Origin: Vitrella brassicaformis CCMP3155
Taxonomy: Eukaryota > Protista > Chromerida
Reading direction: 5' to 3'
Assembly: GCA_001179505.1 (NCBI GenBank)
Contig: CDMY01000482.1
Coordinates: forward strand, 1-64,000
Length of the DNA stretch: 64,000 nt
The notes beneath the pieces are model-generated. The model had not been told where the DNA came from. It worked only from the letters and a program-made list of their open reading frames with translations, and did no database searches. Shown piece by piece: positions 1-64,000 of this stretch. The first letter of the stretch is position 1, and every line of letters begins with the position of its first letter. The translations under genes and the position numbers were made by a program.

Positions 1-931
1 AAGGCACACACACAGATCTTTCACTTGCGCATGCATCCCCGCTCTCATCGCCATCTGTACCGGGTGTGGGCGTCCGAAGCATCCCTTGGCCCCCTCCTCC
101 CACTTGTGCACCCTCTCGAGCAGGTCGCGGGCATCCTTCAACGCTATAAACGCGCTGCCGTCACCGCCCTTATCGGGGTGTTTGTAGTCGCCGGACTGCA
201 CACACAGCCAGCACATTCAGCCAGCCACCAGCTCTCACGCCCGCCCCCAGTGCACGTGTGGACGTACCAGCGCCTTTTTCTTGTAAGCCTTCTTGGCCTC
301 CTCCCACTCCGTGAACCACTTGACGCCCAGCGTCTCGCTGGCGGCCTGGGCGCCACTGAGGTCTCCTGGGCCTTCAGCTCCTCCCGCATCTTCTGGGCCC
401 GCTCCTCCTGCGCCCTCTCGAACTTCCGGAGCTCCTCCCGCGTCTCCGCAATCGCGGCCTCTTGGGCCGTCAGCTTCTCGTGCAGCTCCTGGCACGTGGC
501 CCGACGCGCCTTGCGCTCCTTGGCTCGCTGCAAGCCAGATAGACACCCAGGGAGAGAACAGGGAGAGAAGGCACACACACAGATCTTTCACTTGCGCATG
601 CATCCCCGCTCTCATCGCCATACGTACCGGGTGTGGGCGTCCGAAGCATCCCCTGGCCCTCTCTGTGGTGCACCCGCTCCAGCAGGTCGCGGGCATCCTT
701 CAACGCTATGAAGGCGCTGCCGTCACCGCCCTTGTCGGGATGCTTGCAGTCGCCGGACTGCACACACAGCCAGCACATTCAGCCAGCCACCAGGTCTCAC
801 GCCCGCCCCCATTGCACATGTGGACGTACCAGCGACTTTTTCTTGTAAGCCTTCTTGGCCTCCTCCCACTCCGTGAACCACTTGACGCCAAGCTTCTCGC
901 TAGCGGCCTTCGTGCCGCTGAAGTCTCCTGG
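1..931. repeat. Tandem segmental duplication, period about 562-567 bp (1-370 matches 568-931), introns included
   Basis: AAGGCACACACACAGATCTTTCACTTGCGCATGCATCCCCGCTCTCATCGCCAT starts at 1 and at 568. Homology continues through the J-domain exons with scattered substitutions and a 5-nt indel. Confidence 0.95.
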
Positions 932-961
932 CTCGAGCTGCGGGTTGCTGCAGTTTCCCAT
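1..961 (-). CDS. Tandem J-domain (DnaJ/Hsp40-type) protein, 3' end runs off the window; exons 961-830, 757-628, 527-268, 195-61
   Basis: Manual splicing with GT/AG and matching phases gives MGNCSNPQ...LGVKWFTEWEEAKKAYKKKSL|SGDCKHPDKGGDGSAFIALKDARDLL, then a second copy ...KAYKKKAL|SGDYKHPDKGGDGSAFIALKDARDLL. The HPD motif and helix II/III pattern of J-domains appear twice. Confidence 0.75.
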
Positions 962-1651
962 GATGTTTTTTCGGCAAAGAGAGCGGACGCTCAGCCTCTC
1001 TCCCCGCCTCCCATCACTCACCCGCCCGCCCGCCCGTATTAGCTGATCCCGAAGCTGCAAGAAGAGCCGCAGCGATGGGGTAGCGGCCAGAGGCAGGCTT
1101 AGGCTCTTCAGGCAACAGCGATTGGATGAAGGAAATTGTGCGGCGCTGAATTGCTGTCGAAATACGGGGCGAAATCGCGTCGGGAAAAAAGTGCCGTCTC
1201 CGTCTCGATGAATTCTCGCCAACGTCGAGTATTGCGTTCGTGCGTGTGTTGCCGCAGTGTTGATTTCGACAGTCCATGCGTGCCGCCGTACGACTCGGGA
1301 TGGGACAGCGAATGACATTGTCCGCCTGGCAAACAAGACAACGGTTAGATGTCGGCGCGTACGAGAGAAGGTTGCGGGAATTGACTGTGTGGGCCGTGCG
1401 GGTGCCTAGTAGGGGTGTGGTGGTGCGGTGTGGTGTGGGTGTACATATGCCATGCTGTAGCGACTCGAGTGTGGTGGTGGCGGTGGTGGCGGTCGAACGA
1501 ACATGCATTAAAATCAGAGAGAGACACCTGTCGAATTCCTGCACGTCTAGCTATCTGTCTGTACGAGAGAGAGAGAGAAGCCAATTGAGTGACTGGCCAA
1601 GGGCCGCAGGAACATTCATTCACACAAGCTGCACACTGTCTGGTCTGTGGC

Positions 1652-3286
1652 TTAGCCCGCCCCGTTCTCCTCGACGACCATGTTGTCGTCATCGTCATCC
1701 TGCTGCTCCTGCTGCTGCTCCTGCTCCATGGACTGCCCGTTCTCTTGTGCGGTGGGAGGCGGAGGGGGGTTAGGTGGCGCTGGGGGCTGGCCGATGGGCA
1801 CGTCAGAGCGTTCGGGGAGCTCCACCTGGTCCAGCAGCTCCTGGGGGATGGGACCACCTTCCTTGAGCAGCTGGACAAAAACAAGGAGGGTACGTATGAG
1901 AAGGGAGGGCTTCGGACTCCAATCAATCAATCGACAGTCAGTCATCTCACCTTTTCTAATCGGGTGACGTCTTCTATCGACGTGGACTTGGCGATCAGGA
2001 TCTGCAGCATAACAGCAAGGGCAGCGAGACGCAGGGTGGGTGAGGTGACCGACACACCTCCCGACTGACTGCTCATGTGCTCTCACCTTGATCTTTTCGA
2101 TGTCCTCTCTCGTCGGCTCGACGGCCATGACGGCCTCCGCCATGGGCTGCTCCTCACCGCCCTTGACAATCTGACGCGGGGCAGCTGAACCAAAGAATCA
2201 ACGAACGGCAGACACCACACGCAAGCCGAAGGCCGTTGGTGCCCATCCGTCCCCCCTCTTCATTTGTCTCTCTCCCGTAGCTGACTGACCGATGGTCTCC
2301 TTGAGCTGGGCTCCCTTTTCGCCGGCGAATGTCTCCTTGGCATCGGCCCTCTCTTTGTCCTTGATGCGGTGGAAGTCCAGGTAGCGCAGCGAAGGGATGT
2401 GGTGAATCACATACAGACGGTAATACGGACGACTGCACACACACACCAACACGCATCGCAGACATACATACGAGGAAGGGATTGGCTGCGTCCGTCGTGG
2501 CTGGGGCGTGTGGGGCCTACAGTGTGACGGGGTTGCCCATGAGACTCAGCCTCTCCAGGTTCTTGGCTGCACACCACATAACCACAACACACACCGATAT
2601 CAACCAAGGCGTGTCGGTGTTTTGTCCGCCCGTATGTGTCGAGCTCGAGCCCACCGACCGACCCTTTGTGAGGGGCTGCAGGTCGCACAGCAGCTCCAGC
2701 TTGTTGTTTGTGAGGATCAGTGACGTCAGGCTCGGCAGGGAGTCCATCGTGTCGTCAGCTATCCTGCTGATGTAGTTGTTGTTCAGCAACTGACACACAC
2801 ACAGAGGGAAGGACAAATGCAGCCGGCCGGCGGGCTGCCCGTCCTCGCCAGCCATCAGAGGGTGAATCAGGACTGACCAGGCTCCTCAGCCGCTTGAGGG
2901 GCGGCAGATTGCCCAGCTTGATGATGTCGTTGTCACTCAGGTCGATGCAGTCATAGTGATCCTGCACACAAGACGACCAGAGAACAACAAAACAGACCTC
3001 ACAAGCCATGCATATGGTGCTGCTGTGCTCACGTTGGTTGCGCCGAGGTTCTCAATTGCTGGGATCTTGAACCCTGCACACTCGCACACACACACAGACG
3101 ATGCAGAGGTCACGCGTGCATGGAAAGGTCGGCCTCAAGTCTTGCTCTTGTCTGTCTGATGTGGCTCATGCAGCCATCGTCTGCAAGGCAGACCGACCGC
3201 CGCTCACCCCGCAGAGCGATCATCCGGTCCTTGACAGGGCTGACGCACTGGTCTGCCTGGCCTATCAGATCTATCGTTATCCTCAT
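1652..3286 (-). CDS. SNRPA1: U2 snRNP protein A' (LRR), multi-exon
   Basis: Exons read MRITIDLIGQADQCVSPVKDRMIALR, KIPAIENLGAT, DHYDCIDLSDNDIIKLGNLPPLKRLRSL, LLNNNYISRI, LILTNNKL, NLERLSLMGNPV and YRLYVIHHIPSLRYLDFHRIKDKER, which are characteristic U2A' LRRs and LRR cap. Confidence 0.95.
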
Positions 3287-3392
3287 CTTGCGACGCTTCG
3301 TGCTCGACTGCAAGCTCACAGCCTAGGGCACTACATGAAACGGGTCGTCCAAGCTAGGGGCGCGGCCGAGTGGGAGTGCCAACGGCGACGAG

Positions 3393-5662
3393 ATGACGGA
3401 CAACCGACCACCCGCCGGCCGACTGCTGGGCCACCATTTCGGCCTCCGCTCCTTCACGCAGGCGCACACCGTCCCTGTGGTCTTCAGGCTGGTGGCTTCC
3501 CCGGAGGATGTCAAGGATGGCGAGTCAGGTACGAGGGTAGGGAGGGCTGGCGGAGAACGAAAAGAGTCAGATCTATGCCGAGTGATGGGATGTGTGCGTC
3601 TTGTGAATATATCAGTATCGTTGCTGGTCGGTGGCAAGACTCATCGCATGGCCCGTCCGTCGCCCACATGTGACGCCTGGCGCGTCTGTGTGGCCATCCC
3701 GCCGGGCGACCATCAGTATCAGTACGTCGTGACCGACCCCGATGGCATCGGCACGCGCCACGAGCACATGAAGGAGGTCGACGGCGGACGCTCCGCCCGC
3801 CGCATGCAGCGATCCGCCGAGCACACCATCCCCAGCCACCACTCGGCCATCCTGCTCATCGTCACGGACACGGTCGATCGCTTCATGTACGCTCATAGTC
3901 ACTGTGGGGGCTTCATGGGCGACTGGACCTCCGTGATGCCATCGGAGCAGGTGCGCAACGTGAAGACATGGGAGCTGGATTTGCGTGCATCGTCTGCTTG
4001 TGCGATGTGCAGGAGTTTGAGGGTTCCTTCACCCCGTCGGCCCTCTTCGGCAGCTCCCAGCCCCCGCCGCCATTCACAGCCTTGCCAGACCCAGACGCCC
4101 TCCCGGCATCGCTCCCCAATACGGCCACCATCTACACAAACATCCGCAAGGCCGTCACGCTGCAATTCGGTGCTGGTGCGTGCCATCTGACGAAGCGGCT
4201 GGCCATCGGCATTGCGTGCGGCACAATCAGTGAAGGTGCGGCGCGCAGTCTCATCGAGCAGGGGGCCAACATCAAGGGCGGCATCCAGGAGTGGCATGGG
4301 GGCGACATCAGCCTGGTGCAACTGGTGGTCGCATACCATTACGGCTCATCGGCTGGCAACCTGCTCCGGGCACTTCTCGACGCCGGGGCGCCGATCGACG
4401 GGAGCACCGATGACGCGAAGCATAGGAGTTTGCTGATTGCAATCAGTCGAAGGCGGTGGGCGCTGCTGGAGATCCTGCTCAAGCCGCAATACAAGGCGGC
4501 CGTCAACGGCATGCAGCTGCTGTCGGAGCTGGGCGTAGAGGGCAAAGAGGAGAAGGGCCTGTCGCCGGCTGCCCACCTGCACATCGTCAAGAAGATCGCC
4601 GAGCTCGACCCCTCTGTCCTCACAGAAGTGGACGGCAACGGCAAGCAGCCCATCCACCGCTACTGCCAGCGCCCCCTCACCAGCGCCAAGTACCAGCAGC
4701 AGCTCATCGACTACTTTGTCGAGGTGTGCGGGCGCGACATCGTCAACGCAACAGACAGTGACGGCAGGGGGCCGCTGTGGGACGCCTATTTCTCGACGCA
4801 CCTCAGCCGCACAAAGACCATCCAACGCCTGTACCACTTCGGTGCAGCAGGGCACATCAACACGCCCAACAGGAGCGGGCGCACTCTGCTGTGGGACCTG
4901 GCGCGGGAGATGACTCACGACGACGAATACGAGCCTTCGGATGTGCGGGTCGAGCCTGATCTGCTGGACTTGCTCACGCACGGTGCCTCGCTGACGGCTG
5001 CCGGCGTGACCCCACAGAGGGCTATCAGAGAGGCCAAGGATGAGGAGTATGAGAGGGAGCACGGCCGCCGCGGCGAGAGGATGAGGGACTACGACGGCTG
5101 GTACAGCGACTCTGAGGACGACTATTGGGACGAGGCAGACTGGCCCCTTAGGAGGATCGTGAAGGCATACGGCACACTGCTGAACCGCAAGATCCCTCGC
5201 CGGGCCATCCGGGCCATCAACACCGCTCTGCAGCCCAGCCGCTCCATCACGGCCTCGCTAGCCCGACCCATCCGCATCAGCGAGACGACACACGTCGCTC
5301 TCCCTCCCGAGATCCAGACGACGATCGCCTCCCTGCTGACCCCCTCCCCCTCCCTCTCCATCGGGGAGAACCCAGTCGGCACACGCATCAACCACGCCAT
5401 GCAGCGGTACGTGACGGCCGCCAGCCGCACTATCTTCCAGCAGGGCAACGTCCATGTGCTGCGGGGTGTGGCGGGAGCGCCGGGGCAGCCGCCCCAGCCA
5501 CCACTGCGCCCCTTCGTCACTGGGGCAGACCGCCGGATGGGCATCTGCGAGGTGATCTTTCGAGCGGTGCGATCCGAGGCGCAGCGGTGGGGCATCAAGC
5601 TGACACTCAAGCACGAGATGGGCAATGACGAGAGCATCCTCAACACCATGCGGGTGGCGTGA
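3393..5662 (+). CDS. Ankyrin-like repeat family protein, copy A (CBM-like N-terminus, degenerate ANK repeats, F-box-like motif); join(3393..3528,3616..3950,4013..5662), 706 aa
   Basis: Exon lengths sum to 2121 nt (3n) with GT/AG and matching phases. ANK-like segments are RALLDAGAPID, GNGKQPIH, DSDGRGPLW and NRSGRTLLW; LPPEIQTTIASLL lies near the C-terminus. Paralogs occur at 42.5, 43.6 and 57.2 kb. Confidence 0.85.
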
Positions 5663-5931
5663 CGTAGTGGCTGTTCGAGAAGGAGCGGGACATCGGATTA
5701 GCATATGGGGGGAGGGCTACGGTAGAGGGAGAGGAGGGAGCGGGGCAGTGAAGTAGCAGATGGGACCCAGGCGATGGGTCGATGGCTGCTGCTCACTCAG
5801 CCAGTGATGGTAGCGAGGCGTCCCGTGAGCCGGACACACTTAGACAGCTGACAGGACGGACATATCAGAACTTTGCAGCTTCGTCGTGCCGTGCCATGTC
5901 GTGCAGTCAACGGCACCTTCTCCGGTAGACA

Positions 5932-5978
5932 GCCCATTTATAGGTGAAGACTTCGATATGAACGCCCATTTATAGGTG
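5932..5978. repeat. 15-bp direct repeat GCCCATTTATAGGTG x2 downstream of ankyrin copy A
   Basis: Copies at 5932-5946 and 5964-5978. It shares TATAGGTG with the palindrome in the 3' flank of copies B and C. Confidence 0.85.
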
Positions 5979-6020
5979 CTGACTGATGCAATCAATTCAT
6001 CCATCCAGTCGCCCTCTCTT

Positions 6021-7605
6021 TCACTCTGTCGGTGGCTTTGGTCTGCCCTCCCTCTGCCTCACCCACCTTTCCACATCCATCGACGGGTCAAACCCACCCA
6101 AAGGAGACGCCACCACTGCCCAATCAGGCGTCCGCCGCCAGTACACCTCAGGACAGCACGACACACTCTCTACTACACCACCCCCACTACCCTCACCCCG
6201 GCCCCCCATGAGGTCATGGAACCTCTCAAAGTCTATCCATGTATGCCACTCCCCCGTCACATCGTCCCGCAATCGGTGGCTGGCGATCAGCACCGAGTTG
6301 GAGTGGGCATGCTCACACGCCAATGAGTAGGATGCGGCCGCCGACACCGCACCCGCATGACCAGCTTCTGCTCCATCACCACTCGGTTCGTTGCTCAGGG
6401 CCTCGACGAGCTGCTGGGCGAATGCCTTGGTTTCCCACTGCTGCGGCACATTCGTCATCCGCAGCTGCATTTGCCTCGACGCGCCAGGGAAGGTCATGCC
6501 TTTCACCTCAACCAAGTCGGGCCGGCCGCGATGAATCAAATCAGCATAGCCCTGCACCTCGGTGTCGTTCCACTCCTTGACGACGGTCAGCCGAAACACT
6601 GTCCTCTCCCGCCGCTCTCGAAGCGCGTCAACCGAGTCGAGCAGACGGCCCCACGCATCCTTGAACAAAGGCCGGTCTATCTTCACGAGGGCGTCCTCTG
6701 ACGGGGCATCGACCGATAGATAGAGCTGCGTGACGGGCGACAGGGTGCGAATCAGCTCGGGATGCTGGCCGTTGGTCACGAGAAAGGTCGAGATGCGGCG
6801 CTCGTGGAGCATGGCGGTGAGCTGGTTGATGTGGGGGTACATGATTGGCTCGCCGACCAAAGACAGGGCGCAATGCTGAGGGCTCAGGGCCTCTTGTAGC
6901 CGCTCTGGTGTGACGCCCGGCGCAGAGGCCATTTGCTGGACCATCCTCTTGTGTGCCGCAACAGCATGCTCGATGATCATCTCTGGCGGATCAGCAGTCC
7001 ACCGGAAGCCTTTGCTCACGGGGTGGGTGTGGTGGCGCCTGACGTCAGCAACGCAGTAGCACAGAATACACAGCACAGCATCCCACAATGAATGCAAGAG
7101 ATCCGGTCAGGTCGGCTCACCAGCAGAAGACACATCGATTCGCACACGCGAGGGATGTGGTGGTCTCCATGCACCTGGTGAACAAGGAGCTGCAGAGAAA
7201 TGATTCATACCTTCTACCTACCGCACCTGTGCGACTCGATGCCGTAGAAGGTGTGCTTATAGCATCCGCCCCGCCCTTTCATTTGGCTCTTTGTCCACCG
7301 ACACATCTATGTCACCACACAAGAACACACACACACACACACTGCAGTCAGTAGTGTGTCATTCATATCGCCCCGGCGCAGCCGACCTTGACGGCGCTGT
7401 GAGTGCCGACCAGCTGATAGCCCTGCTGAGAGAGATTCTGCCTCAGCAACGGGTTGAGCATCTCAGGCCGCTGGTTCCCTGCAGATGGCGATGAGCCGTA
7501 TCCTTCATTCGCCTTGAGCGAAGCTGTGATGCTGAAGCGCCTTGATGATTGGAGAAAGATCTTTCCAGATCTCAACCTGCATGGGGTGGGATGTGCGACC
7601 TTCAT
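6021..7605 (-). CDS. TYW1: tRNA wybutosine/wyosine synthesis radical SAM enzyme TYW1 (no flavodoxin domain seen); exons 7605-7387, 7306-7227, 7174-7121, 7038-6021, 456 aa
   Basis: QGYQLVGTHSAVK|MCRWTKSQMKGRGGCYKHTFYGIESHRCMETTTSLACANRCVFCWRHH (CxxxCxxC), CALSLVGEPIMYP, STFLVTNG, TQLYLSVDAP, RTVFRLTVVK, ACEHAHS, WHTWIDFERF. Exons sum to 1371 nt (3n). Start codon is less certain. Confidence 0.93.
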
Positions 7606-8097
7606 CCTTGCGACCTTCGTCCCTGTCGTGCTTTAGTCCAACTCCCCGCAGCGATTTCACGAAACGCGAGCTGGGAGGCGATTCCGTGCCGGCTTTCGCC
7701 TGTTCTCTGGGGCTGTCTGCCGCCGTGTGCGTCTACTCGAAGCGTCCCTACAAGGTGGCAGCGTCTTGCAGAAATCCCATGAGTCCTTGTCCAGATCGAA
7801 GAGGAGAGTGTGTTCATGAGCCGTGAGGACAAACGCCGGGCAAGAAGTGTCCTCTCGCTTCATTCACAGGCAGGCTATGCTCCCACCCCACACAACAAAC
7901 AGAAACACGCAGGCAGCTGCACACCGCTCAACACCCATACGCCGCACACTCCACCCATACGCCCAGCAAGTGTTGGGAACAGTGAGGATACATGAGGACT
8001 ACAGAGAGAGCCCCACCACAGCCGCCTTATCTGAAGACGGCCCGGCCCGCCCACTACATCAATCACACAACGACACGTGGGACACCAGCATGCCTGA

Positions 8098-10670
8098 CTA
8101 GGCCACCTGCAGCTGCTTCTGCGATGGGGTGCCAGTGGGCTGCTGGTCCCTCGCCATCTCAGTGCTGTCATTCGGCTCTCCATTTGGCGCTCCCGCGCCG
8201 TCATTTGACAACATGGCCTCGTCCCATTCCATCCGCCTCCGAATGCGGCCAAACATGAAGTGCTGAAACAGACAAAGCCAGACACACACATGACAATTAA
8301 TAGCATGTTGACACTGCCGTCTAATCTGTAGTGTGTGTACCTCAGTGCTCCATCCCTCCCGCTGCAGGCAGCTCAGGAGTGTGGGGAAAGTCTTGTCGGC
8401 CACAGATTGCGCCAGCTTGATCAGGGGCAGCAGCGCCTTGACAGAGTGGGTCGACTGCCGCATTCGGGCACACTCGATGCGCCAGGCAATCGGGCGGGGC
8501 AGCAGCTGCTGCCACAGGGCCGGCGGCTGTGGGCTTGGGCTTGACGTGCTGCTGAGGAAGGCCTGGAGGTACTGGCGGGCGAGCAGGCTCTTCAAAATGT
8601 CCATTCCCTTCGCCTGTGTGTGCAGCACCACCGTCGCCTCGCTCGGCTCGGGCAGCAGCAGGTACTTCTCATCACGGAAGATCCGCACAAGGGATCGCAG
8701 CTCGTCAGGTGTGACGCAGCTCTGCCTGATGGTCTTGAACAGGTGGGGGCCGCCTCGTGCAGGCATCACCACGCGCTCGGTGCAAGCGACGTGCTGCGGG
8801 GTGGGGATGGCCAGTTGGTCGGTGGCCAGAGAAGTGGCCGAGGCGATGGTCAGCGCCGAGGAGAGCTTGTTGGTGGGGCCGCGGTCGAACCCCCGCTCGT
8901 TGAAAGACTCCACGGCAGCTGTGGCGTCGCTGCTGGTGCTGTTGGTGGTCTCGGTGGGTGACGATGCCCCACTCATGTTGTCAGGGATGAGTGGCGGGAC
9001 GGCCGCGAGTGTCTCGTCCACAAACTGTGAGATGACCATGTTGGCCCGCTCATGGTTGAGCCACCGAAACACCACACTGCGGATCTCCCGATAGATGGCG
9101 TACATGTCGATAGTCGACAGGATGATGTAGGCCAGGCCGATGGAGGCCTGCCCCGTGCCGATCATGCGCGACAGAGTGATGCCGAAGCACATCCCCAGGA
9201 GGTCCACGACGGCCACCTGGGCCTCGCCCTTGGCCGTGATGTCGCCGATGTTGCGGCTGCCGCCGGCGAACGAACTGTAGACGGCGTTGCGCGTGGCCGA
9301 CGACGTGAGCAGCGACATCTGCTTCATCGTGTTGGCCAGCGTGGCGAGCAGCAGGAATGACGTCGGGAACACGTACGTCGTCACCTCCAGACCGTTGCCC
9401 ATGGCGTACAGCAGCGAGCTCCGAAACCGCCACCGCTTCGCGTCCACATCGAAGGACCGGCCCATCTTGGACGCCCACAGGAAGCGCCCGATCTTGCCGA
9501 GGGCGTCCTTGAGCACCCACGAGACGGCAGCCGCCTGCCCGAGCCGCCTGGCCTTGATGCCGAGAGCCAGCAACAAGGCCTGTGTGCCGAAGACGTTGGC
9601 CGTTGCCGACACCAGCCGCTGGAAGGCTCGCCACCTGGTGTAGCCGTAGTAGTCGGGCGTGACGTTGTCGGGGACGAAGGCGCTCTTGAGGGTGTCCTTG
9701 ATCTTCCGCGGGATGTGCTTGGCGAGCGGCAGGTGCTCGCCATCGACCGACTGGGCGACCGATGAGATGAAGAATCGCTTGGTGTCCTGGTCCCAGATGA
9801 TGCGCCGCCTCCCTGACCCGCTCGACTCGTAGATGGCGTCGGAGTCTACCGGGTCCCTGCCCAGCAGGTTGCAGGCCAGGTTGGTCAGGTGGTGGGAGGG
9901 GAGGGCGTCGGGGACCTCATCGGGCTCACCGTTGCCCGTCACGTCACCTGCAAACACGTACAGGCAGCCACCTCAACGATAGATACGATTGCATATTTCT
10001 TCCTGTGGCTCGGCTCACTTTCGCTGAATCCGTCCGCCACGTTGCCAAGGACTTCGAGCTCCTCTGGGGAGAAGTGTGCCGAGAACTTGGCCGTCTCGAA
10101 GCGCACCTTGATAGGCGTCTCTGCCGTCAGGTTGGGGTATTCCAGGACCTTCTCCACCCGCCCCACAAAGCCCTTTGGATTCAGCCCGCATGGCTGGAAC
10201 TCCCGTTTGTGAAAAAAGCGCACGTGGCTGGCCGTCACGCGCACGATGTCGCCCACACGAGGGCATGGGGCCGGTGGCTCGGGGTCGCTGGGCACATCTG
10301 CGTCTGCGGCCGTGTCCTCGGCGGTCTGTGTGAGCTTCGTGAGCTGTGATGACGCCGCTGAAAAAGCGACCAGTCTGCTGCTTGACAGTCTGCTGCTTGA
10401 GCCAGATCGCCATGGAATGACCTGAACACGACATCAACTCAACACACAGTACAGGAGATGAGTGGCTGTCTGTGCGTGGCTGTGTGCATGATCTGCCTCG
10501 CTAACCGCTTTGGATCTGAGATCTTTGGTGAGTCTTGATGGGAGGAACTCGGGGCGGCTGGAGAGGCTCTGAAAGGCGCTGCAGAGGCGGAAGCAGATGT
10601 AGGTGAGCAGCAGGGATGGACCGCAGACACGCTGTGCCGTCGGAAACCTTCTCCGACGCCTCCGAGCCAT
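8098..10670 (-). CDS. Plastid-targeted fusion: FTR variable-chain (FeThRed_A)-like domain + RUS/DUF647 (root UVB sensitive) domain; exons 10670-10506, 10421-10019, 9947-8341, 8262-8098, 779 aa
   Basis: The leader has a hydrophobic stretch ending CSAF followed by an S/R-rich transit-like region. Next is VGDIVRVTASHVRFFH...GFVGRVEKVL...TAETPIKVRFETAKFSAHFSPEELEVL, then DUF647 (FVPDNVTPDYYGYTRW, SWVLKDALGKIG, DVDAKRWRF). All four exons are phase-compatible (2340 nt). Confidence 0.85.
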
Positions 10671-10851
10671 CGTCGCTCTCAAAATGGCAACTGCAGAGGG
10701 CCCAGGCAGCTACGTGCACGCGCGAACTCCCACTGCAGCCGCCTTCACTTCAAGATCGCTACTGCAGTAAGCTCGCAGACCTCGGGATCTTCGCGTGCTC
10801 CCTGAAACCGCTGCTGCTCGGGATCTTCGCGTTTCCCTTGGGCTCTTTGCC

Positions 10852-12712
10852 ATGACGATATGGAGGAGTCAGCGAAACCTCTGTAAGGGCGTGAGGCTCC
10901 TTCAGCAAGATGTTCAAGAGCTGCTGGAAAAGCCACTGTGTCATTCTAAGGAGGAGGATGGAGATGAGGGCGAGGATGATGAGGAGCTGGAGAACATCGC
11001 GTTGTGGAGCGGCGGCCTGTGTCTGCCCTTTGATCCGGATGAGTATGTCGGGGCGGTGACCATCAAGACTGATCAAGGAGGATCTGGCGAGCGCTTCGTG
11101 GCAAGCAGGGATCTAGACGCTGGGACCCTTGTTCTCGCCGAATGCGCCATTGCAACAGGCGTCAAGGCCGTCAGCTTCTACCGCTCCCTGTACAACGACG
11201 CATCGGCGAGCGAGGCCGACTTGCCGATGGGCATCGACACTGCTGGTGTGCTATCCGCTCTCGTGGATGTCATCCTCGTGGCGGCAGAGGAGTCGACAAA
11301 GGCTCTGAGGGATGTGTTTGGTAAGCTCAAGGGTCTGTACCCCCGGACCAAGAAGGAGCTGAAGCAGCTGGGCAAATGGGAGAGCGGCGAGACGCGGGGG
11401 ATACTCGACAGGCATCTTGACAAGGAGCTGACCGATATGCTGCAGCGGATCCGTGGTCGTGTTGACATCGACGACCCTGCGAGAGAGAAGGAGCGGCTCA
11501 AGTGGGTGGTCAGCCTCAACGCTCTCGGCATGTACCAGCAGTCCGAGCAGTTCTGTTACAGCAAGGCAGGCTTCGACAAGATGGAAGCTGTCGGGTTGTT
11601 CTTCCTCGCATCCTTCTTCAATCACAGGTGACCCACACGACCAGCCACCCACCCAGAGCCGCCGGCACACGCACGTGTGTGTTGAGCGCCTTGTCTGTCT
11701 GTCTGTCTGTTTTCCTTCAGCTGCTCTCCCAATGTGTGTCGATACTCCATCAGCGAGTGGATGCTCTTCCACACAATCAAGCCTGTCAAGAAGGGCGAGC
11801 CCCTCACCATATCCTACGTCGAGGAGGAGCACCTCGAGGAGCCCCTGTGGCTGCGCCGTGCCGTCCTCGCCGAGAACGGATACCAGCGCTTCAAGTGCGT
11901 GTGCCCCAAGTGTGTGGAGCAGAGGGACGACCCGTCGCAGACAGAGGAGGGCTGTCCGGTCATGCAGCCCTTCCAGGATGGCTTTGACGAAGAGCTGCTC
12001 AAACTGCCGCCAAATCAACGACTGCAACACATACAGGTGGACACACACACCATCCCACACACAGGAAAACACACTGACGCACAAATGCCATCTCGGTAAT
12101 CTGCCGTGTCCTCAGGAGGTCAAGAGCGCAGTTGAAGAGGCCCTCCAGACCCGCCGTGTGCTGCTGTCCGACCGCATCCAGCTGAGTCTCATGGAGGGAG
12201 CGGCACACGCGCAGCTGAGGAACTTCGACGAGGCAGATCGGGCCTGGGGCAGAGCGTATGAGGTCGCCACTGAGGCCCTTCCTGACAATGACGAGCATCT
12301 AGTGGCCCTGTCGACCCTTCTCGCCTGCTGCGCTGCCTGCCTGCCGCCATCTGAGCAGAGCCACTTCATGCTGGAAACGTGGCTCGCCACAGCCGTCAGG
12401 TGAGTGAGTGGGCCGACACACATTTAGCATCAAGTGGGATACGAACGAAGCGTGTGTGTCTGTGAGTGTCTCTGCAGGATCCACAGTGTCTGTTTCGGCG
12501 GCGGCGTGCACCTGTACCGTCAGCGATATCGAGTCGAGCTGCAGCAGCTGGACAACTTTCCCCCCGACACCCATGACACCGTCCGAGAGGCCATCTCGAG
12601 TGTGTTGACGAGGCTGGAGTGCGCCGAGATGCGGCAGAGAGTGGTCGCCAGGAGGAAGCGAAAGATACTGCATCGGATGTTTGTGTGGACGAAGCGAAGG
12701 AGGCCTGCATGA
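10852..12712 (+). CDS. SMYD-like SET-domain lysine methyltransferase with C-terminal helical/TPR-like region, multi-exon; start uncertain
   Basis: GERFVASRDLDAGTLVLAE (SET-N), GLFFLASFFNH|SCSPN (NHSC motif), IKPVKKGEPLTISY and post-SET FKCVCPKC. Exons 10852-11627, 11721-12036, 12116-12399 and 12478-12712 are phase-compatible. Confidence 0.9.
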
Positions 12713-13110
12713 ATGAGATTGTAGTGTGTCGTGTTGTGTGTTGGTGGTGATGCGATCGGTGATTTGCTGGGGTGGTGCACGACTGGTGAATGCCGTTGTG
12801 TTTATTTACGAGTGTGGAAGGAACGGCTGGTGTGCAAATTGCGGTTATTTAAGTACTCGGCGCCTCGCCGGCCACCAACAGAGTGTGACGATTGGTTGAT
12901 CATAGACAGACAGACAGACAGACATTCATCATTGGGCCGGCGTTGCCAGAAGTCCTCACATACAAAACACTCCATGAGACAGACAGACACGTGCGGCAAT
13001 CAATGGCCGAAAAGGGCCTCAGCCATCCATCCAGGCCACTCACTCATTCACTGCACACACCGCCACACTATATAGAGCTCCCTTTCCACACGCACAGCCG
13101 CCCCGCCCCC

Positions 13111-14389
13111 TCAGTGCATTCCCATCTCTTTCTGTTCCTTCTGTGAGTACTTGAGCGCCTGCCTCTTCCGCAGCTCCAAATAGCCGTCGAACGGCTGCAG
13201 CAGCGATGCGGTCTTGGGCAGCGATGACGACACCGGATACTTGGTCACATCGGGGTGTGACGGCGGCCACACGACGGGGAAGGCCTTACACGTCATCTCT
13301 CCCCCCTGGCACAACGCCACATCGAAGTTGGGATACCCTCTCGCCTCGCCAGCCGGCAAATCGAAACGGGCATCCTACGACAAACAGACAACGCAACACA
13401 AACCGCCGCCACTGCAGAGCTCCCCCATCCATTTAATCATTGCCAGCCCGCCCACCCACCTCGCCCATCCAGCGTGTCGAGAAGGCCCTTCGCCGCAGCG
13501 TGTGGCTGGCGTTGGGCGGCGCCGAGTGCAGCATCTTGGCGTTGAACACCAGACAGTCACCCAGCTGCATGTCGTAGGAGAGGATGTCGTAGTCGCCTCG
13601 GTTGTTCTCGATGTCGGGCACTCTTGGCAGCAAGCCGTTCTCCATGCCGGGGTAGACCTGCCCATCTGCAAAGCGAAAAGGGGCGAATGCTTTGCCCCAC
13701 TTGTGGCTGCCCCTGACGAACTCCAGACACGTCGACTGCGGCACTGGGTCCAGAGGCAGCCTGCCGGACAGCATACACGATGAAACAGAGAGCGGCCGCG
13801 ATTCCTGCGCCCACCCACCATATTGAGCAGATCTGGTCGCCGTGAACTGCCCAATATGGCAGATCCTGATGCCACACGGTCCGCTGCGCGGTATTGGGCT
13901 CCTTGACGAAGAGGAAATCGCTGCAACCAACCAGAATGAGAGCCGGTTGAGATGTGCAGTGCACGTCAGTCATGTCGTTTAATGCACTCACTAGAAGAAG
14001 TTGCAGCGGTCGGCCCTCATGACCTGCGCCGCGATGAATGCAGCCGGCGAAGCCAACACAAAATGCTGGAAGGCTGGATACTTGCGCGAGCAGTCCATCT
14101 CACCGCAGAACCGACCTGAAAGGCAGAAAGAAAGAAGAAGAGCATGTGTGGGCCCTGACCTCTCTCCGAAACGGCAGCTCTCGCACTCACCCGCCTCGCC
14201 CTTGGGCGTGTAGACCTCCAGATCCTCATTGCGCTCGTCTCTCAGGACCTCGTCAACAGCTGTCTGGAGGTGCTCAATCCATTCCGTGCTGAACAATTGC
14301 CGCAGACACGCCACGCCATCCCTCTGGTACTCGGCAATAGCGTCGGGCGGCACGACAGGTGGATCTGCTGAGCCCTGCGGAATGGTCAT
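13111..14389 (-). CDS. Phytanoyl-CoA dioxygenase (PhyH) family Fe(II)/2-oxoglutarate dioxygenase, multi-exon; 3' end uncertain
   Basis: AEYQRDGVACLRQLF, FVKEPNTAQRTVWHQDLPYW (HxD), LPLDPV..CLEFVRGSHKW and GDCLVFNAKMLHSA (distal His). Confidence 0.9.
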
Positions 14390-14796
14390 GATGCAGATGT
14401 AAAAAAGGCTGAAATTCAGGCTTGCTCTTGACCGGCGAGATTCTCGAGAGAAAGGAGACGAAGCGCGCATTTCTTTGGAGACAGACAGTTAATTTTTCAA
14501 TTCCTCATCCATTTCCTCAGCTGCGTCCGTCTGTGTGTCTGTCACTTGCTGTGGTTCGGGTGAATGAAAGCTGAGCGCCTCTGCATCCTTCCCTCTCTCT
14601 CTGCTCAATGTCTGTCTGGTATGAGTGCGGCGTGATTGATATGGCGATGCATCCCATTCCCCACGGGCCCGGCAGTGACCACTGAGGACCGTTGGGCGAC
14701 ATTCAGGAGTGCATTGCCGCCTCCCATCTGCCTCACTCGCACCGCCACCACCACTTTCACCCCCTTTGCCACGGTAGAGCAGCCCGCGAGCCCGGC

Positions 14797-17700
14797 ATGG
14801 GGCTCCACTGCGTCCTCGTCTGTGGGTCATCCGATGCCGAGCGGGTGCGGGGGGTTCGGAACGGGTTGCGGCGTCTGAAGAGAGACGGGGATGCGGCGCT
14901 CAAGAGGAAGGACCCCACCCAGGCCATCACTGCCTACTCACGAGTCATTGAAAAGGTCAGTCAGTTGACGACACGTATGTACGGTAGAGGGAGGGGTGTA
15001 TGAGAGAGTCAAATTAATGTGGTTAACTTGTCGTGGGTCCGGTCCATGTGCGTTTAATTTGTGCAGATGCGTTGCAGTCAGGGTGACTGCGGATTGGGCA
15101 AGGAGGAATTCGAATGCCAGGCGGTCTACGTCGACAGGTAAGCACATACATACAGCCCAGCCAGTGCGGCTGGCTCCGCGATGTGTGTGACTCACACAGA
15201 TCAGATCATGGGGGGTGCGTGTGTCACACAGGGCGTTGGCGCACCACAGGAACGGCGAGTACGACAAGGCGATTGCGGACGCCAACGAGGGCCTGCAGCT
15301 CAACCCCAACTTCGCAAGGGGATTGAATACACACACTTCACACTACACACACATTGGTGCTCATGGAGGTGTGTGTCTGTGACTGTCGTGTGTGTGGTCT
15401 AGCTGTCTTTCAGGCGCATTTGCGTTTGGCGTTGGCTTACGAGGCAATGGGATGGCCTGACGTGGCCTACAAGCACCTGCCCAAGGTGTGCGAGATGGAC
15501 CCCACGCGCAGAAGCAAGTAGGTGACATGATGACTGACACTGGGCAGGGGAAAGCGTGTTGTCTGTCTACTCTGATCATCTGTCTCTCCATGGCACTGTA
15601 CAGGCACCAGGAGGACTTGGATCGGCTACTGCGTCACAAGCACTACTTGTCGCCCCTCGCCGCCCAGCTCCCCGCCCTCACAAACACCCACCCACACCAG
15701 TCCCCCCCACACCGGCAGGACGACACACAGACAAAGCACGCCCAGCTTCACGGTCACCAGCAGCAGCCAGAGCGTGACCCCCGGATCATGGAGCTGGAAA
15801 GACAAGTCGCGTGAGAAACTGACACACATGAGCACAGGAACGAATTCATATGCCATCCATTTTGCGTATGTATCTGTGTGTTTGTGTTTGGTCCATGCCA
15901 TGCAGCCACCTCAAGAGGACCAACTCCGCGCTGCAGCAGTCGATGTCGCGCGTCCGCATCGCCACACGCAACACAACGACGTAAGTCAACAACACGTCGA
16001 AGGGGCAAGGCACACACGATCATGTTGGCCGCACCGCGCACGCACTCACACGCACAAACGCACTGTAACGCAACGCACACAAAGGTCAGTAAGGTGCTCT
16101 CTCTCTCTCTGTGGTGTGGTGTGCGTTTGAGTGAGTGCAGCGGCAAGAGCAGTCCGTTCGTGGCGCTTGCGGCCTATGAAGACGCGGAGAGGGAGGCGCA
16201 GCGACTTCGCGAGGAGAAGCATGACACCAAGGACGCACTCCGGTGGGTACAGTGCAGTACACACGGCTTCGTTAGATATCTGTCTGTTTGTCTGTCTGTG
16301 CTGTTGTGTGTGTTGCGACAATGACGACTCGAGCAGGCGAGAGCAGCGAGCGGCTGCGGGAGTGCACCGAGCTTCTTGAAAGGCAATACAAGTATGTACG
16401 AATCCATCCATCCATCCATTCATCCATCCATCCACACACACACACACACATGCATGTGTGTGCGCCTGCTTTCTGCTTTCTGCAGGCGCGCCGAGAAGCT
16501 CAGGAAGCGGCGCGACGAGCTCAAGAAGAAGCTCGACGAGGTCAAGAAGAAGCTCGACGAGGTCAAGAAGAAGCTCGACGAGGCCAAGTCGGAGGGCGAG
16601 CGGGAGAAGAAGAAGTCGGCCATCTACCTCACCAACCTCGCCAAGTCAGTCAGTTGATCAGTGATTGCACAGCACTGCACAGCACACAGACAGACACAGA
16701 CAGAGAGACAGAGGTCCTGTCGATGCGATGCAATGCAATCCCATGTGTATGTATGTATGCTATTTATGTGTGCCATTCCTTGCTCGCTTCTTTGCTTGCT
16801 TGCTCGCTTGCTTGCTGCAGGCTGGATGTCAGGCACACCAACGTCCTGGCCGACCGTCAGGTGCAGTTCAAGTGTCTGCGGAAGAACAAGATGCTCCGCA
16901 GCGTCCAGGTGAGTAAGTGAGTGGGTGGCTGGCTGGCTTGGTTGGGTCAAGACAGACTCATATGTATATACTTGCTGACTCTATGCAACGCACACACCTG
17001 ACTGACTGACTGAGCTCTCTTGTCTTGTCGATCGATGTCATGTCCGTCAGACGCTGGTCGCGTCCAAGGCTCAGCTACAGCAGGATCTGGCCGACGAGAA
17101 GGCCATCCACGAGGACCTCTACGCCGCCGTCCGCCAGCAGTACTCGGCCTACGTCAAGGACGCCGAGAAGGAAATATGGCGCACCCGCGACGCATTGATG
17201 GCCACCGAAGAGTACCAGAGGCTCATGGTACGTGCAAAGTGCAGCCGCTGTGCAGATAACGAACGGAGAGAGGCTGTGCTGTGCTGTGCTGTGCTGTGCT
17301 ATGGTGCGGTGTGGTGCTGTGTGGTGTGTGTGGCGGCAGGCGGGCCTCGAGAAGAATGAGGACGGCCCAGAGTTTGTCGACTATCATGAGATGGTCCTGG
17401 CGCACCTGCTGAGCGTCTCGGGCGGCAGCCGTGTGCAGCTCGGTGTCGAGATCGAGGCAGAGCGCTTCAAGCGGGAAATGGCCGAGTGAGTGAGTGAGTC
17501 AGGGAGACAACAACCACACACCAAGACACGTAGGCATCGCATTTATTGGTTGTGGTGTGCTGTGTGTGGCCGTACGTGTCAGGCTTGAGGGCCGTGTGTA
17601 TCGTGACGCCTTGTACTCCAAGGGTGTCGAGCTGTCTGCCGAAGCCGAGGCCAAGCTGCGTCAGGTCGAGGAGAGCGTCCTCGACGTCACGTGGGGCGCC

Positions 17701-17857
17701 GAGACTATCATCGACTATCTGATCATCGAGACAGTGGTACATCGTAGACGGTACACAGGGGTTCGTTATCTGTCTATGTCGTCTGTCTCCCTTCATTGTC
17801 TCTCTGTCGTCTCTCTCGTCCGTCTGCCACCGAACACTGCAGGTGCCGACTTGTTGA
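14797..17857 (+). CDS. TPR + coiled-coil protein, many small exons; ends approximate
   Basis: TPR-like helices LKRDGDAALKRKDPTQAITAYS, ALAHHRNGEYDKAIADANEGLQLNPNFA and AHLRLALAYEAMG are followed by heptad-rich exons and a C-terminal domain RFKREMAE|LEGRVYRDALYSKG. Confidence 0.75.
16514..16582 (+). repeat. Coding 21-bp tandem repeat x3 encoding DE(L/V)KKKL heptads
   Basis: GACGAG(C/G)TCAAGAAGAAGCTC repeated three times in frame within the coiled-coil exon. Confidence 0.95.
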
Positions 17858-18650
17858 ACAAAAAGCTGAAGAAGAGAAAGTGCTCGCTTCATCTCGACAC
17901 ATAAATCTTGGACGAGACCCCCTTTGAGTCTCCGCTTCCATCGCCGTCCCCTTCGCCTATCCACACGCCCCCACTGCCACCGCTCACAGGGGCAGCAGCG
18001 AGCCGTTGGACGATCTGCTGCTCCCTGCTCCCCGCTCACCTTCTCACCAGGAGGCCGTCGTCTTCCAGACACCACACACATCGTTGTTGTGTGCTGTGCT
18101 TGGTGGCAGGGACGGTCCTCCTGTCGGATGCGTTCGGATGCTCTGGAGAGGCTGTTGGCCATCAGGCCATGCATGGCTGCCTACATTTTATATTCTATGC
18201 GTGTGTTTTCTTTAATGCTCTCCTGCCAGAGACATTGGGGTGTGTGGGGGTGACATGAATGCGCTGATCGACCCTAGCCAAAGACGTTCGTGTGCGTACG
18301 ATTCAACTCCATGGATGGACCATCAATCAACAATTCAAGACCATGCACAAGTACTCTTTAGACACATAATGCGCCGATCGATGCCCATCGTCGCGTGGAT
18401 GGATGGAGAAATATGCATCACAGACGGGGTGTGTGTGTGTGTGTGTGTATATCAAGTGAATGAATGGACCTCTATCTGTCTCCATGCTCGAACGATTTCG
18501 GTGCCATGCATGTAGCGTACGTATCCCGAGAGGCACTCTCTCCGTCCGTCCATTCACTTGTGCGAGTCAGACAGTCAGTCAGTCAGTCACATCCATCGGC
18601 ACGCCATCGCAACACGCACTCCGGTTGGCATGGTTGGACGCGTCTGAAGG

Positions 18651-18760
18651 TCATGCCGTCTCTGCCCCGTCATGCCATCTCTGCCCCGTATCGGGCATTC
18701 TGCCTATGCCTGCTCGTGCCGTCTCTGCCCCATGTCGGGCATTCTGCCTATGCCTGCTCG
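18651..18760. repeat. 44-bp tandem repeat x2 plus a partial unit
   Basis: TGCC(A/G)TCTCTGCCCC..TCGGGCATTCTGCCTATGCCTGCTCG at 18673 and 18717, with a partial unit at 18651. Confidence 0.85.
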
Positions 18761-18777
18761 GGCCGTCCCGGGCAGAA

Positions 18778-20395
18778 ATGTGCGGCGACGGATCCTCCGA
18801 GAGAAGCGGCGAGGCGAGGGAGGACTGGGATTCGCTATATGCCAAGCTGGACCGACTCTCACTGCTGCTGCTATTGCTGGACGAGACTGAGGAGTCTTGG
18901 GAGGGGCGAGTTGGGATGCTTTGGCGCGTGTGGGTGATGCAGTGGGTGTCTGGAAGGACGAGGCGGAGGGGCTGGCGCCTGCCGATATCGGCTGGCCGCT
19001 CAATTGCTCCTTTTCGAAACCTGACAAGAGAGAGAACAAAACTTTGTGGGTTTTTGCCTTTGCTGAGGGCATCGCATCGACGGGCCAGACGTCTGCTTAC
19101 GTATCAAGAGGTTCTTCAGTTGGTCCGGTGTCGTCTGACTTGCGACGTACAGGGCGTCAGAGCACAACTGGGACATCTGCAATGCAATCAGCACAGACAG
19201 CAACAGAGAGCGCCGCATTGCATTGCAGCCATCATAAGTAACCAATACGTCTTGTTTGATCGCTTGCAATGCCATCCCGTGTCAGTGCGTGTTGAATGTT
19301 CTTACCTCCATGTCACACTGGCTCCGAGTGGAGAAGTCTGCTCTTCTCGAGCGATCCCATGGCTGGAATAGGGGAGATACTGTCTCTTTTGTGAGGCAAT
19401 CGGGTGGTGAATCACTGATGCACACAGGGAAGGCCGCGCGCACAAGAGACGCCGAGATGCCTTGGGCAATTTGGCCTTGGGGGCGTGGGGGCGTCTCCGG
19501 GGGCGCGTCGCGACTTTTTTGTGATCTGCTTGTCCTTAGGCATTGTTTGAAGGAGAGCACGGACAACCGGCACGGCCAGCAGTGAGCCGCAGCCACCAAC
19601 CCCCCTGCTTCGCCCTTCCAGACGCCACACGCATCGCCAAGTCGCCCATCAGCACACCAGTTCACACACCCCCCAAGACACACTCCGCTCCCAACCCAAC
19701 AGTCAGACGTCCGCATGGGCGTGACTGAGGTAGCCGCACCGACACTTCTGCGCGAGTTTCTGCACTTTGCACTGAGACGGGGCAACCAGCGATGAAACAC
19801 AGCGCTTCATGAAGGACCTGGCCGAGTGAGCTCGAGCTCCTGACACACGCAGAGACTCGCACATTGACCAATACACGAGTTGCATTGTGGTGTGGTCTGG
19901 TGTGGTGTGGTGGTATCTGTGGTGGCAGGTTGGAGTTAGGCGTGTACCGCGAAGTCTTGCAGAGCCACAAGGTGGGTGAGTGAGGTGCTCCAAGTGCAAC
20001 CCATTATAGCCAAAGGCGAGTGGATGTGTCTCAGGCGGGTGACGAGTACCACAACTGTCTGTCCTTCTCTGAGGAGGCGAGGGAGAAACTCGATGCGCTG
20101 CAGGAGAACATCTACGGTGTCGGCCAGACCGCCACGGCCGCACAAGTGCAGCTGGCAGCCAAGGACAACACTATATGTGAGTAACCCACTGTCTGGCGTG
20201 CATGTGATGTCCGGTGCTGTTTGTGTATATTCAGCGGCCCTTGGGCAGGAGGCGAACAAAGGAGGTGACAAGCGGGTGCTCGTAAGGAGGGCGCAGCCAC
20301 CCGCCCTTCATCAGCAAGAGCAGATGGGAGACCCTGCCTTGATTTTTTATGCGAGCTCCTGCCGAGACATGGATGGACTGCAATGGATGACTTGA
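18778..20395 (+). CDS. Hypothetical multi-exon gene, paralogous to the C-terminal domain of the upstream TPR gene; 5' structure unresolved, possibly degenerate
   Basis: Exons read ETQRFMKDLAE|LELGVYREVLQSHK|AGDEYHNCLSFSEEAREKLDALQENIYGV|ALGQEANK. They share a phase-2 intron position with EAERFKREMAE|LEGRVYRDALYSK. Confidence 0.45.
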
Positions 20396-20674
20396 ATAAG
20401 TAAATGGATGGCGTTGACAGCTTGGCCTTCTGTGTGCATGGATGCGGTGCAATCACAGTGTGGAGTGGACGTGCAGGGGTGGGTGGGTGGGTTGATGAAT
20501 GATTCAACTAGGGATGGCCATCCATCAACAAGGTGGGCAAGTCCACCCCATCACATACATACACACATACACAACATACATACAACACAGTACCTTATAC
20601 ACATGTATTCTGCTGATGCACATCGCGTGTATGGATAAATGGATGGAGGCACATGCATCGAATCACCCGCCCGC

Positions 20675-23600
20675 CTAGCCCTCCACCTCTCGCATGAGTC
20701 TCTCTACCTCGCCCTCCACCCGCAGTCTCTGCCAGAACACCCCCTCCAGCACCAACAACCCTCCATCCTCTCTCTTCGCCTTGACCACATGCCGCAGCCG
20801 ACCCTCCACACACATGTGCGCCACAGGGGCGGGCGGCACCCGCACAAACTCCCGCAAATGCGATACCGCCCCGCTTCCAGTGTCCCTGCTGTATGCCTCG
20901 TGGCGATTGCCGTGCCCCGCTGCCAGGGCGTCGTAGATGGCCACCTCACCACCCATGGCAATGGTGTCCTTGGCCGCATCCAGCAGACACGTCGACAAAG
21001 AGGGGCTCTCACCCTGTGGCTGCCGTTTCTGCTGATGGCTGCTCCCCGACCCACCGGCAGCAGCAGCGGTCTTGCTGCTGGTGTTGCTGCTGGTGTCGGT
21101 CGTCTTGTGTCTTTTCACGGCCGGTGCAGGCGGGTCGGGAGGCGGCGGGGGCGCGTAGGTCAGCAGCGTCAATACGGCATCGTTGTGGAGGAGCAGGGGC
21201 AGGGTGACGCCTGATGCACTGTCCTCGAATATGCCGAGAAGGGTGAGTGCGGGGCATGGGGACACCTGCATGTTGGTCGTTGTGGTGCAGCCACCACTGC
21301 ACGAGTAGGGGAGGGGCTGCTGGGTGGTGAGGAGCCTCGCGCCGCACAGGGGACACACCGCACTAACCCTGAGAGACGACATACGCCACAACACGAGTCA
21401 CACATCTCTCTCCTACCTCGTGTCATGTTCTTCTTTCGGACCTACCTGACGGTTAGTGTGGCGATGAGCGACCCGACGAACAGGCGCACCTCACTCTCAT
21501 TGAGCGGACAGCGCGCCAGCGTCTGAGGTGCCGTCAGACCCGCCAAAGGCACACCGCCCGACAGCTTGGCCATCTCCCACACGCACCAAAGCCTCCCTTG
21601 CTCCTCGCTTGTCAGCACGGCCTTCTCGCCCCCACACACTAGCTGACCCGCAGCACCCCCGCCCGCATGCTTTCTGGCTATGAGGCCCGTTGGGGCCATG
21701 ACGTATCGATGGCGGTAGTAGCCGGGGTCGACTCGAAACACCGACGGACATGCGGCTGTCGCGTCCGCACCCGCATCATCTGGCTCCGTCCACCCCCGGG
21801 CAATCGCCTCAGTTCGTGAGGAGACCCCCAGTGCGGTGTGCCACACACACGGCGGCTTGTATGAGAGGCCACTGGCAGCGCGGGGTGAGTAAGTGATGCG
21901 GCCGACCAGGTTGAGATGCCGCTTGTAGTCGTCTTCTCTCATCCCCCCTTGTCGCTGCAGCCAGTCGACCACGAAGCCGGGCAGGTCGCGCGTGAAGGAC
22001 GATGCAGGGGGGGCGGAAGGGGCCTCGGGGTTGGGCAGAGTGTAGAAGCGGATCTTGGGGGTAGGGGCGTGCTGTTGCCTTGTGGGGGTAGTGGTGGTGA
22101 TGTGGCGCCAGGCAGCGAGGGAACGGAAGTCCCATATCTGCCCCGGCTGGATGAGGGAGAAGCGACCGAAGTGCGCCGATGGCACCCAGACGTCCAGCCA
22201 GCCGACCCCCAGCACCGATCGGCTCTCAGGGAACGCAACCCTGCCAACAGACAGACAGGAGGAGGATCCACGCCACGATGAGCAACAACGCAGACACACT
22301 GGCCGATTTGGTTCTGTGTGAAAGGTCACCTGATGATGAGACAGGGGGTCGATGTGGCTGCGTCCAGTCCATCCTCATTCTCATCGGCGAGCCGCACCAC
22401 CATGACATCGACCACCATACACCCCTCCAAGCTCACCTCGGTGAACCGACCCGTGGGCACCCTCTCCACCACCTCATGCACAGCAGACACGCTCCCCACC
22501 ACCAGCGGCGCGTAGCCGTCCAGATACTCGCGCGCCGCCATGTCCGCCAGCCGGTAGAGCAGGGATCTCGTGAAGGTGCCATTGTAGCGGTTGTCTCCAC
22601 TGCCGATTGTGAGCTGTAGATGCGGCGTGCAGAGCAATGGACACTGCGGCTGGTTGCTGGTGGGGGGCAGGGGGATGGGCAGCGGGACCATGAAGGCGCC
22701 ATTCATGGGGATGTCGGGCAGCATGGTGCTGAGGTGCAGCTGCATCGAGATGCGGGATGGGGAGAGAGAGGGTGAGGGTGAGGGTTGCTCGTTGTCGGTC
22801 CATGCGAGCACACAGAAGCACGGCGGCTGTGTGGCCCAATAGATGTGCACGGGCACATCCGTCGCCTCCCGGCCGCTCCACACATGACCCTGCCCCCTCT
22901 CCACATCAGCACTGGTCAGCCGCTGGAACACGATGACAGTCCGGCCGTCCCCCTCTCCGTGCGCCTCATCCGCCCAGCACTCCTTGTGCGTCACGAACAG
23001 CAGAACTCCGCGCATCTCCGTGTCTGGCAGCTCGAGACTCTCCTTGCCGGCTGCCATGAACGTGACGGCATCTGGTTGCGCGACCAGTCCGAGAACGCCG
23101 CTGAGGGGCCACCATGTGCCGCTCTTGTGCGTGACGGCGGGGCTGGTGGGTGGGCGGGGAGGGGCCGGGACTGCCATGACGACGCTGCACTTGTCCAGCT
23201 GAATGGCCACGGGGGGCGGCCATGTGGATCCTGGCTGCTGGTCGCCCGGTGCTGACTTCTCTCTGCCAGCACCGACAGCGGCAGCGGCAGCAGCCGCCCC
23301 GGTCTCCGTCTGCTCATCTTCCTGCAGAGCGGACTCCCCTCCGACCTTCACGCCGCCTGCCAAGGGATCTCGTCGCATACGCCGGATCCCCGACTGACCC
23401 CAGGGGACCAGTGGCGGCCTGCCATCGAAGAACAGATCCACCACGTTAACACCAGAACCACCATCAGAGAGGACCAGGGGCGTCGTCATCGAGCTGTCGC
23501 TGAGGAAAGTGACCTTGCCGCTGAGACCGCCACGCCAGTCGTGCTGGACCACTAGCACACTCTCGGGCGCGCCGTCCCGGCCATCTCCTTTCTCGGTGAT

Positions 23601-26186
23601 CCGCACTTGCCGGTCTTGCGCTGGCTGCATGACGCCACCGACGCCGCGCATGCCGTCGACAAAACACAGGGCCATGCTCTTGCGCTCCATGGTGACGGCC
23701 GCTGACCGCTGCAAATGAATGGACTGCCGGGGGAGGGGCCTGTCCATGAACAGGGGGCCGTCGGAGGCTGGGTCATGCCGTGTCACGGTGATGAACATGC
23801 CCGATGGCTGTCGGTGCTCTGGTGGAGGGGTGGGTGGCTGTGAGGGGGGGCTGGGGAGCTTGAGAGTGAGGTGTGAGTTGGGGGCCATCTTGACGAGCAA
23901 GGAGTCGCTGACGTCGGCGAGGCACGGCCACCGGTACGGCACGGCGTGGGTGAGGGGCGGAGATGAGGATGGTGCGACCACTTCAACATCCATGTCCCCT
24001 GCTGCCGCCTTGACGCGCCCATGGGCCTCCCTCAGGCTCTCCATGCACACGGGCGCCGCCCCGGCATCCTCATGCAGGCTCCCAAGCGCCTCGACAACCG
24101 CCCCCGCCCTCCCCCTCTGCCTCAGTGCCATCACCAGCCGAGCGATCGAGCTGACCAGCACATCTATCTCGGTCATCAGGGGCATCTCCCAGATGTCCGA
24201 TCCAAGCATGGGGCAGCACGGGTCCGCGGGGCACTGGTGCGTCAGCATGGACCGGTGAGAGAAGGGCGGGGGCGGGCTGAGGCAAGAGTTGACGATGCGG
24301 TCGACCAGGGGCTTGGCGAGATCGGCTGGTGTGGCGCCCATGGCGCGAATAAAGCGGGGCGGGAGTTTGCGTGTCCAGTCGAGTGCGAGGGAGAAGTGCA
24401 GCCAGCAGATGTTGGATGGGCAGGGGGGCGGCTCGTCGTGGCTGGTGGAGCCCGGAGTGTGGGGCAGCAGCTGGAAGCAGAGGGCTGCCTCCCCGCCGGC
24501 CGGCGCTTCTGTCGTCCGATCGGTGTGGTCGACGAGCAGCGTGCTGAGCGGGCAGAGGGCCACCGCATACTCCACCCGACTAGAACGGCCTGTGTGAAAG
24601 GATAGCAGTCGGGCACCATGCTGTGTTCAAAGATGAGAGCTCTCCTCTCTCTGTGTTGACTCACCTGGCATCGCTTTGGTGATGAGGTGAGCGCCGTGGA
24701 CGGTGAGTTTGGTTCCCCTCTTGAGGATGGTGCCGTGCAGCGTCTCGGATGCCCCCCACTGGTGCAGGAACAGTCGCATCCCGCCTGCCAACATATAGGC
24801 GCCCCATCCAAGGTAGCCATCGACAACCACGCCGCTGCACGAGTGCAGCTCGCTCGGCGGCAGAGCGACAGGTCCATCCCCCTCCATGATACACTCCCCC
24901 TCCCCCTCCCCCCCTTCGTTCTGCGGCTGCGCAGGAGCACCGGGCCACTGTGAGAACGCCATCATGATGCCCATCGATAGCGTCATGTGCGGCACGGAAC
25001 CCACAAAGGCTCTCGCGGCGTTCATGGGCGTGGCCGCTGCACCCAAAGACGACTGAAATATCGACGCATTCGGCGCTCCAGAAGCCGCGGGGAGCGGAGA
25101 GAGCACATCGACGATTGGCGGGGGGTTGCGGAGTCCGTCATCCGTGGAATCGATGTCGGCATTCTCGGCAAGGCGATAGCAAGTGGTGTGGGGGGTCGAG
25201 TGGTAGATGGAGTAACGGTGGCCGTCGTCCCCCTGGTCGAGCGTCATCATCTTGGGCACCAGATGGGTCGTGGCATAGCGGCCGCTCCCGGGTGTCAGCA
25301 CATACCGCCACTGCAGGCTCCGAGTGCCCAGAAACAGCACCGTCGCGCGACTCGACACGTCATCAGGGCCGCGGGGGTGCCGCAGACGCACACAGACGAC
25401 GTATGAGAGCCGCTCGCCGTCCGTCTTGTCAATGGACGTCTTGAGCTTCAGCACAGGGCCCACACTGATGACCTCCCCACACAGACTGGCACTGGCCGCC
25501 TCGCCGGCTGACAAGGGCGGGAGGGGTGTGTCTGGCAGACACACGAGCGGAAGACACTGGGATGCGTCGAGATGCAGGAAGCCCTCAGCACGCCCCTCGG
25601 TCACCTTCCGCAATGCCCGCCGCACCACTGATCTCGCCACCCGCTTGGTGTAGCTCTGCAGTGGGTGATAGACGGCCGCCCCCACAGGCACCAGAATGGG
25701 CACACCGAACAGAGAGCGGTCAAAACGCCCAGCGATCTCCACAATGAAGGACTGTGGCGTAAGCTCCGCCTTGCCGTCTATGCCGTCGTCACTGCCATGG
25801 TAATCCACCGTGAAGACAGCTCTCGCTGGCCCCTCTGATGCCCTTCCGCCAGATGATGTGGATCTCATTGTGGCGGACGTCTCGATGCTCAGAGTGCCCA
25901 CGAGGAAGCATCGCTCGTCGAAGTTCGTTTGCGGCTCTTGCCTCGGTGTGAGATCCAGGGCATCGGTCGCTGTCAGGAGGGCCGGTTTGACAAGCCCCGG
26001 CATGCGCCTGCACTTGCGGCATCTATCCTTGAAGATGGCCGAGGCCGTGTTGTTCCACGAGTGCTCGCGGGAAGCCAGGGCACCCCTGAGACCGCTGAGG
26101 AAGGCCTTTTCCTGGTCGGATATGCAGAAGGTCCTGTCAGGATCATCTGAGATCAGTGGCGGGATGGCCTGTGTTTCATCCTCCAT
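20675..26186 (-). CDS. Large multi-OB-fold protein, CTC1-like (CST complex large subunit); exons 26186-24665, 24589-22330, 22240-21446, 21368-20675, 1756 aa
   Basis: Four ORF-track ORFs join with matching phases (5271 nt, 3n). HSCSGVVVDGYLGWGAYMLAGGMRLFL...LKRGTKLTVHGAHLI...AVALCPLSTLLV resembles, from memory, the CTC1 OB segment YSGAVTGVL...GLYELDGQLGLCL...RPGVCLQLQDVHLL...VLAPCLRGAVLL. The C-terminal exon has a CPLCG...CSGGC zinc ribbon. Confidence 0.65.
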
Positions 26187-26395
26187 CGACTCTCAAAACC
26201 TGAAGGAAGAAAACACGAGGATTCAGGCCAGATTCTGATGATTGCGAGTCTTACCTGCGATGCAAGCATGGCATCAGCCACTGGGTGCTGTCGGTCTCTT
26301 TGATGAGGACACACAACAAAGATGAGTCCATTGGTGTGTGCAAGTGTCGTTATTCTCTCTGCACTCACCCTCTCGTCCCTTTGGTGGCAGCGGCG

Positions 26396-27963
26396 ATGCG
26401 ATGGCGAAGAAGTTGGGCTTCTGATCCTAATTCAAGCATGGTATCACAACGAGATCTATCATCTGCTCCTTTTCCATCTTTGCGAGCTGATCGAACTGAT
26501 GAGATTTCGGCGACAATTGCACGCATCAGGTACGCCAGAAGCTCAGATTGTACCGATACGGCTGCAGAATACATTGCTTCTCTCGCTGTGTGTCTTCCAG
26601 GATGTGGACCCCTCGCCCTCCCGGGGTGCATTCTCGGCCTCACCAGGCCAATACCGCCCCACCACCTGCCGGCGCACGCACCCGTCTTCCCTCCAGCAGC
26701 AGCAGCAACCCTCCCCCTGACCAGATCCGCACCTTCAAGACCATCATCTCGCAGCACCCAGGCTCAATCAGCGTCAAGACCCTTCGCCACTCCCCGCCCA
26801 TCCACACCTGCCAGGAGCTCATCCACTTCTGCCACGGCAACCCCCTCGTCCTCATGTACACCCTCGAGATCGACTATGCGGTGGCCACTGCACTGGTCGA
26901 CCAGTGCTTCGCCGCCATCACCCCGGCGCCCTCTCGCCTCGGCGACCTGTGGTTGGACGCCCGGTCGCTGCCGACAGGACTGCCCACCATCGACAGGGGG
27001 CTGCAGGGTGGTTTGGCGGCCGGGCAGGTGTTCGAGTTCGCCGGTCCAGCTGGCGTGGGCAAGACGCAGGTGTGCTTCTCGCTCGCCCAGTCGGCACTGA
27101 TGCAGCAGGAGACTGGAGGGGGAGGGGGAGGGAGCGTCATGTGGATTGACACCGAGGGCGCGTTCAGCCCAGAGCGGCTGGGTGAGGTGCTCATGAGCCG
27201 GGTGGATGGTGGGGCCACGATGTCGGCCGACAGAGGAGATGACGATGATATGGACATGGATCCCATTGAGCATCCGGCGGTGCGGGAGGCGTTAGGTCGC
27301 GTGCACGTCATGGAGTGCCACTCCCTCACCGACATCGACAAGGACCTCGCACCCCTACTCGCCAATGACACACCAACAGTACCTCCGCACACCGCCAGCA
27401 GCAGCAGCGGCAAGACCAACTGGAAGCTGGTCATCGTCGACTCGGTGACGGCCGCCGCCAAGCGCACCATGACCACCACCACCACCACTGCGCCTCAGCA
27501 GTCGGCCCCCGTATCAGCCATGGGCGCGCGTCAGATGCAGCTCAACTCCCTGGCTGAGAAGCTCAAGGTCATCGCCAACAAGCACGGCATCCCCGTGGTG
27601 GTGACCAACCAGGTGGCCGGCAGGGGCGGATGGGACGAGGCAGGCGACGCCGCACTGGGGCCGCTCTGGCACCATGCCGTCAACTGCAGATTCCTGCTCA
27701 CATACAGCGTGGAGCAGCGGCCGGGTGATGATGACGAGCAGCAGAAGGAGGGGCAGGATGGCGACCAGTCGCAGCCAATGCTGGTGGGTGGTGCTGGGGT
27801 TGGTCGGGCGGGAGTGAGTAGTGTGAAGCTGACGGCTCAGCTGCCGGCGTGGCAGCTGGAGATGGGCGAGCGTGAGCTGATAGTGCAGAAGAGCCCGGTG
27901 TGTGGGCCCGTGAGGGTCAAGTACACCATCCACAGCGGGGGGGTGGCGGAGGTCAGAGAGTGA
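26396..27963 (+). CDS. RAD51B: RAD51 paralog, most like RAD51B; main exon 26601-27963, start at 26396 or 26602
   Basis: TGLPTIDRGLQGGLAAGQVFEFAGPAGVGKTQVC (Walker A), VMWIDTEGAFSPERL, KLVIVDSV (Walker B), IPVVVTNQV and AALGPLWHHAVNCRFLL. Which paralog it is remains inference. Confidence 0.85.
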
Positions 27964-29084
27964 GGGGGCAAAGGGGGACGGACAGGCGGATGGATAGCTC
28001 TCTTGGATGGACACCTGTGTGCCTTCCTTCATGTATCGCGAACGAATTAATTGTTGATATGTAATGTATTGCACTCGTCTTCTCCTCATGTTGAGAAGAT
28101 GGCTTTCTCGCACTCACCGGACCTTGAGCCATTCAAATGTGTGCATCTCAATGCCCCCATGTCCAAGGCTCGCAAGGAAGCCAGTCTTCTCAACACGACC
28201 GAGGGCCACCACACACACACACACATGCATCAATGACTTGCGTGACAGTAATCACACCACGTGGGTCGGCAGGTAGGGATGGATGCCTCTGTCTCGCTCC
28301 CCCATACCACACAACAGCGAGGGAGAGAATACAATACAGACCACGAATATACCCAAGAGAGAGAGTTCGAGCCCGCTTGTGTCGGGATGCTGGCTTTGTG
28401 TGTTTCCCCAGCGTGCCGCCGACGTCCATGACATCTCTCATATCAGAAAGGTGCCATGGGCGTGCGACGAGACTGAGCAACACCCAAAGCCATCTTCGAC
28501 AAGGACGGCACCGACAAGAGGGCCGGCCGCATCGACAGAACCAAGCGAGAGCTAAGCACGTGCCATGACGGACAGCAAGGGAAATGACACAACCGATAAA
28601 AAACACACTTGGCAGGGGAAAATGGGCCATCAAACGACTCGCTGTCTGTCTGTCCGTCTGTCTGGATCTGATTCTGTCCGTTCGCCCGTCCCGTCCCGTG
28701 ACGTTCGTGACAGCTCCACTTGAACGAGCGAGCGTCACGAACATCACGCGCGACACCACGAACATACAAAATCAGATAGTGGACAAGCGAAAATTCCATT
28801 GTGCATCGTTGGTAACATGACATCCTCTATCCCTGTGCCAACGACAAGCGCAGCAAGTGCTTGCTGCGACTCATCGTTGCTGCAGGGCGGGAGAATGCGA
28901 AGCTGCCAACATGCACCTCTGCACAGAACACGAGAGAGGGGAAAAAGACGCACACATACCGATAAAGGACCGAAAAACACCCACGTAGCAAAAGGGCCTC
29001 CCTCTAGTGTAGGCTGTCAGGCCAGGCCAGCGCGCATCTAAGTACGACAGGTACGCTACATCGCTTTGCTGCCGGATCGCTCGG

Positions 29085-30781
29085 TCAGTATTTGGGCAGG
29101 AAGGGGTTCTCGTCTCCCGGCTTCATCCGCGCAAACGTGTGGTTGACAGCACGGTGGTAACTCTCATCTGCAGCAGTGCACAATGCATCCACCACACACA
29201 CGGGATGCACACGCGCCTCTGGCATGTTGTGTGTGTGCGTGCGTGTGTGTGTGTGTGTGTCTGACCTGCTCTCATGGCCAGGATGACGTCTTTGATGGTT
29301 GCATTCTCGGCCAGACACCAGTAGTCGCGAGCCGCAGGCGGCACAGACATGGATGCCAGCTCGGGCAGCTTGCCGCTGTCCAGCTTATGACACACACACA
29401 CACACACACACACACAGTGGACACAGCTACTTGTGCCTGTGTAGCCCAGGCGGTGGTTTGGTCCGATCTCTCTCACCTCGTTGAGGAGTGTGGTGTAGGT
29501 CTGCACGGCCTCCTCATTCAGATAGCCGGCCAGCCTGCACGACGACACGCAAAATCAACACACCACGACACACAGATAGCTGTCGAACATGTGTGCGCCT
29601 GCGCGCCTGCCTGCCTGTCTACCTGTGGGAGTATCTGGGCGAGATGAGGTACGACACCCCGTAGCCAACGATGCTCACAAACTGACAGAAACAACACAGC
29701 ACAGCACACGCAAGCCTTGCAGATGGATGAGGGCCGAGCCCGCGCCCGCGGTCCCTGTGTGTCCGTCCGCACCTGTGCCGCCAGTATGTTGATGCGCGTC
29801 AGTACCGATGGGTGCTTGAGGTCCAGCACAAACATCAGGTGCATCCGCTCGTTCTCAGACTCTGAGCCAACACACACACACGCACAAACACACACGCCCA
29901 CCGCCCAAATGAGGCTGCATTCAATTGCTGAATAGCCGACTGACCTTCGAGCAGTGTGTGGATCCAGCCCTGGTCCGACTCGAACTTCCGCAGGCACTGC
30001 AGGTGCCTACTCATGGCGCCGATGATGCCTGGCACAGCAGATATGCTCTCCAGCACCAGCATGCGACGGAGCCACCCGGAGGACTTGAGCGTGACGAACG
30101 AATAACCTACCACCACAACACACGGCCACGTTCAGCCTGCAGTGAGTGTCACGGGCAGTGCATACCGACCGGTGGTGGTGTTGTACAGCGCCCTCAGAGA
30201 CAGCGCAGTCCAGCTGGCCAGGTGCTCCGAAAACCCCTCAGGCGGATGATGCGCCAACCTGAGCAACACGCATTGGATGCATCATCAGACAACTCTCCCA
30301 AGCTATCGTGAATGTGCTGCGCTCTTACGTGACGTTCTCGACGTCGGCATCGCTCCAGATCTGCCAGAACGGCAACAGACACACAAACAGCACGTCACTG
30401 AAAACGCTACGACACGTGTGCAGCTCCCTCCCTCCCTCCTACTGGGTGGTGCATGCGGTATTCTGACGGGTGCGGCACCCACTGGTCGCTGGACATGACG
30501 CCCTCCGTCTTCATCCGCAGCCTGAAGTGCCGCGTGTCGCCGCCCTGGGCAGCGGTGTAGCCGAACGGGAACTCAGAGAACACGCTCTTCGCTGGCTTGG
30601 CTCCCTCGGCCTCATCGGCCTTCTTGTCCGTCTGTGATGTGGTTGACAGGTGCCGCCTGACGAGCAGAGGGTGGAAGGCGGTGCAGCGAAGCGGTGAGCG
30701 GTAGAAGGTCGCCGGGAGTGCGGCCGACAGAGCTTTTGGCACGGCGGCGAGGCAAGGGGAGGGCCTTGTGAGCAACGACAT
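29085..30781 (-). CDS. AOX: Mitochondrial alternative oxidase (ubiquinol oxidase), multi-exon
   Basis: An R/S-rich presequence is followed by HHPPEGFSEHLASWT, RMLVLESISAVPG, WIHTLLE|ESENERMHL, AGYLNEEAVQTY, ARDYWCL..ATIKDVILAMRA|DESYHRAVNH and NPF. Confidence 0.95.
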
Positions 30782-31020
30782 CTTCGACGAGACCACCAGG
30801 AGCAGAGATCTTCGACGGAGCGCTGTCCCAAGACGACCCGTAGGGTATATGGGGTTCAGGCTACTCCTGATGAATGAACATTGCAAATGACCAGCAATCT
30901 ATCTCCCAGCATCAGAACACAGCGCGTCGCCAAGCTTGACATCGCAGCGGTTTCAGGGACTTGACATTGATGCTGCGAGATCAGCTCGCAGGCGTGCGAG
31001 CTTCCTTTCATGAGAGTGAG

Positions 31021-33812
31021 ATGATGAAGACGAAGATGACGACGATGCGTCAGCAGCAGCCCTTTCCACGGCCGCATTCGCCGGAGCTGCCAAGGAAGCC
31101 ACGGCGTCGGAGACGGCGCAACTTCAACGTGGACAGCGGCGATGAAGGCGATTGCGGCGTCGTGGAAAGGAGCTGCCCATTTCGCTGCAGCAGAGCAGGC
31201 AGTCGGCCGGTGCACGTGGGATTCCCGCGTGCACCTGTCGGCTTCTGCTTCTGCAATTGCTTCAGCGGCGCGAGTCGACGCCGAGCGGATAAGGACCGTT
31301 CCGCACACCCCGGGCCCCCCCCTCACCCCCCTCCCCCGCTACAGCCACACCCGGCGTTCCCCCCACCCCCACCACATCCATATTTCTTCCCGCCCTTCCC
31401 GCCCCTCTTCACGCCAGAGGGCATGTATCTGCCGCCGCATCACCTGATGATGCAACCGCCGCCGGTGCCAATGGCAGCAGCCAACTCAATGGGCGCGGGT
31501 GCGCATCCGATGCCCATGTCAGCCGAGGAGGTGATGCGGGCGCACGAGGGCCACGTGAACATGGGGAGGGAGGTCGGGCCGTCCAAGGTGTCGGGTGGTG
31601 TGAGGCCACGGCTGCCCACGATCGTCTCACCGAGGAGCCGCGAGAAGAGGACACCGTCTGCATCGGCCACGGATGGCACACAGATCGCCTACGGCAAGAC
31701 CAATCAGCATGGTAAGCAATGGGAAGCGATCGAAAAGCAGTCAACTCAACTCATCTCTCATGTGTCATGGTTTGCCCTCAGGTTCGTTCTCTGCAGCAGC
31801 AGCTGCTGCGTCTAGCAGTGATCCAGCCCCACCCCTCCCCGTCCCCCTCCCCCGTCCACATCCCTCCCACCTTTATCCCATCCCCACCAGTGGCAACGCG
31901 GCCGACCCAATGGCCATCCCGGCCCTCCCCCACGTACTGCAGCCACAGCAGCCCGCCATGTCAACCTCCCAAGACACCACCAACACCACAGCGGCCATGG
32001 GCATGGCCCTGCTGCACCACCGATGGGCACAGCAGAACAACGCCTTCCTGCGTGACAAGTTCGGTCACCCGGAAGAGATCCTCCGCTTCTCCGCCGACCA
32101 GAACGCCTTTGTTCTGGCCCTTGGCGGCCTCCCGGCGGCCGACGGCCAGCTGTTCTTCACCGCGGCTCCGGGGGGTGACAGCGCCGCGACAGAGGCCGGC
32201 CTGACTGCCGCTCTCAACGAGGCCCTCATGTATGCCGAGGAGCACCTGCGTCAGGCGCAGGACGACAGGCACGGCAGGCAGCCAGCCGAGGAGACCCAGC
32301 AGCAGCAGCAGGAGGAGCAGATTGCTGATAGCACGACAGACGTGCCACAGCGCACGAGCGACGACTCAACAGGTACACGTGTGCATACCCACACACGTGG
32401 AGGACTCCTTTCCCGAGCCATATGCACGTACTCTTTCCTTCTCTCTTCAGACATGTCGCCATCTCCCGACTGGCCCCCACGTGCACCGCACCAGGCTGAC
32501 CTGCTCCCGGCCACTGCCCCAGCGCCGCCCACTCACACCCAGCCGGCCGTCATCATGCCCCCCCTCGATGCGTCTAGATACCTGGACCCAGGTGACGTCA
32601 TCAATGTCGACCACTGGACGAGATTCGAGTGCCGCAGGCTGCTATGCAGCGGTCGGGGGGAGTATTCGATATGGGTGGGGCTGCTCAAGAAGGCAGAGGC
32701 CGACGCACACGAGGCTGTGTGCAAGTACATTACGGAGGACCAACGGAGGGAGGGGGCGAAGCGGGCAAGGGAGCTCAGCGCCACACTCAGGCAGGAGGCG
32801 GCCAGGCTGCGCGAGGTCAACACCGCCATCGAGACCACAGCGGGGGGCGCGCCGCGGCAGTGCCAGCTGGCCACCCTGGCGTCGCCCACCCCGACGGGCA
32901 CTACCAGTATTTCGCCTCAGCTGCTGGCGGTGGTGGAGGATCTTGAAGCACTCCGGCCAGTCGTGAGCCGAGAAGGCGAGACGCTCTCGGGGACGGGAAC
33001 ATGTATCATCATGTCTCAGGCCGGCGAAGGTGAGCACAACACGATCAACCGATACACACACGGGCGTCGCGATTGCGCATCAGCCGACGTCGCTCTCTTT
33101 TTGTGTCATGCAGGTGTATCTCTGGGCGAATTTTGCGAGAGCGTGAGCCTTGTCCCGCCCCTCCTCAAGATGACAATAGCGGTCAACCTCGTCCAGTCTG
33201 TCCTTGTTCTGCACGAGGCCCAAATCTGCCACAATGACTTCCATCCCGACAATGTGGTGCTCCTAGACAAGACGACGGGCGAGGTTGCGATCATCGATTA
33301 CGAGAGCAGCCGCAACATAGGAGCTGGCGACTCGCGGCCTCTCACCACACGCCCCGCTGCCCCATGCACGACCCTCCACAATCTCCTGGCCATCCTGCAG
33401 CGGCGGGCACTGAAGAACGAGACCATCGGCTATGAGTCGGACATGGTATCGGTCATGTGCTCGCTGCTGCTGCTGGTGGTCGATGGCCACCAGTTTGGCC
33501 ACACAGCTCTACCGGAGGGCGCGCGAGGCGATGCGTGAGGTGGTGGCCATGTGTGAGCAGGCCGCGGGGGAGGGGCGCCATCTGCCGGTGGACTTGCTGG
33601 CCGACGAGTATGTGGGGGCTGTAGAGAAGACCTACCAGGACGCCATCAGCACCATCGACCGTGACGACAAACTGATGGACACCATTCGGCCGCTGTCCAT
33701 GATGACAGTCGAGCTGTATAAAAAGGTATGCGAGGCGCATGCCAGGGGTGGCTCAGTGGAGCAGATGAGGGAGATGATGGAGAAGTACTGCATAGAAATG
33801 AAATCAGTTTAG
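31021..33812 (+). CDS. Atypical protein-kinase-like protein with long Pro/Gln-rich N-terminus; apparent frameshift near 33495
   Basis: SGRGEYSIW (Gly loop-like), AVCKY, CHNDFHPDNVVL (catalytic loop), AIIDYE (DFG position) and SDMVSVMCSLL (subdomain IX-like). Coding-like sequence continues in another frame to 33812. Confidence 0.7.
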
Positions 33813-34147
33813 TGACGGGTGGGTCTGTGAGTCCACACTCACACAATGTCGTTATCTCTCGCTCTGTGTGCAGAGATGCGCCGCATCGTGACTGAGTGCC
33901 CGCCCACAGAGGCGCCAGTGCCGGCAGCAGCAGGTGACAATGACACGTACAGGTAACGGACCATACATGTGCCACTGTGCGTGTGCACACTTTTGTCCAG
34001 ATCGGTCCGGCGAGTCGCTGTCGCCATTCGACCTAGGCTCGCCATTCAGCATGCCGTTCGGCACACCTTTCGACACGGACGGCCCGGCTGTCATCATCAT
34101 GTCGTGAGAGGGGCTGCCGCCTCACTCACGACACCATGGTGATCCAG

Positions 34148-34777
34148 CCATGGACAGAGGCTGACGAGGCGGCAGGCGGCCAATTTCGATGCTGACGAGT
34201 GGCTCGGTGCAGGGCAGCCGAGTGGTGGTGTGAATGAACATGAAGAGGTGTGTGAGGGCCCGGTTGACTATGAAGACGGCTGTGATTCGGATGACGGCAT
34301 TGTGAATATGATGGTGGTGAGAACGGCTGAGGAAGAGCGTCTGAGGAGAGTTGTGCGTGCTGGGGTCTATGGGCGGATGGCTGTGCTGCTGGGCCCTCTT
34401 GCCTACGCGGAGGGGCCGCATAAGGGGCAGGCCTCTCGGGACTCATTTTCCCCTAGGTGTGTGTGTGAGTGTGAGAGTGTGTGTGGGTGTGGGTGTGTGG
34501 GTGATGGTCTGTCCGGTCGACGTTTCTTTTCTGTTTGGACGTCTGGTGTAGAATATCTCGCAAACATGCAGAGAGGAATGAATTCATTCATACACAACCT
34601 ACATGGCCTTGTTTTGTGTGCAGGCGGCTGCATGTGCTGGAGGGTGTAACGCTGGATGACCCGCCGTTCGCCTCAGCCGCCCACTCATCAACGGTTGAGG
34701 ACCAGACCAGTGATGGCGGCGTCTTCGGGGGCCCGTTCACCGTGATAGTTGCCAGATGCCGCCACCACACTCGCTGA
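34148..34777 (+). CDS. Hypothetical exons, possibly a 3' continuation of the kinase gene or a separate gene
   Basis: Open GT/AG-bounded segments give ...DEWLGAGQPSGGVNEHEEVCEGPVDYED... and RLHVLEGVTLDDPPF...; no recognisable domain. Confidence 0.35.
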
Positions 34778-34946
34778 CGAAATAGGTAAGGGAGACACTA
34801 ACAACCACGCTGCTTTGCATGGAACGCCTTACGGATCATGTGGCGTCTGTCCTTTGCAGCTCTGGTTGAGACCCACACGAACGACCTGCTAGACCCTCCG
34901 TCCATCATCTTGCCCTCCCCCTCCCCAGCGCTCGCTCGTCAGCCAA

Positions 34947-36185
34947 ATGACTACTTCTGCGGCTCTGGCGGGCGCCATCCCTGCTGCTGCAGAGCTGCAC
35001 GTGGCCTGTGGAGCGGTGCTGGGACGCTCCGTCAATGCGCCGGTCACTGGCGTCCAACCAGCGGCGTGTGAGTCTGCCGGTGCGCGTGAGCCTACAGCGG
35101 CCAGCATGACAGACGACGACAAGAAGAACAGCTGCCGCGAATCCCTCTTTGGGTGCGGCACGTGGCAGCGGAAGGGACCGGTTTATTCTCGCGAGACTAC
35201 CGGGACGACGAGCAGCCGACGAGCCAAAGTCGCCTGTGTACGTCCCAGCGGTCGCCGGTCGCTCATGGGGCTTACAGTCCATGACAGTCAACGACGTCAT
35301 GACGGCCTGCCTCGTCGGCGCATACACTTGATATGCACAGCATCAACAACAGCAGCAGCAGGACAACAGCAACCACTCCGAGCAGCTATCTCGCCACCGA
35401 CACACCCGTCACCACGCCCACACTCATGGACGGCGACTTCCGCAGTGGCTCGGTCGCTGACTCGACAGGTACAGGGGAGACCCTGGACGTCGCACGCCTG
35501 CCCTCGCTCCCCATACCGCTCACGGCCGCCTCTCCCAAGTCCACCAATGAGGCGTCATCGAGTCTCAATGCTCCTCATGGCCTTTCCCCCGCTGAGCCAC
35601 CCAAGGGCCGTCGTGGCGCCGTTCTACAGCACGAAGGATGCACGACACCCGTGGCCGCCTCACACACGCGCAACGACACCATGCACACGAGCCGGTCGCT
35701 GCCAAGCCCTGCGGTCGGCGCTCTTCGCCCCCTGCCCGGCGAGTCGGCCCAGCTTCCTGTCGTCACTGCGAAGCTGCCTGAGCCCCGAGCGGACGCCCCT
35801 CCAGCGGTCGCCACACCAACATGGCACCACCGATGGCATCACCAATCGCGGCCTCTCCCTCTGCCTGCCGCTGTTCTTCCCCTCCATGAGCAACGAGTCG
35901 GTCTCCACACAGACGGGCGACAGCGACGCATTGAGCCCCGAGGGACGGTCGAGGTTCGCCCGCAGCACCAACCCCAAGCCCGTCCGGCTGCAAGACGAGA
36001 TGCGCCTGCTGGTGGCCATGAACAAGCGCAAGGCGGGGCAGACAGCCGAGGGGCTGCAAAACGTCTATGGAGCGGCCGTGTTGCCCTTCCCCACGTGTGT
36101 GGAGTCGTCTTCGGTCGACCGGCTGTGTCGCGTGGCGGCACAGACAGAGAGATGCAAGGAGGGGTCGGCCACGCCGGGGAGATGA
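34947..36185 (+). CDS. Hypothetical low-complexity S/T/P-rich protein
   Basis: Two overlapping long ORFs (412 and 305 aa) with no domain recognised; the true frame is unresolved. Confidence 0.35.
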   Translation: MTTSAALAGAIPAAAELHVACGAVLGRSVNAPVTGVQPAACESAGAREPTAASMTDDDKKNSCRESLFGCGTWQRKGPVYSRETTGTTSSRRAKVACVRPSGRRSLMGLTVHDSQRRHDGLPRRRIHLICTASTTAAAGQQQPLRAAISPPTHPSPRPHSWTATSAVARSLTRQVQGRPWTSHACPRSPYRSRPPLPSPPMRRHRVSMLLMAFPPLSHPRAVVAPFYSTKDARHPWPPHTRATTPCTRAGRCQALRSALFAPCPASRPSFLSSLRSCLSPERTPLQRSPHQHGTTDGITNRGLSLCLPLFFPSMSNESVSTQTGDSDALSPEGRSRFARSTNPKPVRLQDEMRLLVAMNKRKAGQTAEGLQNVYGAAVLPFPTCVESSSVDRLCRVAAQTERCKEGSATPGR

Positions 36186-36671
36186 CATGTTTCTCAGGAT
36201 CGGGGTGGGATGAGTCACTGTGCGTGCAGATGCGTACATACGTCGACTGACTCATACATGCATTCCGCTGTGCATGTCCAAATGACTTGCGTGTGCGTTC
36301 TCCATTTGTCAGCAGCAGATACAGGTAAGTACTTACTGGCGATGAGATGCAGTACTACTAGGTAGGTGAGATGATTGTGCACTTACAATCACCTACCTGA
36401 ACTCACATGTAGGCAGTCTGGTAGGCAGACAGGTTTTCTCTTTCTCTATCGCCATCCACACCTGGCAGGCATCCATCCATCCATCCATCTGCTTCGTACG
36501 ATTAGCTGGGACACTGCAGTGACGGCTCGCCGTTCGGATTGAATTTGTCCCTGCTGTACTAGCTACCTGCTGTACTTGCTGGCCCGCATGCCAAGTACAG
36601 CTGTGCTGGCATGCACATCTGCTTCATTTTGAGTACGATCATATCTGCGGGGGGGGGGGGGGGGGAGGGGG

Positions 36672-36971
36672 NNNNNNNNNNNNNNNNNNNNNNNNNNNNN
36701 NNNNNNNNNNNNNNNNNNNNNNNNNNNNNNNNNNNNNNNNNNNNNNNNNNNNNNNNNNNNNNNNNNNNNNNNNNNNNNNNNNNNNNNNNNNNNNNNNNNN
36801 NNNNNNNNNNNNNNNNNNNNNNNNNNNNNNNNNNNNNNNNNNNNNNNNNNNNNNNNNNNNNNNNNNNNNNNNNNNNNNNNNNNNNNNNNNNNNNNNNNNN
36901 NNNNNNNNNNNNNNNNNNNNNNNNNNNNNNNNNNNNNNNNNNNNNNNNNNNNNNNNNNNNNNNNNNNNNNN
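36672..36971. other. Assembly gap (300 N) flanked by G runs
   Basis: Run of N, with poly-G immediately before it (about 36648-36671) and GGGGG after it. Confidence 1.
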
Positions 36972-37334
36972 GGGGGCCAGTCTCTCAACGGCTGAGGCTA
37001 CGTTGCTGATGGTGAATGTTTGTTTGTGCGTGGGGTTGATAATATCAACGTTTGAGCGTCCGGTGTTTGATCCTCATACCCCCCAGCCGCATCTTGGCAC
37101 TCTCACTCACTACTCATGGACGGCCGCAATCTTGAACCCGATCAGCAATGATCAATCGGCAAGCAAAATTGTGTTGCCATTGGATGTGTGAAGCAAACTC
37201 AGAGATAGGGCTGATCGTGTAAGAGGGTTCTCTTGTTTTCATGAGTCTGTCGCTTATTTTGTTTTTGTATCCGTCTGGTGAAATAAAAGAATACGCTTGC
37301 TTAGAAAAACTCCTGTCTGATGAGTCCTGTCTGG

Positions 37335-39085
37335 TCAGATAGAGGCGATCTGAACAGATAGATTCAGTGTGTCGGTAAGCGCTTTCACCTGAGCGGCACT
37401 GATCGGGAACACAGCTAATCAACACAAGACAGAGAGGGAGAGACACACACACACAACACAAGACAGCGCAGCACCTCAATCAGTGTGTGGTTCCCTCCCT
37501 GACTCACTCTGTTGCTGTTGGATGGCGTGTTTGCCCTCGTTGATGAGGTCGGTGGTCTGCTTGTGGGCAGACGCCTTGTCGACGAGCTCCCCTTCCTCGG
37601 CCTCCTCCGCACTGCCCTCCTCGGCAATCAACTCGTCCGCCAACGCCCCACCTCACAGACACATATCGACCCCACACCATGTGCTTATCGTGTGTCCGTG
37701 TGATGGATGGCATTTGATGTGATACCTTCCTGTGCGGCCCGTTCGGCTTTGATGGCGAGTTTTGCCTTCTTGTGGGTAATGTCCCGCTCGACAACCGCCT
37801 TTCGCTTGTCGTGGGCCGCACTCTCCAACGACGCCACACTCACAGCCAAACCTGTAGACACACACAGCACAGACATCCCTCTCTCTCTCTGTCTCTCTGC
37901 CTGCGTCTCTGGCTGGCTGACCGTCGACTCGGCTGGCCATCTTGTCGACGTCACCCTCGAGCGCTGCGATCTGCGTGTCGAGAGATGCGGGCGGGGCCGA
38001 CTTGCTGGGGCGGCGCGAGGCCTCGGGAGGGATCAGCTGGGTGAAGCGGTGAGTGGGGGCCGACTGGGGGGCGGCTGGGTGTGTGCTGGCGTGAGTCACC
38101 AACATGTCCTCCTCGGCTATCACGTTGCCAATGCGCGTGTCGAGCTCGCGAAGACGCCCACGCAGCTCACCCACACGAGACACGCTGACAGACAGGACAT
38201 CATATCATCACACACAGGAGGAGTGCACGTTAGGGCTCATGCCAGGTGTGGGTGGGTGTGTGGGTGGCTTACAGGTGGTCGGCCGACAGGCGAGCAGGCG
38301 CACTCTGATCCATAGATCCATGGAGAGAGGGATTGACATTTACACAGTTCATAGACACATATCAGAGGTGTGTGTGTGTGTGTTGTGGTTGCGGCTGGCT
38401 TACGTCGAGTGTGTCGATTTCCTTGGCGATTTGTTTCATCTCTGTGTGGATTTGGTGTCTCTTCTCGGCGAGTTCCGCCCTGACGGCTGCCACCTCCCTC
38501 TCTGTCTCGACGGCCTCCTTGCGCAGCTTGAGCTGACCCTCCAGCTTTGCACTCTCACGAGTGCCCTCGGCCGCCGCCAACTCGCGCTGATCCACCGACA
38601 CAATCATCGCACACAGACACACAGAGAGGGATTGGCTGCAGAAGTATATGGAGTGGCGCACTTACGTTGAGGAGTTCCTTTTGTTGGTTGACGGCGGTCT
38701 CCTGTTGGATGACGTCCGTGTCGGCCGCCACACCCACACGCTCGCCAGACACACGAGCCTGATCAGACAAACACACACAACACTGATTCATGTGTGTGTG
38801 TGTGTGTTGATGTGTGTGCCTGGAGCTGTTTGAGTTGGACGTGCATGGCCTCCTCGTCGGCGACCACCTGCACCGACTTGGCCACCAGACTGACCAGCGC
38901 GGCCTGCTGCTCGCGGATCTCGTTGGCGTCGAACAGCTCGCCGCTCTCCATGGCTTTGCCCAGCTCGTGGGCGCTGATCGAGGCCGACCGCAGCAGCCGA
39001 CTCGACGCCAGCAGACCTGCACTCTCAAGCTCGCTCGACGCCCGCAACAAGTCACGAGACACCTCGTGCTGTCCAATGAAACGAT

Positions 39086-39117
<32 letters not shown>

Positions 39118-39454
39118 GTCGGTGTGTGTGTTGTGCCCTCATTGTCTCTGTCTGTCTCTCTCACTGCTCACTTGAATCTCTCCGGCCTTTCTGGGTTTGC
39201 CTTGCGCGACGAGCGAGTCGACGGCCGACTGGACGAGCGAGGCGGACTGTCGGTGGTAGGCGGCGGCCGTGACGTGGTCGCCAAGGTGAGAGGCGTGTGT
39301 GGCCTTGATGGACAGGGAAATGGCGTCGAGGGCGAGTGTGACTATTGATGTGCCAGATTGCAGACTGTGTGCTGTGCGTGTGCGTGTGTGACTATTGATG
39401 CGTTGATGTCAGTTGATGCATTGACGCGAATGCATTCGATCCATTGTCATCCAT
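37335..39454 (-). CDS. Hypothetical coiled-coil protein, multi-exon; ends approximate
   Basis: Phase-compatible exons such as SAVDSLVAQGKPRKAGEIQ|HEVSRDLLRASSELES, RESAKLEGQLKLRKEAVETEREVAAVRAELAEK and RVGELRGRLRELDTRIG. Heptad-rich, no catalytic motif. Confidence 0.65.
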
Positions 39455-39514
39455 TCATAGTCGATATTCAAGAAGCTGACACGGCAGGTTTTCAAGGAGA
39501 GGCAACGATGTGGC

Positions 39515-41196
39515 TCAGCCGTCTTTGTGTGGCTTGTCAAAACGTGACTTCTTCGCGGCAGCTGCTTCGGCAGGCCCCTGATCGAACCGCGACCGCTTTG
39601 GACGGGCGTGGGTGGGGGTGCCAGCTGTAGCGGGGATGGCTGGAGCTGAGGCAGCCAGAGAGGCGTTCTTCTGCTCGATGTCCTCGCGCGTCGTTCCCAG
39701 CTCAGTCAGGGAGGGCGAGCTCCAACTCACCCCCTTCCACTGACTTGTCCTGCAGCACCGAGTTGACAGTGACGAAGGCGCTGTGCACAAGCTGCCTCAG
39801 CCGCGACTCGTCATCCCTCTCTGATCAGACAAGCTATTTATAAGAAACCACACTGTCTCACGGCCGGGGACTCACCTCTCTTGGCGATGGTCTGTCGGAT
39901 TCGCTGGATTTGATCGAGAGAGGGGATGTGCAGACCACAGTGCTGGGCGAACAGCAGACACAGGGTCTCCTCCTCAACATCGCCGAGCATCTGGGACAGA
40001 CACAGACCCGGTGCGGCTGACAGCCTTGCTGAGGGTGGGTGCGCTCTGTTCATATTCTTACGTCGATTTTGATGTCGCCGTGTTTGAGGGCAGCTTGGAC
40101 GGCCAAACCGACAGCGGCTGAGACCATCTGCCACGTCAGAAGGGGTTCAGATATATCATCCACATCATAAGAGCAGCTTACAGCCTTCTACTACCGGTTG
40201 ATTAGCGAGAGATTGGATTTTCTTCTTCTTCTTCTGGTTGAATGTCTCGGTGAACCAGCTCTCCTTGACGTGGGGACACTGCAACACGGCACCACATTGC
40301 ATACGCCCGTATGATGAAGTGCTCCGTGTACTGACCTCCTCAAGGACTGCATCTAGCAGCGGAACCGACAGCAACGGGCACCTGAAGTCCACACCCGACC
40401 AGACCTCTAGAACTCCCATGTCACGGATGCCCGACACGTCAAGGTCAAGGGCTGCAATGGGCTGCATGAACACACACGCCCTTGTGTGTGTGTGTGTGTG
40501 TGTCATGGTGGCAAGCCTCTAGCATTCGCTTCACCACATCTGTCGCCATTGAGCGCCTTCTTGGCGGCTTCGGTCGGCGTCCCCTGGCCTGACACGCCGT
40601 ACATCCACACACCAGATCAGGAAGGAAGATAGTCAGCAGGTCATGATTTGTGCGTGTGCGTGCCGTACATGTGTTGTCTGTCTGTTTCTGTGTGGGTGTC
40701 GGTTTGTGTGTGTGTGCATCTGTTGCTGACCGAATGCAATGTGGTGCCGGCGTATCTGGATGCTGACATCACCACTGTGTGCATCTGGATGAGCCGCCTT
40801 ATCTCCAGCGCGGTGAGGTGCCTCCGATACTGATTGTAAAGGATGCGATCGGCCCCTGCGAGCACGGCGTTGACCCAAAGATACTGCCGATATGGCGTAG
40901 GAAGATATCTGAATACAGACGCACGGACAAACAGCTATCGGTCGGTACATACCATTTGTTTGTTTGTGTGTGCATAGATCTACTGGCGGGCATCGGCAAG
41001 GTCAATGCCATGCAGATTGGCTGCCCACTAAAGGAGACGCAGACAGGAGTGACTCTGTGCGTGTGTTGGTGGGTGGTTACCTCTGTTCGGTCTCGCCGTT
41101 GCAGAAACTGATCAAAGGCCTGACGTCCCGCCTCTGACATCGACACGCACATAATTCGCCTGTCTGTCTGTCTGTCCGTCCGTCTGTCCGTCCGTC

Positions 41197-41227
<31 letters not shown>

Positions 41228-41752
41228 CTGTCTGTCCGTCCGTCTGTCTGTCTGTCTGTCTGCCGACATCTTGCTGTGCATGTGTGTGTGTGTGTGTCCT
41301 CACGCCACAGTTCGTTGTTTGGTATAAGTCGGAAGATTAGCGTAGCTGAGATCAAAGCAGCCAGACGCAACAGGTTGTGTTGTGTTGTGTTGTGTGTCTC
41401 GTACCATCGACAGTGAAGAGACCCGGCCGCCTGTCACCAAAGCGAAACGCTGAATGAAGAACATTCACACAAGATCCTTCATGCGGCACAGCGATTTGTG
41501 AAGTCGACTCACTTAGTTCGAACACCATCGTTTCGTATCCGACGAACGGAGGCACATGAGGTAAGGCTGCACACCAACATCGCGCACACACATTGATAGC
41601 CCTGCACACACATCGATAGTACCCTCCACGTTGTAGAGGCCATTGCTGTACAGTTGAGCAGGTGTGTCATCATCGAGTGGGAAATATCTCAAGCCTTGAG
41701 CATGGCCGGCAAAGAGTACGATCAAGGCGGAGATAAGGACATTGATCTTCAT
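39515..41752 (-). CDS. Hypothetical signal-peptide protein: one gene, or two genes split near 40530
   Basis: MKINVLISALIVLFAGHAQG signal-like start. Exons splice in phase to ...QYLPTPYRQYLWVNAVLAGADRILYNQYRRH.... An alternative donor either stops at 40531 or continues into exons to about 39515. Confidence 0.5.
41160..41262. repeat. Compound (TCTG)/(TCCG) tetranucleotide microsatellite in an intron
   Basis: About 100 bp of alternating TCTG and TCCG units. Confidence 0.95.
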
Positions 41753-42546
41753 GCTTCGCCCTGTCATGCTGAAGCATGCTTCGCCTGTCTCGGCCGAGAG
41801 GTTGCCGAGTCGGCCCGGCAAGCAAAGCAAACTGTGTACACGTGTATGCATGTACGTATACGTGTACAAGTCGATCAGTCACACGCACACCCAGCTAGTT
41901 CCCCGTCTGTGTTGTGGCCATCGGTGCTGCGGCCGCTGCTGCTCCTAGACGTACACTGGTCATCTCTTGTGCTCAAGCGTACAGACCTGAAATGACGCCA
42001 CACACACACACACACACACGTCGCTTGCGCTCCCTCCTGATAGTGGAGTGCATCTAGCCATACGACCCGTCGCCGCTCCTGTCACACACAGCCATACACA
42101 TCACAGCCTTCCTACGCTCTCTCTTTTTCTCTCCCTGTGGTGCGATAACACACAAAAATAACACGCTTTCTCTCTTATATATCGCACAAGAGACAGAGAC
42201 ACAGCGATTGACACAATGCGCGAATGATGCCACAGGCTCCGTGAGAAAGAGAGAATGGCTGGGCACGTTTTTGATCACATGAGTCGTCATTGCTACAATA
42301 AGGCCTTCACACCTATATATAGGTGCCGTTAATTGTACGGCAAGGCAAGGCTAAGCCACACAGTCCTAACAGTCCTGATCAAGTGTCTTCATCGCTGCGG
42401 CCCACATGACTATCCAGCCGCCATCGCACGCACGCCAGCCCTCCCCTCGGCATGGCCAGAGAGATCAGACACATCTTCCCTTCCCGCCAGTCTGCATCCC
42501 ACCCATCTCGGCCGTCTCGTCCCATAGCACGGCAGGCAGAGCCAAG

Positions 42547-43103
42547 TTACGCCACCCGCATGGTCCTGATGATGTGCTCGTCGTTCTCGGTCCCGTGCTT
42601 GAGCGTCAGGTTGATGCCCCACCGCAGCGTTTCCATCCGAACGACACGAAAGATCACCTCGCAGATGCCCATGCGGCGGCCCGTCTCCCCGCCGATGGCG
42701 AAGGGGCGCAGCGGTGGCTGGCCCGGCCCGCCCACCACATGGACGTTGCCGTGCTGGATGATGCTGTGGCCGGCGGCCGTCACGTACTGCTGCATGGCGT
42801 GGTTGATGCGTGTGCCGAATGGGTTCTCGCCGATGGAGACGGAGGGGGAGGGGGTCAGCAGGGAGGCGATCGTCGTCTGGATCTCGGGAGGAAGAGCGAC
42901 GTGTGTCGTCTCGCTGATGGGGATGGGTCGGGATAGCGAGGCCACAATGGAGCGGCTGGGCTGCAGAGCGGTGTTGATGGCACGGATGGACCGGCGAGGG
43001 ATCTTGCGGTTCAGCAGCGTGCCGTATGCCTTCACGATCCTCCTCAGGGGCCAGTCTGCCTTGTCCACCTCCTCATCGCTGTCCCAATCGCAGTCGCTGT
43101 CCC
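42547..43103 (-). CDS. Ankyrin-like family copy B, 3' part only (cut by gap)
   Basis: DSDCDWDSDEEVDKADWPLRRIVKAYGTLLNRKIP...HGTENDEHIIRTMRVA*, nearly identical to copy C. Confidence 0.7.
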
Positions 43104-43403
43104 NNNNNNNNNNNNNNNNNNNNNNNNNNNNNNNNNNNNNNNNNNNNNNNNNNNNNNNNNNNNNNNNNNNNNNNNNNNNNNNNNNNNNNNNNNNNNNNNN
43201 NNNNNNNNNNNNNNNNNNNNNNNNNNNNNNNNNNNNNNNNNNNNNNNNNNNNNNNNNNNNNNNNNNNNNNNNNNNNNNNNNNNNNNNNNNNNNNNNNNNN
43301 NNNNNNNNNNNNNNNNNNNNNNNNNNNNNNNNNNNNNNNNNNNNNNNNNNNNNNNNNNNNNNNNNNNNNNNNNNNNNNNNNNNNNNNNNNNNNNNNNNNN
43401 NNN
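43104..43403. other. Assembly gap (300 N)
   Basis: Run of N. Confidence 1.
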
Positions 43404-43641
43404 ACACCTATATATAGGTGCCGTTAATTGTACGGCAAGGCAAGGCTAAGCCACACAGTCCTAACAGTCCTGATCAAGTGTCTTCATCGCTGCGGCCCAC
43501 ATGACTATCCAGCCGCCATCGCACGCACGCCAGCCCTCCCCTCGGCATGGCCAGAGAGATCAGACACATCTTCCCTTCCCGCCAGTCTGCATCCCACCCA
43601 TCTCGGCCGTCTCGTCCCATAGCACGGCAGGCAGAGCCAAG

Positions 43642-45870
43642 TTACGCCACCCGCATGGTCCTGATGATCTGCTCGTCATTGTCCATCCCGTGCTTGAGCG
43701 TCAGGTTGATGCCCCACCGCAGCGTTTCCATCCGAACGACACGAAAGATCACCTCGCAGATGCCCATGCGGCGGCCCGTCTCCCCGCCGATGGCGAAGGG
43801 GCGCAGCGGTGGCTGGCCCGGCCCGCCCACCACATGGACGTTGCCGTGCTGGATGATGCTGTGGCCGGCGGCCGTCACGTACTGCTGCATGGCGTGGTTG
43901 ATGCGTGTGCCGAATGGGTTCTCGCCGATGGAGACGGAGGGGGAGGGGGTCAGCAGGGAGGCGATCGTCGTCTGGATCTCGGGAGGAAGAGCGACGTGTG
44001 TCGTCTCGCTGATGGGGATGGGTCGGGATAGCGAGGCCACAATGGAGCGGCTGGGCTGCAGAGCGGTGTTGATGGCACGGATGGACCGGCGAGGGATCTT
44101 GCGGTTCAGCAGCGTGCCGTATGCCTTCACGATCCTCCTCAGGGGCCAGTCTGCCTTGTCCACCTCCTCATCGCTGTCCCAATCGCAGTCGCTGTCCCAG
44201 AGCCTTTCGTCCATCCCCCTTTCTCTCTGACGCCGGCGCTCAACCCCGGCCTCTCTGATGGCCCTCTGTGGGGTCACGCCGGCAGCCGTCAGCGAGGCAC
44301 CGTGCGTGAGCAAGTCCAGCAGATCCGGCTCGACCCGCACGGCATCCGAAGGCTCGAGCTCTCGTTCGGTCATCTCACGCGCCAGGTCCCACAGCAGAGT
44401 ACACCCGCTCCAGCTGGACGTGTTGATGTGCTTCGCTGCACCGAAGTGGTAGAGGCGTTGGATGGTCTCTTTGCGGCCCGCGCGGCTGAGGTGGCCAACC
44501 GAGAAATGCGAGTCCCACAGCGGCCGCCTGCCGTCACTGTCTGTTGCGCTGACGATGTCGCGCCCGCATACCTTGACAAAGTATTCGATGAGCCGCTGCT
44601 GGCACTTGGGGTCGGTGAGGGGGTGCTTGCAGTAGCGGTGGATGGGCTGCTTGCCGTTGCCGTCCACTTCTGTGAGGACAGAGCGGTCGCGATTGGCGAT
44701 CTTCTTGACGATGTGCAGGTGGGCAGCCGGCGACAGCTCTTGCCGATTGCCGAATGTGGCCATGCGCAACCGCATTGACGGGACGGACGTGGCCAGCTCC
44801 GACAGCAGCTGCATGCCGTTGACAGCCGCCTTGTACTGCGGCTCGAGGAGCATCTCCAGCAGGGCCCACCGCCCCTCTCTGATTGCAATCCGCAAACTCC
44901 TGTGCTTCGCGTCGTCGGTGCTCACGTCGATCGGCGCCCCGGCGTCGAGGAGTGCCCGGAGCACCTTGTCAGCCGATGAGCCGTAATGGTCTGCGACCAC
45001 CAGCCCCACCAGGCTGATGTCGCCTCCATCGGCCTCCTTGACGCCGCCCCTGATGTTGGCCCCCTGCTCGATGAGGCCGCCCGCCGTATGTTCACTGACT
45101 GTGCCACACGCAATGCCGATGGCCAGCCGCTTCGTCAGATGGCACACACCAGCATCGAACTGCAGCGTGACGACCTTGCGGAAGTTTGTGTCGATGGTGG
45201 CCGTATTGGGGAGCGATGCAGGGAGGGCGTCTGGGTCTGGCAAGGCTGTGAATGGCGGCGGGGGCTGGGAGCTGCCGAAGAGGGCCGAAGGGGTGAAGGC
45301 ATGCTCAAAGTCCTGCACACACGCACAAGCAGACGATGCACGCGACTCCATGTCTCATGTCTTCACGTAGCGCACCCGCTGCGTTGGCGTCACGGAGACC
45401 AAGTTGCCCATGAAGCCCCAACAGCGACTATAGTTGCGCATGAAGGTACCGAAAATGTCCATGACGGTGAGTAGGATGGCCGAGTGACGTGCTGAGTGGC
45501 GGCTGGGGATGGAGCGAAGTCTGCGGCCGGTGGAGCGTCCGCTCACGCCCTCGCCCTCCTTCAGCTGCTCGCGGCGCTTGACTTGGCCATGGGGGTCGGT
45601 CACGACGTATTGGTACTGATGCTCGCCCGGCGGGATGGCCGCACAGACGCGCCAGGCGTCACATGTGGGAGACGGAGGGGCCATGCGGTGCGCATTGCCA
45701 CCGACCAGCAACGAAACTGATATATTCACAAGACGCGCACATCCCATTACTCTGCATAGATCTGACTCTTTTCGTTCTCCGCGTGAACTCCCTCGTACCA
45801 GACTCGCCATCGTTGACATCCTCCGGGGAGGCCACCAGCCTGAAGACTACAGGGACGGGTGCGTCTGCAT
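43642..45870 (-). CDS. Ankyrin-like family copy C; exons 45716-45376 and 45312-43642 intact, exon 1 frameshifted (5'-degenerate or uses a downstream ATG)
   Basis: Same intron positions as copies A and D. A 1-nt deletion in exon 1 gives ATG CAG ACG CAC CCG TCC CTG TAG (45870-45847). Confidence 0.75.
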
Positions 45871-46248
45871 GCCGGAGGGGAGACCGACACGGTGGTCCAG
45901 CAGCCGGCTCCCTGTCACCTCGACGATGTAGCGGACGTCCGCTACATCGTCACATCATCAGAGCTTGTGGGGGCTGTGGGCTAAGCTCGCAGCCTTACAT
46001 GAACGGAAGTTGTGACGTCAGGATCTGTTGCCCATGAGAGGGATCCCCCATGAGAGGGACGGGTGCGTCTGCATGCCGGAGGGGAGACCGACACGGTGGT
46101 CCAGCAGCCGGCTCCCTGTCACCTCGACGATGTAGCGGACGTCCGCTACATCGTCACATCATCAGAGCTTGTGGGGGCTGTGGGCTAAGCTCGCAGCCTT
46201 ACATGAACGGAAGTTGTGACGTCAGGATCTGTTGCCCATGAGAGGGAT
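45851..46248. repeat. Exact 194-bp direct repeat, period 204 bp (45851-46044 and 46055-46248), each with a perfect 30-bp palindrome
   Basis: GACGATGTAGCGGACGTCCGCTACATCGTC at 45922-45951 and 46126-46155. The junction repeats CCCATGAGAGGGA. Confidence 0.95.
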
Positions 46249-46286
46249 GTTCGTTCTTTTGTGAACCTCCATCATTGGCCGGCCCG

Positions 46287-49200
46287 ATGCGCAACTATCA
46301 GGGTGTGTTGATCAAGACCGGCAAGGTGTCGTGTACGCCGTGTGTGCGGCCCTACGCCATCACGGAGGAGCAGGGGGTGCACTACCTCATCTACCCCTCC
46401 AAGCAAGTCTTCAGGCGCAGAGAGGTATGGGTGCATGCGTGTCACACACTGACTCACACACTCACTGCGGTGGTTTCTGTGGTTTTCTTTGTGCTTGCTG
46501 CAGCAAAAGATCCCTCTGGTGCGGTTTACCTGCGAAGAGCCGAGGGCAGCCACAGATGAGGAGGTCAAGGCCGTAAAAACATCAGGTTCAACGACCGCCG
46601 CCCTCGCCCATAACACACAAGACACACAAAACACACCTGTGCACGCCTCTGTGTGTCACACAGGTGCGCTTCGTCAGTTCCGAAGGGCGTCGACTTTGCC
46701 GTCAGGCCGGCGAAAATCGCTAGAAATGCCTCCTGACCCCGGTTTCTGCTTCCAAATAAACGTGAAGCTGAGGCTCAAGGAGCATGGCAACGTCATCACC
46801 AAAAAACTCGCCATCTTCGTCGTGTAGGCCGCCACACACACTGGATGAACGGACGGATGAATGTGTTATGACAGGGGGAGGCAGTTGAATGTCCGACTTT
46901 GTGTGTTGTGTGTATAGGCCTGAGGAGAACAATTTCACTGCTATGTACACCAAGATACGGAAGATCTCCCAAACTGCAAGTGAGGTCGATTCGATACTCA
47001 CAAGCTCCTATCACCAAGTTCCTGATCCGCTGTCTATCTCTTTTTCCATACGCAGCTGCGGCGCCACCTGTGATGGGCGCGGTGGGATAGACCAGCCAAT
47101 GATATCAGAAAGCGGAAGCTGCCATTGTTCATGTCTCCTGCCTCCCTCCCTCTGTCTGCCGCAATGTGCTCAGAATCTCGCCCTCACGGCAATGTATTCG
47201 GGCATCGACTCAGACGAAGAACAGTAGGCACCCCTTGAACCCGTCTACAAGCACCACGTGTGATCTGCGCTCTCTGTGTCCAATCCTCCATGTCTCCCAT
47301 CATCAGCCACGGTGCCGACAGGAGCTCTTTCAAGTCTCTCGGAGTGGAGTCGCCCCGGACCAACCAGCTGGGAGTATCAATGGCCACAGAGACATCAGCA
47401 CACGAAGGCGGGACGGTGAGTCCAGCTGACTCATGTCATGCAGATGTCTGAAATGCACCAACATGCACCGTCTGGTGTCATCCATGTGTGCAGGCAAGCG
47501 TCGAAAGAGGGGACACTGGGGAGAAGGAGGCAGCGGCTACAGCGGACCAGGCAAGGCGGACTGGACTTGCTGTTCGAGGAATGGCCTGTCTGCCTGAATG
47601 AGACGTATCCGTGTGTGTGTGCATGCATGTAGGAAAGGGAGAATGCCGAGATAGAGGAGGCCATCAAGCGGTCACTGGAAGAGAACCAAGCCACAAAACA
47701 CCAGCATCAACTGGTGAAATACACAACGAATTATGTGGACTGCGGCACAGATAGACACCGCCTTGCTGTCTGTCAGGATACCACCCCCACGACCGATCAG
47801 GCTATGATAGCCGTCACCGAGCCCCCTCCCACCGAAGGGGAACCAGACAACCACGCCGCCACCACCACACGACACCGATCCGAGAGCACCGACAATGCGG
47901 CAGAACAGTCACCAGAGGGGCCACACGCACGGTCGCTGCCCCCGCCCGCCCTCAAGCCCGACTCGCTGCCCACCACGCCGCAAGACTCAGAGAGAGAGCC
48001 GGGAGGAAGGGAGGCCGAGACGGCAGAGGAGGTTGTTGTTGTCGCGGAGGAAGATGTGGACAGGGAGCGGTGAGACAATATGAGGGGATAAGAGAATACT
48101 GCAGTGTGTGTATTCCGTTGCGTGTGTGGCGTTCAGGGGTGATGAGGGGAGAGAAGAGGCGCCTGAGGACTCACATGAGAGGGAGAGGGAGAGGGAGCCG
48201 GAGAGTGTCGAGCATAGGGCAGGGAGAGGGGAGGTCCCAGCATTCACCGTCGACACTTCCATGCCAGTGGCATGCACCGGCAACCTCCGTGTCAAGTAAT
48301 GTCATGCAATCGGGGGAAAGACTCCGTCCAGTGCTGATTGGTACTTGGCTGATCTCCTCTGTCTGTCTGTCTGCCTGGCAGGTGCCGTTACTGTCGCGGC
48401 CTGAGGTGTGCTGACATGGCCATACTCAAAGGCAAAAGCTCCTCAGACCCATACGCCGTCGTCCACTTCCCGGTCAGTCATCATGACTGACCCGTACTCT
48501 CGACCACAAAAGACACAGCACTCACATCGGTTCCTGCCTTGTCCATTCTGCAGGTGGGGCCTGGTTTGATAGAGAAGTGGACAACGAGCGTGGTGAGGAA
48601 GAACGTCGACCCTGACTTGGAAGAGGAGGCCGTCTACCGCGTCCAGTGGGAGGCGGGCGATCCCTCACCACCGAGCGAGCTGCTGGTGGAGGTGTTTGAC
48701 TCTGACTTCGGCAAGAGCGACGACTTCCTCGGCCAGGTCTTCGTGCCGCTGCTGTGGACATCGCCCGGCCTGCACAGGCACTACGACCTGCCACTCTTGT
48801 CAGACACGTCCAAAAACCGACATGAAGCCAAGGTACCTTTTGTGTCACTTACCCACGAGGACACACGGTCTGTCTGCCTTCATCGTCATATCAGGGGTCC
48901 ATTTCCCTCGACATCGAGTGGACGCCAGACGCCCCGCCACCACTACCACCACCAACACCACCACCAGCACCAGCACCAGCAGAAGCAGAGGCCACAGCAG
49001 AGAGAGAGGAGGGCGTGGGGGCCAGCGTCCCCCCTGCCGCTGCTGCAGCAGCGGCCGTCAAGGAGGTCCGCACCGTCCTCAGAGGGGGGTCCCTCAGCCA
49101 TCTCAGAGGCGCCGGCGGGCCACAGACAGACGCACACCCAGAGCCGCTGACCTCCGTCCCGCCCGAAGCCAACGAGCTGATCAGCCGCGAGGCCGTCGGT

Positions 49201-51406
49201 GCGGGCCGCACCGTCACGGGCGTGTCGCGGGCCCTCGCGGACGGAGGCACAGACGCCGACTCACTCATCGAAGAGGAAGACAACGAAGAGCAGGAGGAGG
49301 GACCAGTGCCCGCAGCGCGGCCAGAAAAGTCGTCATGGGTCTCCCGTGTGCTGTCGTGCGTGTGTGGGAGGCGGAGAAGGCGTCGGCCGTTCCGGAGTCC
49401 GAGTCAGATGGACGATGAGGACGAGGACATGCCTGACGTGGTGCCGTTTCCGTGGAATATTGGGAAGGAGGTTGAGATGTGGGCGGGGTATGGTGTGCCG
49501 CTGGATTGGGATGAGAGGCAGCGGCTGCTGAGGGAAGACAGAGACGACATCGAGCCTTTCAAAGACGTGTAAGCGAGAGAGACATGTGCACGCGAAAGCT
49601 ATTCCCATGAGAAATTGATTCTTGTCTCTCTGTCCCTGTCTCTCTGTCCCTCTCTATGTCAGTGCGCAGCTGCAGGCAACGAAGGTTTTGCACAAGTATG
49701 CCCTGGCCTTCGCCGTCCTGCTGCTGCTGTGTCTCTGCGGCCGGCTGTTCCCCTTCCTCATCCTGCCCCTGGCGGCCGCACTCCTGTGCTGCGTCATGCT
49801 CGTCTACCATGGCAGCCCCTCTGACACCCCTGCACCCGCACCAATCGCACAGGAGCATCGCAAGCTCACCTTGGGCCACGACATACCGGGATCGCCGCGG
49901 TCAAGGAAGGTCAGCACGTGTGTGTGGCTGGGTGGGGTGCTGCAGTCCAACCTGGATCGAACATCTACATCTGTCTGTGTGTGCGTGATGTGATGTGATG
50001 TGGTGTTTGAAAGGCGTTCGCGGAGCCGATATTCTATCCGGCTGAGATCGCAAGGTTCCCTCACTACACACAGGTGGAGTTCCTCAACAGGTAAGTAAAA
50101 GCATCTTGGGCGGGGCGACGCCTGCGACCCTCGCTGTATGCAGGCTTCTGGCTGCCCTGTGGCCGAGCATGGTGGTGCAGCTTGACAGCATCATCTCAAC
50201 GTCGCTCCCCAAATGGCTCGCCCCAAAGTGCGTGGCGAGCGAAACAAACGCCGCGTATCCGCCTTTCTCTCTCACCCCTCCAATGTGTGTGTGTCGTGTG
50301 CGCAGGATAGCGACCCTGGGATCGCGCCCGCCGCTGCTGGTGTCTGTCAACGCCTACAAGGGTGTTCCGTGCATGATAGACGTCGACCTGAGGTGGACGT
50401 CGGGCATCACTCTTGACCTGCCACCTCTGGGCGGCCTCGATAACGTGACGGTGGAGATGCTGCTGAGGATCGGGCTGTCCCACTGGGTGGAAGTGGTACG
50501 TGCACATCTTGCGGTCTCATACGTTCGTCCACCAATGCATCTCGGAATTGTTCCTTGGGTCTGTCGTTCTGTGTGTCTGTGCGTATGTGTGTGCCTATGT
50601 CAGCCGTCGTGGGTTGGGCAGGTATCCGTCTGTCTCCTTCGCGTACCCACCATCACCCTCCATGTGAGCAGACAGACAGACAGACAGACAGCAAGACAGA
50701 CCACCAATTAGTGTAGGGATTTCCCCCATGCATGGGCATTCCTCTCTGACTCCACCGTCAGCTGAAGGGCCTGCTCTGTGCCGTGCACCCGATGCTCGTC
50801 TGGCCGGTGCAGCTGGTGCTGCCGCGGGTCCTTATGTGGCTGCTGGGGTGGCCAGCCAGGTTCGACATTCCCCTGATGCCCTCGGATGAGCTGCAGCACC
50901 ACTCGGCCAAGGGGCTGCTGCAGGTGCACGTCCGTCAGGGGCAGCAGCTGCGGGCGAGCGACATATCCCTGTGGGGCAAGGCATCGTCGGACCCTTATGT
51001 GCTGGTGCGGGTGTCGGAGGAGGCCAAGTCGTGGAGAACCAAATCTGTCAGCCGATCGCTCAACCCGCAATTCAACGAAGTGGGCGTTACTTATACTGAC
51101 AGAACACAGCACAAAGCAAAGAGATGGCCTGCCGCGACGCGATGGGTCTCTCTCTCTGTCTGTATGTCCTTATGTCAGATTTTCCACATTCCTTTGACCA
51201 ACCCCACGGCGCGTCTGCTGTATTTCCACGTCTACGACAAGGACAAGGTGGGCTCTGACGACCTCCTGGGCTTCGCGCGGGTGCCTGTCAAGGAGATAGT
51301 CGAGAAGGGCACCTGGGACGGCAGGCTCGAACTCGCACCGCCAGAGTTCTGCAGGCACGCCACATCGACGCGAAGCACGGCACACCAACCATGGTCGCTC
51401 TCTCCC

Positions 51407-51441
<35 letters not shown>

Positions 51442-52746
51442 TGTGTGCCTTTTGCAGCACTGAGGAGAGCCGCAACCCCAACACGAGGGGCGAGGTGATG
51501 CTGGAGGCCCTGCGGTCGTTCAACGAGGAGGACAGGTCGCCCACAGCACCATCGCCTGCAGCCAGAAGCGACACCGGCACCGACCACCGACTCAGACATG
51601 GAGTCAAGACGTCAGCCACCACATAAAGATCAGGCCTCAGTGGATGCATCAGGGGACTAGAGACACGTACGTAATGTAGCGTCTGATGTGGTGTGGTGTG
51701 GTGTGGTGTCATGTTTAGTCAGCTGAAGAGCGTGTGGGCCAAGGCGGGGAAGCGGCCCCCCTCCGCGGGCAAACTCTATGTCCGCCTCTCATGGCTGCCG
51801 CAAGCACCATGTAGGCGCACAGAACAGACACACACACAAACACTCCATCAGATGTCTGTCTGTCTGTCTGTCACTCCGTGTCTCCTCACTCACGTCATTT
51901 CAGCAGCAAGGATCACCGAGGCTGCCCGTGTTTCGATCTTCGGAGGGGTGCTGACAGCCATGCCATCTCCAACCAAACCCACACACACATCATGAGTGAT
52001 GTCTCCGTGTGGGATGTGTGTGTGTGCAGGTGCCTCCCGAGCTGGACATCGACCACGAAGGCATCATCTCCCCCCAGCCGACCGACGCCGAGACACGCAA
52101 GTCCCGCTCATTCCCGGAGCTGCAGACGCTCGAGTCCTTTTTGCACGACGCATTGGGGGGCGGTCTGCTGTCCGTCACCCTCATCCGGGCCACCAACCTG
52201 CGGGCGGCCGACTTCAACGGCTTCTCTGACCCCTATGCACTGCTGACCATACTCAACGCGGGATGCGACGTCAAAGTGCAGCGAAGCAAGGTGGGAGGGA
52301 GAGACGGGGGATGCGCCCTCCGGTGAATGGGGAAATAAGTCCCTGTCTGTCTGTCTGTCTGTCTATCTGATTTGGGTGGGTGGGTGTTTGGATGCGCTGC
52401 AGACGATCAAGAGGAATCTGAATCCCGTGTGGCGGGAGGAATTCCTTTTCGACGTCCGCACAGTCGACGACGCCAGGCTGAAGGTAAGTAGGCAACGCAG
52501 TCACCTTGATATGTCAGTCATCTCGTTGTGTTGTGTGAGCCTGTCTGGTCGTGTGGTGTGGTGTGGTGTGCACTGCAGGTGGTGGTCAAGGACAGGGATG
52601 TTATCGGCAAAGACGACTTCCTGGGCCAGGTGGAGGTACCCGTGCGTGAGCTGCTGGACGGCCACCACCAGGGAGACATCAGATTGGAGGAGACCAAGGG
52701 CGTCCCATCCACCCTGCAGCTGGAGGCCCACCTCACGCGCACCTAA
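46287..52746 (+). CDS. Extended-synaptotagmin-like lipid-transfer protein: PH-like, UIM, C2, TM hairpin, SMP, C2, C2; many exons
   Basis: PH-like NYQGVLIKTGK...NFTAMYTKIRKIS; UIM-like EIEEAIKRSLEE; C2 GNLRVK|CRYCRGLRCAD..SSDPYAVV...VFDSDFGKSDDFLGQV; TM YALAFAVLLLLCLCGRLFPFLILPLAAALLCCVMLVY; SMP VEFLN|RLLAALWP; two more C2 domains with DPY and DxDxxxxDDxLG. Junctions at 47050-47640 are ambiguous. Confidence 0.8.
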
Positions 52747-53483
52747 GTGACCAATTGCTGTGGTGTGTTTGGAGGGTGGGACGGCTGTCTGTCTGGAATG
52801 ATGTGGTGTCTTTGGAGGGAGGGAGGGAGGGGGGGGATGGTGTGGGTATTTGTGCGCTGCTCTCTGCTGGTCTCTCGCGTCGTGGGTGCGTGTTCACACA
52901 CACAAACTTTTTCTGATTTGATCTGGCCAGCCACCCAGCTGTGCTCAAACTTTCTTCTGTGTCCATGTGTGCGTCTTTACGCTGGAATGCGTTGAATAAA
53001 CTCGGAAGGGAAGAAGCCCCCCACTGTCCCCGCGATGTGCATTAGTTTGATGGATGGATGGATGGATGACAGGGGCGTCACTGGTGACCGACTGACGGCC
53101 CCTCCCTCCCTCCCTCCCTCCGTCTGTGTGTGTGTGTGTGTGTGTCACTCATACTTAAGGAAAGTCATACCGACGCAGAAACACCAGCCTGCGCCACGCT
53201 ACCCGACAGCACTCGTCACATATCCCATGACACCACACCAGATGGATGCATGCTGGCTCTGATCCTGTCTTGGGTATCCCTCTGTCTTTCTGTCTGTCTG
53301 TCTGTCTGTCTCTCTTGCTACAGTAAGCACGGCACTAGCAGCACACCCCCATGGCATACACACACGGTCACATACGTCCCATCCCCAGCCCGTAAACAGC
53401 GCATCAGCACTTCTTCCTCCCTCCCTCCCTCCCTCCCTCTTTTCCTCCCTCATCAACTAAACCCACTACCTACCGCTCATGGA

Positions 53484-56400
53484 TCAGGGATCTAGCCGCC
53501 GATAGGCCCACCCATCAGTGGCCTTGCCGTCGTCCTTGCCAATGCCTGTGCCCCTGCCCCTGCCCCTCCCCCCGCTCTCCGCATCCGTGGGCGCCGAGGG
53601 CTGTGGCGAGGGCGTTTGGTCGCTCTCGTCGGTGAACAGCAGCGCCCCCTCCGGGCACTCCACACCCGGAGGGCCCTCGTCCACGCCGCCCCTGCTGCTC
53701 GACACCCCACCTAGCGATGAGAGGTCGTCATGCGTCACGTTGCCACCGCGCTTCCTCCCGGGGCTGGCGCCCGCGCGGGCCCTGCGCGTGAGGAAGCCCA
53801 GCCATCGTTGCGGGTCGGTGGAGTTCTCCGGGTAAGGCCCCTCCGGGTTCTTGACCAGCTGTCCGCGTGAGGGCTTCTGGCCGGGGATGGGCGGCAGCGG
53901 CGGGGGGTAGTACCCTTTGCCAGTGCTCGTGGGCTCACCGCCCACCGTCGTCACAATGCGCCGCTGCTGGGAGAGGCCGGGCGATCGCAACATATGGAAC
54001 GTCGGCCCCTCGACGGCGCTGGGCGGCTGCGTGCTGACGCCATGGCGGTAAGGCCCTGTGTCGCTGGGGTGGCGCTTGGAGGAGGGCGTGCCGCCGCCGA
54101 CGTGGAGGGCATATGCGTTCCAGCTGCCGCCTCGTGTGTATGCGGGGCTGCGGCCGCTGACGGATGTGCCTGCGGGGGTGCGGTCGGCTTCGGCGCCCGA
54201 TGTGCGGGACGGCGTGGGGGTCTCGTCCTTGGAGGTCCGCAACGGACGGGCCTCCTTCTCTCTAGGTGGGAAACGCAGCTGAACAAGGACAGACACACAC
54301 ACACACACGCACACACACACAGAGACAGAGGGAGAGAGAGTCGAGCGACAGAAAGGGTCGCTGCGTGCTTGTGGGATGGGGGCGGGGCGTACCAGAGCTG
54401 CCTTTCGGCTGCTGTCGAACTCGTCGAGGATTTCCTCCTGGATCAGCTCCTCGATGACATCCTCGAGGGTGACAATCCCGATGAACGTGGCGTTGCGGTC
54501 CACTGCGCGGTGGTTGGCCTGACAAACAGACAGACAGACAGACAGGGGGCACCCCACGGTCATCTGGGGGACTGTGGTGTGTCTGTCTATTGTGGATAGG
54601 CGGCTGGCGCACCGCACGCACCAGTGCACTGGCGTATTCCTCGACCAGCTCGGTGACGATGGCTATGTGCGATCGACCCTGACACACAACACATGACAAC
54701 ACATGACAACACACCACACACAGGACGGTCCGTCCGTCGGTCAGTGTGTCTGTCTTGCTGCGTGTAGTTTGTCAGCCTTAGTTACGCATTGGAACTCGTT
54801 GAGCATGTCGTAGAGGGATGCCTGCGGTGACGCCACCAGGGGGGCGTGGCACACAAACTCCGACACCAGACGCCCTGGATGAATCGATAGAATGACACAC
54901 AGACACGCACACACACGCGATACACGAAACAGGGCCAGCTGCCTGTGGATCGGATGCAATCAGTCAGTGTCGCCTCTCCCCCTGTGACGTGACGTGACGA
55001 ACCTTCCTTTGGGTCCACTGTGATGAGGCTCTTGACCAGCAGGATGCCCTGCACGTTGTTGCGCGTCCTGCACTCACCCACACGCATGTCCTGTGTGCTG
55101 TGCTGTGTGTACCGGTCGCTCTCTGAGCTCACTCGCTGTATACGAGCACTCTGGAGTGTCCCCTCTCCAACAACTCGGTCAAAACGGCAGGCGTCAGCCG
55201 GGTCTTCATCTCCTGCACGCATCACATCACATCACACACGAACAGCAGCCAGCCCCCTCCCTGTTGGTGTCCTGTCCACTCCACGTGTCTGTCGACTGAC
55301 TGGCTGACTGACCAGCATGTAGATGTCTTCAAACGGCACCATCACCTCAACCACAGTCTTTGCTGCCAGATCCAGCGCACCTGCACACACAAGGTAAGGT
55401 ATACTATACATCGCTGGCTGACCCATGTCATGAGTGGGGCTTGGCTTGGCTTGCGAGGGATTCATGGGGTGGGGACTGACCTTCAATGACGATCACTTCG
55501 TCACGCCCGAGTACGTCGTCCATCATGATCTGGTCTGCAGTGCACAGAAAAGCCACAACCATTTCTGCCAGGATTGTGGCGTTTGATGTGTGTCTGCGCG
55601 CGTTGCGTTTGTCACCTCTGATGTCCTCCGGCGCCTGTGCGTGCGGGTCTGACTGCTTCCTCTGTGTCCCGCGGTTGTCAAGACCATGCATCCTGACACA
55701 CACACACACACACACACACACACAACACAGCGTCTTTCACCCGCCCAGCCATCCCCCCGCCCAGCCACCCACCTGATGAGGGCTTTGAGATGGGACCGTG
55801 CGTAGAATCCTTCCTCCTCTGAGTGGTCGCCCAGCAGAGTGTCGAGCAGCCGTGCGATGGGCCAGGATATGCACCAGAAGATCACCAGCATCGTCTTGAC
55901 GATCGGTGCCGTGTAGTAGGCGATTGCCAGCTGGCTGGGGCCGGTGCACAGGGCCTGGGGCAGCACCTACTCACACACACACACGAGGTAGGTGGGTGGG
56001 TGGGTGGGAATGTATGGTGAGCGGAGCGAGCCAGATGGATGGATGCCAAACTCAACTCACCTCTCCGAAGATGAGAATGGCCGTGACGGAGAGCACGACG
56101 GCCATCCAGCTTGGCACCAACGCATCGAGGAACAAGGGCAAAGCCTGCACAGATGCACCGACACACAGACAGACACACAGACAGACAGACAGACAGACAG
56201 ACAGGCAGGCAGACAGACAGGTAGGCAATTGACACATCTGTTCTCTCTCGTGTGTGTTCCTTCCGTGGGTCTCACCTCCATGCAGGTCGCGTTGGCAAGT
56301 AGGAGCGTCACCAGCACTGCACCGCACCGCCACATACGCAATCAGAGAGAGATACACACTCAAACAAACGCGCCGAGAAGGATGTGATGTGATGTGTGCC

Positions 56401-57007
56401 TCTCACGCACACAAGTGGTGGTGGTGGATCAGGGACAAGACCTTCTCAGCCCTGCAGCCAGGCAGGCACAAAACACCCACTCACGGTCCGTGTGGTGTGG
56501 AAGGAACAGGCCCGGCTCTTCTGTCTGTCTGTCTGTCTGTTGCCGCTCTGTCTGTCCTTCCCTCCCACACAGAACTGACCTCAGTTGTTCCACTTCTGTG
56601 CCCTCGGTCGACAGGATGCGCAGCCTCACGGGGTCGAGTGACATCAGCCCGGTGGTCAGACCCGACATCAGACCCGCAAACGCAACCAGCCCCACACAGA
56701 TCGCCTGCAACACACAACACAGACACACACACGCGACAGGAAGCCAACAGGCATCACAACGACAACACCGAAGCCAAGCCATCTGTTGGTCACTCACGAC
56801 GTAGATCCAGAACCAGCTGCTGTAGATGCTCAGTTTCTCCTGTAGCGCCGCTGTCGACCGTGCAAACAGCCCCGAAAGATACGAGAAGGACCCCTCTGAG
56901 TGGTCGTCGTCGTCGTGCGATGCCGCCAAGGTCCCCAACAGCGCCACCAGGAGGCAGAGGCCGAGCCTGGTGGAGGCATACAGGCGCATGGCAGACCGGG
57001 CCGCCAT
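53484..57007 (-). CDS. CNNM/DUF21-CBS domain metal (Mg2+) transporter-like protein, multi-exon
   Basis: Signal-like N-terminus; AFAGLMSGLTTGLMSLDP (DUF21), LLLANATCME, ILIFGE|.LPQALC, FWCISWPIARLLD; CBS pair GILLVKSL, GRSHIAIV, IGIVTLEDVIEELIQEEILDE; long disordered tail. Confidence 0.92.
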
Positions 57008-57152
57008 CAAGCGATGATATCGGGCGCGTGCTTCGGTTGCTCGCAAACTGTTTTAGGGAGCACCCTAGGCTGCCTGACTGCATGTAGCAGGTCCGGGGCT
57101 CTGGTGATGATGATGATGATGATTCGTCGATGAAGGGGAGAAATGCAAAGAT

Positions 57153-59363
57153 ATGACGGATAACCGACCGCTCGCCGTCCGGCTGCTGCAGACGCACACC
57201 GTCCCTGTAGTCTTCAAACTGGTGGCTTCCCCGGAAGATGTCAAGGATGGCGAGTCTGGTACAAGGAAGGGCAGGCGGAGAACGAAAAGAGTCAGATCCC
57301 TGCAGAGAAATGGGTGCGGCTTGTGAATGTATCAGTTTCTTTGCTGGTCGGTGGCAAGACTCATCGCATGGCCCCTCCGTCGCCCACGTGTGACGCCTGG
57401 CGCGTCTGTGTGGCCATCCCGCCGGGCGACCATCGGTACCAATACGTCGTGACCGACCGTCATGGCCTAGTCAAGCGCTACGAGCAGCAGATGAAAAAGG
57501 CGCGTATCATCATCGAGCGCTCCATCTCCAGCGAGCACTCAGACATCCTACTCACCGTCATGGACACTTTCGGTAGCTGCATGTGCCACTGGGCCTCCGT
57601 GACGCCAACGCAGCAGGTGCGAAACGTGAAACACGGGAGCTGGATTTGCGTGCATCGTCTGCTTGTGCGATGTGCAGGAGTCTGAGGTTTCCTTCACATG
57701 TTCCTTCACCCCGTCGGCCCTCTTCGGCAGCTCCCAGCCCCCGCCGCCATTCACAGCCCTGCCAGACCCAGACGCCCTCCCTGCATCGCTCCCCAATGCG
57801 GCCACCATCCACACAAACTTCCGCAATGCCGTCACGCTGCAGTTCGGTGCTGGTGCGTGCCATCTGACGAAGCGGCTGGCCATCGGCATTGCTTGCGGCA
57901 CAATCAATGAAGGTGCAGCGCGCAGTCTCATCGAGCAGGGGGCCAACATCAAGGGCGGCGTCAAGGAGTCGCATGGAGGCGACCTCAGCCTGGTGGGGCT
58001 GGTGGTCGCATACCACACCGGCTCATCGGCTGGCAAGGTGCTCCGGGCACTCCTCGACGCCGGGGCGCAGATCGACGAGAGCCCCGACGACGCGGAGCAC
58101 AGGAGTTTGCGGGTCGCAATCAGAGAGGGGCGGTGGGCGCTGCTGGAGATCCTGCTCGAGCCGCAGTACAAGGCGGCCGTCAACGGCATGCAGCTGCTGT
58201 CGGAGCTGGGCGTAGAGGGCAAAGGTGGCAGAGAGAAGGGCCTGCCGCCGGCTGCCCATCTGCGCATCGTCAAGAAGATCGCCGAGCGCGACCCCTCTGT
58301 CCTCACAGAAGTGGACAGCAACGGCAAGCAGCCCATCCACCGCTACTGTGAGCACCCCCTCACCAGCGCCAAGTGCCAGCAGCGGCTCATCGACTACTTT
58401 GTCAAGGTGTGTGGGCATGACATCGTCAACGCACCAGACAGTGACGGCAGGCGGCCGCTGTGGGCCGCGTATTTCTCGACGCACCTCAGCCGCACGGGCC
58501 GCAAAGAGACCATCCACCGCCTCTACCACTTCGGTGCAGCGAAGCACATCAACACGCCCGACAGCAGCCAGCGCACTCTGCTGTGGGACCTGGCGCGTGA
58601 GATGACTGACGACGAAGAATATGAGCCTTCGGATGCCGTGCGGGTCGAGCCCGATCTCCTCGACTTGCTCACGCACGGTGCCTCGCTGACGGCTGCCGGC
58701 GTGACCCCACAGAGAGCCATCAGAGAGGCCAAGGATGAGCAGCGGCGTCAGCAGCGTGAGACCTGCGACCGCTGCGAGAGTTTGGAGGGAAGGCTCTTTG
58801 ACTTGGGCTACGAGTACTGGGACAGCGATGACGAGGAGGAGGTGGACGACGCAGACTGGCCCATGAGGAGGATCGTGAAGGCATACGGCACGCTGCTGAA
58901 CCGCAAGATCCCTCGCCGGTCCATCCGTGCCATCAACACCGCTCTGCAGCCCAGCCGCTCCATTGTGGCCTCGCTAGCCCAACCCATACCCATCAGCGAG
59001 ACGACACACGTCACGCTGCCTCCCGAGATTCAGACGACGATCGCCTCCCTGCTGACCCCCTCCCCCTCCCTCCCCATCGGCGAGAACCCATTCGGCACAC
59101 GCATCAACCGGGCCATGCAACAATACGTGACGGCCGCCAGCCGCAGCATCATCCAGCACGGCAACGTCCATGTGGTGGGCGGGCCGGGCCAGCCACCGCT
59201 GCGCCCCTTCGCCATCGGCGGGGAGACGGGCCGCCGCATGGGCATCTGCGAGGTGATCTTTCGTGTCGTTCGGATGGAAACGCTGCGGTGGGGCATCAAC
59301 CTGACGCTCAAGCACGGGATGGACAATGACGAGCAGATCATCAGGACCATGCGGGTGGCGTAA
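57153..59363 (+). CDS. Ankyrin-like family copy D; join(57153..57258,57336..57616,57678..59363), 690 aa
   Basis: Exons sum to 2073 nt (3n), with the same MTDNRP start and intron positions as copy A. Confidence 0.85.
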
Positions 59364-59976
59364 CTTGGCTCTGCCTGCCGTGCTATGGGACGAGACGGCC
59401 GGGATGGGTGGGATGCATAGGGTGGGATGCACACGGTGTAGTGGCGGGAAGGGAAGATGTGTCTGATCTCTGTGGCCATGCCGATCGGAGGGTTGGCGGG
59501 CGAGCGATGGCGGTTGGATAGTCATGTGAGCCGCAGCGACGAAGACAGTTGATGGGGACTGTTAGGACTGTGTGGCTTAGCCTTGCCTTGCCGTGCAATT
59601 GACGGCACCTAGATAAAGGAGTGAACGTCCTATTGTAGACCACCAGGCAGCTCAAGTTGGAGTATCAGCAGTAGCTCGGGGTAGCGAGTAGGAATGTGAG
59701 GAAGCCGGAAGAAGCATTCAGTGACGACGGAGGTCTCATGGACACGCAAGCTTGGGCTGGAACTCATGTCTCGTGGATCTCGCCCGTATAACTCAGTCTC
59801 CGCTCTAACTTCTCATCACCGGCAGGAACCTTCAATGAGCTTAGCTTACTACGATACGATGTGCACCGCATTAGCTGAATGGATCTGATCTCCACATGTG
59901 AGATCTTTGAGTCCGTTGCTACCTCTTCATTCACCTCCCTCCGCATCTGCCGGCCTGGCGACGCGAGGGCGCTGCG

Positions 59977-61099
59977 ATGCTTCGGCTGATCTTCTCTGTT
60001 GTTGTCCTCCCTGTGTGGTCATGGCTGGTCATCGAGAGCGGCGTGTTGGCCTACAGAATGGAGCCAGACGGTGAGTGAGTCACGCGTGCTCACGAGAGAG
60101 GGAGAGCGAGGGCAGAGAAGCAGGGTCACACACACGCAAACCAAGCGCCCCTTCTGTGTGTTGGGCTCTGTGTGAGTGATGGCGCTCTGTGTGTGTCATG
60201 CAGATGGCGAGTGCATTCGGAACGGCCGGAGGTCAGCTGCGTGCGCGGCGGCGAACAACGTCACAGTGGCCCCGCCGCCCGGCGCCTCGTGCTATGAGTG
60301 GAACTACGACTACATGGGCAACAACCTGACCGATCCCGTCACCGTCAGCACCATCGGCATGGTCGACCAGATCAGCGAGGCGCCCAACGCCACACTCGAC
60401 ATCAACGCCCTCGGCCACATGGTGGCGCGCCCATAGTAAGCACGTTCGCACAGGCATACCGAAACCTTTTCGTGAGTGAGTGATTGCATCAATCGCACCT
60501 ACGACACGACCTGTCTGTGTCTGTGTGTGTCACGTGTGGCTGACTGGCTGGCAGCGACTGCCAGCGCGGATGTCAGAGTTATGATGGTTGCGAGGCGTGG
60601 ACCTTCTCGAAGGTGGAGGGGTGTTACCTCAAGTCGTCGGCAGCGGGGCGGCGGTATGTGCCGGAGGACAACAGCGAGACCACCAGCAACTGGTATGTGA
60701 GCGGCGCCAAGTACTCGACTGACTGCGACGGTACACTCACTGCAGACAGACAGACATGATGACATACATCTCCGCGAGCTCATTATCTGCTGCCTGCCTG
60801 GGTGGGTGTCTGTCTGTCTGTCTGCCTGTCTGTCTGTCTGTCTGCCTGTCTGTCTGTTCCTTTGTTTGACGCATATCTAAAGGTGGTCTCGTGAGTCCTT
60901 GCTACGAGTATAACGTGAGTCCTCTCTGCCATCCCCCACCCGTCACTCTCTCATTTGGTGTGTCTTGTCGTGTGGTGTGCTATGCGTGTGACTGACTGTG
61001 TTTGCAGGTGGCGTGCATCCTGAGCGCCCCCCGGTCCCACTTCCCTGACGGCCGGGAGTCGACCACCATCCACGAGTGCCACGAGGTAGGCACCACACA

Positions 61100-61135
<36 letters not shown>

Positions 61136-63858
61136 TGAGATGTGCGCTGGTGGCGTGTGTGTGGCTGCCTGCAGATGTGCAAAGGGGTGCCCGGCTGTCT
61201 CGCCTTCGCCTGGCACGACCGGTACCCCCGCAAGGGCAAGGTGCTCAGGGGCGTGTGCTTCCTATGCGGCAACAAAGACAGGTAGGTCTGGTCCACACAA
61301 AGCAAGCAAGAATCATGAATTCCATCCGCTTTGTCCTCTCCCCTTTTGGTGTCTGCTCTGCATCTCCAGGAAGATGTGCTCGCCAGGCGCGGTGATGGGG
61401 TGGGTTGAGGGCCGCGACTGCGGGCCAGCGGAGGGCACGACCTTTCCCCCAGCCCCCACGCCGCCGCTCGACACAGACGGCCTGCACCTCATGGCCGCTG
61501 ATCCATCTCTCTATTACGGCCTGCCGATCGGCGAGAACGCCCGAGCACTCGGCAAGGGCGGAACACAAGAGGAGAAGGCGTTCTTGAGAGGCGACCTTGG
61601 GGCACCGCCGTATCTGACGGAGCCGCTGCGTTATGCGGTGCGGGCGAATGACCTGGCCCGTGTGGAGCTCAAGAACTGCGGCTGCTTCCATCTGGGCGTG
61701 CAGCCGGACCCTCAGACGTCGCAAATCGTCCAGAATCTAGCACTGTGAGCGCTCGTCCACGATTCATCGCACCCCAACCACACACACACAGAGTGTCTGT
61801 CGGTGCTAAGTGAGTGCTCGTGTCTGTCTGCCATGTGTGTGTGTGTGTGGTGAAGGTTGGTGTACCCCCCCGAGCAGTGCCAGCTCCTTTGCCAGCAGGA
61901 TCCCGACTGCGAGGCCTTCTCGTCCACCTTCTATAAGTGCCTCTTGTGGAGGGACGTCACGCAGTGGAACCTCGACCAAATCGAAGCTGTGATCATTTCG
62001 GGGCCCAAGTGGTGCCCGGAGGAGCTAATCGGTACGCAGAGAGATGTGTGTGTGTGTGCGCGTGTGTGCGTGTGTGAGTGTGTGTGTGTGCGTGTGGGCG
62101 TTGGTTGCAATGCAGCTCAGGGGTACGTGTGCAGCCTAGACCACTACCGGGCGAGGTTTACCTCCTGGGCGCTTTTCTTGCTGCACATTCCCGACATCAC
62201 CGACATGCCTTTCGGAGAGAGCTGCCCCGTCCAGGTAGACTAGACAACACGCAAAAACCAACACACAGATGACTGTCTGTCTGTCTGTCTGTGTCACCAG
62301 GTGAATCCTAGTGTGTTGATAGTGCTGCTGGTGGCGGGTGTGGTGGTGCTCATGGCGTTCCTGTCGGCTTGGTACATGAAGAGGCAGCACCGGCGGACGG
62401 TCATATGGCGCGTCGTGACGGCAGTGCTGGCCGCCCTCGGAACGATTCTACACGGTCAGCTCAGCTCAGCTCAACGGCCGCATCAATCAACGTTCGGTCT
62501 TTGTTTCGATGGGTATGTTGTGTTGATGGCTGTCTGTGTGTCTGTGTGTCTCTGTGTCTGTGTGTGTGTGTGTGTGCAGTGGCGTTTGTGGTGTCGTTGT
62601 TTCGTCTGTCGGGCAACGGGTGGCTCTTTTGGTTTGGGTGCGGACACTTCCTCTTCATGATCCTCTTCGATGAAATCACTGTCGTCCTCTACAACCTGAG
62701 ATGGGTATAGCACCAACTCCCCCACACCCACACCCACGCCCATGATCCATTCTCTCTCTCTCTCTCCCTCTCTCTCTCTCCCTGTCTACGTGTGTGTGAT
62801 CCCCCCATTGGATCAATCAGGTCATGAGCCAGCCCTCCTACCGGACCTGGTTCGACTCCACCCCCCGCTCTCTCAACGCCACGAAACACACCACCAACAG
62901 CGGCACCACCACCCCGTTCACCAACATTTTTGACCAGCTGAGCAGCAGCCAGACCCAAAGCCAAAGCGAGCGGAGAGAGTGGAAGCTGAAAAAGTCCGTC
63001 ACCTTCGAGGCCGTCCACCAGTCACCGCCGCCACCATCACCGCCTGTGCAGGAGGGCAACAGCAGCAACATCGTGCCAGACACCGACGACGACCTGGTGT
63101 CCTACTGCCCGTCGTTCAATGTCAGCGAGCTGTCCGACGAGGCCGTGTTCGGCCCCTTCCAGCACGAGCAGGCCCCACAGCTGCTCGACAGCACACAAGA
63201 CAATACAGAGGACACCCAGCCCTCGACCACCAGCAGCTGTGGATCCACAGCTGTCAGACTGACCGACAGCTGCCCGGTTGTCGATGTCAAGTTCTTCGCA
63301 GCCGAATCCACCGAGTGCGGCTCTGCCCAACACACCGACATGACCGAGTTGAAGGTGGCGATGGCAGAGCGAGGCGCCACAGAGGAGTGGGACGACGAGA
63401 GGGCCTTTGGCGGCAGCGGCCCGGGGCTGGTGGTGGTGCTCTTTGCGAGTTTTTTCTCAATCGGCGTTCTGCATCTGTGCTGGAGCCACCTGGTCCCCAA
63501 GAAGCCGTTCTTCGCTATCCCAGTGGCTTCCGACCAGTTCGCTTCGCTGGAGCTGCTCTCGCTGGTGGGGTATGTGCCCATGCTGACCTTACAAGTGAGT
63601 CAGCAGAGACTACAACACAACCACAGCACACCTTGTTTGTCGTCGTGTGTCCTTCATTATCCCCCGTGTGTGTGGTGTGTGTGTGGTTTGTCTGTCTGTC
63701 AGCTTCTGGCGGTGTTTATGAGTGGCGGGGACGGAGTGCTGGCCGATGTGATGCCGGCGGTGACTTTGACGGCTGCTCTGCTGTCGGCGATAAGCATAGC
63801 GGGGGTCGTGGTGCGGTTCGTGTGGTGGCGACTCAGGAAGGGAGATATGAGCAGATAG
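59977..63858 (+). CDS. Signal peptide + about three PAN/Apple-like domains + multipass transmembrane region, many exons
   Basis: Signal-like MLRLIFSVVVLPVWSWLV; CYEWNYDYMGNNL...DCQRGCQSYDGCEAWTFSKVEGCYLKSS; ECHE|MCKGVPGCLAFAW...GVCFL; EQCQLLCQQDPDCEAFSSTFYKCLLW...SGPKWC. Then at least six hydrophobic segments split by an acidic loop. Confidence 0.8.
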
Positions 63859-64000
63859 AAAAGGCCGACGAGAGAGGAGACAGCCAGAGAGAGAGGGAGG
63901 GATAGTCTCTCTGGTGTGGTGCTACGGTGTGGTTCGACTCGACGTGGCTTCGGTTTGTATGGGTCGGTGCGGTCGGTGCTGCAGTGGGTCTGTCTGTCTG

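What the first reader, a model, noticed from the sequence alone, without database searches (positions are those of the whole stretch)
8098..10670. Ferredoxin-thioredoxin reductase variable chain fused to a RUS/DUF647 protein behind a plastid leader
Seen: exon 2 encodes VGDIVRVTASHVRFFH...NPKGFVGRVEKVL...LTAETPIKVRFETAKFSAHFSPEELEVL and splices (A|GTGAGC...TTGCAG|GT, phase 1) in frame into the DUF647 exon. The leader ends in CSAF plus an S/R-rich stretch. Known: cyanobacterial FtrV reads roughly VGDRVRVTSSVVVYHH...FDLQGMEGEVAAVL...ISANLPVLVKFEQRFKAHFRPDEV (from memory); plant RUS1/2 are plastid proteins tied to vitamin B6 and UVB responses; ASAF-type motifs mark complex-plastid import. Inference: a possible physical link between the light-driven ferredoxin/thioredoxin system and a RUS protein. 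I know of no description of this fusion but cannot search.
Basis: partly seen in the sequence, partly recalled or inferred. Interest (0 to 1): 0.8.

Follow-up and report, generated by a model that had tools for sequence, protein, structure and literature searches.

The report
FTR variable subunit fused to RUS
The alga Vitrella brassicaformis, and its relative Chromera velia, make one plastid-addressed protein joining the small "variable" subunit of ferredoxin-thioredoxin reductase to a RUS/DUF647 membrane half-transporter, which gives a testable clue to why RUS proteins depend on light.

Summary
On the minus strand, 10670-8098 is a four-exon gene with GT..AG introns of 84, 71 and 78 nt. It encodes 779 aa, identical to the deposited Vitrella brassicaformis protein CEM16729.1 / A0A0G4FQL3.

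- **Transcript:** spliced contigs of three public runs carry all four exons in one piece. A DNA run has the unspliced form.
- **Exon 2:** it matches the FTR variable chain by three tests.
  - Pfam FeThRed_A scores 26.1 bits against a cut-off of 25.
  - PDB chain 1dj7_B matches at E 1.5e-6.
  - FtrV chains are the top fold matches of the predicted model.
- **Exon 3:** a strong RUS domain (PF04884, 213 bits). In the model it is a six-helix half of an MFS transporter.
- **Leader:** a signal peptide followed by Phe, as in chromerid plastid proteins.
- **Conservation:** the Chromera velia orthologue has the same layout. None of the other 118 closest RUS proteins has it, and public Pfam lists miss the domain in both chromerid proteins.
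- **Literature:** I found no paper describing the fusion.

Most likely, but inferred only, the FtrV domain holds the catalytic FTR subunit on a plastid-membrane RUS half-transporter, which would couple RUS to photosynthetic redox state. I could not determine whether chromerids also have a free FtrV. The scan had flagged this same stretch once before (s1-233293).

The parts
7751..10748 (-). Extent of the mRNA as seen in the longest spliced contig (run X7)
   Evidence: table 8: record 7 covers 7751-8262, 8341-9943, 10015-10419 and 10504-10748. Contigs of the neighbouring divergent gene start at about 10783.
10506..10670 (-). Exon 1: start codon, Arg-rich n-region, hydrophobic core, ...CSA|F (residues 1-32 | 33) and the start of an S/R-rich transit-like stretch (residues 1-55)
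   Evidence: hydropathy peak at residue 24. Phe at +1 is the chromerid plastid motif (PMC6668581). No Pfam match.
10422..10505 (-). Intron 1, 84 nt, GT..AG
   Evidence: joint 'skips 84' in X1, X6 and X7; absent in DNA run X3.
10019..10421 (-). Exon 2: rest of the transit-like stretch plus the FtrV-like domain (residues 56-189 and the first base of codon 190)
10059..10256 (-). FtrV-like (FeThRed_A) domain, protein residues 111-176
   Evidence: Pfam PF02941 26.1 bits, profile 1-67/67. 1dj7_B E 1.5e-6 over chain residues 2-72. Model pLDDT 75, with FtrV chains as the top five Foldseek matches. An Atlas FeThRed_A cluster comes first. It keeps 14 of 18 columns conserved in free FtrVs.
9948..10018 (-). 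Intron 2, 71 nt, phase 1, the join between the FtrV exon and the RUS exon
   Evidence: joint 'skips 71 (cut +4)' in X1, X6 and X7. If retained, the frame stops at 9941-9939 and gives a 215-aa product.
8341..9947 (-). Exon 3: linker, small beta sheet, RUS six-helix domain and most of the C-terminal alpha/beta domain (residues 190-725)
9013..9705 (-). UVB_sens_prot / DUF647 domain (residues 271-501); six long helices 288-479
   Evidence: PF04884 212.8 bits. pLDDT about 90. All 50 top structural matches are one lobe of MFS transporters, Z up to 14.9 over about 190-200 residues.
8248..8712 (-). UVB_sens_C domain (residues 602-730; interrupted by intron 3)
   Evidence: PF24160 25.6-29.2 bits, cut-off 20.7.
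8263..8340 (-). Intron 3, 78 nt, GT..AG, in frame and without a stop
   Evidence: joint 'skips 78' in X1, X6 and X7.
8098..8262 (-). Exon 4: last 54 residues and the stop codon

Best explanation
Shown: a single expressed Vitrella gene encodes, in this order, a bipartite plastid-type leader, a genuine FtrV-type beta-barrel domain, a short linker, a RUS/DUF647 six-helix domain with the fold of one MFS-transporter lobe, and the RUS C-terminal alpha/beta domain. The layout is conserved in Chromera velia and so predates the split of the two chromerids. I rate this architecture at 0.95 or more. Inferred, at about 0.4: the only known molecular job of FtrV is to bind the catalytic FTR subunit and shield its 4Fe-4S cluster. 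The fused domain therefore most likely still binds the nucleus-encoded, plastid-targeted catalytic subunit (FtrB/FTRC) that both chromerids have. That would place a working ferredoxin-thioredoxin reductase on the RUS half-transporter at a plastid membrane. Each MFS lobe has both ends on the same (cytoplasm-equivalent) side, so the FtrV domain and the C-terminal domain should both face the stroma, where ferredoxin and thioredoxin are. The result would be light- and redox-dependent control of RUS, or local thioredoxin reduction beside it. The RUS substrate is not known; vitamin B6 has been proposed in the literature. The confidence figure given here is for the whole statement, including the inferred mechanism.
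For: Gene model, transcript and deposited protein. FtrV identity. In a read-every-protein search of 1.84 billion representatives, the nearest relatives of the domain are free FeThRed_A proteins of haptophytes, pelagophytes and other ochrophytes. Chromera orthologue: FeThRed_A 20.4 bits at 96-163, collinear with Vitrella, while the linkers are unalignable and the domain is kept. RUS half-MFS fold; the Pfam MFS clan placement is reported in bioRxiv 10.1101/2024.04.13.589297. Chromerids have nuclear ftrB (PMC6367104). FtrV is thought to protect the FTRC cluster, and Fd and Trx contact only FTRC (PMC9025218), so a tethered FtrV need not block either docking face. A parallel case is the closest relative of the domain, P0121, which joins a DCC1-like thiol-disulfide oxidoreductase (DGVCNMC motif) to a C-terminal FtrV-like domain. 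That pairing only makes obvious sense if the FtrV module brings in the reductase. RUS phenotypes are light-dependent in Arabidopsis and Chlamydomonas through an unknown pathway (PMC13115044).
Against: No test of FTRC binding was possible. The Pfam score is marginal (26.1 against 25) and is not reported when the full-length protein is scanned. Three of 18 family-conserved columns are changed (Pro to Arg/Lys after the conserved His, Asn to Glu/Asp, Pro to Ala), and I do not know whether these touch the FTRC interface. The whole-protein model gives the FtrV part pLDDT below 50, so it says nothing on docking. Membrane, orientation and substrate of the RUS part are inferred from homology only. The fusion is seen in only two species.
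Confidence: 0.45

Rival explanations
1. Exapted barrel: the domain descends from FtrV but no longer binds FTRC. It would serve as a general SH3/PsaE-like protein-contact or regulatory module for the RUS half-transporter, for example in dimerisation with a second RUS half or in binding another stromal partner.
For: The fold is shared with PsaE, PetP and Tudor/SH3-like domains, which follow FtrV in the structure searches. The profile score is marginal, and three conserved columns are changed in the fused forms, one of them (loss of the Pro after the His) in all three fused proteins.
Against: Fourteen of 18 columns conserved in free FtrVs are kept, including both His, the GxxG pair and the AHF motif. 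FtrV chains clearly outrank PsaE (E 8e-6 against 2e-3). The sister fusion to a thiol-disulfide oxidoreductase points to a redox role.
Confidence: 0.25
2. Delivery vehicle: the two parts end up separate. This could happen by proteolytic cleavage in the variable linker after import, or by a minor intron-2-retaining mRNA that stops at 9941-9939 and encodes leader plus FtrV only (215 aa). The gene would then be the source, possibly the only source, of an ordinary free FtrV, and the fusion would mainly ensure co-expression and co-targeting.
For: The linker is non-conserved and very different in length between Vitrella and Chromera. Intron retention gives a clean FtrV-only ORF. No free chromerid FtrV turned up in the searches I could run, though those searches could not exclude one.
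Against: Only the fully spliced form is seen in contigs of three runs, although contigs drop rare variants. No cleavage motif is known. I know of no mixed polyprotein of this kind in chromerids (own knowledge, not searched). Conservation of the join in both species argues for a functional link in any case.
Confidence: 0.15
3. Annotation or assembly artefact: two neighbouring genes wrongly joined.
For: None after testing. The idea arose only because short introns in phase can be found by chance.
Against: Single spliced contigs span both parts in independent runs. An identical ORF is on record from an MMETSP transcript. The same layout is present in Chromera.
Confidence: 0.01

Closest known systems
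Ferredoxin-thioredoxin reductase variable subunit (FtrV / FTRA; Pfam PF02941; PDB 1DJ7 chain B, 2PU9 chain B, 7C3F chain E)
   Same: Same fold and sequence family. The match covers the whole 67-position profile and residues 2-72 of the 75-residue Synechocystis chain at about 36-38% identity. The hallmark residues are kept (VGDxVRV, the conserved His, GxxG, VxF, AHF...E).
   Different: It is not a free 7-13 kDa subunit. It sits between a plastid leader and a membrane protein. It lacks the Pro after the conserved His and the Asn of the ...SxN.P... loop. Partnership with FTRC is untested.
RUS / DUF647 proteins (Arabidopsis RUS1-RUS6, Chlamydomonas RUS1, Plasmodium Pf_UVBSp; Pfam PF04884 and PF24160)
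   Same: Strong full-length match of the six-helix domain and the C-terminal domain, a half-MFS fold, and a plastid-type leader as for plant RUS1/2/4.
   Different: It carries an FtrV domain at the N-terminus. No other RUS protein among the 118 other closest relatives does. Red-algal members of the same clade carry a photolyase-type alpha/beta domain there instead.
P0121, an unnamed 350-aa transcriptome ORF (EukProt): leader + DCC1-like thiol-disulfide oxidoreductase (PF04134) + C-terminal FtrV-like domain
   Same: It is the nearest relative of the Vitrella domain (43% identity, E 5e-11 against 1.84 billion proteins). It is also a fusion of the FtrV module behind a signal-peptide-like leader, and it shows the same loss of the Pro after the His.
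   Different: The partner is a soluble redox protein, the FtrV module is C-terminal, and the organism is unknown.
PsaE (photosystem I subunit IV) and other SH3-like barrels
   Same: Same general open beta-barrel.
   Different: They rank clearly below FtrV in fold searches (E about 2e-3 or worse), and there is no sequence-level match.

Membership tests
FTR variable subunit (FeThRed_A, PF02941) | Profile match above Pfam's gathering score over the whole domain | tested here: met
   26.1 bits against a cut-off of 25, profile 1-67/67, on exon 2 alone. It is marginal and is not listed when the 779-aa protein is scanned whole. The Chromera orthologue scores 20.4 bits, below the cut-off.
FTR variable subunit (FeThRed_A, PF02941) | Significant sequence similarity to experimentally solved FtrV chains and to free FtrVs of other algae | tested here: met
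   1dj7_B, 2pu9_B, 2puk_B, 2pvg_B and 2pvd_B at E 1.5e-6 to 6.4e-6. Nine of the ten nearest relatives scanned are free proteins with FeThRed_A at 31.6-54 bits; the tenth is the fusion P0121.
FTR variable subunit (FeThRed_A, PF02941) | Open five-stranded beta-barrel fold of FtrV | tested here: met
   Model pLDDT 75.1 with five strands. Foldseek ranks 1-6 are FtrV/FTRA chains, TM 0.76-0.78 by target for Synechocystis, and PsaE comes only from rank 7.
FTR variable subunit (FeThRed_A, PF02941) | Family-conserved residues | tested here: met
   14 of 18 columns conserved at 80% or more in 12 free FtrV rows (two of them near-duplicates of others) are identical, 1 is conservative and 3 are changed.
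FTR variable subunit (FeThRed_A, PF02941) | Forms a heterodimer with the catalytic subunit FTRC | not testable with these tools
   No multimer prediction is available here. FTRC genes exist in both chromerids according to PMC6367104.
FTR variable subunit (FeThRed_A, PF02941) | Free-standing small subunit (7-13 kDa mature) | tested here: not met
   One mRNA and one 779-aa ORF. Processing into a free subunit is not excluded.
RUS / DUF647 (PF04884 + PF24160) | UVB_sens_prot domain above the cut-off | tested here: met
   212.8 bits against 28.3. 335 homologues with E of 0.001 or less, the closest non-chromerid at 2.4e-111.
RUS / DUF647 (PF04884 + PF24160) | RUS C-terminal domain | tested here: met
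   25.6-29.2 bits against 20.7.
RUS / DUF647 (PF04884 + PF24160) | Six-helix bundle resembling one lobe of an MFS transporter | tested here: met
   Helices 288-479 at pLDDT about 90. All 50 listed matches are MFS transporters, Z 14.9-10.1, each aligned to one lobe. For helical bundles a Z under about 13 can be generic, and the top 10 rows exceed that.
Nucleus-encoded protein of the chromerid complex plastid | Signal peptide followed by Phe at +1 and a transit-peptide-like stretch | tested here: inconclusive
   The sequence shows ...RLCSA|FQSLSS and an S/T- and R/K-rich stretch (21 S+T and 9 R+K in 72 residues). Chromera has ...CGG|FLVG. This fits PMC6668581, but no SignalP or ASAFind run was possible and the protein is not in that paper's held supplements.

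The most novel reading that the evidence does not exclude
The chromerid fusion is a 'Rosetta stone'. On this reading, RUS half-transporters in general, including plant and green-algal RUS1/RUS2, work with or are switched by the ferredoxin-thioredoxin reductase system. That would explain the long-unexplained light dependence of rus mutants. It would also give FtrV a second role as an adaptor that brings the reductase to specific clients, as the DCC1-FtrV fusion also suggests. The red-algal photolyase-domain fusion on the same RUS clade would be an alternative route of light input.
Probability: 0.2. Interest if true: 0.8.

Novelty: new variant of a known kind. Interest (0 to 1): 0.6.

Why it matters
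RUS/DUF647 proteins occur across eukaryotes; my own recollection, not checked here, is that humans have one too. They are essential or important in plants, and they still have no agreed molecular mechanism. Their phenotypes depend on light, through a pathway that the most recent Chlamydomonas paper explicitly leaves open. FtrV is regarded as a purely structural partner of the catalytic FTR subunit, and I found no report of it fused to anything. A natural, expressed fusion of the two, conserved in both chromerids, gives a concrete and testable hypothesis: that FTR docks on RUS. It also suggests that FtrV can act as a portable docking module, a view supported by a second fusion to a thiol-disulfide oxidoreductase. 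The domain is missed by the precomputed public Pfam lists for both chromerid proteins, so this link is currently not visible in those annotations.

Tried and rejected
- **Word-indexed search for other long proteins with the domain** (P0001, region 98-192). It returned only the query and not even Chromera, so it was too insensitive to say anything.
- **Profile search with full-length free FtrVs for a free chromerid FtrV**. It returned only 11 proteins, none named Vitrella or Chromera.
- **Tree of the FtrV domains** (75 columns). It is unresolved. A clade of the three fused domains is neither supported nor rejected (p-AU 0.36).
- **Whole-protein AlphaFold model**. The FtrV part has pLDDT below 50 because only two rows cover it, so it gives no information on docking to the RUS part.
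- **Contig of P0122**. It is a 4.8-kb metagenome piece with no clue to the organism.
- **ESM Atlas searches**. They returned only plain DCC1 or FeThRed_A clusters and no further fusions.
- **Supplements of PMC6668581** and a full-text search for Cvel_20822. Nothing was found.
- **Earlier notes of this scan**. There is no note of a free FtrV or FTRC elsewhere in this genome.
- **Artefact reading.** Rejected.
- **N-termini of ochrophyte orthologues** (about 100-230 aa). They show no FtrV domain and no photolyase-type domain.

Full report
**What is in the sequence**

Read on the minus strand, 10670-8098 is a four-exon gene.
- Exon 1 (10670-10506) encodes 55 residues. They comprise an Arg-rich start, a hydrophobic core ending ...RLCSA, then Phe, and the start of an S/R-rich stretch.
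- An 84-nt GT..AG intron follows.
It ends in phase 1 at A|GTGAGC.
- After a 71-nt intron, exon 3 (9947-8341) begins with GT, which completes a Ser codon, and runs in frame through the DUF647 region.
- A third intron of 78 nt (8340-8263) is in frame and free of stops. That is why the mechanical ORF list shows one 619-aa ORF.
- Exon 4 ends at the stop codon at 8098.

It only missed the last small intron.

**Is the join real?**

Yes.
- The 779-aa product is identical to the deposited Vitrella brassicaformis CCMP3155 protein CEM16729.1 / A0A0G4FQL3. The collection's record lists an MMETSP transcript ORF among the sources of this same sequence.
- Contigs of three public runs (X1, X6, X7) skip exactly the three introns.
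- In X6 and X7 a single contig of 2581 and 2765 nt runs from the 3' untranslated region (7751/7869) to the 5' end (10682/10748).
- The contig of a DNA run (X3) is unspliced.
- These are contigs, so a minor unspliced form cannot be excluded.

**Is exon 2 an FtrV domain?**

Five independent lines agree.
1. Pfam FeThRed_A scores 26.1 bits against a gathering score of 25, over the whole 67-position profile, when exon 2 is scanned alone. This is marginal, and the hit disappears when the 779-aa protein is scanned whole.
2. phmmer against all PDB chains finds only FtrV chains. 1dj7_B matches at E 1.5e-6 over residues 2-72 of 75.
3. A read-every-protein search of 1.84 billion representatives returns 13 hits.
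   - Apart from the protein itself and one low-complexity match, the hits are small algal proteins plus one fusion, P0121.
   - Nine of the ten I scanned carry FeThRed_A at 31.6-54 bits, and the tenth is P0121.
   - The named ones come from haptophytes, a pelagophyte and the ochrophyte Chrysoparadoxa.
4. An AlphaFold model built on this alignment (pLDDT 75) has FtrV/FTRA chains as Foldseek ranks 1-6, with PsaE only after them. A cyanobacterial FeThRed_A cluster is first in the ESM Atlas search.
5. Of 18 columns conserved in the free FtrVs, the Vitrella domain keeps 14 identically and 1 conservatively.

**Conservation and distribution**

- The Chromera velia orthologue (P0021, Cvel_20822, 849 aa) is collinear with the Vitrella protein: leader ending ...CGG|F, FtrV-like domain (FeThRed_A 20.4 bits at 96-163), a much longer unalignable linker, then RUS.
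- A small profile built from the two domains finds nothing in the other 118 closest RUS proteins.
- In a tree of the RUS domain, the two chromerid proteins are sisters (SH-aLRT 96). They sit in an unresolved group with ochrophyte proteins and a red-algal clade.
- The fusion therefore arose once, before the Chromera/Vitrella split, and is not seen elsewhere at the sensitivity I had.
- Chromera did not appear. I assume this is because it shares the 50% identity cluster of P0001, but I did not verify that.

**The RUS part**

- PF04884 scores 212.8 bits and PF24160 scores 25.6-29.2 bits.
- The whole-protein model has six long helices (288-479) at pLDDT about 90, followed by an alpha/beta domain.
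- All 50 best structural matches among 48,161 PDB representatives are MFS transporters, each aligned by one lobe, with Z up to 14.9.
- This agrees with Pfam's placement in the MFS clan and with the half-transporter reading in bioRxiv 10.1101/2024.04.13.589297.
- That preprint also recalls that plant RUS1 and RUS2 interact through this domain, and that RUS1, RUS2 and RUS4 are reported from the chloroplast envelope.

**How it most likely works**

- According to the review PMC9025218, FtrV is thought to protect the 4Fe-4S cluster of the catalytic subunit. Ferredoxin and thioredoxin contact only the catalytic subunit.
- Both chromerids have nuclear ftrB genes (PMC6367104).
- The simplest reading is therefore that the fused domain still binds FTRC. 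A complete reductase would then sit on the RUS half-transporter, on the stromal face if the usual MFS topology holds.
- This is inference; I put it at about 0.4.
- It gains some support from the nearest relative of the domain, P0121. That protein joins a DCC1-like thiol-disulfide oxidoreductase with an intact DxxCxxC motif to a C-terminal FtrV-like domain, a pairing that makes sense if the FtrV module recruits the reductase.
- It also fits the light dependence of rus phenotypes, whose pathway is still unknown (PMC13115044).

**Rivals**

- The domain could be an exapted SH3-like contact module that no longer binds FTRC. All three fused forms have lost the Pro after the conserved His.
- The two parts could be separated after import, or by a minor intron-2-retaining mRNA that would encode a 215-aa leader-plus-FtrV protein.
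- I could not determine whether chromerids also have a free FtrV.
- An artefact is excluded.

**Comparison with what is known, and novelty**

- Both domains belong to known families.
- The domain meets the sequence, profile, fold and residue tests for FtrV. It fails the 'free small subunit' feature, and the FTRC partnership is untested.
- I found no paper that mentions this architecture.
- The precomputed public Pfam lists omit PF02941 for both chromerid proteins.
- I therefore rate it a new variant of known kinds. It is real, expressed and conserved in two species, with a plausible but untested mechanism.
- The scan had flagged this same stretch once before (s1-233293).

Noticed in passing
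Related proteins P0017, P0022, P0043, P0049, P0086 and about 53 more (no window coordinates): Red-algal members of the same RUS clade carry a conserved N-terminal extension of about 280-340 aa. Its first part matches the DNA photolyase N-terminal alpha/beta domain (PF00875, 38-40 bits in Galdieria against a cut-off of 26.6), and no FAD-binding half was detected. These proteins form one clade in the RUS tree (support 100). This is a second, independent light-related module on the same RUS lineage. None of the RUS papers I read or searched mentions it.
   Followed up: partly
P0121 (350 aa, EukProt transcriptome ORF, organism not given): It has a signal-peptide-like leader, a DCC1-like thiol-disulfide oxidoreductase (PF04134, 83.7 bits, DGVCNMC) and a C-terminal FtrV-like domain. 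It is the closest relative of the Vitrella domain, which makes it a second kind of FtrV fusion.
   Followed up: partly
window 9939-10018 (-): If intron 2 is retained, the frame stops at 9941-9939. That gives a 215-aa protein with the leader and the FtrV domain only, a possible route to a free subunit from the same gene. Only the spliced form is seen in contigs.
   Followed up: partly
window 6021-7097 (-): The downstream neighbour has a long ORF matching Radical_SAM plus the Wyosine_form domain, so it is TYW1-like and probably belongs to tRNA wybutosine synthesis.
   Followed up: no
window 10783-11631 (+): A divergently transcribed neighbour begins only about 35 nt from the 5' end of the fusion mRNA (contigs of X6 and X7). 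Its first ORF has no Pfam match. The two genes probably share a short bidirectional promoter region.
   Followed up: no
P0001 and P0021, just before the FtrV barrel: Both chromerid fusion proteins have Cys residues immediately before the conserved GD of the first strand (APCPRVGD and NFCCGD). The free FtrVs aligned here have none there. The significance is unknown.
   Followed up: no
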